From Dimorphilus gyrociliatus (taxonomy: Eukaryota; Animalia; Annelida), in assembly GCA_904063045.1 (NCBI GenBank), contig CAJFCJ010000002.1, positions 682,001 to 746,000 of the forward strand: 64,000 nt of DNA, read 5' to 3'. Positions 1-64,000 of the stretch are shown here, piece by piece (the first letter of the stretch is position 1; each line of letters starts with the position of its first letter). Below the pieces are notes generated by a model. That model did no database searches and was not told the origin of the DNA. It was given only the letters and a program-made list of their open reading frames with translations. Made by a program: the position numbers and the translations under genes.

Positions 1-467
1 TATCCCTTTGAAAGAGTATACGATTCATTCGTTTCATTCTTTATAGGCAATCATATGAATAATTACAAAAGAGCTATGCAATTGATCATTAATACTGGAA
101 ATAAGGAAATAAAGTCAAAAACATACTAGTTTAAAATCAGTTGTCGATAACTTTACCATTCAAAATTTCTAAACTTCCATATCAACTTAGAATAATTATA
201 CTAACCGTCTTTATTACGGTTTGTTGACTAAATAAACAACACAATATGGCAGTATGTGGTCACGCATAAAAAATGTATGATTCTGCATACATTGGTATAT
301 CTAATTCGGAGAATGACACACAAATAGGGAATGATTCCCTAAGCTTAAAAAATCTAAAACCTATATATTTGAAGAGAAGGAGGAAAAAGTCCATTTATAT
401 TGCCTTCAGCCAGCGTCGCTTAGATCGTACATTTACATGACGGTCGGCCATTAGGTGCTTTGTGTTG

Positions 468-3400
468 ATGGCTTCTGGAAGATCTGGTAGGTCGAACTCG
501 AAATCGACAGTTATGCATGAAATGCAGGTAGGATCTATTTTGTTGTCTTTGATTACGAATTAATATTTAATATAATGGTTTGAAACAAAGTCACAAACTT
601 TTAATTGCATTGTTGTAGTGTTTCTATGACTATATAAGTATATTTCATCAAAACTTAAATTCTAATATTAAAGAGTTTCTGATAGAGAGTACACTAAGCC
701 ATCTATCTCATAAAAAAGAACTCCAGTCATAACTTTCCCTTACAAGTATATGACTTGACTTGGTGATTAAAAACCGTTATTTCCTGTATTGAAACAATAA
801 TGGCTTGGGTGGAATGTTATTAAACATAGCTCGGGGCACTTTTACCTGTGTAATGCTTATAAATATATGACGAAATGATTATAAATAAATATGCTTAAAT
901 TGTCTTAAGAGAAAACATGAGAAATTTTAAATGAAAAATTGCTGTATATTAGGAGAAAGGAAATTAAGCATAAAAAGCGAGTAAAGATTGAAATTTTCCT
1001 ATATAAAGATATAAAGATAAAATATCTATGCTAATTATCAATTTTCTACGAAAAATTAATGAGAAAAAACATTATTATCGATCGCTTCAGAGCTATGAGA
1101 AACTGTTTAGTTTTTTAACGGAAGGGACTCAGAGATATGTAGTTAATTATGCAATATAAGATTCTTTTAATCAGACCCATCAGTGAAATTGGTATAAAAT
1201 ATTTACAACCAGTAGCTGGTATCTAGATTTTAAATTCCCTGCAAAGAAACTCACTCTTATACCAACATAAAAATATTTCAAATATTTCATGAAAGATTGC
1301 TTGTGTAATCAATAATCCGAGGTTTCTTTCTATTCACTTGATCATTGATTCCACGAATTTTAGAAACAATTATTACAATATATCCTAGGAAATTTACCGT
1401 ACATCATTTCAGTTAATGAGAAAATATTTAATATATGATATTCGACTTATATAAATCAACTACATTCTCAATTGGAAAATAAAAAAACGCAGGCGAGATC
1501 TGTTTTGGATTGACAGTGTGAATCATCAGCAAAGCAGATTTGTGCTCTTTCCATCGAAAATGCATATAGAACTGTATAGAAAAGTATAGCTCTCCCCCTG
1601 TGTTCATAATACACATATCGTATTCGACAAACCATAGCAAATTTACACAAGATAGCCGAAACAATAGAAATGAATCGTCTGCCGGAAATGACGGTGAAAG
1701 CGTAAAAGGGATTTCCTAGACGCGAACCTATTACTATTTTTACGATTAACTTTAATTGCTGGCGTCATCATTTGTAGAATAAATTGATTGAAATCATTTT
1801 ACTCGAAACCAGTCGATTTTCAAGTCGAGTGCCCCCTCTGTGATGCGGTAGGACGTCCAAAGTAGAAGCGTCTATTGATCGCGCATTATGCAGACGGCGT
1901 CACACAGAGACGCTCAGCGCGCGCGTTCTGGTCATTCTGCTTGGTTACTAGTCTCTTTTGCTAGGAGATTTTTCTCTCGTTAATGTGGAAATTAATCGAT
2001 CGCTGTGGCTAAGGTATTTCTTTATTATTGACGAACCGTCGATCTTAAAAATTGTCATATGTGTACCATTATTTATGTTGAATTTTTTAAAACAGTTTTA
2101 TGTATACATAGGCGATAATGTCATAATCTTTTTCATTACTTTAAGCTTTCTGATTATTAAGGTACCTTGACAAAGATACATTTTTGAAGACGTAATTTTA
2201 GATAAACGTCCAAAGGCATTGGCAAATTCTAGCGTCAATTGGCGTTATTAGAGATAGAAAACCTCAGGCTATCACGATAAATTCAGTATCTATACAAAAA
2301 TCCTTAGCTACGTAACAAATAATGCAATAAAAACTCTTGCTACAGTTATGTAAATAATACATTTTATGTATGATCATATATTTATGTACCATTAAGAATA
2401 GTACAGATATTCGACATTCAAAAATGTTTTAAATAATCTTTTTATGACTTCCATGAAAGAAACGGAAAATGATTAAGAAATCAGGAACCCTTTATTCAAG
2501 TACTAACAAAGATTCACATTTCGGATCGTATATCAACGACAAAAGAGCCAGCGGCTAAGCCAGGCAAATTTCGTTTATATCTATAAGAAATTAGCCATAG
2601 CTCGAAACCTTAACTTTTCGTATCTCATTCTGCATTTATAAGCTATTTCCTCTATTTTAGCTTGCAGGACAATTAGCTGCACAAATTTAACATACTCGAA
2701 CAATTTATGTATGACATTAGAGATATTTTAACATCTTATGTTATGGAGATAGAGAGCGTGGGTGTATAATGTTATTGAAAAAATCTGGTTTTTAACCATT
2801 TTATAAATGATATATCCTTCAAAATGTTTAATATTATACAAAAACAAAAAGATTGGAAAGAAATATGTATAATCGTCGAAGACTGATAAATAGTGATTGC
2901 AAAAGCATATCTCTGTAAAATATACAAAAAAGCAACTAGAAAATATAGAACGATACAATGCATTAAGGAGAAATTAGTCACGCAGCTTGTATAATTGTGC
3001 AGTTTTTTTGCCATCTCAGAAAAAAGAACAGAAACAAAGACACAGAAATACAAGAAAAATAAAGAAGCCAGCACTGCTAATGTGAAAGTCGATATTGTGA
3101 GATAAATATATCCGCAAGCCATGAATCAATCATTTTAGGACGAGCAAAAACATTCTATATATATATATATACATAAAACATGCATATACTTTTATATTTA
3201 TTTATATATATACATAAGTATATATAGTATAAATAGTAGATATACAAAGTGCATATATGTAGCGCCGCCTGAGATTGGAAAGCAAAACTTGCTATTACCT
3301 AGCAAGATGTAAATTTTAATATATAGTCACTTATCGATATTTAGATAAAGATAAAAATTTTGGATACGAATTTTGCCTCTAAAACTTCATTGCTTTATTG

Positions 3401-4612
3401 AAAGATATATTTTCATTTTTTTCCGATAGGGACAAATTTCTTTTTTGGACATTTGGTAGGAAAACATTCACATTTACGATCAATAAGGTTTCCTTTGACG
3501 TCACTAGTTTTATAGACTCTAAATGAAACGTTGACTATATATATATATATATATATACAGTTCACTTATACAACAAACTATACAATTTTAAAATTACTGT
3601 TAAATTTTCATAAACGATTTTTGCTAATAAATAGAAACATTTAAAAATAAATACATATTCATTTACTCTATTTTTTAGTTACAGAAAGATAGATCAGTTC
3701 GACTGCGGGTAAATCCCGAACAGTCTAACGATTATAGAGTGGTTGTGTTTGGAGCGGGTGGTGTTGGTACGTACATCAAAATAAGAAATTAATGAGCAGA
3801 CACTCTGGCCTTAATCGAACAAAGCGTTTTAACAGATAATCAATAGTTCTTTTAATTTAACTTTATAGTAAAAAACATTGCTTTTTTTAAAAATCTTTTC
3901 AAATTTGAATACAAATCATTTTTATAGATCTGTTCCATAAATTCTGTCTTTCTTTAAGATAGATATTTTTGTCAAAAATATTACTATTTGAATAATGAGA
4001 GGTCCGGCTGTTCATTTTTTTTATACAAAAAAGATAATTATATCAAACTAATACATTACTATTTTAGGAAAGTCATCACTAGTTTTAAGATTTGTCAGAG
4101 GAACTTTCCAAGAGTCTTATGTTCCTACAATTGAAGATACATATAGACAAGTAATATCGTGCAATAAGCAAGTATGCACACTTCAAATAACAGACACGAC
4201 TGGTTCACATCAGTTTCCCGCAATGCAAAGATTAAGTATTTCGAAAGGACATGCTTTCATTTTGGTCTTCTCTGTTACCTCAAGACAATCCTTAGAAGAA
4301 TTAAAGCCAATTTATAATGAAATTAGGGGATTAAAAGAAGATGTAGAGTGTATTCCAATAATGTTAGTTGGTAATAAAATTGACGATACTGCCAGTAGAC
4401 AAGTTACAGAAAAAGTGGCATCTCAACTAGCTAAAAGTTGGACGTGCTCATACATTGAGACATCAGCAAAAATGAATACAAATGTAAAAGAGCTATTCCA
4501 GGAGCTACTTCAACAAGAAAAAAGACGAAACGTGAGTTTAAATGTGGATGGAAAAAAGTCAAGGGCTCGAAAATCAAGAGAAAAGCTTAAAGGAAAATGT
4601 GAAATCATGTGA
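468..4612 (+). CDS. DIRAS: Di-Ras small GTPase; exons 468-527 (candidate first coding exon), 3679-3766, 4068-4612
   Basis: The spliced translation reads ...[32 protein letters not shown]...[22 protein letters not shown]...KGKCEIM*, the Di-Ras signature with a CaaX end. The exon at 3679 has no ATG. A phase-0 ATG exon at 468-527 ([20 protein letters not shown]|gtagga) fits it but is less certain. Confidence 0.95.
3496..3503. promoter_or_regulatory. Perfect CRE palindrome in DIRAS intron 1 (others at 43247-43254 and 57503-57510)
   Basis: TGACGTCA seen directly. The 57503 copy lies 163 nt upstream of the Mab-21-like ATG. Function is not shown. Confidence 0.3.
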
Positions 4613-4788
4613 CTGTAATTAAAATTTTGTTTGGTAGAAATACACTAATTCTGTTGATAATATATGCAACTTTTAACTTGATAAATTAAAAGCCTGATGT
4701 ATATATGTAAATATACAGAACTTTTTCAGAATTGTGATTTTTGTAGACAAAAATAAATATATGTTAATGTATATATCTAAAATTAAAC

Positions 4789-5491
4789 TTACATGTTCGG
4801 AGAAAAGCTTTTGTCTTGAAGAACACGTTCGATATCTTCTTCCATGGCCTGTAAAAAATATTTTATCATTCTAAAACATTTACTTGAACATATATATACC
4901 TTAACTGAAGAAACCATTTCACTGGTCTTGGCCACAGTAAAAAAAGCCTTGTTATAATCGGATAAAGAACTAATGTACCTTTCTACCTCCGAAAAAGAAA
5001 GCGTAATAATTCTTCCTTCAATTCGAACCTAACAGAGCACAGAACATATAGGAAGGAAAGATAACCCAGATACAAACTTGTCTTAAAAACTTTTTTGTAT
5101 ACCACTGAAAAAGTGCAGAAACATGTGGATTTTCAATCTAAAATAAATTCAAAAGCGACAGTTATAAAAAACACGTTGTTCAAATCACCCACAATATCCT
5201 TTGATTTTCTGCTCATTGAAGGTGAAATAAAATTGAAGCAGTTTTTTTCCGCATTATCGTCAATTAAAAATACTGCCCTTGATGATGGTTTTTTATCACT
5301 AGTAGGATACACATTAAAATAATAAAATGAAACGTTCAAAATTATAATACAAACTCGCCGCAGGTAGATAATGTGAAAACCTGACGATAATGAATATCAA
5401 TATCTTCATTTTTCCATTTTATATATAACTCAAAAGGATTTGAAGGAACAGTTTCCTTGTCAATGCGATAAACTTCGTGATATCTCGGCAT
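4789..5491 (-). CDS. Truncated pyridoxamine 5'-phosphate oxidase-like (FMN-binding split barrel) protein, ~163 aa, at least 5 exons
   Basis: Minus-strand splicing gives MPRYHE...SNPFELYIKW...FTLSTCGDDKKPSSRAVFL...SRKSKDIIENPHVSALFQW...RQVRIEGR...QDKSFSPNM*. This matches the PNPO motifs LAT..KPSAR, SRK and RQVR.EG. All introns are short GT-AG. Confidence 0.8.
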
Positions 5492-5838
5492 TCTAGATGA
5501 AAATATCAGAAAATATTAATTATTTTTATAGAATAACTTAATTTTATGTTTAAAAAAAGGGTTTTTAAAATTCATATTATTAAAATTATATTGACTAAAG
5601 CCTTTTTTTAGCACGCAATAACGGCTTTTTCTGTTTCGTAGCTCATCTTCTAAACAGTGCTGCTATCTGCTTTATTTCGCGGTGCTATTCATTAATAATG
5701 TAAAACAATACAGAATTTCATCAATCAATTGGAGATGCAGAAAGTTGATAGAGAAATAAATTTCTCTGAGGAATTGAGGATCTATATCGTTGAAATAGCA
5801 AGTTTTCAATGTTTGGAAAAAACAATCTGTAGAAAACA

Positions 5839-8800
5839 ATGAAAGGAATCACTAAATTTAAAGTAACTATAGAAATTTGTATCATAGAAATGATGTTGTT
5901 CGTTTCATGTAAAGAAATATTTTTGGATAAAACTGCAATATTTTTTACTTTTCCGATGAAAAGAAAAGTAACTGTAACAGATATAAAGACAGCAACACAG
6001 ACTAAAAAAGGGCATTTGGTATCTCAATGTTACTTTTTCTGTGTGTTTGATTCAAAATGTGTAGCTTTCTATTTTAATGACACATCAGTGGAATGCTTTT
6101 TATCAAATCTAAAGATAACCTCAAAATTCTATAAAAGAGACGAAATTTCAGAAAATGACAAAATAGAAAAAGTTAGGTCAATATATATATATGTAAGTCA
6201 GACTTTTTAAATAAAAAATTTTACAGGAGTTCAATGACTGCAACAAGCATAAGTGTCATGATTTCTGTGAATTCGAAAAATTGAAATTGAAAGATTATAG
6301 ATGTTGTCAATTAGATAGAAAACCCTGTTTTTCTAAATGGAATTCATGGACAGAATGGACGGAATGCGATGGATTGTGTGGACGAGGTATAAGAAAAAGG
6401 AAAAGATTTTGTAGAAAAGGAAATTGTTCAGGAAAAAAACTAGTTTATGAACAATGCTTAATAAAATGTTCAGGTTAGACTATTGTCGAATCCTCTTTTT
6501 AACTCATAAAATTTTTGTTTGTTAGAAGACAGTTGGGGTGTGTGGTCTATATGCTCTGAAACAACTTGCAGAAAAGATTATTCAATTAGAAAAAAGACTT
6601 TGACCAATGTTACAAATTTTCGTCAATGCCCAAAACTTTCTTGTAAACGTAAGTTAACATAATGTAAATAAATGCATTATATATATAAATAATAATATAA
6701 ATATCTTTGACTTACTAAAAAGCGCCATTACGTATACTTCAACCTTCGCACACTGACTATGGCATCCCACTATTCTATAATAATATTAAAAAAGTGTGGA
6801 ACATATTTTCTTCTGATAACACCATTATTTTGGACCTCTTATGTAAAAATCTTGGGTATTCTGGCATTTTTGATCACGGTACTTTTTTCTAGATAACAGT
6901 GCAAAAGACTATCGATATATTTTCAGAGTTACAAGAATCAAACAAATCAGTACAATCGATAAAATTAAATGAAGCTTGCTTTCAAAAAAAACAGAATTTG
7001 TTTTTTTGCATAGAAATGTCATATAATCTGGAAAAAAAATTTTCAAAAATACAATGCAAAGGTATTATTTTTTTAAGTCTAAGAGTTAAAGTGCACAATT
7101 CACAAAACATGTAGGAGCAGCAATTTAATTAAGTTTTTTGATTAAATTAGAATATTTATGAATCAGTTGTGAATTGTAGTCAAGGCAATATTTAATTATG
7201 TCTGATTGAAAAAACTAACAAAATATTCAACAATCTACACGTGTGTAGATAGCTTCAACAGTAATTGCTGAAAATTTGTTTTTAAAAACGAAGAATATTC
7301 TTTAACTTAAAAGTCGTTACATTTTTGTTAAAGGGCTCATTTTTTTAAAAAATAATCACTTTTTGTTAGATCTTAGATAACAATATATTTGTAATGCTTT
7401 AAATATAGTTGACGGATTTTACAAAATGTGGACGGACTGGACCATCTGTAATGTCACTTGTGGAGTAGGAATAAAAATAAGAAGTCGAGAATGCAGTTTA
7501 CCTAAATATGGTGGAAAAAATTGTAAAGGACCTGGAATAGATCAAAAAATTTGCAATAACTTTTCTTGCCCAGGTAATTTTCTTTTCTCAATGATTTACT
7601 CAACAAATTCTTTAAAGTTGATGGAAGGTTCAAGGAGTGGTCAAATTGGACTTCATGTTCGGTATCTTGCAATGGTGGCATAAGTAACAGGTATAGAACA
7701 TGCGACGGTCCTTTTTTTGGTGGAAAAAATTGTTCTGCTGATTACAATGAAAAAAGAACTTGTAACATTCAGAGTTGTCCTGGTAAAATTTTTTTGGAAA
7801 TTCCAGTTATCTGTAACTTTAAAACGTTACAGATTGTTTAACCAAAAACAAATTTTCAGTCTTTTATTTACTTTAATTCACTCCAACACCTGTCCTTCCT
7901 AGTAGTTAATTTAGCAGCATGAAAAAACCTATCCGTGAAATTGGTTTTATTCCGATTAATTTTTTTGTTTTCAGTCGATGGACAATGGACAATATGGTCT
8001 AAATGGGGAAGCTGTAACACAACATGCGGAAATGGTTTACAACAACGCTTTCGAAATTGCAGTACACCGAAATTTGGAGGTAGGCCTTGTAATGGATCAG
8101 GCATTGAAGCCAAAGATTGCTTTTTAGGACCTTGTATTGGTAAGAAAAAGATATGTTGACTCCATTTTCTACAAAGTATTTATTCAGTTGAAGGAAAATG
8201 GGGGGATTGGTCAGGTTGGTCACTTTGTTCGGTGACATGTGGTGGTGGAGTAAGAAGTAGAAGCCGTAAATGTGTTGGTGAAAAAGCTGCATTGCCTGTT
8301 GTTTGTGATGGTAAAGACAGAATTACGAAGATTTGTCATGATAGAATTTCTTGTGATGAGCGTTAGCTTTTTCGTTTTTTCAAGAATATTCAATGAATAT
8401 TTATATATTTCAGTTCAACCAACGTGTACGGAATACAAAGATTTGGGCTTAGAAGATTCAGTTGCAGTTCAAATAAGACCTTTAATATCTCCCTATACAG
8501 AATTTTGGGTGAAATGCAATCTAGAAGACATGAATGGGATCGGAATTACTGAAATACGTAATTTACTATAGACACTAACTATTCTCTCTATAAGATAAAA
8601 TTTTAGCTCACAACCAAATGAACGAAACAATTGTACAAGGACAAGAAAACCCTGGACAATATGTTGCCGTACTAAAATATAACACTTCAAGCGTAGACTA
8701 CACAAGGTTAATCAAAGCCAGTAAAAAGTGTAGACAATATTTGCAATGGAAATGTAAATCTGCTTCCATAGTGAATCCACAAAACGAGAATGACTTTATG

Positions 8801-9452
8801 ACGTTTTGGATGAATAGGTCGGTTAGTTTTTTTAAAAATTGAAAAACAAATAAAAACTATTTTATAGGAATAATGACCATAAATTTTATTGGTTTGGAGA
8901 CGGTAGTAAAGAAGTTGGATGCAAATGTATGGAAAACAAGTCATGTGGTGATAAAACTAATCCTGAACATCTACAATTAAAGTTACTAATTTCTTAACTG
9001 TTCCTTCTTTTAACTCAATAAAACATTTTTGTAGATGTAACTGTGATGCAAATGATGTAGTTTATAGGGAAGACAGTGGATTTATCGAACAGAAAGATGA
9101 TTTGCCAATTACACGTTTCAGAGCAGGAGATACAGGTATTCAGAAAGCTGATGTTTCAAATGTATTTTTTTCTGGAATTTTTTATATATTTTGAAAAACT
9201 AGGTGGGACAAACGAAGAAGCCAAACATAAAATTGGGCCTTTAGAATGTTGGGGAACTTTGAACCTTTTTAACTAGACAGTAATTTTCTTTTGCATTAAA
9301 AAAAAATTTTTTTTTTCAAAAGAGCCTTAAAAAAAATTTAAAAAAAAAATGAATATATATCTTAATAAGTTCAAATTTCAGGTGGAAAAAGCGAGGAAGG
9401 ATACCACATCATAGGACCACTTCAATGTTGGGGAATTATCTTTCAATCTTAG
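5839..9452 (+). CDS. Secreted multidomain protein A: signal, PAN/apple, degenerate EGF, 2 TSP1, degenerate SRCR, 4 TSP1, CASPR-type fibrinogen-like domain; two alternative last exons (9203-9276, 9382-9452)
   Basis: WxxW..C..TCG.G...R.R.C repeats lie in phase 1-1 exons. The SRCR remnant LLCKNLGY is at 6722-7061. The C-terminus QYLQWKC...YWFG...CNCDAND...DSGFI..KDDLPI...GDT...IGPL.CWG matches the contactin-associated-protein fibrinogen-like domain. Confidence 0.88.
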
Positions 9453-9709
9453 AAATTATCTGACAAATCACAAAAATTTAATTCAACGACTGTTTTCAAT
9501 AAACAAGATTAAATGAAGCAATTTCAATTTTTATTGTGTATAAATAAATACAACAATAATTAATTTATTGTATTAGAATTAATTTCCCTGCGGTATCTCT
9601 TTTACATTGTTGTAGTTTAATTATTGGAAAAAATTTCCTTTGAAGATTAATTTTCTTCTATATCGATCTTTTTCACTCAATATTCAACTTCACTCTCTTT
9701 TGAAAAAGC

Positions 9710-15400
<5,691 letters not shown>

Positions 15401-15433
15401 AATATTCACAATAATTCACTTAGTAATCTTTGA

Positions 15434-16591
15434 TTATCTTCTCCAAAAAAAAAAATATTCACTTAAAGAGTAGTATTGTCTAAAAATATCTCGTAAATAT
15501 AATAAAAAGAAACATGAGACAAGAAGAACATATTGACTAATTAGTATTGTTGTTGCACCAAAAGGTGTCAAACTCATGTATGAAATACCTCTTTTTTTAC
15601 AATCTTTTACCAAAACTCGAGAGACACACTGAAATTCACCTTTTGAGAAGATGTCTTTTTCAATCACTGGTCTTTTTGTCCATTCTATTAGGGAACTCAT
15701 AGGCACTATCCATATTTTCTTTTTAGATAAATATTTTAAAATATCTCTTATTGAATCTCTCAGCGCGGCAGAATGAAGAATTGTTTCCCCAAAATTCAAA
15801 AAAATTGGTTCATCTTCCTTAAGTTTCATTTCAATTTCCTTAATCAAAAATTTTGTAATCTGTTTGCTTGTTTTCTCTGTGAAAAGCAAATCGTCCAAAA
15901 CATATTGTCCGCCTTGTGTAAATGGTATAAGTGGAACTTCCCATAGACCAGGAAACGTTTCGTTAGGACATATTCCGCTAATACATTTTCGGCTATATTT
16001 CTCCCAAGGAAAATCTAATGTTATGGGCCAAAGAATATTCTCTGTCTTTATCGATGAATCATATAAAAATCCTGTTTTTTCTAAAGCTTTATAATGGTTA
16101 TTACCTCCTGGTGTTACACGAGATGAACGAACTCCTCTTATACTTTGAACAGGTATGGAAGTTTGCTTACTTAAAGTATCACGAATCCATCCTGTTTCTT
16201 TAGTCCACTGCTCCTCTGTTGCACGATACCACCAATTATTCGAGTACTTTGGGTTAAGTCCTATTCCTATCTCATGACCATGTATGAAAAGCCTTTGAAC
16301 AATACAGCTTTGCTCATTCTCAGTAACAAATATTGTTGCCGAAGCTGTGCAACCATTTGGATTTTTTATTCGTTCTGTGAAAAATGTGGACATAAACCAT
16401 TCTAATCTTTCATTAACAATTCCAGAATACGCTAAAACCGCAAACTTTGGAGCGATACCCGTGACCTGTACTCTTCTAAGAGGATTCTTGTTATAATGAC
16501 AATAACAAAAAGGTAGTTTGCAGTCTAAATCACAACAGTAATGTATTTTTACTAAAGAAAAAACAATGAAAATATATAAGGAAAATTCCAT
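15434..16591 (-). CDS. Intronless chitin-deacetylase-like (CE4/NodB) protein with signal peptide and C-terminal TM helix; catalytic motifs lost
   Basis: CKLPFCYC, KNPNGC, GHEIG, GGNNHY, FLYDSS, WPITLD and CPNETFPGLWEVP all match animal CDA catalytic domains. The likely start is MEFSLYIFIVFSL (16591); the ORF track starts at 16636. Confidence 0.88.
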   Translation of the reverse strand: MEFSLYIFIVFSLVKIHYCCDLDCKLPFCYCHYNKNPLRRVQVTGIAPKFAVLAYSGIVNERLEWFMSTFFTERIKNPNGCTASATIFVTENEQSCIVQRLFIHGHEIGIGLNPKYSNNWWYRATEEQWTKETGWIRDTLSKQTSIPVQSIRGVRSSRVTPGGNNHYKALEKTGFLYDSSIKTENILWPITLDFPWEKYSRKCISGICPNETFPGLWEVPLIPFTQGGQYVLDDLLFTEKTSKQITKFLIKEIEMKLKEDEPIFLNFGETILHSAALRDSIRDILKYLSKKKIWIVPMSSLIEWTKRPVIEKDIFSKGEFQCVSRVLVKDCKKRGISYMSLTPFGATTILISQYVLLVSCFFLLYLRDIFRQYYSLSEYFFFWRR

Positions 16592-17692
16592 TGCAAAAAT
16601 TTTATATATAACTGTTGCATTCAATATATATACCATTTTTAAACCAATACACTTTGAATTGTTGAATACATTCTAAAACTCACCGCTTTGAAGGAGATAT
16701 CTTTATAAATATTAAGTTTAACATAGTAGTATTATTTTGTGACATTTATTGAAGTTTTTCTAAATGTGTAGAATTTTAAGAATTCTATTTTTTAAAATTT
16801 CTTTAGTTATACACATTCATTACATTATTTTCCTCATTCTATAATTGAATAATACCTGCCGTTATCGTTGAAACGGCGCCACTGTTGATTGACGTTTAGA
16901 TAGCATTATCTCTTGTAGCATTACAGTTTGGATTGGCGTTCATCATGAGATTTTCGTTTTATAAATTTGTTTTAAGAATTTTTTGCTATGGAGCTTCACT
17001 TTTACACATTGAATGTCGTCATGAAAGAAGATATTTAGAAGGGTACCTTCCACCGAGATTTAGTACGTTTTCCTTTTTTCATTTGCTGTACTATATTTCA
17101 CCATTCCTTAATATGATTTAAATTAGAGAATACTCTTGTATCAGTCAAATTAAATGTAGAAATTTAGTACGTTTTTTAAGAGATAGGCACATTTTGTATT
17201 TTTTTGTCTGCCTAAAAAAACATAAGCTGTAAAGTGTAGAGACATGTGGTAAGATAAAACGAAATTCGTTCGTCCATTTACTCTTTACTGGCTTCCAAAT
17301 TCGTTTTTTCTTTTGTCTTTAAAGATTGCAGCTGAAGAGGTTTCAGGATAACTAGCTTAAGGCAAACTTTTATTCCACACTAAAAAACATTATCCCACTT
17401 AGCTCATCCTTGTGAGTTGGGCAGTATGTATTCGAAATTCTTCTATTAAAATCTAAAACATTAACGTAATTGTTCTTTTTTATTGCTTTTTGGACAGTAA
17501 AATTTATGCCATTCATTTTGCCCTGAATCCCTTTTTCGCATCCATTCTATCTGATAGAGAAAACCAGATGCTTTACCTCGCAAACAAAATCCTTACTTTT
17601 CTAATTATTACTTCTAACTATGCAAATATATTTTTCACCAGATGGCGTTTTCTGTCAAAACCCTTGTCTAAAAACAAAGCTCCATTTAAAGG

Positions 17693-20015
17693 ATGTGGCT
17701 GTTTAAATTTATAGCAGGAGTATTATCATCTTTTATTACATATGCAGGTCCTCTTAACTTTGAGAATATTCTAATGGCGGATTTATTCAAGGATTATAAT
17801 AGAGATGCTAGACCTATTGCGAACGTTTCACAGCCAGTTGAAGTGTCGGTAGCATTCTATCTCACAAAAATTCTCAATTTGGTGAGTAATTCACAAAACA
17901 TACATTGAGTAAATAGTATTCCTAATTGCCACTTGTTCTTAAATAACGATTCTACAATCTGCTTTAATTGCATATATTCGTAAAAAATGATTATTATTTT
18001 GACGAACGAAGATGTTTAAATAAAGCCATTAAACTTTAATTATTAAAAAGTTACAAAGAGAAACAATTCGATGTTATTTTGGTTTAATATCTCTAATAAA
18101 CAGTGAAACCTTTCTTCAACTCGAGAAAGGGTTCTATAGGCTAATGAAAATTCTCAGAAAGAGGGGGCTTTTCAGATTTCCTCCATTTTGGAGTTTTTTC
18201 GAGAATTTAGGCAAGAGATATACTGATAAAAAGGTACTCTGATAAGGCATCTTTTAATAATATATGTTTAGGGATTGTCTAATGGCTTTAAACAGCCATT
18301 GCATGTGAATGTTCGTCGGTTAAGTTGATAGTTTATATTATAAATTGTAAGTAGCAATTTAACATAAAACTTTCAAGTATCCAATTTAACGGGGTATAAT
18401 GCAATAAAAGAAGGCTTAGTTGACAATGATTCCTTATAATTCTTTTGTTATAATGTTTTTGAACAATATCTAATTCCTGTAATTTTATCCATAGCATATA
18501 TTACACGAAATTTCTTAATTCACTTGCATATCGCTTTAAATAAAGCGTTAGCTTTCCTATTTTTAGCATTAGATATTTTTAGGATGAAAAAAATCAAGTT
18601 TTGACAACGTTTGGATGGCTGGAAGTAGTAAGTTTATATCTTGTTTCTCGTAATTGTTTTAGTACTTTACCTATTAAATATATATAGCACTGGAAAGACG
18701 AATTCTTGACATGGAACTCTTCGGATTACGGCGGCCTTATGAGGATTATAGTTCCTCCAAGAGTAATATGGTTACCAGATTTTGGTTTAGAAAACAGCGC
18801 TGAAACTATCTATGACGAACAAGCAGACAAAAAATTTCGGGCAGGAATTGATTTTGATGGTGGAGTTCAATGGGTTCCGGGAGGAAAATTCGTAACTTCC
18901 TGTGAATTAGATATCACCCTTTATCCCTTCGACAGTCAGAAATGTGAAATGGATTTCGTTGACTGGACTTATGATGGAAGATTTGTTTCATTGACAAATG
19001 GTACTTCTTCCGTGAGTTTAGGTGTGTATAAAAAGCACGGAGAATGGGATATCCTAAAAACTGAGGCAAAATCGACAAAGCAATATTTTGATTCTGACCC
19101 TGGAATACCTTTTCCTACTGTTAAATTCATCCTTCACTTAAGAAGAAAACCAAAGTTTTATATGATCAATGTTGTTGCCCCTTGCCTTCTTATGTCTATT
19201 CTAGCTTTGCTGGTTTTTTATTTACCACCGGATAGTGGTGAAAAGGTTTCTCTGGGAATAACAGTACTTCTAAGCTTCAGTGTTTTTCTTCTTCTGATAG
19301 CAGAGAATGTTCCAAAAACTTCTGACTATGTGCCTTTAATTGGTAAGAGAAAAACTTTCTTGTTTGGAAAATTTAAGACCTACGTTATGAAACTATAATA
19401 TAAAAATATTTTTTTGTAATAATGAAATAGTTTATAAAATAGGTAATTGTGACTTCTCTCATAGGTGTTTATCTTACAATGGTTATGGTAATGACAGCAC
19501 TATCAATAGTAATAAGCGTCGTCATTCTTGACTTGCATCATCACGAACCCAATAGACCCGTTCCTAGCTGGTTAAGAAGAATAGTTTTTGGAATGCTATC
19601 GAGGCTGATGTTTATTGAAACTCCATATAAAAACGAGCCCACATCGTCGTTTTTTAGGCAAAAAGTAAAAAATGGATCAAAAAAGGCTATTAAAATAGAA
19701 ATAGAGGAAGACCGTATGTTGACAGACATGAATCTTCAAAGAAATAGTTCCTATACAGATGATTGTTTAGAAGTTTCTGCTCTTCAAAAGAAGAAGCATT
19801 ATGTATTTGATGAAATTTTGCTTCACCTGAGAGAGATAACCGCAAAGATGAAAAAAAACATAAGGCGGGAGCAACTAAACGAAGAATGGAAAATGGTTGC
19901 AAAAGTTATTGACAGATTTCTACTTTTAATATTTCTTCTTGCCATAATTGGCTTGACATTATCTATATTGTATATATATCCCAAATTAAATCATGCATTT
20001 GATAATCCCAAATGA
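17693..20015 (+). CDS. Nicotinic acetylcholine receptor-like subunit 1, non-alpha; exons 17693-17881 (5' end uncertain), 18583-18627, 18688-19342, 19465-20015
   Basis: Contains WLPD, the Cys-loop CELDITLYPFDSQKC, WTYDG, RRKP-M1, M2 DSGEKVSLGITVLLSFSVF and M4 EWKMVAKVIDR. Loop C has no vicinal CC. Confidence 0.93.
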
Positions 20016-20169
20016 AAATAAATAGAATATAGGTCTTTTCAGAACTATGTAAGCTAGAGGGCGTTATTGCAGCTGATATTTTTGGATAAATAGAACACTT
20101 TTCATCAGCTAGTGACTACATTCGCCAACTAGTTGACTTAATGTAAAACAGGGTAACTGTGAAAGAAAT

Positions 20170-22502
20170 ATGTCTTTGGAGCGTTTGAAAATTTTTTTAT
20201 GTTTGTTGCTTTGTCTGAGTCTAACAAGAGGAGCTTTACATAAAGGTAATTTAATTTGCTCAGCTTATTTAGCATTTGCAAAATACATAATCAGCTGAGA
20301 TCAAAAATACTGAACAGTGGCAAAAAGAAGTGTTTCTATTTCCTTATATAGAAATCAATTTTTTTCGTTTGTCGTTTTACTTTTTGAAGAAATGACTTCA
20401 AGCTATAATAAAGATAAAAAAGCCATTGTTCTTAAATCAATGAATCAATTCTCTATTGTATATGTGAAACGTTCTAAACAGAGAGAACAGGTCAGGGTAT
20501 TGAAAACATTCTTATAAACAATCTATTAAAGAATTATAGTAAGTATGGGAGACCAACGAAAAATGTTTCGGAGCCTGTTTTACTGTCTATTGCTTTCTAT
20601 CTGACACAGCTAATGAGTCTAGTAAGTACCAAACTAATCAAAATTTCTACTTATTTGTAAATGGACAAGGCTCAGCTAGTTCATTATATTATACAGTAAT
20701 GATATATTTCCACATAGGAAGAAAAAAATCAAATATTAACAACTTTTGGGTGGCTAGAGACGGTAGGTTATAAACCATAAAAATGAGACTTTAGATCGAA
20801 AGTTTCAGTTTTGGATGGACGACTTTCTCGTTTGGAATCCGGAAGAATATGAAAATCTTACCCAAATCGTTTTAACTCCAGATCTCATTTGGCTTCCGGA
20901 TTTTGGTATTGAAAATAGGTTTATAAATAGATGCTAAAAAAACTACTTACCTAAATTTGATATCTCTTCCAGTGCTAAATCCATATATGACGAATTGCAC
21001 TTTAAAAGATTTAGAGTTAGTATTCTTCATAACGGATTATTAAATTGGGTTCCCGGCGGAAAATTTTTAACTTCATGCAAACTTGATATCACATTTTATC
21101 CTTTTGACGATCAGGAATGCAATATTGATTTTGTTGACTGGGCTTATCATGGATTACAGGTGTTATAATATAATATTAGACATACAAAATGTCACTGGGA
21201 TAAATAATAATAAATTTCCCTAGGTAAATCTTATTAATGGATCGTCAGAAATTGGGCTAGATGCTTATACAGAATCAGGAGAATGGAAAATTATAGGGAC
21301 TAAAGCAGTCAGTGAGGATCAATTTTATGAAAGTGACCCCGGAGTACCTTTTCCCCGTGTCAGATTTACACTCTTTTTGAGAAGGAAACCTATGTTTTAT
21401 TTGATAAATATTATAACACCATGTATGACTATGTCCTTACTGGCTTTGTTGGTATTCTATCTACCTCCTGACAGTGGGGAAAAAGTTTCTTTAGGGATTA
21501 CTGTCCTTTTAAGTTTTAGTGTCTTCCTTTTATTGGTTGCGGAAAATGTTCCAAAAACATCAGAGTTCATTCCCCTTCTTGGTAAATAAGTTATATTTTA
21601 GAAACGACAGATATCGGTTACCTGTAACATTATAATTTCCAAATGCGTTTAGAAATTATCACTTTTTTCGAAGTTGTCAAATAATAATCAAGTGCAAAGT
21701 TTGAACATATAGTCAAGTATAGAATATAGTTGATATAACAGATTGTGTAAGGAAGAATACTTTTTAATACGAAAATATAGAAAAGCTTAACAATGGAGGG
21801 AGCAAAATTATCTTTAAAAACTTTTAATTTTGAACTTACCCTCTCAGATTATTATTATTATTAAACTTTATTTTATTAACTTTAATTTTAAGTAAAATTG
21901 TGTCTTAAATACTCACACTGACCAAAGAGCATCGTATTGTTAATTTTTTTTACAGTTGTGTTTACTAGAAATCGTTATCATATTATAGGCAATTCTAACT
22001 TAAGATATCTGGCGAATCTTTAGTTAGATTTTCGCTTCTAAATTAATATGGTTTACCTACAGGAATTTACTTGACTCTTGTTATGGCGACAACAGCGGCT
22101 TCTATTCTTATCTGCGTTATAGTATTAAATTTACACCATCGAGATTCAAAAATACCGGTTCCTAAATGGTTACGAAATTTCTCGAGATTAACTGGAAGCT
22201 GTCGTTGTGCTTTTCTGGATGAAAGTGATAATCAGTTGGACAGGAAAATAACAACTATTAACAAATGTACGGCTCCACAATTTTCTGAAAAAGCTGACCT
22301 TTTAGAGGAAATATTAAATCATGTAACATCTTTATCACAAAAGTTGCAAGAAAAAGACGATCAAAAACGCATTAAATCTGAATGGAAAGCAGTTGCCAAA
22401 GCGATGGACCGATTTTTTCTTACGATATTCTTATTAATTATAGTCTTTTCATCCATCTTCTTGCTCTTTGTATATCCACTAGTTGCCAGAAAAGGGAAAT
22501 AA
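20170..22502 (+). CDS. Nicotinic acetylcholine receptor-like subunit 2, non-alpha; tandem paralogue, 7 coding exons
   Basis: Signal exon 20170-20245 (MSLERLKIFLCLLLCLSLTRG); Cys-loop CKLDITFYPFDDQEC; DWAYHG; loop C FYESDPGVPFP; M2 region nearly identical to subunit 1; M4 EWKAVAKAMDR. Confidence 0.93.
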
Positions 22503-23443
22503 TATGCATATCAGAATTAAAAAGTAAATTTTAACTATCTTTAAGCAAATTCTATCTCTACTAGGTGCAAACATTTAATGATCTTTTTTAAGCATTATTA
22601 TCAATATCTTGCGAAAGATTGTTACTATAGCAGAAACTATATTATGAGATGCTATGCGCTTTTATGAACAAGAAATACAGAATCATTAACATAGCGTTCT
22701 GATTTTTTGTATATTCCAATTATTAAATATAATTTTATGGTCAAGTGAAACTGCTAAAGCTAACTTATTTCAGTATGATTTGCTAAAATTTGAGAAAATG
22801 CTACTCTAAATGAATTCTTCTTATAAAAAGACGTTAGACGTCACTAGAAACGCCTCAGGCCTCGTTTTCACTACATCTAGCGTCGAAAGCATCATGTGGC
22901 ATTGGGAAACCAGTCTAGACACGGCGTTTTTTCGCTACAGTATCACCAGTCTTCGCCAATAGCTGTCACAGTATAGACGCCTTTAAAAACCCTCTTGACA
23001 CCTGAAAATATCGGATTTAATTAATCTCCTTTTATTCCGTTCCATTCGTAAGTACATGCAACATGCTGATTTCCTTTACAAGAAAAAGAAACACTGTTAA
23101 TGAATCATTTTCCTCGGAAAAAATCGAAATGACTCGTCTTTCGAGCGTCTATCGATCGAGCCGTCACTGACGTTATTTTTTCGTTTACGATTTAAGCAAA
23201 GAATAATTTGTATATATATGAAGGAAGGGATGAATTTAATGTTTCTTGAAGTTGAAAGATTAAATAGTCTACGAAATAGATGAAATTTATTCGTGATAAA
23301 TTATTAATAGCAGTTTAATTATGATAAAATTCCCTCAATTTCACAAATGTTCAATGAAATTAGTAAAACGTACATTTAACAAGAATAATCTCTTTTAGAA
23401 AAATTAGTTGACTCTTATTTTCTGTTACAGAATAGCAAAAAAC

Positions 23444-26400
23444 ATGCAAGCCAACGATCCAATGTATGCTGGCTATGGCGGTGAGGTGGAAGATGTTCAA
23501 CCCAACTTAAAAGCTGAGCGCCCCGATAGCTTACCAACTCGTAAAAATGAAAAGCATCGAGACTTTCTCGATTCCCTTTTCACAAATGTTAACTATGACC
23601 TTCTTCTATCCAAAGTCTTCTACTTTTTTTTCTTTGGAGCTTTCGGTTGTCTTTTCCCACTCATGGCCGTGTACTTCAAGCAATTAGGAATGAATGCAAG
23701 CCAGGCAGGATTTTTGATCGGTGTAAGACCTTTCATTGAGTTTTTCTCGGCACCTTTTTGGGGAGGAATAGCAGATAAATGGCAGAAAGGCAAGAAATTG
23801 CTATTATTTAGCCTTTTCTCCTGGGTCGCTTTCATGATGGGATTAGGATTTGTGACAACTCCTGCAAGTGCTTGTTTACTTTCCAATGGATCAAAAATTA
23901 TGCTAGTTGATCCATGGTCAGAGACAGTATCAAAAGAACCATCAAGAATAAAGAGAGAGATTCAATATGTTGGCGACTCCAAACAGTATTATCTACCATA
24001 TCCCTATCCAAGAGGACATTTTGGGCAATCTCCATTGCCTCTAGAAAAAAATGAAATTGTCAACTCAAAAAATTTTGATTTATCAGAACTTGTTTCACCT
24101 CCGTTTTCAAGCGTTGTATACAAAACGAGGGACATACAACGAGTGTTTCTTCTAGTTATCATATTAGTAATCATAGGTGAATTCTTCAGTAGTCCAGCAG
24201 CAACGCTAGCAGATTCGGCTGTACTCGGTTATCTTGGTGATGACCTAGAAAACTACGGAAGACAGAGGCTATTTGGTAGTTTTGGCTGGGCTTTAGCAAT
24301 GTTTTTTGTTGCAATAGCTCTAGATCATTCTCACATTTTTCCAGATCATCCTTGTGGTAGTCAACAAATAGGAGAGCGAAACTACACAGTTTGTTTTGCT
24401 GTGTTTAGTGTGTTGATGGCTTGTGCCTTTTTGGCGGCAACTCAATTGAGATTCATGTAATCTTTAAAAACAAATTTCTTACTAAAATTAATCATAATAT
24501 TTTTATTCTAGATATGAGGGAGAGCCTCAAGAACCGATTCCTCTCACTATAATCAGAAATAAACTGTTTGGAAGAAATGATCCCATCCCTCAGACACAGA
24601 CCGCTTCCATAGATCCAGAAAAGGATGATGGACAAATGTCTGCTCCAACCTCCTCAACATTTATACCAAGAGGAAAACCGGGTCAAAGTGGGACTTTGAA
24701 AAATTGGCTGATAGTACTTAGGGAATGGGGAGAAACTGCGTATGCTGCAATGCTATTTCAAGCTTGGTTTATGGGTTTTGGAGTTGGTTTAGTCTTTGCT
24801 TTCCTGTTTTGGCATTTGCAAGTGAGCTGATACAACACATTTTAAATTTACCAAACATGTATACCATAAGAACAAGATAATTTTTCTAGTGACTCATAAT
24901 TAAACTTTTTCAACAGTTAATACTTTAATAAGTCTTCATTCTATCAGGGTCTTGGAGGAGCTCCATCGCTTTTTGGCGTGGCATCTGTAATTAATCATGT
25001 TTCAGAGGTGGTAGCTTACTTTTTCAGCAAGAAAATTTTGTTTAGCATAGGTAAGATTTCGCGGCCTTTCAATTAAAATCTGTACTAAGCCAGAATACTT
25101 ATACTGTAGATTAAAACTTTTACTTTTGAAAAAAAACAAATTATTAGCACAGACTTTCAGAAAGTAATATTAATTTTCACTGAAGCTAAACAGTTACAAG
25201 TCTAATGAACGTTTTCTTATCAGAAGAGGAAAACTTTCTTGTGTGTTGAATGATATGCATCTGTTAGTTATTCTTCAATTTTAAGTTGTCTTATCTAATA
25301 ATATGACAATCTACGAATTTTACTATTGTAATTTTGAATCAACTTTAAATAAGTTTAACTCGTCAAATATCTTGCATACTTCTATAGTCATAAGGATCCT
25401 CAACATAGCAACTGAGAACAGTTGAAAGATCATAGCTAATCGATATTTTAGTGAGCTGTACGACATACCTGATCTGTAACTGTTGTAACAAAATGGTTGA
25501 GTGATTGATAATTATTCACGTTCCTTAGATTTATTTCCTAATGGGAAGATATTATTTCATCTTTCGACTTCTCACAGAAACTTTTTATAGTTTGAAAATC
25601 TCAGATTGTGTTTTATTTCATAAAAATAAATAGGCTTTAAAAAAATTTAGAAGTTAAAGAACATATTGTTCATTTAGTATTTTACTCTGTAAACTCTTGT
25701 ATTATCTGTCTTAGGATATTTGAATAAGTAATTTGTAAATATTTAACAATGAAAAATATTTTTATGCGACTAATTAACGAATATGAGACCCTATGAGACT
25801 ATTCTTTCAAAATAGGTCATGTTAAGGTTCTCTATTTGGGATTATTTGGCAACGCCTGCCGTTTTTTGTATGTCAGCTGGTTGTCTAATCCTTGGTGGGT
25901 TCTCCCATTCGAATTCGTCCAGGGATTAACACATGCTCTAGTTTGGGCTTCTGCCTGTTCGTATCTGACACAAGGAATCGAGACAAAGAATAGATCGACT
26001 GCACAGGGCATTCTACAATTAATTCATCATGGACTAGGCAGAGGAAGCGGAGCAATTATTGGTGGAGCTTTGGTTCAATATTTTGGTCAGTATCTATATA
26101 ATAACAAAGTTGATTTCATCTTAAAATGAAACAGGCACGGAATATACATTTAGAGGCTACGGAATAGCATGCATCGTCGTTCTTTTAGGATATATTTTTA
26201 TCAATTGGTATTTTGGTGGCCGACCACGGCAAATGGAAGACATACCAGGAGCCGAGAAACCTGATGAAGTTATGGAGGAAACTTCTCATTTAGCTCCATG
26301 TGGTGTTCCAATGAATCCAATGTCTCGAAATTTAAGTAGCAGCCGACTCTCCGATCTAGCTAATCAGGACAAAAACAATCAACAGGGGAGATATGGCACA

Positions 26401-26712
26401 ACTTCTGATTCTAATGGGTACGCCGGAGGCAGAGAGGAATTGCCAAGATATCCGGAAGGCTATGGACCTGACACTGGTTATGGTTATGCGTTGAGCCCCA
26501 CTGGAAATAACAATCTTCGACCCCTAAAAGAAGTAAGGTTCTTTTAAAAAGTGAATAAAATGTTGAATCATTTTTTTAAGGTTATGGAGAAAAGTAAAGA
26601 TGTCACAACGTTGTTGATAACTGGCCAACCGACTGTTTTAACGAAAGCGTATCTACAGCAACCAGAACCTCTCTTTGGTCGGGATTCGGAGGAAGAAAAT
26701 GAATGGAACTGA
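23444..26712 (+). CDS. MFSD6: Major facilitator superfamily domain-containing protein 6-like
   Basis: LLSKVFYFFFFGAFGCLFPLMAVYFKQLGM, PFWGGIADK, ENYGRQRLFGSFGW, WFMGFGVGLVFAFLFWHLQ and WVLPFEFVQGLTHALVW are MFSD6-family segments. Exons join in frame; stop at 26710-26712. Confidence 0.92.
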
Positions 26713-27106
26713 ACAGAAATTGCTCTTTATAAGTAGAAGTTGTTAAAGACATTTAGGTCAGAAAAACTGTAGAGAAAATGATTATATTGTTTAAAATAAT
26801 TTCCTTTCAAATCTGTCGTCAAAGCTAATTTTAGATCACTTAGAGAATTGTAGTTTGTACTGTTTCATTATTAAAGGGAAAAATAAAATTTATGATAGTA
26901 TATTCAAAGTGTAATATTGACGTTTTACGCTGGGTCTATTTTTAATAATTAAAAGTAAAAGATGGCGTTTTAGCAAAAATATGTTTGTTGTTACAGTATA
27001 GATGGCAGTACTGAATATTAAGCCTACCTATATGACAATAATGATTGTCAATAAAGAGATCAATTGAAGGTTCTTGGTGACTATCAACAAGTTTATATCA
27101 TGAAGT

Positions 27107-28839
27107 ATGACATTTGCTCCACGTAATTCTCAATTTAAACTGCCTTCTAAAACAAGGTAGTATCTTTAACATGAATCGTTAGTATAGGTAAATTTTTTAA
27201 TTCGTAATAGAAAGTCGATAAATACGACCAATTATAGTCAAAAAGTTGATATATTCTCTGGTTGGAAGACTGAAACTGATCTAACAGAATTCTGTTACTG
27301 GGCGGAACAGCGCCAGCAAACCAAAACTAAATATGGTAAGTTTAAACAGAGATATGATAAATAGCTCTTTGGATGTTGGCTAGATTCTTAATTTCCTTAA
27401 ATATGTGGAATTTCTAACTTTTGTTGGGCAATGTAGTTGATAAATAAACTAGTTAACTATAGTTCCTAAATTTAACTTCAGAAACGAAGAGATTGTCCAA
27501 ATTATGCGTACATTATGAATTACTTTGTAACTTTGGGCCTATTTGCGAATCTCTTATCGATCGTAGTGATAGAATAATACAGCAGTATAAGACTGAAAAG
27601 CAGACTGATAATAAGACTAATAAATCCAATACGTTGCTTAAAACGAAGGAAGTAAAAAGCAGAGTCATAGATGAAGACTGGATTGATTGCGGAATACCTC
27701 ACAGAGAGGATAAAACTACAGATGACTTTGGTATGAAGAAAGGAATTTCAACTACTTCATTTGATGAGTTATCTCAAACTGTTCAGCGTGGTGAGAACAA
27801 CTTGTTGCATGATCAAAACCGCACCACCCCTCCTTTGGATTCTCAAATTGAAGAAAAAGAGGTAATTTTATTTTATAACGGTTCCTAAATTTTCAATTTT
27901 AGTTAAAACATCTTTTTCAGTGCTTGAATAACTCAAAATCTACGCGCTTAACTCCAGATAAAGTGTCAGTAGTTGGAGAAAATGGTAAGCCTAGTAGTGT
28001 TACAGAGTTGGAAAGAAATCTTTCAAAAACTAAAAGACTGTTGTCCCTCCATCGTTCAAATCCTAATGAACAGAGCAAATCGAACGTTATTGATGTGATA
28101 TCAAAACCATCTATTAAATACAGTTATACTCAATCGAAAATAGAACTGAACCCGAATAACATAACAAAATTAGAACGTGTTCCAGAAAATTTGAGAAATT
28201 TGTTATCCAAGACCAAAACAAAACCTCAGTCTGCTCCCTCTGCATACCATGGTATTTGTTGTATGAAAATAGAGAAGAAACAACCTAATTCACTTCCAGA
28301 ACAAATAGAAAAGAGAGTATTTCCAAAAAAAACTATCTCTTTGAAAAAAGTGACATTACGAGGAAATCTTGGAGATGAAGAGAATGAAGAAGTCATAACA
28401 ACATTTCCTTTTTTTTCAGCATCAAGACCATTGAAAGATACAGATAATTTAGATAACTCGAAGAAATCTGTATTTCCGATTGTGCATCTACTGCAGGAAG
28501 ATTTGGAGAGTGTTGAACCTTTTAGTTGTAAACTGGGTCCGCCTGGCTTTAGGCCAGGTATAGGAGGTAAAAACGTTTTACATAGAGCAAGAGATGTTGC
28601 AAATAAGAGAATGATGAACACAATTGGATTATTTAACAATTCGACTAGTTCTGCATCGTCCTTTAGACGGACCTCGAGTGCATCAAGAAAATTAGGTAGA
28701 TTACAATGTTCAAGTGGTACAAAGTAAGCTAGTATTGTACATCTGTTTTTATATTTCTAAAAGACATTTTGCTCTTTGCAGAATTAGGACAAGTGAGGAA
28801 CTAATTACTAATTTAATTCATGATAATGATTTAAGCTAA
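27107..28839 (+). CDS. Uncharacterised, largely hydrophilic protein, 5 exons
   Basis: Exons starting at 27107 (MTFAPRNSQF), ~27211, ~27482, 27921 and ~28783 join in frame across GT-AG introns and include the 131- and 267-aa ORFs. No domain recognised. Confidence 0.7.
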
Positions 28840-29343
28840 TCTTCCTTCTACTTAACAATCAACTTATCTGCAACAAAACTGTTGATATTTTTCCCGATTG
28901 CCAACATTAGCTTTAATCTTCCATTTTCTTTCTTTAGAATATAAGAAAAAAGTAAATGACGCAAACAAACTAATTTATTGTAATCATTATTTATTCGGAA
29001 TGTTTAGAATAAAACTTACATTGAAACCCAACATGTTACGTTGACCTTTATGGTATTTCTCTCTTAGAAAAGACTTGTTACTGAGTAAACATACTTTATT
29101 TCACGAATAACGCGAATAAATATATATTCTTTATTGAAAAAGAAGTGATTTAAGACGGACAAATCAAAGATTGCAAAGGTTTTATCGGCCATAACTTTCT
29201 ACTTAGAAAAAACAACTTAAAATCTTACAAAACAGCTTAAAGTTGCATTTAAAAACCGAGAATATACCAACAGTGCTATAATTAATAGATAACTACTCAG
29301 CTTTGAATTTTAGAAATATGCACAAACTAAGAGTTTAAATCTA

Positions 29344-32300
29344 CTAGTATTTAAGATTACTTCTAATATTTTCAATTTTATCTTGTTCAAGCCTGCAAAT
29401 AACCAGTGTAGTGATATACTTTACCTGAAGGAAAAATAGAAGGCATATAATTTGTGCAAATACATTGAATAGCTAACCTTAGCGTAAAGTGCTGTTACTG
29501 ATCTAGTACTACGTTCAACAGCGTCTATATTAATCTCATTTATCAAATCCATTGCTTCGATAGCATTTTCAATTTTGACATTTCTGGTTAGTTCCGAATG
29601 TGAATCTGTAATAAGAGATGCTGATTTTCTGGCGAATATATTTCCAATATTCTCTGAGCTTCTCAGATTTTGTCTTGGTTCATTTAAAATTAGAAGTGAT
29701 GCCTTAACTGTCTTCAGAAGAACGTCTCTAGGATTCGATCTTAAAATGAATTTAATTTCTTCAATGGATGAGTTATTTAGTGGGATGATATGTCTGTGTT
29801 GCATAAAATTTTTGATTTCCAAGATTTTTTGTGCTGCTTGGAGTTGACTTTCTAGTTCTCTATTAGGTAAGTGCCTTTTAACTCGTTTAATAATATTTTG
29901 AAGTGTTGAAGCGTCAGTGTCACTGGAGACTGACTGTTCTAGATCTGAAATTTTTCAACCAAGTAACAAAGAAATGTGTAAAAGCTGAATGTTTTTAAAT
30001 ACTTAATTTTATACGTTGAATGAGTTTGTTAATGCAGTTTTTAGCTAAATTTCTTAAATGTTGAAAATTTTTAAGGGTGTTTTCATCATAAAACCATTCC
30101 TCAACAATATATTCAAGGGCGGTAACTTGATCGGATATTATTTTTTCTAAGCTTTTAATATTTTCACTTTCAACACATTCCTGTATTTCTGTTAAAAAGA
30201 TATTGCTAAAGTCTTTATTTCGAATATTTAAACTAAACTACCTGTACTAATTTTCTGTTGAAGGTGTGTTAGTTCATTTTTGACAGTAGTTTCAAAGCTT
30301 GCATTGGAAGAAAAATGTATTTCAGTTTTAGTATATCCTTCAAAAATAGACTTTATGTCATTTGCCGATCTCATTTTATCAACTGCGACTCTAAAACTGA
30401 TAGTTTCTCTGCCTTCTAGAATTTCTTTCAGCTCTGCTTGTATCGAGAATAATCAAGGAATATTTAATTTAAAATACAATCTAACCCTTCTTTATAGATT
30501 CAAAGACATCATTTAACAAAAGGCTAGCTTTCTTGTGGATGCTTTCAAATTCCCTAGTTTGAATTTCACCATATATTTTTTGTAATAATTTGACTTGATT
30601 GTGTAGTTTTTCATCATTTTTTATTGCAAGTTTAAACTTGGATAGATCATTATCCTTAATAGCAGATAAAATTTCTGAGAAAGAGTAAATAGATACACTA
30701 GCCTGAGAAAAAGTTAAATACTACCTTCTTCATTTCGTAAATGCTTATTTACTAGGCTTTTTTTTAATTCTGAAGGAAGTATTGTAATATGTGTATCACA
30801 TAATTCTTCTTCAAAAAGATTTTCAAGCAACTTAGATATTTTTATCAAGTCTGTACTTTCACATACAATTTTCTCAAGGGTTGTTTCGTTTGTTTCCTTC
30901 CTGCTTTTGAGACAATCAATAATAGCTGTTTTTATAACACACATTTATTATTATTCCTGTCAATTATTAAACTTTTACATACTTTTGCGATTATTTTCAC
31001 TTTGACGACGTAACATATTTTCGGCCACCTCAATAAGAAATTTAAATTTAAATATAGAGACATTTTCATTTTTCAATTCTTCTATCAATGACTCAAAGGT
31101 TGTTAGCTGTTTTTCTATAAGGGCATTTCTTAATTTCTCGGTATATGTTTCGAGTTTTTCATAATTTATTTCTACTTTCTCCTGTTCTGTTAAGTCAATT
31201 TCTCGAAAAGAGTTTCTAATAGGAATCTTAGATTTTTTCTATTAAAATTAATCGTTGAACTTGTTTAGAATTTTAATAATTAAAAAGCAAACCTTTAAAT
31301 TTTCTTCAGACACATAGTCTATTTCGTGTATATAAAGTAGGAAAACTAATCCATCTTTAGGTATTTTCTTATAGATAAAAATTTTATACTTTCCAAATAT
31401 ACTTTTGAAGTTAACCTGAATTGTTTGATATTCGTTCATTATAAATTGAATATTTTCTTTCGCAATCTCCTCTTCCAAATAATTCTTAACTACAATAAGA
31501 TTTGGTGTATCTCGAAGGACCATTTCTATTTTCATGCTAGGAGCAGACGTCACACTTCTAAAAACCGGGATCTCAAAGATTGTCAATGGCAATGATTCAG
31601 TAGTTTTATCCATTACTATAAGAATTCCAGATAAAACATGTTGTAATAAATATCGCCTCTTATTCTCTTTGTTTGTCTTTGTCATAAATAAATTGAATCC
31701 ATATTCTTTAGGAATAGTATTACTTAGCGTAATTTTTGTTGAATTAATAGTTTTTACGCAAGTTAAGTCCTTGGATTTAGATAAAATTCCACTCTGCATT
31801 GAATTAGTTGTTAATTCTGCAAATAGTTCTATATCTTTATGATGCTTGAACTCCATTTCGATATTTTCATCAGTTTTAAAAATCCAATCAGTTACTCTAG
31901 ATTTCGCTTCTATTCTAATCTGAAGAGAAGGTATAGACATAATTTTACCAATGCAACCTTCAACAGTTCGTGGGAAGGGATTTATTGCACAGTCTTCTTC
32001 TAATATTATCAGATAATTGCAAATGTTACGACGATTCCCTCTCCATATAGCAAATAACTGAAAGCCATACTCTCCTTTCTTATGTAGTCTGAAAAAAAAT
32101 GAACTTTGTCCTTCTCTGACTTCTTGTTTCAATCTAGACTGCAAAGTTGTCTCCTCAACGCCTTTTCTTACTAATTTTCCAATGATTTTTAGATCATTTT
32201 TGTTGGCAATGGTTATTTCCAAGTCTCCCCTAGCTATTCTAATGACAGCTTCCTCATATCGAGGGATCGCCAAGCCGAAGTCTTTCATACTCAAATTAGG

Positions 32301-33652
32301 ACCCCAACCAAAATCAGATAAAATTGGCAATTTATTGTAACTTCTCTGTATATTATTTAATATGACATACGAACATATGAGATCAATTTCTAATTGTTTC
32401 TCCTTGTCAATACCAAATAAGTCTAGTCGGTATTTACCCCTACTTGGAAATCTTACAAAAAAGGTTAACTTTTCGCTTGTTAATTGAAATAGTACAGAAT
32501 CAGAAATTTTTTCAGTGGGTAAGTTACATTTGTATAAAACAAAAGTAAACAAATGACTTGCACTAAAAGTTTTTAAAGAAGAAAATTCAAATTTCATTCC
32601 CAAATCGCTTTCTACTCTATCTGCTATGATTACAGCTTCTTTATAGCTTCCTTCGCTGAAAGTCATGTTCATCTCAAAAAATCGTTCTCTAACGTAGGGT
32701 AGGTTCTCAAATAATTTTCTTGATATAGCTGTTGGTAGCAGTTGCCATCTAAAGTCCTTAGGTAAATGAGTACAAACGAATAAATCAGGATCTGTTAGAA
32801 AATAAAAATCTCTGATTCTCTGGCCAGAGTGAGTGTTCTTTTTTTTTACAAGCCCCACTGAATCCATAAAATTCAGACTACCGTTTCCAATAGGGCTTGA
32901 TTGAGTGTGTGACAATGCACTTGACGCCCATCCGGCATCTAAAAACAAGATATTATAAATATATAAAACAAATATAAACAAGTTTTTTAACCTATTAGGA
33001 AGTATTGCTCATTGACATATACAGCATTCCATTCACAACATAAAGAATTCCAATCAATGGATGATCCATAATGATAATTGATATTTTTACTATGGCCTTT
33101 TATGATGACACATGGAATTCCAATTGCTCTATATAGATATTCGTAAATCGTAAATACACAAAAGATGGCGTAATCTTATACAAACCTGCACAGGAGAGCA
33201 AATATCCGAGCATGATTATTTAATCCTTCGCCAATTTGCAGAAGGTGATAAATTGGTGAGTTATAGTCTTCCTCCAAAGCGGGCTTTTTCAACTCATTAC
33301 TTAAGTTTTTTACAGCTGTTGAATCAATTTGAACCAGCCAAGAAAAGAGGCAACTTAATTTCTCGAAATCATTGTGAGCTGATTTCGCTAGAAACTTTGC
33401 TAAAACCTCAAAACTTTTTGTAAAATATATACTGGGAACTGAATTTATGTCAAATTTTCTTAGTCTCTGTACTTTCAATTGTTTCTTTCTCCTTTTTGGA
33501 ACTTTTGGGGAAGGGTAATTCGATGGAAAGTCCTATAAAAACTTAAGTTATATTAAAATCATTAAATGAAACGAACACTGAGCTACTTCAAGATTAATTC
33601 CTTGAAAACTGGGATACTCTTTCACTGATTCTCGGCTTAGGCAATTCCCCAT
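29344..33652 (-). CDS. KY/hillarin-like transglutaminase-fold protein with N-myristoylation motif, Ig-like repeats, helical region and dynein-MTBD-like C-terminus
   Basis: Start MGNCLSRE (33652); then EKLSCLFSWL, HARIFALLCRAIGIPCVIIKGHSK, EWNAVYV..QYFLIDAGWA, FYFLTDPDLFVCTHLP...WQLL, FFVRFPSRGKYRLDLFG. Minus-strand exons continue in frame to a TAG at 29344. Confidence 0.85.
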
Positions 33653-35725
33653 ACCGAATTCTTATTATAAATAATAAAGTAAACAGAAATATTCGAAATA
33701 TCCAAATTTTTGATCAAGTGAACTAAAGCCTTCAGTAGGTATTAGATTTTTTCTGCATAGTGCCAGTATTTAAAGTTTATTGATTTCAACTGATCATGTA
33801 ATCTCAGTATATAATCCGTTGAATAAGATTAATATTGCAATGATAAATATCTGACAAAGGACACTTAATAATTATAAGTATGAAATTTTCAGTAATAGGG
33901 CTCTTTTGACGGATTTTAAATTTCAAAACTTGAAGTAGTTACAAAGACAGTTATTTATTTATGTAAAAGGGTGAATAAATATAATTATTTATAACCCGTA
34001 GAAAAGGAAGTGAGCTAAGACTTTGTGATTGAAAGATTATGGTACGAAATTGAATTGTAAATGTATTTGTTTAATATTTAAACTTTGTTTGTTAGTACAA
34101 TGTCTAGATTTATCCGGCCATTACGGAATTAGTGAGATAATTTTTGTATTTCAATTAGGACTATCACTATTTTAGCCGTAATAAAGAATTTTTTGTGGAG
34201 TATCGTTAAAGTGCCATTTTTCTTTTTACCGCTTTAAAGTTGTCAGTGATGTATGATGTCTTAAGTAGTCGGAAAGGGAAAATGGTTAGTGCAAATCAAA
34301 TAGAAGACAGACCCGATAAGAGACATATTCTATAAACAATGTACGATACCGCGTAAAGCGTATGTATGCGAATAAGTTTACTTATTTAGGTATACAATCA
34401 TAATATATAGGTTTATATCTTTTTTATAAATGTCTATGCATAAAAAGGAATTGATAGAAATGTGACACAATTGTAAAACTAAAATAGGGTTAAATTAAAT
34501 GGTAGGGAGCAAAGGTATTGAGGAAGATGAGACACAGACATGTTTACGCCTGGACGCTGGTCAGCAAGTGGTGTACAAATAAGCGCATTTACTTATATAA
34601 ATAAGCATGAAACGCTTAGGAGATTTCCACTGAGAATTCTGATAGGGCTAGTATTCTCTGAAAAAGCATATTTTATCTAAGAATATTGTCATCGCTTATG
34701 GTTTCAAACATCAAAGTCACACTTTCTAAACTTTAATTGACACGGCGCAAAGAGGTGTCAATCTAACGGATAGAAATCAAAGCGTCCTGTTTGCTTTCCG
34801 AATCCTGGAAAGGCAAACAAAATTGTCAGAGCAGGGCAAGGATGAAAGAAAAGGGAACAGCTAAAAAACTCAAAGAGGGCAAGGCGACCAACGTCGATTA
34901 CAAACATCTTTTAAGAGCTAACAATTCACACAATTAAATGCAGCAAAAAAACTGCACTCAAATTACAGCCCACAAGGGCAACATTTTTAGACAAGCTAGG
35001 CCTGGGAAACCACCAACTTTAAAGGTTCACCAGAAAAATTTAGTACTTTTTTACAGCTTGTCCGGAAATTTATGATCCTCGTTCCATTTTCTTTTAAATT
35101 CATTACATATGTAACTGTCGTTCATAATTATAAGAATTCTGTTACAAACTGTAATAAAATTTTTATGTAAACTGTCTGGACAATTAAGAAGACATTAAAG
35201 GAATATATGATACATATTAAATCGCGTTTTCACCCCACAAATACATAGTCCATAGATTTTTGATATGTTTATATTATTTACTTCATTTTGACGTTTGACA
35301 TCTGTTAACAGGAAGATAATTTGATATCTAAACGTCCAATCGAAACTACGCGTCACCTTCAGAGTGAAGACAAACGTAATTTCCAGATTTAATTCGCTGC
35401 GACAGAATGTTAGCTAGATCTTGAGAATACTCCCATTGTATTTTATTTAGTTCATGCTAGAGCAAAAATAAGCCTACGTTTAACGTGTACAGTTTGGCCG
35501 ATATTAAAGTAATAATCTTTTCTTATGTAAGCTTTCTCATAAAGCATCTACATTTTCGTGATCATTTTTTGCGTTGAAACAGAACGTACAAGGCTAAAAT
35601 CGCAAGGTCGAGATAAATCTGAGTATTGTACCCTCTAGTGATGCCGTTTTCGTATACTTTAAAGAAAAAAACTCAGCCGAGAGCGACTCCTATTATCAGC
35701 CTTATCGGATAAGTTTGCCGGTAGC

Positions 35726-35753
35726 CTCCGCCCCTTTAGCCAATTCTGATTGG
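35726..35753 (+). promoter_or_regulatory. GC box plus two CCAAT boxes upstream of SoxF
   Basis: CTCCGCCCC (35726-35734), CCAAT (35740-35744) and ATTGG (35749-35753) cluster 60-90 nt before the ATG in AT-rich DNA. Confidence 0.5.
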
Positions 35754-35813
35754 TTGGTAAAATGATAACGTATAAGGTCTACTTGCCCGACATTTTTCAG
35801 AATACTTTCGAAT

Positions 35814-38800
35814 ATGATAGAGAGTAGAGTGAACGCTCAATCAAATATGAATGCACGAATCGACTGCTCTCAACTGAATTCTGCTGCTCAAGCTTCAAAC
35901 CAGGGTCATTGTCCACGTTTAACAAACTCTCTTTTTGGAGAAAATAGCTTAGAAGCTTTATTGGGAGAGAAGGAGGAGAGTAGAGTGCAAACTTCTTGGA
36001 GTGATTCTGGAAGAACAAGTAAATCTTATGAGTCGAAAGATGCAAGAATCAAGAGACCAATGAATCCATTTATGGTCTGGGCCAAAACAGAGAGAAAGAA
36101 TATGGCCAGCAGGAATCCTGATATTCACAACGCTGAATTAAGCAAGCTTTTAGGTATGTGAGATATTCTATAACCATCAGCTGTGAGTGATTAGGCCGAA
36201 ATTCAATTCGTTTTCTCTTATTCGTAATTTTGAAAAACGAATATATGTCTTTAAATGTTCTATAATTTAAAAAAATTTAGGATTCGAAAAGTTGTCTATT
36301 TTTAACGGTGTAAAGAGGATTTCCAAACAACTTAGATGATTAATCTGTTCTAGATTTTGTTATCACTTTGGGGCGGAGGCGTGCAAATATATAATTTTAA
36401 AAATCATTATCATATTTTATTTCATTATTAAAAAGTATAAAATAAAATGAATTTTATTGGAGAAAAACATTAACAGTTGGAGAAAAAGAGAACAAGTTTG
36501 AGACTTGCGTACTTGTCGCACGCGCGTCCAAGAGTTTACGAAAACATTTACCCGCAGTGTTTCCCAGCTTGATAATTTACGAAAAAAAAGTGTTAGCCCT
36601 GTTATCTTCTATTCATCGTGTTCATTTCGTTGACTCTAAAAGTTGAACGACCATTTCTTAGGGAGTGAAAGAATTGAAAGCAGTAAGGAGAAATATACCA
36701 GAATTTAAACTTAGGGCCATTTAATATGTGTCAGGGTTACAATGTTAAATCCCGCCTGGAACATTTCAGAACCAACTGTGAACTTTTCCTGAAACAGAAC
36801 TTTTCATTGCTAACCTTATCTTTCGCCTTACGCACGACGCAGAAGCGGTCTGAGGCACTTTAAAGTGGACACTAGCTATTTGTTTGCAAAAACTTTCTGT
36901 TTCCGCTAGACAAGACTATGTGAATTTTTTATAGTTACTCTACTTGCATCTATAAGGGCAGTAGCGTTATCGGTCTAGTAGATCCAGATTGCTCAGATCA
37001 GGTGGCGTGTCATACTGCTATCATTACGCCTATGTCATGTCTGTTCACGTGTTCTAATTTGCTCAGCTTGCGTCTTTAACACTGACATCGCAGATTGAAA
37101 ACAATATTTCTAAAAAAGTCATTTTTATGTTACCAGAATAGAAAATTCTTAATGTTAACACAAAGATATTATAATAGATATGTTCGTGGATAAACTGTAT
37201 ATACGACGTATTTTCAGTGATTTACAGCTGCTTTTAGACCGCTTTTTTTATTTTTCTGGCCTATGGTGATGAAGAGCGTATGCTGCTATAAACTTATACG
37301 CATGCATACGCTCGTGCACATATATACACATGTGAACAAACATATTATATTCATACACATTTACTTTCTTTAAATATAGAGAATTCCCTCTTTTTTACGA
37401 AGAAAATGTATAATTTTTTCAACTAAAATTATGAAAAGTTTTGTATTGTTTCTCATAAAGTATATTTGCGTTTTTAAGACAACAGAAGACCTGTTAAAAT
37501 AAAAATGAAATTTTTTGGTTAAAATTTATTTATTTGCTATGTGCTCGCATTATTATAGAATCTCGCTTTCATTAAATAATGTTTAGTAGGAGTCAATAAT
37601 TGATAAAATAAATGATAATCGTACATCTTAATAACGTAAGATGATATTATGTTTGCCTTATCGCTATCTTATCGGTTGAAAGAACTTGTCTGATTAGGAG
37701 GCTGACACGTCCAGTCTAAAATTGTCTTTCGAGCTTGCCTCTGTATCAAATAAGCAATCCATTACATAATTATATTTTTAAATGTTCTCAGTAAAAAGGT
37801 AACGCTAAAAGTTAGGCATCTTTTTATCTTGTAATGTGCCACGCGTTTCGTTAAGGTTTGGTGAATCCGTTTTTGGGTGGTTTGTTTGTGTTACTTTGCG
37901 CGCTTCCCGATTATTTATTTACAAAAGTTTTTTATTAGTCGTAAAGAACATTTATTAAATAAATTATCGTCGCCTATTTCCTTCAGATATTGCAATATGC
38001 ATTATGTGTAGATCGTACTTTCAAATCCCCCGATTATCTGTAGATTTGTAAAATTACTCATAATTGTGTTGATGTTAACGCACGTCGAATAGAAATTCAG
38101 ATGATTTAAATGATGGTAACTTTTTCTAACTACCAGAGATTTGAATTTTCGTTGTAAACATGAAAATTCTTAAAAACTCATAAGAGCAAAGTTTGTCTTC
38201 GACGAGGTCGTAGAGGTTGTACACCACCGTCGAGTGATGTCTTGCAAAGTTCGTGCATCTGTTTGTCAAATGATTAATGCATTTCAACGACCCCTCGTGG
38301 CTTTTTCTCCGTGGGCGTTGTCTTTGTATTCGATTTCAGGTTTTCGTCTTCTTGTTAGGCCTACAAGACAGTTACGTCATTTAATGCTCAGTTCAATTAA
38401 GATAAATTTTCGAACCATTCTTGACATAATTAGAACATTTTTAAAGTTGTAAAGGATCAAAAAATTTCAGTCTCCGTTCTTGACCTAGTTCACTTTATTT
38501 CAGGCCAGAAGTGGAAAAGTATGACACAAGACGAAAAAAAACCTTATATGGATGAAGCAGAGAGGTTAAGAGTGCAGTTGATGCAACGTCATCCTGATTA
38601 CAAATACCGTCCAAAACGACGAAAGCAAGGAAAGCGACGAAGCAAAAGCAAAAAGGCGACTGATAGTAAAGTAAAAGCTCCAACAACTCTCGTAACTCCT
38701 GAGTCCACACCGAATACTTCTCCCTCTTTCAATCGTCACGAACAGTCAATTGCCAGACATTCAACAGAATTAAAAAAGATGCTGTCCTCAACACCTACCA

Positions 38801-39261
38801 GCTTTCTCACCCCGGAACCGTCTCCAATAAAACACAACGATGAATCCTTTCAATACAGGCCAAACGGAACGATTTTTCCTACCTGTGGTTCTTTTAATGA
38901 GCAGCTTGGAAGTTACGCTGGGTTTACAAATCAAAATATGGACATCAACAATAATTTAGACTATGGTACTTCACCACAATATAATGCTATAATGAATGAA
39001 ATTCAAGAATTAGGAGAAATGTATGGTTCATCCGACTCAAGCTCTCCTCGAAATTCTCAAACTTCACCCATTTCAAGTATACATTCTTATATAAAGCAAG
39101 AGGGTCCTTCAGGATCTTTACGACCATCAATTAATTATCACCAGGAACAATTTGAGCATTATCCAGTGAAGAATGAGCCAAGGTACGTTCTAGATTTGCA
39201 ATCACCTCCACCCGAAGCTTTGAAATTTGAGACTTATGCGAATGATTCTTGTTCTTACTAA
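35814..39261 (+). CDS. SoxF: SoxF-group HMG-box transcription factor; exons 35814-36153, 38504-39261
   Basis: The HMG box [37 protein letters not shown]|QKWK...[25 protein letters not shown] has the SoxF-type WAK.ERK...NPD.HNAELSK signature and an intron after LG. Confidence 0.88.
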
Positions 39262-41193
39262 AATATTTTAGAGATGAGAATTGAAAATTCCTTTATAGTT
39301 TTTTACTCATTCTTTGTATAGTTCAGTGAATTATTCATATGATTTAATTTACACTATAGATCTTTTGATACTGTATGGTGTTGAATATGTAAATATACTT
39401 GGACGGTTCATTGCTTTTCTTGATATAAATAGTATGAGGTAATGCCACCTGAATGTTATAAGAAAGAGATGAGAAATTCTATTTTTATTATAGACGTTAG
39501 CTTACAAGAAAACGTATGCATGCAATATGGTGCTACTTTATTACTTAAGTTTAGATAGTTTTTCTATTAAAAAGTTGTAAAAGTACACTATTTAGACTCA
39601 AAAGAATGTAATTTCTTGTTTAAAAATTTGTTTAATTTCTGTCTCTTCAGGACAAAATAATCTGTGTCTGTCTTAGTTTGTCAATAGAGACCTGTCTTCG
39701 TGTCGTCATCACTTTTTCATTTTTTTAATGTTTTCTCTTTTTTACATAAACATTCGTTATAATAATTAAGAATTATCAATAAATTACAAATGTTTAGAAT
39801 AATATTGCTTGAATATTTTTATTTTTTAAGACGAGCGATAAAGATCTCTTCCACCTTTTACATAAGTACTTAGCAACATGGACGAAGTTGCCAATGAATC
39901 GGTGTTGTCAGTAAATGTTTATTAACGACCACTCGATAAGATTTATACAATTATCAAACTACCGTTTTTTTGTGGAAAATCTGAAGCAGACAATATTCGG
40001 ATTTCACGTCAAGAATAGTTTATTGCCATTTTATATTGAACAATTAGTAACGCATGAGAAAAAAATCATCATTTTTTTTATCAAAATTTTAATTTAAATT
40101 ACATATTCTTTCTGTCATCTAAACATATGTTATCACAATTTAATCAATTCTGTATATGACGTAGTGTTTACCTTACATACCGATTAAAAAGATAAGTAGT
40201 TGCCGCCTACCAGACTTTATAGACTAAGAAAGTGATGTAAAAAGTGGTAATGAGCTGTTTTTTCTTTAATTATAAAAACATCGTGCTGTACATAATTGCC
40301 TATAACAAAGATACGCCATCTGTAGGCTTTTTTAGTTAACAGCTACCAAAAGTTTCACTCTCTTGGTCTAAATTTTAGAGCCTGAATTCCAAGACAAATA
40401 TATTTTAAATGATTTTTACACTTTTCAAATAAGAAAGGAGATGTTGACATTCTCTTTTTCAAGAAATGAATTCTGATCAAGTTATTGGGAGGCTTAACAA
40501 AACACTAACGAGATGAACTTAAGTTACCTCTAGATAAGAACCAATTTTCCTAAATATCTTTTTTGCGTCAGAAGCATTAATAAACATAAAAAATGCCTAC
40601 ATTGGGAAACGGAAAACTCACTAAACCGTTCTCGCGAAGGCGCCATGATACTGTGAAAATCAAGCGTTATCAGAGCATTCATCTCTTCCTTAGTGGTATC
40701 ACTATGACTTTCCCTTGAATTGTATTTGTTCTGCGGGATCATTTAGCAAATCTTGTAAGTATTTTACGTGCTCTTTATTATTTAACTGTTACATTATTAT
40801 GGAACAATGAGTCTATGAATATGTAATTAATAGAACATGTCTACATTAGAGATTGGGTCTTAATTAGTAGTTTTATACTTTCTTGTTTTGTTTAATTATT
40901 TATTGGCAAACATATCACCTCGGGTAAGAACTATGCAAACGAAATCGGCTGATTGCTGTATTGACAATAAATTGCTTCAACCGAAACCAGTTGTATTACT
41001 AAAAAAGCGACTACTTATATTGATGATTTGTTCAAAATAAGATTGCTTTGCTAACTAACTAGTGGTGAAGCATTTACTTTTGGTGAAGCAGTTTCTTCGT
41101 ATTTAAGCTATTTTATATTATTTTTTTACCCCTAGGAAAACTCATGCTATATGAGACGTTAACTGGTAAGTTAAAGAGGTAAAAGGCAACGAC

Positions 41194-42310
41194 ATGACTT
41201 GTAAATGGTTCGATAAGCTCTTCATCCTTTCTAAGCTAATTTCGCTGTCTTACTCCGAAAGTTATCCGCCTGGTTATTGCCAGATTTTTAGCTATAACAT
41301 ACAGCATCTTGGCTTAAATGATAAGGACAGTCATTTCTTCGTTTGTTGTAACAATTTGAAAACGAATTGTGAGAGGAACACTTATCAGAAGCCTTCGTTT
41401 TCCGAAAGTAAGTACTAAGTGTTGATTAGAAACAGATGTGAGAAGTCAGTAAGCTAGATTTCTATATACAGGGATTTAAGAATGAGACTAATGGTAGATA
41501 CCTAACTCAAAAGACTTATAAACTTCAAATTTTTTGAACATTTTATAATTAATCTTAAATTCTTAGTATTTTATTATTAAGTAGTATATTTTTATACGCT
41601 TGAAAATTTCCGAGTTTTCATGGAAGTCTTAAATTATTAGCTTTATAGAAGTCACTATTTTCATGACAGAAGTATTTATTGTAAAGACTTTCGGTTCCGA
41701 AACTTGCCATATCAAGCTGTTAAAATAAACTGCGCGATTTTAACAATTAGGTCAGTAAACATAGTCTGTGCACTGTGTTTTTGGAATAAAGAAGAAAAAT
41801 ATCGACTGACAAACAAATCGTAGTTTATGTCTCTCTTCTATAGCTTTGCGATTCTCCCAATGTGTATGTCATTACAATCTTATTATCTAGAGACCAGTTT
41901 ATCTTTGCGTTCATATTTGATGCTTGAGTCAGATGTTTCATTTTTTTCCTTTTAATTAATTCATAAAATGCTTTTTTTTAACGGGTTCGATGAAATCCTG
42001 CTTTATTTTCCTTAAATTTGATATCAATTTTATACTTTCAAATTTTGCGATTCAGATTTCTGTATTGGCCAATTCTTACCTAAAGCTGGTAGTCACTGGA
42101 CAGAAATTGAAAAATCAAGCTTCCTTCAAAATGGTAGATTCTACTGTGGAGATTGTTGTGGACAAAATCTGGCAAAAGAAATCTGTAACTTAAAATATCT
42201 TCGGGCCGTTGACAAGGCGTGTTTCAATTGGGTCGAATGCTTCCAAACGGAGTGCAAAGTTTGTTACTATATCCATAAATTAATTCCATTGATTGTTCTT
42301 GAATAAAATC

Positions 42311-42393
<83 letters not shown>

Positions 42394-44462
42394 GTCAACT
42401 TTCATTAGAAATCTGTGGAAATCCTACTAACTCAAAAGGCTTTAGGATGTAATCTTCAGACCGGTAAACCGTTTCCGCCTGCTCCACCATTAACTAAGAT
42501 GGGACATCACCATCATCATTACAACATAAATAAGAGATCAAGTCAGATTAGTAATTGTGGAGAGCGACATTGCCTTGGCTTAAGTTTGAAACGACGTTGC
42601 AAGTTGAAATGCTGTGGCCTATACTGCTGTTTGACAGTAAGATTAATTTATTTTATACTCGATAGAGGGAGCTCGTATATATGTATTCATTTCATAACTG
42701 GTCCTTTTAGTTCGTTTTAGTAGTCCATGGTCTAAATGAAATAAGTTTTAGTTTGATATGTGAGATTAAAACTATAAGAAGTAGAGGAAAATTCTAAAGA
42801 ATTTTTTCCTGGCTAAGGTCATAGGAGGTTAATTATGTTTCAAAGTCTCATCGTTTGTTGATACTATATCAGTTTAAATCAAATAAAAAAATTCCCCATA
42901 ATCAAATTCCATAGCTATGGCTTAACTTATTTTAATATTCTAATGTGTAAGGAAATTTCAGACCTAATCATCATTTTTTATTATGGAAAACATTGAATTC
43001 TCACACATTTTTTGTTAGGCGTATTTTTTGTCAATACCTACTTTTTTTATAGGCTAGTTGTCCAACAGTAAAATTTCAAGCATGTTATAGTGCTCAGTGA
43101 TATTTAGCCATCTTTTCCTAGGTAAGATAAAATCTTAAGATATGATTCTTTGGCAGAAAATTTTTTCTGTTCCATTTTATTTAAAAGTTTAGTATGAAAT
43201 TCGGTTTAGGAATTGCAGGGAGTTTCTTGAGAACACGTAACCATACTGACGTCAGAGCTTTTTGTTTCCAAACGATGTTTTTAGAGGTTGCGCTTCGTAT
43301 TTCATAGCAAGGTTACGAATTTTGCTCTAATGAAATGGATTTATCTCGACACATGTCAATGTCGGTAGGTATTGTTGGGTACTCTAAATATCAAATCTGC
43401 TTTTTGACAATGTATTTAAATTATGCTAACTTCTAAAATTCCAATATTTCTTGTCAAGAAACGAAAAGAAATTTAATTATAGTTACTGAGTTGTTTTATA
43501 TAATAACTGGATTTGAAGGAGCAAATTCCTGACATTGATTATCTTTATTCGAAACAAAAATTCGTGAATATACCGTAGCTTTCCAAAAAGAAGCATATAA
43601 TTTTTTTTATCCACATCAAGAAAACTTTGCTGTTTTGAGCTACTGAATATATTTTAAACGGTATAAAATTTAATTTTATCCTATACGCTGCTTAATGAGT
43701 AATATTGTATGTTCTTCAAAAGCAATAGTAATTACTATGTGAAAATTTATTTTTATTTATGTTTTTAAGAGAATTATTTCCTTATAGAATAAAATATCAC
43801 CAAGAGAAGAGAAGCATAATCGATTCTGGGGATTGTCATCAGTTCAGGTATTCAATCATGAATTTTATAGTATCAACTTTTGGACCATATCTTAGAAAAA
43901 AACAATATTATAAACTGAGCAGTTAATGTATGGCCAACTTTCTCTCCTAAGAAATGGAGAAGGACATTGGTGTAGTATTGAGAGATTTCCTAACTTCAAG
44001 AAATATTACATTTTAATTATGAAAAAGGGATGACTTAAGGAAATTTCTTATATAAAGTATACTACATTGTTTAAAGTTATTAGAAGGATATGATTCACGA
44101 GTCATATGGTGTCTCATGTTATTCGAATTTAAGACACCTCTCATTGGGACTTAAGACGAATGCATTGAAATGTATAATTGATGCGAACTGTAGGGTATTA
44201 TGCTTATGATGTTTTACAATATTTATCCCCAATATTTGTTCTAATATTTACCACATAATAATTCATTAAATAACCACAGGTAGTCGCCGTTACGATTGGA
44301 GCTGTAGCATTTTTCGTTGCTATAGTTGGACTTACTCTTTTAATAATGAAGAGATGCTCACCTGGCTGTCGGTATCTTAAAACTAACAACAGAAATGACA
44401 CTCAGATTTTAGTTATTGAAGGACCGGATGGTTCTGATGACAGTGATTTTGACAGTCCTTAA
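41194..44462 (+). CDS. Orphan cysteine-rich type I membrane protein, ~295 aa; exons 41194-41407, 42056-42258, 42409-42636, 43788-43847, 44280-44462
   Basis: All five exons join in frame via GT-AG introns. The product has a signal-like N-terminus, a Cys-rich domain, His5, an NKR dibasic site, a CC..CC module, a TM helix VVAVTIGAVAFFVAIVGLTLLIM and an acidic tail. Confidence 0.75.
42311..42387. repeat. (TA)n microsatellite in an intron
   Basis: Near-perfect TA dinucleotide run of about 75 nt. Shorter TA runs occur near 3155, 3537 and 12488. Confidence 0.95.
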
Positions 44463-46443
44463 TAAATCATATGCTAGTATGTGAGTTAAAATGTTAAATT
44501 TGATTTTTTTACCATCTGAAAATCTTTTATAATCTTGTTTCTATTGCATAGATTTTCTAAAGACAGAAATGTGTGAACTTATGTTTCCAACTAAGTCACT
44601 TTGTCATGTGTGCAACATTTAGCACGAACGCTTTATCGGTAGTCTTTACCATTATTCAAACAAATGTATAAATTTTTGCTGTATGTTTCGATCTAGTTAC
44701 TTTTATTAATATTTGATGTTTGTATTATTTAAGAAGTTTGAAGCAAAATAACGGGATTGATACGAAGAATGGTTGTTATATTACAAAATAATCAAATACA
44801 TATAGAAAATATACAAATAACGTTAGGAGTATTTATTTCAACTGCATAATAATTTCATTGACTGACAACAAAACGTCGTTCTCATAGTTTTATTATGCTT
44901 TGATGATCGTTTAATTTACTATTCATTCTCCGAATAAACAGATCGACTGTGGTCATTGATGACAATTATTTATTTAAAGATGAAAGGTATCTATAAATGA
45001 CATAATTTTAATAAATACTAAATTATCTAAGCTAGAAGTATAAAGACTTTTAATTACATTAATGAAACATGATTTAAAATCTTTAGACTTAGAGTTAGAA
45101 TGCTTTTCCGTGGAAAACTACCTCATTTTCGGAAAAAGTCGTAGCGTTGTCCAACATAATAGGCATACTCTTTGGCCTCTGGCGCTTCTTTTGAAGTACG
45201 TATTCACATCCTTATTCACGTCTTCAGAATAGAGTAAGCACCAGTCCTCCACAATTTTTTTTACATATTTTTGTAGATGATTTTTCACATAAAATATTTA
45301 ACTACCTTGTAGCTATAAATGCCTTAGTGGTAACTAAAAATAATGATAATAATTAGGACGAAGAATAATTCTTAAATAGAATGATCTTTATGAAAATAAA
45401 GGAAATATTACAAATTCTAAAATTAAATTGTTAAATACAATTTTTTCAGAATAGAAATTTTCAAGAATTTTCATCATATATTGTTAATCGCTTTGGGAAA
45501 AACATCAGCAAAACAAACGTTTCGAGAATAATTTGTTAATGATTTATCTCCAACAATAAAAAGCAAATTGGAAAACTAGCGAGCTGCATTATCATAATTT
45601 AGTCAGTGAATCTTCTTCATAAATTTTTTATTAGCCCCAAAGGAAAATAGCAAATTAGCTCTGGAGTAAAATGGACAAAAATCTTAGAATCATGACTGAT
45701 AATGAGTTTTGTAAACGCCAAAATAGATTATAGGTGGCAAACTTTAGTAATGACATCTATATTCTAAACTCTATTTCATAATGTCAAAAAACATTCAAGT
45801 TGGAAAAAAAATTAAGATATTTAATAATTATCAGATAGTAAGGATTATAGCTTAACAATTAAGAATTAAATACGTCTTAACGTTGCAGTAGAAGATAATT
45901 TATGTTATTTAAACAGACCAAATTCACTCGGACCTCATTAAAAAAATTTAATAATCAAAATCATTCAATTACAAGCCCATTTCGTTCTCATTAGCTTTGT
46001 TAGCAGGTCGACTTTGATAGTTGTTTCAGGAAAAGGGATGTCGAGCTTGGGAGAACATTAATATATTTTACAATTTCAGTATGGTACTGCACTTTTTAAG
46101 TGCGAGAAAAAAGGCGCACCCAAATCAAATATACATTGAGTATAATAGCTCTCACCTATGATTTAATATTTTGATCAGATGTTCTTTATCAATAAAATGA
46201 AATGTCTGTGTTTTTGCTTATGATAAGATATATTCTTCATTTAGAACTTTTCTGTAATATATTATATAGCGCAAATACTGTGGCAACACAAAAATATTCA
46301 GAAAAACGATCAGCTTGGAAAAAATGCTTCATATATTTAGCTTATTAAAAAAAACACCTTTAGCAAACTCTCTGCTTTCCTATATGGCATATGACATTTT
46401 ATTAGAAGCTGCGTCACCTAGCTTTTACTCATAGGATTAGTTT

Positions 46444-48029
46444 ATGCACAATACATCTACACCTTGCAATCGTCTAAGGCAGATGCACAGAATCAGGTAA
46501 ATACTTTCTGCATGCTTATATTACATATTTACCCCAATTTATAATTTTTAATCAACGTATAAATCTAAAACAAATCCTAAAAATCAAACAAAACTCGTTT
46601 CTTGCTTGAGCTTTACTTATTTGTGTATGATGCTCTATGGATAGGCTTTTCAAGTTGTAAAAATCATACTAAGCTATTAAGCTTTTCCAATTAATATTTG
46701 TAGGTTATACAGTATATCAATACATTATAATATTTAGCATTTCTCAAAGAGAATCAAAATTGCCTATATGCTGTCAGATGTACATTAGTGCATACAGCCA
46801 AGTTATATATAACGAAGATGACGTAATCGGTGTCGATATTAATTTTCTGAGGAAAGCAAAAAGCTTCAATTAAAAACATTTTTTCTTGAACCGAAATGTA
46901 CAAGTTTTGACTTAAAAATTGCTTTGAAAATACTTATATTGTTCATTCTCAAAATTTAATAAGAGTATTAATTAGTTATTTATCAAATGTAAGTAAAATA
47001 TCATTGCTAGGAGTATCACCAAAGAACAGTTGTACAATTAAGTGCAACAGATTTACAATACGCAATTTTACTTTGACATGAAGAAAGTTTACAAGCTGTA
47101 AACTATTGTGAATTTCACGATATGAGACATGAACACAAATTTTTAAAAATTTGATTTTGTAGGAATCGGTTCTTAGGTATATGTAATGTTTTGTGCTATT
47201 TGTCTTTTTTACTTAAGAGTAGAAGTTTCAGGCTCATTCAATTCATATGGCTTCCACGTTTCGTTTACTTAATTAAATAAATCATTCTCAGGTAGAAAAT
47301 TATACACTATGCTTTCATCAATTTATGGGGGTACATTTCTATTTCAGTCACGATTTTCGTGGGTTACAGTCCTCGATGCTCAAATTTAGGATAGAAGCGT
47401 CTGGAAATTCTTCATTCGTCGCAAAATTTGTCAACAACAATAAGGATCCTAGAGATGATAACTTAGGAGCTCTTTATTATGTAGTTGTTGTGATACTGAT
47501 ATATGCGTGTTCTATAGTTATGATGATTGCCTCTCATATTCGCAAAAATAAGATGGATAGGAGATTGAATGCTTATTTGAAAGAGATGGCATATGTAAGA
47601 AAAAAAGAGAGACAAATGCAGCTTGTAAGGCCATATATATATATTTGTATAAACTCTTTATTTATTATAATATATTAAATTCAGCTTAATGCTACTGCGA
47701 AATTTGCTGCGTGTCGAGGAACTGATGAAAAGATCATAGATGATGCGAAAGCGTTTGTCAGCATTCAATGCTCTGAATTAAGTGAAGAATCAAAAACAGA
47801 TGAAGCGTCATGTGACCATCATGGTTGTTCTACAGAAAAAATGTATACTTTTGTTACCTTTGATAAGACAAGTCGACTCACTCCAGAAATTTGTTGCAAA
47901 TCTCCTATGAGAAAGCACGGAGATGAATTTAAAAATTTCATAGATTCTGACTCGAGTAGTGTAGTCATAGATTTTAATAGCAAAAATTCAGACACGGAAG
48001 TAGAAGGTTCTGATCATTCTCACTCTTAG
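46444..48029 (+). CDS. KCNE/MinK-like single-pass membrane protein A, ~224 aa; exons 46444-46496, 47348-47624, 47685-48029
   Basis: No signal peptide; N-glycosylation sequons NTS and NSS; segment RDDNLGALYYVVVVILIYACSIVMMIASHIRKNKMDRRLNAYLKE; acidic Ser-rich tail. Exon phases are consistent. Confidence 0.78.
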
Positions 48030-48266
48030 GAATAAAGATAGCGCTTTATATGAAAAGTTAATGGGCTTTACTCGTATGTGTGTATTTGAGAGAATTCCTC
48101 TTATCAAATTTAAGACTGAGAAATATAATCAGTTATCTTTATAACAGAATGATTTAATAAATTTATCAACAATAAAATTGCACTATTTCTTATTGCGACA
48201 ATATCTTTTTAGAAACTTTTTATACACTAAGACATGCGTTCAAACGAATATTTTACTCTTTATAAT

Positions 48267-49091
48267 TTAATTTAGCACATTCTCGCAACAGTTCTCATCC
48301 TCTAGGTTAATTATATTAGGTTGACTTGAACTTTGTTCGATTAGGTGTTTCGTTTTAGAATATTTTTGTCCAGTTTTTTCTGAGATAAACTTTACATTGT
48401 CATTTTCAAAATTTTCTTCTTTCGTTATTTTCATTGATTTAATATGTAGAGAATGAAACGGAATTTTCTTATTTTGAATAAATAGTCGAGTTTTAAATTT
48501 CTCCTGCCTTCTTTCTAATCTTCTGACTTTGTCCAAATCTGACATATACTTATAGATAGACTTGTCATGCTTTCCCTTATTTATAACGGATCCTATCATC
48601 AAAATAATACCAAAACCATAAATGACAATAACAATGCAGACATAATATAAGGCGCCAACAGAATCTTCGTTCCTCCTATAGATACTATTTGTTGAGTTAG
48701 TATCAGTTTGAAAAGACGCCAAAAATGTTTCGTTCCCAATGCTTCGAAAGTTTAGTTCAAAATTGTGTCCTCTGTCTATTCCTCTCAAGCCCGTCTAGCA
48801 AAAGAAAAAGCCATACTATGGTAGAGAATAAGATTACAAACTGATCTATATTGCTAAACTAAAGTCAGGCACTTAGAGACAAAAAAGACAGATCTTTCAA
48901 AATTTCTCTTAAATATGGTGAATAAATCGGTACAAAATAAGTATTATCCTACTCAGTCTCTGTTGTGTACGACACTTTCAAAATTATATCTTACAAATTA
49001 AAAAATTGTTAGAGAATTCATTTGTTTTTGATTGATTTTTGCATCATACCTGAATCAATATCTTTTGTAGCTTGTGGCTCCGCCTTCCCAT
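48267..49091 (-). CDS. KCNE/MinK-like single-pass membrane protein B, ~189 aa; exons 49091-49050, 48794-48267
   Basis: MGRRSHKLQKILIQ|TGLRG...GNETF...NST...DSVGALYYVCIVIVIYGFGIILMIGSVINKGKHDKSIYKYM. It is a clear paralogue of protein A. Confidence 0.8.
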
Positions 49092-50676
49092 TTTCTCCAG
49101 ATTCTCTAAAACAACACCAGATATTCGTCTAATAGAATCTTAGAGTTTAAATCAACTAGCTGCGAAGCATAAATAATTCTGCTCAAGATAAATAGTACTA
49201 AGCAACTAGGAGGCGTTCGAATAGCCTTTACACTAAAATATTATAATGACGGCCTTATTAGTTTTTATCAATTATCATATCGTCGTGTTATTCGACCAAT
49301 CACAAATTTTAATATAATGTTAATAAAAAGGTCTTAATCATTACATTATGAAATTTAATATTAAAATAGCGATGGAATTATATAAATGTTGAATATTCAT
49401 TCATTTTCAGATATTATGTGATTAATATTAGCGCTTTATCACTTGCTTCAATACAAGTATAAAGAATATTTACCCAGAATAGAATGCGTTGGGATTTTAA
49501 ATGAGTATACTTTCGACATAACTCCGAAACCTGAAAAGGTTTTTAAAATTTACCTAATCTCTTATAGTTTCTTTTAAGGAAAAGAGGGGATAAAACATAG
49601 AACGCAGAAAGCCATGAAAGTGCATCGAGGTAATGGTATGCTGAATCTTAAATTGTGGAGTGCTGTTACTCATTTGGATGTATAATATATAATCGGTAAC
49701 TGCTTCTACTAAGGATTGCTTTTTAGAAGAGATTTTTATATGCTTTTTAGTTTTTATAATATTTTTTAAGGTCAAAAATTTTTATAGATGTTCAGTCTAA
49801 ATTTGAAAGCTACAGTTTAAACATTCGCTAAAGTAAGAATTTTAAATTCTATATAAATTATCAATTCTTAGAAAGAAAGAGAATTGCTTACATGAATTAT
49901 CTGTAAAGAAAGATCAAATGTGCCCGCTTACAGCGTGAGTCTATGCACGGGCAAAGATATTACAATAAAAATTCATGTCAATATTTCTTCTGATATCTCT
50001 ATAGCTTCAAAATAATTGGCCTTGTTTTTAACAATAAAAATAAAATTCTTTGTCGTTAAATTTATATAAGCTAAAACCAATACTTTAAATGATACTCTTG
50101 TGTAGAAAACTATGAAGCTTATAAAATCAGATAACTCTTCCTTAGATATTATATTTTTCATATAAATTTAGTTTTTTTAGATGTAATTGGCAATCGAATC
50201 CTAAATACTAAAAGACCCTAATATAAATAATAATCTGTAAGAAAAATTTAAAAAACAGTAAATATAATATTATATCCTTCAATAGTCACTATTTATCTGT
50301 ATAAGAAACTTTGAAGTAACATTTCGAAATTTAATGAGAATCTGATCATAAGTGCACTTATCTGAAAATAAGTTGACCATAATTGTATTTAAGAAAGTAG
50401 TTATTAAAGTAAGCAATATATCAATAGTAGGTCAAGTTTTGAAACATGCTTAGTTGAATCGCAAAAAGGTGAATATGAAACTTCGAAGAGTGGAATTGCT
50501 CGCTTTGACTGATAAAAATGTTCTCTTAACCATTTATATATGAATAGCAGTTTATGAACCAGTAGCACACAATCACCGTATTATGTACGAATAATAGTGT
50601 AAATCCTATCAGTTAAATAGACAGAAATAAGCCACTGTTTAGGCCAATCAAGTTCAATACACTGGATTATACTGAA

Positions 50677-50690
50677 ACTCTCATAGCAAC
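50677..50690 (+). promoter_or_regulatory. RFX X-box-like element upstream of the ankyrin gene
   Basis: ACTCTCATAGCAAC contains the CATAGCAAC half-site about 150 nt before the ATG, with CCAAT at 50644. Motif match only. Confidence 0.3.
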
Positions 50691-50838
50691 GTCTTGTTCT
50701 TACTTCTTTGCTTTATTCATAAGTGCGGATACGAATTGTCTTATGTGAATTCGATTTCATATACATCTTTTTCTAATATTCACTTAAAATTATGTCATCA
50801 TTTCTAGAGTGAGATCACCTTATGAAGATTATACCAAT

Positions 50839-52167
50839 ATGGAAACATCAGTTAATCGCGCCATCAAAAAAGGATTGTTCAAGCAAGTGCGATATCTTAT
50901 TGAATTTGGTGTGAACGTTAACGAAAGGGATGAAAGCGGACGAACTCCTCTCATAAATCTAGCATTTGTGGCAGATAACTCTTGGGCAGTTGGATTAGCT
51001 CGTAATTTACTAGAAAAAAATGCTTCAATTAGAATGGCTGACGTTCGTGGAATGAACGCTTTTCATTACGCTTGCTTATTTAAAAAATTATGTCTTATTG
51101 AGATTTATTTAAAAGCTCAAGACTTTGATGTTAATCAGGCTGATAAGCAAGGAAATACAGCCTTACACTATGCTGCTTGTATTGGTGACAGGTCCTTGTT
51201 AATGATTCTTGTCAATAACATGAACAAATACAGCTTAAACATGAACAGACCAAACTTAGAGGGCTGTACCCCCGTTAGCCAAGCATTAAAGTATGAAAAT
51301 TTTGAGAGCGCAAATTTTCTGCTAGAGAGAGGTGCCAGTGAATCAGTCATTGAAAGCAAAGACAAATCAGTGCCAGAATGGAAGAAAGTCTATGTAGATT
51401 CAAGGTCAGTTGATAGGTCTTCAGTCGTAAAAGAAAATTATAAAAAAAGGGAGATGGAGAACGTCCATAAGAATAACATTAAATCTGCACGACAAGATCA
51501 TTATTCTTCAAGGCGAATTAAATCAGCACCTGGTACAAGAAGAAATGATACTGTTGAACAGGAAGCTATAAGTGCATTAGAATATTTGAAAGACAAGCGG
51601 ATAGAAAATGCCGGTTCTTCTGCTCTAAGAAATAACCCCTACAAAGTGTTCGAATTGACAGGCATTAAGGGCGACCAAGATCTACCGTTCAAACTTCAAC
51701 CTCATCGAATTCAATCGGCTAGAACTTCAATATCAAGTTCTTGGCGCTCAAATTATAGAAAATTATTGACTGGTTTCGATTATCAATTTAGTAGGTCTTA
51801 TGTAGCTTTTGTGAAATATCCCGAAGAAGATTGGAATTTGGATGAAGAAGGTATTAGAAATTTTGCCTCACGCAGACCATCCGCTACACCAAACCAGATT
51901 TTGGCGGAACCTGTAATACGCAAAAAAGGCAAAGACTTAAGAAGAAAAAGTGTAGTTTTAAAAGTAGAAGCAATTACTTCCTTCCAAGAAAAGATTGATC
52001 GAAACAACGAAAAAAGAAAAAGTATAAAAAATTCTAAGGAAGACTCTTCTGAAACAAGTTCCGATAAAAGAAATTCCGCTGGAAAAAGTAAAAATGTTGA
52101 AGCAAGCCCTAGAGCGAGAAAAGTTTCCATGGAATCTAATGAAAAACTAAACCCAATAGCGGAATGA
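50839..52167 (+). CDS. Ankyrin-repeat protein (ANKRD63/ANKRD34-like) with a basic, disordered C-terminus
   Basis: Ankyrin consensus repeats VNERDESGRTPL, GMNAFHYAC, DKQGNTALHYAA and NLEGCTPVSQA. First ATG is at 50839; an upstream exon is possible. Confidence 0.9.
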   Translation: METSVNRAIKKGLFKQVRYLIEFGVNVNERDESGRTPLINLAFVADNSWAVGLARNLLEKNASIRMADVRGMNAFHYACLFKKLCLIEIYLKAQDFDVNQADKQGNTALHYAACIGDRSLLMILVNNMNKYSLNMNRPNLEGCTPVSQALKYENFESANFLLERGASESVIESKDKSVPEWKKVYVDSRSVDRSSVVKENYKKREMENVHKNNIKSARQDHYSSRRIKSAPGTRRNDTVEQEAISALEYLKDKRIENAGSSALRNNPYKVFELTGIKGDQDLPFKLQPHRIQSARTSISSSWRSNYRKLLTGFDYQFSRSYVAFVKYPEEDWNLDEEGIRNFASRRPSATPNQILAEPVIRKKGKDLRRKSVVLKVEAITSFQEKIDRNNEKRKSIKNSKEDSSETSSDKRNSAGKSKNVEASPRARKVSMESNEKLNPIAE

Positions 52168-52572
52168 GCCTAAGCAGCATTGAGGCTGTAAATCAATATC
52201 TTGAAGTGTAAATACAAAATGATTAAGTATTAGTACCATTTTTTAATTTTGATAAAAAAGGCAAGGTATATCTAATATTCTATGCCGACTACCTCATTTC
52301 TATTAAATCAAATAAATGTCTATTGTTTATGGTGATCATCGTAATTTTGATAAATGTGATATATTTAGAAAAATTTTTATAATGAAATATTATTGTGCAT
52401 GTAAATTTTCTGTTGTGTATATTCTACTTTTCTCGGAAAACATCAGTGCAAAGGTCTAAGAAAAGGAAAGTATAAGATAAGCATTAGGAAAAATAATGTT
52501 TATCTTGTTGAAGTCGATAGATGGCAGTGTGAGAAGTACAGGTACTAGGAAAGCAAGAGAAGGCGAAATCTT

Positions 52573-53348
52573 TTACTTATATTTATCTAATAGCTCTTTC
52601 AATCTGTCTTTATTAGCTCCAGATATTTCATCAATCTGATAAAAATTTAATTTTAGATATACGCAAATAATTACAAATATTGTAAAAGCACCTTTTCGCC
52701 ATTTTTGAAAAACATAAACGTGGGCATGCACTGGATTCCAAATTCCTCTGCCAACTCCTGAGAATTAAAAATTTTTGTAATATTCCATATAAAGGTGCTG
52801 TGATCAACTTACTCCAACTTCATCGACATCTACTTTGACAAATTTAATGGATTCATATTCAGCTTCCTTAGCCCAATTCTAATTAGATTTGTATACCATA
52901 GCTACATGATTAAATATTCCTGAAAGATATACTCACATCAAAATGAGGGCCTATCATTCGACAGGGACCACACCAAGAAGCCCAAAAATCGATTACTATT
53001 ACTTGATCTTTTACGTCATTAATTAATGATCGAACTCCCTCCTATTATGAAAACAACTTTAGTTACATTGATCGCCTGCCTGACGGATTACGAATTGTTC
53101 TAATAATTCCAAATAATAACTAGAAGAGAATTCAGTTGCTATGGTATTTCTCTGAATAACGTCATACACAGCATATTAATCTTCTTTTCAGGTAGATATA
53201 AGCATAAAAAACTACTGATAAGCCTACACAAATTCCATTAATGTTGTTTTTAAAAATTCTTTATTTTTATAAAATACTTCAGTTTGAAATAAACATATCT
53301 TTTTCATGAAATAATACAAACCTCTGTATCAATCTCTGTTACAGGCAT
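52573..53348 (-). CDS. TXN: Thioredoxin, 108 aa; exons 53348-53322, 53041-52937, 52878-52813, 52757-52692, 52635-52573
   Basis: MPVTEIDTE|EGVRSLIND...[19 protein letters not shown]|...[10 protein letters not shown]|[22 protein letters not shown]|[25 protein letters not shown] active site; all introns phase 0. Missed by the ORF track. Confidence 0.96.
53135..53148. promoter_or_regulatory. X-box-like motif in thioredoxin intron 1
   Basis: GTTGCTATGGTATT matches the first 10 bases of the RFX consensus GTTGCYATGGNAAC. Motif only. Confidence 0.25.
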
Positions 53349-53534
53349 GTTTTTTTTACAAGCAGGTAAATGAAACGTTCGTAGAATGACGCCACAAAGA
53401 CGACTAACGCTACCCAAGTAATCAATATCCATCAGTCTGATATCTCGGTCATTAATATGTCTTTGATAAATAAAAGAAATCCCGTGAACTGATGTTTTGT
53501 GTATTCATTAATCTATTAATAAATAGATACATAG

Positions 53535-54542
53535 CTAAAAACCTCCCTTAATTGGATTGCCTTTACACAGAATGCCTGGATCCATACTCGATGTCGGATC
53601 CTGAGTGACTTTTGAGGAAAAAGGCACTCCTTCAGTTTTCTGTTGCGGACATAGCAATTTTCTCAAAGACTTTTTTATCGCATTTGAATAGAAAGTAAAT
53701 ATGAAGACGTTAACTCCAAAAGACAAGTGCGAAACAGCTACTGTATACTTTATACTATTTTTGTCATTAATTGCGTGAGAGACAAAAATTAATGAGACTG
53801 TGTAGGGTACAGTGAACAAAAAATGTAGGAATAGAGTCAATATAACAGTAATAAATAAATTTCTTTCTTTCTGTAATCTTGGGAGCTCAAAAGTATTGCC
53901 AACATCAACTAGAATTTTTTCCTGTCGCTTAGCCATACGATTAGTAAAGAAGATAATATAAGCATTGACTAATATCCAAACAAGATAAATATAACACAAA
54001 ACTTGAAGAAATATATTGTTAGGGTCATCAATTTTGTTACAAATATTTGATATTGGTGTCATAAGAAATGTGAAGTATATTGAGGTTGGGATAAGCCATG
54101 TCGAAGGCATAATTATGTATTTCCACCTTTGAATACTGCACCATTTTTCGTGTTGTAGACTATATGCAAAAATGATAAGTCGATCAGAAGCCAAGGCTGT
54201 CAGGTGAGACAAACTCAACATATTAGTATAAAACATGCTTGTCATATTAATTGTGCAAAATTTTTCGTTATTTTCTAGTATTTCAAATGCATAAGGGGTT
54301 CTTAAGCAAGGTATTGTAATAGAAGCTAGAATATGTAAAACTGATAAGCTGATGATGCAACAGTATGTTCCATATTTAGTCTTTCCCGCCTTAATCACAG
54401 ACGTAATCATTAGAATATTAGCCACAATCATCCATATTGAACAGGCAAACATAAAGACAGTCGAAGCTTGTGAAAAGTGTTTGGTAATATCCTCCATTAA
54501 ATTCTTCTCTCTCAGGGTATTTGAGCAGTTGCAGGATTTCAT
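53535..54542 (-). CDS. Intronless divergent class A GPCR (orphan)
   Basis: Seven hydrophobic segments; TM1 AN; TM3 Cys (KFC) and ALASDRL (DRY variant); TM4 TWLIP; TM6 FTVPY. Confidence 0.85.
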   Translation of the reverse strand: MKSCNCSNTLREKNLMEDITKHFSQASTVFMFACSIWMIVANILMITSVIKAGKTKYGTYCCIISLSVLHILASITIPCLRTPYAFEILENNEKFCTINMTSMFYTNMLSLSHLTALASDRLIIFAYSLQHEKWCSIQRWKYIIMPSTWLIPTSIYFTFLMTPISNICNKIDDPNNIFLQVLCYIYLVWILVNAYIIFFTNRMAKRQEKILVDVGNTFELPRLQKERNLFITVILTLFLHFLFTVPYTVSLIFVSHAINDKNSIKYTVAVSHLSFGVNVFIFTFYSNAIKKSLRKLLCPQQKTEGVPFSSKVTQDPTSSMDPGILCKGNPIKGGF

Positions 54543-55221
54543 CTGACCAAATATCGTCTAGCAGATACAGATACGTTAAACACAAATATTTCTGCCGAGA
54601 TTCAATGAATTATCCTCCAAAAATTTAATAAATGAGCAAAATTGCAATAATATACGAATGATACAAACCTTTTTCATCGAAAAAACTGATGCGGCTATTA
54701 GTAAGTTAAATAATACCGACAAAAACGCCTTCTGTTATCAAGTTAATATTGTTGATAATTTCACCATTATTTCTCATTAATGTCCCTTTTTGGTATTAAA
54801 GTACTACTATAACTTTTATCAAGAAAAGTTATTGAACAAAGTGAGAGAGGGGCAGAGGGAGAGAGAAAGAAAGAGAGCTATTTTGTAGCTACGTGCACAT
54901 TTACACGAAGCACAAATCGATGAGAGCAACACTAGCTTTTTTCACGGATGAAGCAGGTATAGCATGACACAAAACAGCGCTCTCTTTATCTAAATTATTT
55001 TTTTTTATAAATAATGCATTCTTTGCTAATCTCACCATATAAGTATATTTCATTAATATATCACTTATTAATCAGATCAGAAGGTATCCAACTGCATATA
55101 AATACAAGTATAGAAGGATTTTTCTTTGTATTCTATCTCTTGAAATTTATACGTGCAATTATAATAAATATAATATACATGTGGGAATATTGACTGCTAA
55201 AAGTGCAACAAGCGGTCCTGT

Positions 55222-57340
55222 TTACTGGTTATTTAAATTTTTTGGAGTATGTTCTAATCTACTCATGTCACTCAAAGGCTCTTTTTCATCACTCTCTTCT
55301 TGCACTGTTGTGAGATTTCTATCTCCATCTCTCGATCCTAACTCAGTACTCATGGAGCTACTACTACTCGCTGAAGGGTGGTCTTCCGGATGATAAGGCA
55401 ACATGCGATTTTCAAATGGATCTTGAAATTTTCTCTCTTGTAAAGGAGAAATGATTCCGCATGATTCAGCATAACTAGATGAAGACGAATATGCTCTATA
55501 TTCCTTTTTAGCCCATATACCTTCGCAGAGCTCTTCCGAAATTTTCCCATTTTTGTTTTCACTAAGAAGTAATTCCTTATCCTTTATATGAATTAACTCT
55601 TCTCCTTCGGGGGGTACATTACAATCCTTATTATTTTCGTTATTGGGATATTTCGTAAGAAGATTTTCTAGCTCTAAGCAATTTGTCTCTATAAAATTCT
55701 TTGTAATCTCTTCACTGACTGAAATTTTGTCATCAATGTTTTCTAATTGTTCTTTTGTTGCCCTTTTACTGGATATCATTGACATTGTGTCTTCACTCTT
55801 GTTATCTTTGAAAGAAGTACACCATAAACTAGAACCCTCAGGTGTCAAGTGTCCTGGAGAATAAGTATGGTCATCTCCTTCCAGTTCTTCATCCTGTACT
55901 TTTTCGATAGCAATCGGACATTTTTGTAAAAACATCTGTTCTACTTTTTTAGGATTTTCACAAATGGTCATTTTCAAATTAAGAAGCTCTACTCTTAAAG
56001 TGGAGAGTTTATCTTCCTCGACATGGGCTAGCATATTTATTCTTTTGTCCAGAAAGAGAGGTAAATTTCCGGAAGCGACAAAAAAGATCATGTAGTCTAA
56101 AAATAACATGAACCAAACAGCTAATGAGAAATTAGCATTTGCATGTTGTCGGCAAATTTTTAAGGTGATGTTACAAATGATATCTTGTTGTAGAATCTTT
56201 AAAGTATTTTTGGTAAGACTTAAATTTTCAAACAGTTTTATTGCCTTTTGTAGTTGAGTTAAATGAGGTATACGAAATATCTCATGAACATACAACTTCA
56301 AAACAGGTAAAAAATTTATGGACCAATAGCCAGGAAACGTTTTTTCCAATAAAAGTTTTTTATACTGCTTCAATGAAGCGCTTGGGAAAACTTGTAAAAT
56401 CTCGTCAGTTACTTGACCTTCTAAACTCCACAAAATATTTCCGAAATCAATTTGATTTTTTATTTTATGCAAAATCCTGGTACCTTCGAAACACATAGGT
56501 GGTTTTTTGGGCATTGGATTATTGACGCTTGCCCCTGCTGGCCATCCTTTACCTCTAATAACCGGAATTATATTTACTGTAACGTAATTGCTTTTTGCAT
56601 CTAGATTTTTATCATCATTACCAACACTCTTATTTTGGGAACAAGCCAAAGAAACTTGCAAGATTGGAACTTTCGAAATTATTTCAATTTTGAACGTGGC
56701 CCGTTTAATAACTTCCTGTACTCCTGAAAAGTAATACATTTATTGTAAAAATGGGTATATGAGGTTTTTAGATCAATTCAATACCTTTAATTAAGTAAAA
56801 GTACACATAAGCTGAACTTATTTGTTTAGTATCTTCATTCAACAGATGGCCCCACTTTCTTAGCTCTGCTCTACTTTCTTCAGCTGTCAATTTATCAGAA
56901 AATCGGTAAACGGCTCTTCCTGAAGATATTCCTTTATGGATTCCAGACAAAATCTAATAAAGAATAGTAAAAGCAAATTTAGGTAATTACTGTGCTCACA
57001 ATATGAGTAAAATTACCTGAAAAGCATCTTGATGAATTGATCTACTCATTGGAATTCTCAGATTAAATTCATAAAAATTTAATTGTTGAACTATGCCGCC
57101 TAGTTCAAATTCTTCATCGATACATTTCGAAAAGTGAATGCTCAGCTTCTGAAATGATTTGTATAAAGATGAAGTGAAGCATTTTACTCTATTCCAATTT
57201 TTTGTGAGTAATTCTCTACTGCCTTTAGTTTCGCCATACTTTTTGACCTTTATCTTCCGGAAAGCAAACTCTAAAGACGCCTCTAACTGTTTTTCAAAGC
57301 ATTCCTCCTTAGACATTCCCGCCTGAAATTTACCTGCCAT
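55222..57340 (-). CDS. Mab-21/cGAS-like (cGLR-fold) protein, 664 aa, catalytic residues degenerate, acidic disordered tail; exons 57340-57017, 56953-56785, 56723-55222
   Basis: YEFNLRIPM, GRAVYRFSD...KWGHLLNEDTKQISSA, TVNIIPVIRGKGWP and FVASGNLPLFLDKRINML occur in the same order as the Mab-21 motifs EFE/D, GCAVLKLSD..W...YLSA, V(D/Q)I.PA...WP and CL....PHYF.P..NL. Confidence 0.75.
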
Positions 57341-57727
57341 TCGATGTTCTTTGCTTTACAGCAGGCAATCAAATAGAAATACAACAAAGATTTATACAAA
57401 AGCTCTCTTATGATTAGACTTTAATAAATGACGGGGATTAGTGGATAATATAGGAACTAACTAAATATTAAATATTCTATTCAAAAAACTTATTTATATG
57501 CCTGACGTCATGAGAGTTTTCCTATTCATATCGATTTCATCAGTATTCTTGACATATTCATGCAATGTGAACAGGAATGCTCTTTCATTTAGTTTTTTAA
57601 CAACACACTGAAAACATTTTCTCGAAAATATTCATTATAACTGCATTGCTAAATACAATGAAATTAAATTCTACATTCAAGAAAACTTAAACGTCTACTA
57701 ACATTGAAATGAATTTTAGAGGAGTTA

Positions 57728-59700
57728 TTATATTTGTGATAGGTCAGCAGCTGATTGAGATGCACTCTGTACGGTTCTTTGTTGATTGTCATCTGTTGAC
57801 AATCGAAAACAACTACAGGAAAGTACTTGGTAGGTGAGAACGAAAACCGACGAATTTATGTAGCACAGTATATTTGCTGTGAGAATAGCAGCGAGTGAAG
57901 TTTGAACTTCGTATCTTGTTAAAAATCCAATGAAATATCTTGGTGAGACACAAATAAAGGTAAACGCAGCGCAAATTTTCAGTTTGTTATGCAAGTCAGT
58001 GATTGCCTGATTTTGTATATTGACCATCTTTATCGCATTATACATTAAAAAACAGAGAGGAGCTAAAATTCCAGTGCAGAGAACAACAAACACGAAAGAC
58101 CGAGAATTTCTATTAACTGTTGTATAATCGAGATTGCAGATGTTTCCATCTAATGGGATTAGATAATTGGGGGAAATAACATTAAATTGAATGTTAATTG
58201 AGCTGTTACCTTGAAATGGCAAATAAACATTTTGGTAAATTTTAGTATTTAACAGAAGGGCATCGACAGAAACTGATTCATTAGGAAATATGGAATCAGA
58301 TAAAGCTTTGTTTAATTCTCCAGTTATCCAAGAAGTTAACAAGCACTTCCAAGACGAAGACTCGCTAACCCGTCCAACCAGCTGAATTAAAGGAAAAGCA
58401 TCTATATTGTCGACAGCAAAAGAATAGGGTATAATTCCAGCGGATTTTAAGCCATAGTCAATTTTATGCGAAAGAGAACTGTTGGACATCTTTTGATTCA
58501 TATAAACTGAGGTAGAATTTCGAATTGTAAGAGTAAGAGGAAAATGACCTTTAAGGAAATTTATTTCACCCCATCCATAAATTGGAGCAACGGAAACTAA
58601 CAATAACATCAATTCTATACCCCAAAATATTATTTTTATGTTTAAATTTGAAAATATTCCCACATGTTCTTGTTTATTAGTTGTAAACATTTTTCTGCAA
58701 GTAAAAGATGATTAATATTAGATCATAACTACAAGATATATGTACCGTTCCATAAAAATGATAGCAATCAACCAAGTTGTTGTAGATGAGAGCAACATAT
58801 CAAGAACACCAACCACTTGACATAATATATTACCTGCTTTATAATTTTCTAAAAGCGAAAAAAGTATAAAACTAGATGATAATTAAAGGTATATAATATT
58901 AACAGGGTTTTCTGAGCAATTGTTTATCACGTTTTGAAAATAATAGTAAATACGTCCAAATTTAATCTGATGAATTGAGTTTCTTAAATTGATAAACTAT
59001 TGAAAATTAAGCAGTCTCGCTCAGCTGTGTTTCTACTAATATACTTGTATAAAAATCTTTTTAGAAAATATTTTTCTTTTAATACAGTTTCTAGTTCTAT
59101 TTGAGAGCAAATAATTAGGTATCGGGTTTTTTTCGCATGACTGCTATAGTCTATTGAAAATTTTTTCGTGTAATGAATTTCGTTAACAATTTCTTATTAC
59201 GACAAAATGATGACAGAAAACGTGAACTTGTTACAATATTAATTAACTCTATAAGAAAGATAAAATTAGTTTAAAAATATTTCTATTTTTCTACCGACTA
59301 TCTATTTAAATGATAACTATCTCTTTTATTCTATTACAAGAAAATTGACTTACGAAATGTTAGATATGAGATGTGAATTAGCAGTAAACTTATCGTATTA
59401 AACAAGCAGGCTTTTGATAAACTTCTCATTAAGCAGATCAATGACTTTGATAAAACTAAAGAATTTTGAGTCTGAAATCTGAAAAGATGTTTTTAAATTT
59501 CCTCTTAATATTGTATCATAATAGTACCTCTTTAAAAAAAGAGCATGGCTCATGATAACACTGAGTAGGCATGTCACAACAGTTGCGTTTTTTATCCTTT
59601 CGAAAGGATTTTCTTCTTTTTTTGCTCGACAAATTTCCATTTCTTGATCAAACCCTGTCTCAGTTAGTAAGAGATTTTCTCTCATTTGATCTAGCGCCAT
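57728..59700 (-). CDS. Divergent class A GPCR, 455 aa, with a very large ECL2; exons 59700-59528, 59478-59354, 58848-58746, 58694-57728
   Basis: The four exons join in frame. TM3 GNILCQVVG...TWLIAIIFMER; TM4 ...APIYGWG; ECL2 end CNLDY; TM5 LAPLCFLMY; TM6 FICVSP; TM7 LCYINSSV. Confidence 0.8.
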
Positions 59701-60240
59701 CTACATTGAAAGTGTTCTATGAACAAAACCCTCAAAAATATTTCTGGTAATCACAGAAGTAATTTTTTTTTGTCTTTGGACCACTTATAAATTATTAAAC
59801 TTGCATTTGCTATATATTTAATAAGTTCCTTTTTTCAATCGTTCTCTAAAGATTTATCGACTACGAAAGATAAAACAAAAGGCTTTGGGTGATTTCTCAC
59901 AGCCTTTGAGAGAATAAATAATAAAATAATCAGCATTATTGATCGTTAATTTGTCTAGGGAATATTGTAGTGTACAATTACCGCTATTTAAACTCAAACT
60001 TGTCAGTTTTAGATCATACTATGAAACTTCTCTTATTCTATAAAACCTTTTTGAAATTAATTTAAGATACGAAAACATTTTTCATTTATTAATAATTCTT
60101 TATAGTATATATTGAATTGAAATAAGCCAAAGCAAATAGTTATAGTCAATAGTGATAGAACTGAACTGTTCAGAACCTTTGTCAAAGGATTACCTTTGAA
60201 TTATAGTCCTATCACTGGTGCTTAACTACAATTTTACACT

Positions 60241-63139
60241 ATGGCTCACATGCAAGAGAGACTATTGCAGCTAATTTCTAAAGATTTTACCAAGAGAAAT
60301 CATCAAGAAATCCTAGGTTTACTGCCCTGGCTACGAAAAAGAAGTCCATTATTCTTGAATTTACATACAGGTTTTTTTAGAATTATTTGACTATCTCTTA
60401 CAATTCTTAATTTTGTTCAGATTTAATTGTTGACATTATCAAAGAGTGTGAATATGAAAGAATTGAGCGTGATGAAGTCGTTATAAAACAGGGTGAAATA
60501 GGAGATTGGTAAGTGCTCACTTTCGTGGAAAAAGAAGCTTTTCTTAAATCAGTACACAAATTTTAGCTTTTTTATTATCCTTACTGGAACTGTCAGTATC
60601 TATATTGACACTGCCAAAAGTGAAGAAGATAGTAATTTTTCTCCAACTAGGAGAACAAATGTTGTGAAAAGAAGATCAGCGAGAGCAGATACAGGTCATA
60701 GTGAGGTTTTTGACGATGAAAAGGAAGACGATTGGGATAATTCAATAACAGAATCAAGGAGTTCGCCTGTTTCACCAGATAAACAGAAATCACCAACGAG
60801 AAGAAGAGCAACTAAACAGCAACTTAGGCAGCGAAAATATTCTCTTGACAGATCTAAATATGGAAATTTCATTTTACAATTAGGTAAGTGAAAATATTCA
60901 ATTTTAGAGAAATATAATAGTTTCGTGCGACAAAAAAAGATGCAGGAAAGAGCTTTGGTGAACTAGCTCTAATTAACGAAGATTCATCAAGAAATGCCAC
61001 AGTTATTACGGATGAAACCTGTGACTTTTTGGTAGTGGATAGAAGTCTTTACGAAAGAACTTTAAAAGTAAATATTAATCATATCTTATACTGAATATAC
61101 ATAACTTACTATTACTATATCGTATGCTGTAGTATTTTTACAAAAACACCGTATTCAATGTTGAAATGTAACTTTCACTAGAATCATCAAGAGGCTGAAC
61201 TAAATGATCGCAAAAATTTTGTGAATCACCACATTCTCTTTAAAAAATGGCCTCCTAGACTGAAAAATCTCCTAATTATGTCCTTAATAAAGGAAATGTA
61301 TCAATTTGATTCCCTCTTGGTTCAACAAGGACAAAAAATAAATGGGTTGATATTCTTAAGGAGGTAGATATATTATATTAAGAGTTATACAATCATTTAA
61401 CTAATTAATTTTTATACTATAGAGGAAAAGCATTAATAGAATGCGAGCCTTTAAAGCACGAGATTCAATATCCGAATCAAATTCCTTTTATAACTACTGA
61501 AAAAGAAGCTATATTACAGCTAGACATGAGGAGAAAAGTTAAAAATAATTGTAGCAAGTCTATTAGGAACAAAAGAGTAGAAACTCGCAGGTTTGGAGGA
61601 TATGCATCAGCTGAACAACAAGAGCGAGAAAAAAATGTCTGCCTATGCCACGTAGGGGAAGGGGAGATAATTGGAGATTTGGAAATGGCATGCGATTTGT
61701 CAACTTATGCTGTAACTGTGAAGAGCAATGCCGCGACTGATGCATATATCCTAACAAAAAATAATGTTGAGAGGCTGTTTAACCGTAAAGCAGCATCCGA
61801 TACTTTAAAAATATTAAGAGAACTTTTTTTTAAAAAACTAACTTCCCGATTAAAAGGACCTAAAGCTGGAGATATTCCACTTTTGTCTCATTTGTACTTT
61901 GTTCTCCAAACTCCTCCACCAAAGAGCCATTCTCTTCCTGAGTTTGCATTAGGCCAAAAGGCAAAAGCTAAATTACCAGACGACGAAATGCTTTTTTCTC
62001 ATCAGCTGCAACAATACAGCAAAGGTCGAGCGGAATTGTGCTTACCTATTCTACACGAGTCGTATTACTTAAAACATTCTATGCAAGAGCGAGCAAGAAT
62101 ACGTAAGAGTGTACAAAAACATAACTCGCAAGAAATAAGAGCTAAAAGGCATCGGAGAACTATGCAGCCTCCCAAAGCTAGAAGTTTAAAAGCATTAAGA
62201 ATGGCTTTAAATGAGCATGAAGAAAAGGCAATTAAAAAACAGAGAGAAGAAATAGTTGCTGAAATTAAGCGTCAACGAGATGAGGAATTGAAATACTTGT
62301 TCGAAAACGCAATAAAGCAGAAAGAAAATTTACCAAAATTGCCAAAATTTTATAGACGACTTGAAGAGAATATAGACAACTTGATAAAGAAAGAACCATT
62401 ACCCAGTATACCAATAGAGCCTAAAATTGATCAAGATTTATCAGCATGTATTGAAAATTCAGATACAAGCTTTCAGAGTGAATCTATGATATCGAAATCA
62501 GAGATAAGTGAGTTAAAGACTGGTGATACACAAATTATTATGAGAAAAGGTCCTCCTTACCTTATGCCTATTAAAGAAAAAACTGTAATTTCGGAGTTTA
62601 AAGAGAATGATGAGATAAAAAGCGAAGAAGAATCTGAAAAAGACATAGAGATTCAAGAGCAACAAGAATATCAGAAATTGAACAATGACAAGCAAAATAT
62701 TGAAAGACCTCTGTCCAATGTTTTCCTTTGGAAGAAGTATCGTAGTGTAGCCTCTCGACACCCTTCTTACAGAGACTGGGAAACAAGTGACAAAACATTA
62801 TCATTCTTGGAAGATCGACTTCGGCAATTTAGGACCCCAAAACAGAAAGTAACTTTCCTCCCAAAACTTAAAAGATTCGAAACTAATGACCACTTAACTG
62901 AAGATCAGCCCAAACCTGGTGGAAGAGTACTTGTCAAGTCAACCAGATGCCCAGAAGGAAAGTCTGAGCGAACTTTTGCTAATCATGAGCATGTACGATA
63001 CAGCCTTGTTGAAACTCTTCCTAATTATCAAAATTTGCATAAAAACAAACTTTTACAACACATGTTCATGGATAAAGCTATAGAATCGTACAAAAAAACT
63101 ACTACGGGTGAAACTTCTAACCAAGTAGTGCTTCCTTAA
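60241..63139 (+). CDS. Cyclic-nucleotide-binding domain protein (CNBD2-like) with two cNMP domains, 6 exons
   Basis: VIKQGEIGDCFFIILTGTVSIY, phosphate-binding cassette SFGELALINEDSSRNATV, and a second domain with LVQQGQKINGLIFL...GEIIGDLEM. Exons join in frame. Confidence 0.9.
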
Positions 63140-63519
63140 ACATTTACACTTTCATAAAACTTTGTTCAACAATTAATCATAAATAAAATAAATATTTGAC
63201 TCTGTAAAACTTTTTATTTTAAAAAACAGATATATGAAGTTTGTTTCAAATAAGTTCTTTCTGTAGCTGAAAATTTGCTTCATATATTACAATATGTATT
63301 TAACATTCTCACTTGAATATATTAAATTTCGATTTTCCTATATAGAATTTCGATTTAGTGACTGTTGAGTTTACTTTGGAGAGAATATCCTCTTCTCTTA
63401 TTGGCAAAATAATGCACCATCCCATTTGAAAGGCAAATAAACTCTATTGATAGTAAGTTCTGTATATATAGAGTGGAATAGTCTATGGCTATCTTGCAGA
63501 TTAACTTCTCCAGTGAAAA

Positions 63520-64000
63520 ATGAGTAATTTTTTCTCGATTTATGTTCTCTTTATTCCTCTTATTTACTCGAGTCCTTGTCCCAACTATGTAAAATCATCA
63601 GCTTGGTTCAAGTCAGGTGGAATATGTTACTTTTCTAGTTATAAAGCTTCTCTTCCTGAAAAATCCGCTGTGGCAGCTGAGATTTCATGTTGGATGCATC
63701 ATTCCTCTATGAGAATAGCTTCTTTTAAAAATCAATTCGAGTTGAATGCAATTTTGTCAAATCTTCCAAGTGGGACAGAACATTTCATAGGACTATACAG
63801 ATGGGGACTATTTGCTGATAGGGATAATTGGAAATGGTCGAATCCTTTTTATGAGTACACTTTAGCTGCTTTTGAATCTTCCTGGAGCGTTAATGAACCA
63901 AATAATGGAGGAAATTATACTTTGTATGGAGTCCTCTATTCAGAGTGGATTCCATCATTATGTGACAAGCCGACCTATGTTAAGCTACCATATTTATGTA
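63520..64000 (+). CDS. Secreted C-type lectin domain protein (runs off the window end)
   Basis: Open frame from ATG 63520: signal MSNFFSIYVLFIPLIYS, then CP...WF..GGICY, AEISC, IASFKNQFE, FIGL...W.W, W.VNEPNN, W...C...PYLC. Absent from the ORF track because there is no stop in the window. Confidence 0.9.
   Translation, partial: MSNFFSIYVLFIPLIYSSPCPNYVKSSAWFKSGGICYFSSYKASLPEKSAVAAEISCWMHHSSMRIASFKNQFELNAILSNLPSGTEHFIGLYRWGLFADRDNWKWSNPFYEYTLAAFESSWSVNEPNNGGNYTLYGVLYSEWIPSLCDKPTYVKLPYLC

Follow-up and report, generated by a model that had tools for sequence, protein, structure and literature searches.

MiD49 and MiD51 (MIEF2 and MIEF1) use the Mab-21 fold as an adaptor without catalysis; an N-terminal helix anchors them in the mitochondrial outer membrane, and both match the Pfam family MID51-like_C. 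For MAB21L1, a further Mab-21-fold protein, we know of no enzymatic activity. Its residues E73, E75 and Q169 have been equated with E225, D227 and D319 of human cGAS, and the donor-NTP contacts common to the two proteins are E238, K255, Y272 and K275 in MAB21L1 and E383, K414, Y436 and K439 in cGAS (PMC4897736). Porcine cGAS is inactivated by Ala at the triad or by E200Q/D202N (PMC4897736). In shrimp, LvMab21-1/2/3 are reported to act via protein-protein contact, activating IKK-epsilon while neither binding nucleic acid nor synthesising cGAMP (PMC12928593). The cGLRs, which synthesise a nucleotide second messenger when a ligand activates them, are defined in part by the active-site motif h[QT]GS-x8-20-[DE]h[DE]h-x50-90-h[DE]h (PMC9980059). 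Given that animal cGLR surveys kept a protein only if its active site was complete (PMC9980059), Mab-21 proteins that have lost the site are largely uncatalogued. Here we describe one such candidate, encoded by the tiny marine annelid Dimorphilus gyrociliatus, together with the family to which it belongs.

A spliced three-exon gene and its orthologue

The gene lies at positions 55222-57340 of the window (the whole 64,000-nt stretch of DNA that was analysed), on the minus strand, and has three exons (Table 1). Its product is the public D. gyrociliatus protein DgyrCDS1078 of 664 aa, and the joined CDS translates to exactly the same sequence. The exons were searched singly; the exon 3 query returned DgyrCDS1078, which was then used for all whole-protein analyses. 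In public annotation the protein so far carries neither a name nor a Pfam domain. Both introns are absent, at exactly the modelled borders, from a 10.4-kb RNA-derived contig of the only public run that contains the stretch, which indicates that the gene is transcribed and spliced; the contig also spans neighbouring genes and is uninformative on transcript ends. The intron lengths of 63 and 61 nt agree with the median of 66 bp in this species (PMC7854359).

Table 1. Features of the DgyrCDS1078 locus. Positions are those of the window, except in the last row.
Feature	Position	Strand	Description
CRE consensus TGACGTCA, palindromic	57503..57510		163 nt upstream of the ATG
TATA-like TATAAATA	57491-57498		directly after the CRE
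ACTAATCCC	57434..57442	-	identical in the orthologue promoter; contains a TAATCC core (upstream alignment)
Exon 1	57017..57340	-	codons 1-108, phase 0; ORF and splice donor, intron removed in RNA contig; N-terminal spine helices, GG loop, strand E91-F92-N93
G81-G82	57095-57100	-	translation
E91-F92-N93	57062-57070	-	translation
Intron 1	56954..57016	-	63 nt, GT..AG; RNA contig joint 56953->57017
Exon 2	56785..56953	-	169 nt, ends in phase 1; N-lobe segment; family motif G-x-x-x-x-[IV]-P/S-x-G ... T-x-E-E ... W (family alignment)
Intron 2	56724..56784	-	61 nt, GT..AG; RNA contig joint given as 56722->56784, 'cut +1'
Exon 3	55222..56723	-	remaining N-lobe including N215, C-lobe helical bundle, tail; stop codon 55222-55224
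N215	56572-56574	-	within V214-N215-I216-I217-P218, exon 3
Predicted Mab-21/cGAS-fold core	55921..57316	-	residues 9-432, span including both introns; AF2, Foldseek, VIA
Pfam Mab-21_C (PF20266) match	55990..56250	-	residues 323-409; E 0.04, 14.4 bits, cut-off 24.1
Acidic tail	55225..55896	-	residues 441-664, 224 aa
Tail island 1	55762..55866	-	residues 451-485; core motif G-S-S-L-W-C-T-S-F-K-D-N-K-S-E-D-T
Tail island 2	55282..55494	-	residues 575-645; Ser run, ...D-P-F-E-N-R-M-L-P-Y-H-P-E-D-H-P-S..., ...N-L-T-T-V-Q-E-E-S-D-E-K
Orthologue exons	5332-5658, 5711-5879, 5927-7356		orthologue locus L001; same three-exon layout

A protein fragment 55% identical to DgyrCDS1078 was found in the Logan assemblies of three runs, presumably from another dinophilid. 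This orthologue has an exon 2 of identical length (169 nt) and is syntenic with the D. gyrociliatus gene: in both, a rhodopsin-type receptor gene and then an ankyrin-repeat gene lie downstream, and an ORF of about 537 aa lies upstream. Its joined model was used only for pairwise alignment and substitution counts. Between the two genes pS is about 0.7 and pN over the core is 0.30; as synonymous sites are saturated, dN/dS is not computable and pN and pS are given instead. With pN far below the saturated pS, selection has maintained the frame through a long divergence, and the gene is under purifying selection.

Upstream of the start codon, the perfect CRE described previously is present, 163 nt before the ATG. 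Its octamer occurs three times in the window against 0.5 expected, a count reached by 3 of 100 shuffles. In the upstream alignment the orthologue reads CGACGTTA at this site and retains the adjoining ATAAATA, so the perfect palindrome is not conserved. A second element shared with the orthologue, ACTAATCCC, lies nearer to the ATG than the CRE.

The Mab-21 fold and a spiralian family

In an AF2 model of residues 1-445, built on a 32-row alignment (pLDDT 85, pTM 0.84), DgyrCDS1078 has the bilobal fold, with an NTase-core N-lobe and a helical C-lobe on a long spine helix. A single-sequence AF2 run on the same residues reached a pLDDT of 33 and was discarded, and only the alignment-based model was used. 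Foldseek with this model places human MAB21L1 first (E 7e-12, TM by target 0.74), followed by cGAS, MiD51, MB21D2 and cGLRs. VIA-align gives the same leading protein, with a Z of 27.6 for MAB21L1 (337 residues, rmsd 3.4; model residues 9..428), 26.1 for MiD51 and 25.7 for cGAS, model residues 9-432 being covered overall. In addition, the independent model held by the ESM Atlas and the AF2 model, used in an atlas search, both fall on Mab-21 clusters. From these models we are confident that residues 9-432 adopt the Mab-21/cGAS fold.

At the sequence level, a phmmer search of PDB sequences with the core found nothing, and exon 3 alone gave only an E of about 2 to 7lt2. Because single-sequence searches were empty or weak, profiles were needed. 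A family profile built without any cGLR finds only Mab-21-fold chains among the best 51 PDB sequences, with E values of 1e-14 for cGLR1 (8gjy), 3e-12 for the Tribolium cGLR, 1.5e-10 for MiD51, 1.7e-10 for MB21D2, 1e-9 for MAB21L1 and 2e-5 for cGAS. A profile of full-length members, over its positions 16-408, aligns end to end with residues 8-360 of the human MAB21L1 chain (E 8.7e-10). In Pfam, DgyrCDS1078 itself has no match to the Mab-21 NTase domain (PF03281) and a Mab-21_C score below the cut-off (Table 1). The orthologue fragment exceeds the Mab-21_C cut-off of 24.1 with 25.5 bits, and two family relatives exceed the cut-off of 24.1 for the NTase domain with 27.5 and 25.1 bits. The Owenia relative described below exceeds the curated cut-offs for both domains. 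Among 26 aligned family sequences, Mab-21_C is matched by 20 and the NTase domain by 5. DgyrCDS1078 is a member of the Mab-21 superfamily.

Word-based homologue searches returned only DgyrCDS1078 and one orthologue; when the family alignment served as the query, one fragment was added. When 1.8 billion representatives were searched exhaustively by profile, with a query alignment of DgyrCDS1078 and the orthologue exon pieces, 28 proteins were returned at E<=1e-3. The named relatives are from the annelids Owenia fusiformis (CAH1786134, E 1e-26) and Capitella teleta (CAPTEDRAFT_199633, E 3e-16) and from the brachiopod Lingula anatina (LOC106155915, E 4.5e-13). A fly cGLR is a more distant match (E 4e-7), and the remaining matches are mostly unnamed fragments of unannotated assemblies. 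The Owenia, Capitella and Lingula proteins resemble DgyrCDS1078 in the length of the core, in the family motifs and in the absence of an acidic triad. They differ in being only 17-23% identical and 470-519 aa long, and in ending soon after the core, without the acidic tail. As aligned, these proteins form a small, uncharacterised annelid-brachiopod (spiralian) family in which no acidic triad is conserved.

The scarcity of relatives, 28 among so many representatives, and the Pfam scores below cut-off are what one would cite for a decaying gene or an annotation artefact without a function of its own. We find this scarcely credible, given that a frame of 664 codons is intact over three exons and precisely spliced in RNA, that an orthologue has kept the same exons and synteny after synonymous saturation with pN far below pS, and that the fold is predicted with confidence. 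A pseudogene was rejected as contradicted by the intact frame, the splicing, the orthologue and the selection. Retention of the gene in a 74-Mb genome that shed many genes likewise suggests a real function.

The positions of the catalytic triad

An earlier note, made from the DNA letters alone, had placed a cGAS-like protein here, with GG, E-F-N and V-N-I-I-P at the positions of the GS loop and the catalytic triad, and had read it as a pseudo-nucleotidyltransferase. All three motifs are present in the translation of the joined CDS, and the structural matches to MAB21L1 and cGAS bear out the Mab-21 fold. The triad equivalence was taken from HMMER profile alignments, MAFFT having set the N-lobe of the fly cGLR 1-2 columns out of register. 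The profile of full-length members pairs E91 with E73, N93 with E75 and N215 with Q169 of human MAB21L1, and G81-G82 occupy the place of the GS motif. By this homology to MAB21L1, E91, N93 and N215 are the true triad positions, of which two are non-acidic, as the note had supposed. With the same profile, two cGLR structures have their D/E-E-F-D strands opposite the E-F-x strand of the family, and in the cGLR-free profile the Asn column is paired with the strand Asp of the Tribolium cGLR. In the AF2 model, E91-N93 start strand 91-98, right after a low-confidence loop (73-81) ending in G81-G82, and N215 lies within strand 212-221. This predicted placement of strands and loop is the topology expected of an NTase core.

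The remainder of the site has diverged as well. At the places of the donor-NTP contacts E238, K255, Y272 and K275 of MAB21L1, DgyrCDS1078 has L306, E330, D345 and C348, in an alignment of about 13% identity whose register may be off by 1-2 residues. Position 306 is fairly conserved in the family, with Glu in 17 of 29 sequences; most members thus keep Glu here, and the two dinophilid proteins do not, both having Leu.

Across the family, 12 of 27 sequences have Asn at position 215 and 1 of 27 has Asp; this position is otherwise T, R, H, Q, A, Y, S, K, V, W or L. Position 93 is D, N, Q, T or L, and in the family alignment columns there is no conserved carboxylate at either position. In the orthologue, L-G-G and E-F-N are retained, and Gln (I-Q-L) stands at the third position. 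With Asp so rare at that position in the family, and Gln there in the orthologue, triad loss is old and family-wide. The earlier wording of Asp-to-Asn changes is correct as to the residues, since Asn stands at both positions, and is a description against cGAS; neither a direction of change nor a recent substitution is shown by the family data.

Measured against the cGLR motif, DgyrCDS1078 reads L-G-G, x8, E-F-N-L, 121 residues and V-N-I, and the motif is absent. Since this motif fails and the E200Q/D202N change inactivates cGAS, we read DgyrCDS1078 as a pseudo-enzyme, so that the pseudo-nucleotidyltransferase proposed in the note is a probable description, resting on the predicted fold and the aligned triad positions. 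Asn and Gln are still able to coordinate Mg2+, which counts against a dead site. Residual or non-canonical nucleotide handling is accordingly the main rival to the pseudo-enzyme reading, either as a weak or unusual nucleotidyltransferase with metal binding through Asn and Glu, or as a non-catalytic sensor that binds nucleotides, as MiD51 binds ADP/GDP. It would draw on the retained E91, on the strongly basic core (+20) and on the preservation of the whole bilobal cage. MAB21L1, in addition, binds CTP/ATP at sub-micromolar levels in a basic side pocket outside the active site, and its authors did not rule out residual activity with Q169 at the third position (PMC4897736). We nevertheless consider this rival unlikely, because DgyrCDS1078 has replacements at two triad positions out of three, at the GS-loop Ser and at every one of the four donor-NTP contacts, because none of these is conserved in the family except the Glu at 306 that both dinophilid proteins have lost, and because a double E-to-Q/D-to-N change suffices to inactivate cGAS (PMC4897736).

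The earlier note had also connected the protein with cGLR-STING-type signalling, as a decoy, scaffold or nucleotide sensor. In such a pathway it might be a decoy or regulator, for example by soaking up a nucleic-acid ligand or by pairing with an active cGLR. DgyrCDS1078 has its fold in common with the cGLRs, its core is basic and its C-lobe is closest in sequence to a cGLR1 structure. Furthermore, the few expanded gene families of D. gyrociliatus are mostly immune-related (PMC7854359). However, no STING, active cGLR or immune gene adjoins DgyrCDS1078, next to which lie genes for a rhodopsin-type receptor and an ankyrin protein, and by whole structure it is matched best by MAB21L1, a developmental protein, not by cGAS. 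As our analyses found nothing that ties DgyrCDS1078 to STING signalling, this part of the note was not supported, and we regard the decoy as distinctly improbable.

The acidic tail and the use of the fold

Beyond the core, DgyrCDS1078 continues into a tail that contains 21% D+E and 13% Ser and has a net charge of -23. The note had described an acidic, Ser-rich tail of about 250 aa; the composition is as described, the length is 224 aa, and the tail is more than filler, as it holds two strongly conserved islands. Compared with the orthologue, island 1 is 83% identical over residues 451-480 and island 2 is 73-83% identical, and pN is 0.11 in island 1, 0.09 in island 2 and 0.45 in the linker between them. 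No other windows of the protein are as well conserved as these two Ser-rich islands, and from this comparison the tail is not mere low complexity. A homologue search with the tail found no relatives beyond the orthologue, nor was a usable match obtained when the atlas was searched by feature and by structure; among the proteins searched, the tail thus seems specific to dinophilids. A regex scan of both species revealed no convincing conserved pLxIS, beta-TrCP, TRAF, LIR, NLS, NES, FFAT or TBK1-type motif and yielded only a loose E-S-C-G-I-I-S and generic CK2-type sites. The tail may serve in phospho-regulated docking, or in masking of the basic core.

Taken together, we think it reasonably probable that DgyrCDS1078 is a cytosolic Mab-21-fold protein that has lost its NTase active site and now works as a non-catalytic binding or scaffold module with a docking or regulatory tail. 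Such non-catalytic action would have its precedents in MiD49/51 and shrimp Mab21. The basic core could offer a surface for a ligand or partner, and the dinophilid-specific acidic tail would contribute two conserved Ser-rich linear motifs, probably under the control of phosphorylation, for docking or regulation. Alternatively, the islands may fold back onto the basic core.

A more ambitious version of this non-catalytic reading would be a family of single-chain sensor-adaptors, in which the dead cage senses nucleic acid or a nucleotide and, in dinophilids, signals via phosphorylatable C-terminal islands. If true, a kinase or transcription factor would be recruited by the islands, in the manner of the STING and MAVS tails, and no cyclic-dinucleotide messenger would be needed. 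We offer this as a long shot.

Our analysis provides an annotation for DgyrCDS1078, an advance that is incremental rather than conceptual. In this annelid-brachiopod family the metal triad and most donor-nucleotide contacts appear to be gone, and the cage fold appears to be kept under selection, which adds to the evidence from MiD49/51 and shrimp Mab21 for repeated non-enzymatic reuse of the Mab-21 fold. Non-enzymatic Mab-21 relatives are already known as a kind; what merits further work here is the spiralian family, along with the conserved tail of the dinophilids. The tail islands, more conserved than the fold itself, are a concrete handle for finding partners.

Among the known systems, MAB21L1/MAB21L2 (PDB 5EOG/5EOM) is the best structural match, with 337 of 349 residues aligned, and among solved proteins MAB21L1 alone is aligned with the family profile over its full length. 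The two proteins have a similar region after the third-triad strand (G-x-W-P ... P-L-P), and the third triad residue is an amide in all: Gln169 in MAB21L1, Asn215 in DgyrCDS1078 and Gln in the orthologue. They differ in that MAB21L1 keeps E73, E75, E238, K255, Y272 and K275, whereas DgyrCDS1078 keeps only the first Glu (E91), and in that MAB21L1, at 359 aa, is without a tail. With 12-14% identity and an equivalent only for E73, DgyrCDS1078 was ruled out as a MAB21L1 orthologue.

The cGAS/cGLR proteins (8GJY, 7LT2, human cGAS) share the bilobal cage fold and the basic core. No PDB hit is more similar in C-lobe sequence than cGLR1 8gjy (E 2e-15, full-length-member profile), and no zinc-thumb motif was seen in DgyrCDS1078. 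Of the three elements by which cGLRs are defined, the second and third, namely homology over the NTase core as well as the C-terminal helix bundle and predicted structural homology, are present; the first, the active-site motif, is absent, and DgyrCDS1078 is by that definition not a cGLR (PMC9980059).

The MiD proteins are comparable in structure (Z 26.1 for MiD51) and in profile similarity (E 1.5e-10). Unlike them, DgyrCDS1078 has a hydrophilic N-terminus, its first 70 residues being charged helices, and has a C-terminal acidic tail instead. It shows no match to Pfam MID51-like_C (PF21297). A MiD-like membrane adaptor was rejected because the protein appears to lack an anchor, its hydrophobic stretch 364-384 being a buried C-lobe helix (pLDDT about 97). 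The shrimp proteins LvMab21-1/2/3, compared by description only, set a functional precedent for acting without catalysis; the Mab21 domains in them are reportedly well conserved and model well on MAB21L1, whereas DgyrCDS1078 is far diverged (PMC12928593). By analogy, DgyrCDS1078 would work most like the non-catalytic users of the Mab-21 fold, MAB21L1/2, MiD49/51 and shrimp Mab21.

Gene order around the Mab-21 gene

The Mab-21 gene sits within a gene order common to D. gyrociliatus and L001, the locus carrying its syntenic orthologue: a roughly 537-aa ORF with no Pfam match, the Mab-21 gene, a rhodopsin-type receptor and an ankyrin-repeat gene. This synteny has been kept although synonymous divergence is saturated. 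Directly upstream of the D. gyrociliatus gene lies a 320-aa ORF, for which a Pfam search at E<=0.01 returned no family. This ORF contains hydrophobic stretches and several N-x-S/T sites, and it may encode a diverged receptor-like membrane protein.

Features in and around the Mab-21 gene and their counterparts in L001
Feature	Window	Strand	L001
ankyrin-repeat gene	50809-52167	+	10250-11542
rhodopsin-type receptor (7tm_1), intronless	53535-54542	-	8001-9059
family signature, P0001 residues 222-300	about 56317-56553		
ACTAATCCC	57434-57442	-	about 5236-5244
320-aa ORF, intronless	57728-58690	-	
roughly 537-aa ORF	61526-63139	+	788-2404
perfect TGACGTCA	3496-3503		
perfect TGACGTCA	43247-43254		

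Contig continuity and promoter motifs

An RNA-derived contig from the public run X1, a single piece of 10,429 nt, spans window 55000-57700 and beyond, lacks both Mab-21 introns and continues unbroken in either direction across the intergenic DNA into the neighbouring genes. This continuity could reflect overlapping UTRs or read-through in a compact genome, or it could arise from RNA being merged with DNA traces in the assembly.

The Mab-21 promoter is AT-rich and, outside ACTAATCCC, only loosely conserved between D. gyrociliatus and the orthologue. ACTAATCCC itself is identical in both and sits about 95-100 nt before the ATG. It contains a TAATCC core, the kind of site bound by Otx, Pitx and other K50 paired-type homeodomain proteins. 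Perfect CRE octamers (TGACGTCA) occur three times in the 64 kb, including the copy upstream of Mab-21, compared with 0.5 expected from shuffles.

A family signature beyond the third-triad strand

The strongest signature shared with spiralian relatives of the Mab-21 product P0001 is found after the third-triad strand and before the C-lobe; it reads G-x-G-W-P-x-G ... P-L-P-K-x-x-P-Y ... D-G-Q-S-L-W-x-L-E. This segment may form a family-specific surface; the matching segment of MAB21L1 (W-P-L-P-H-I-P-W-P-G...) is shorter than that of the spiralian family.
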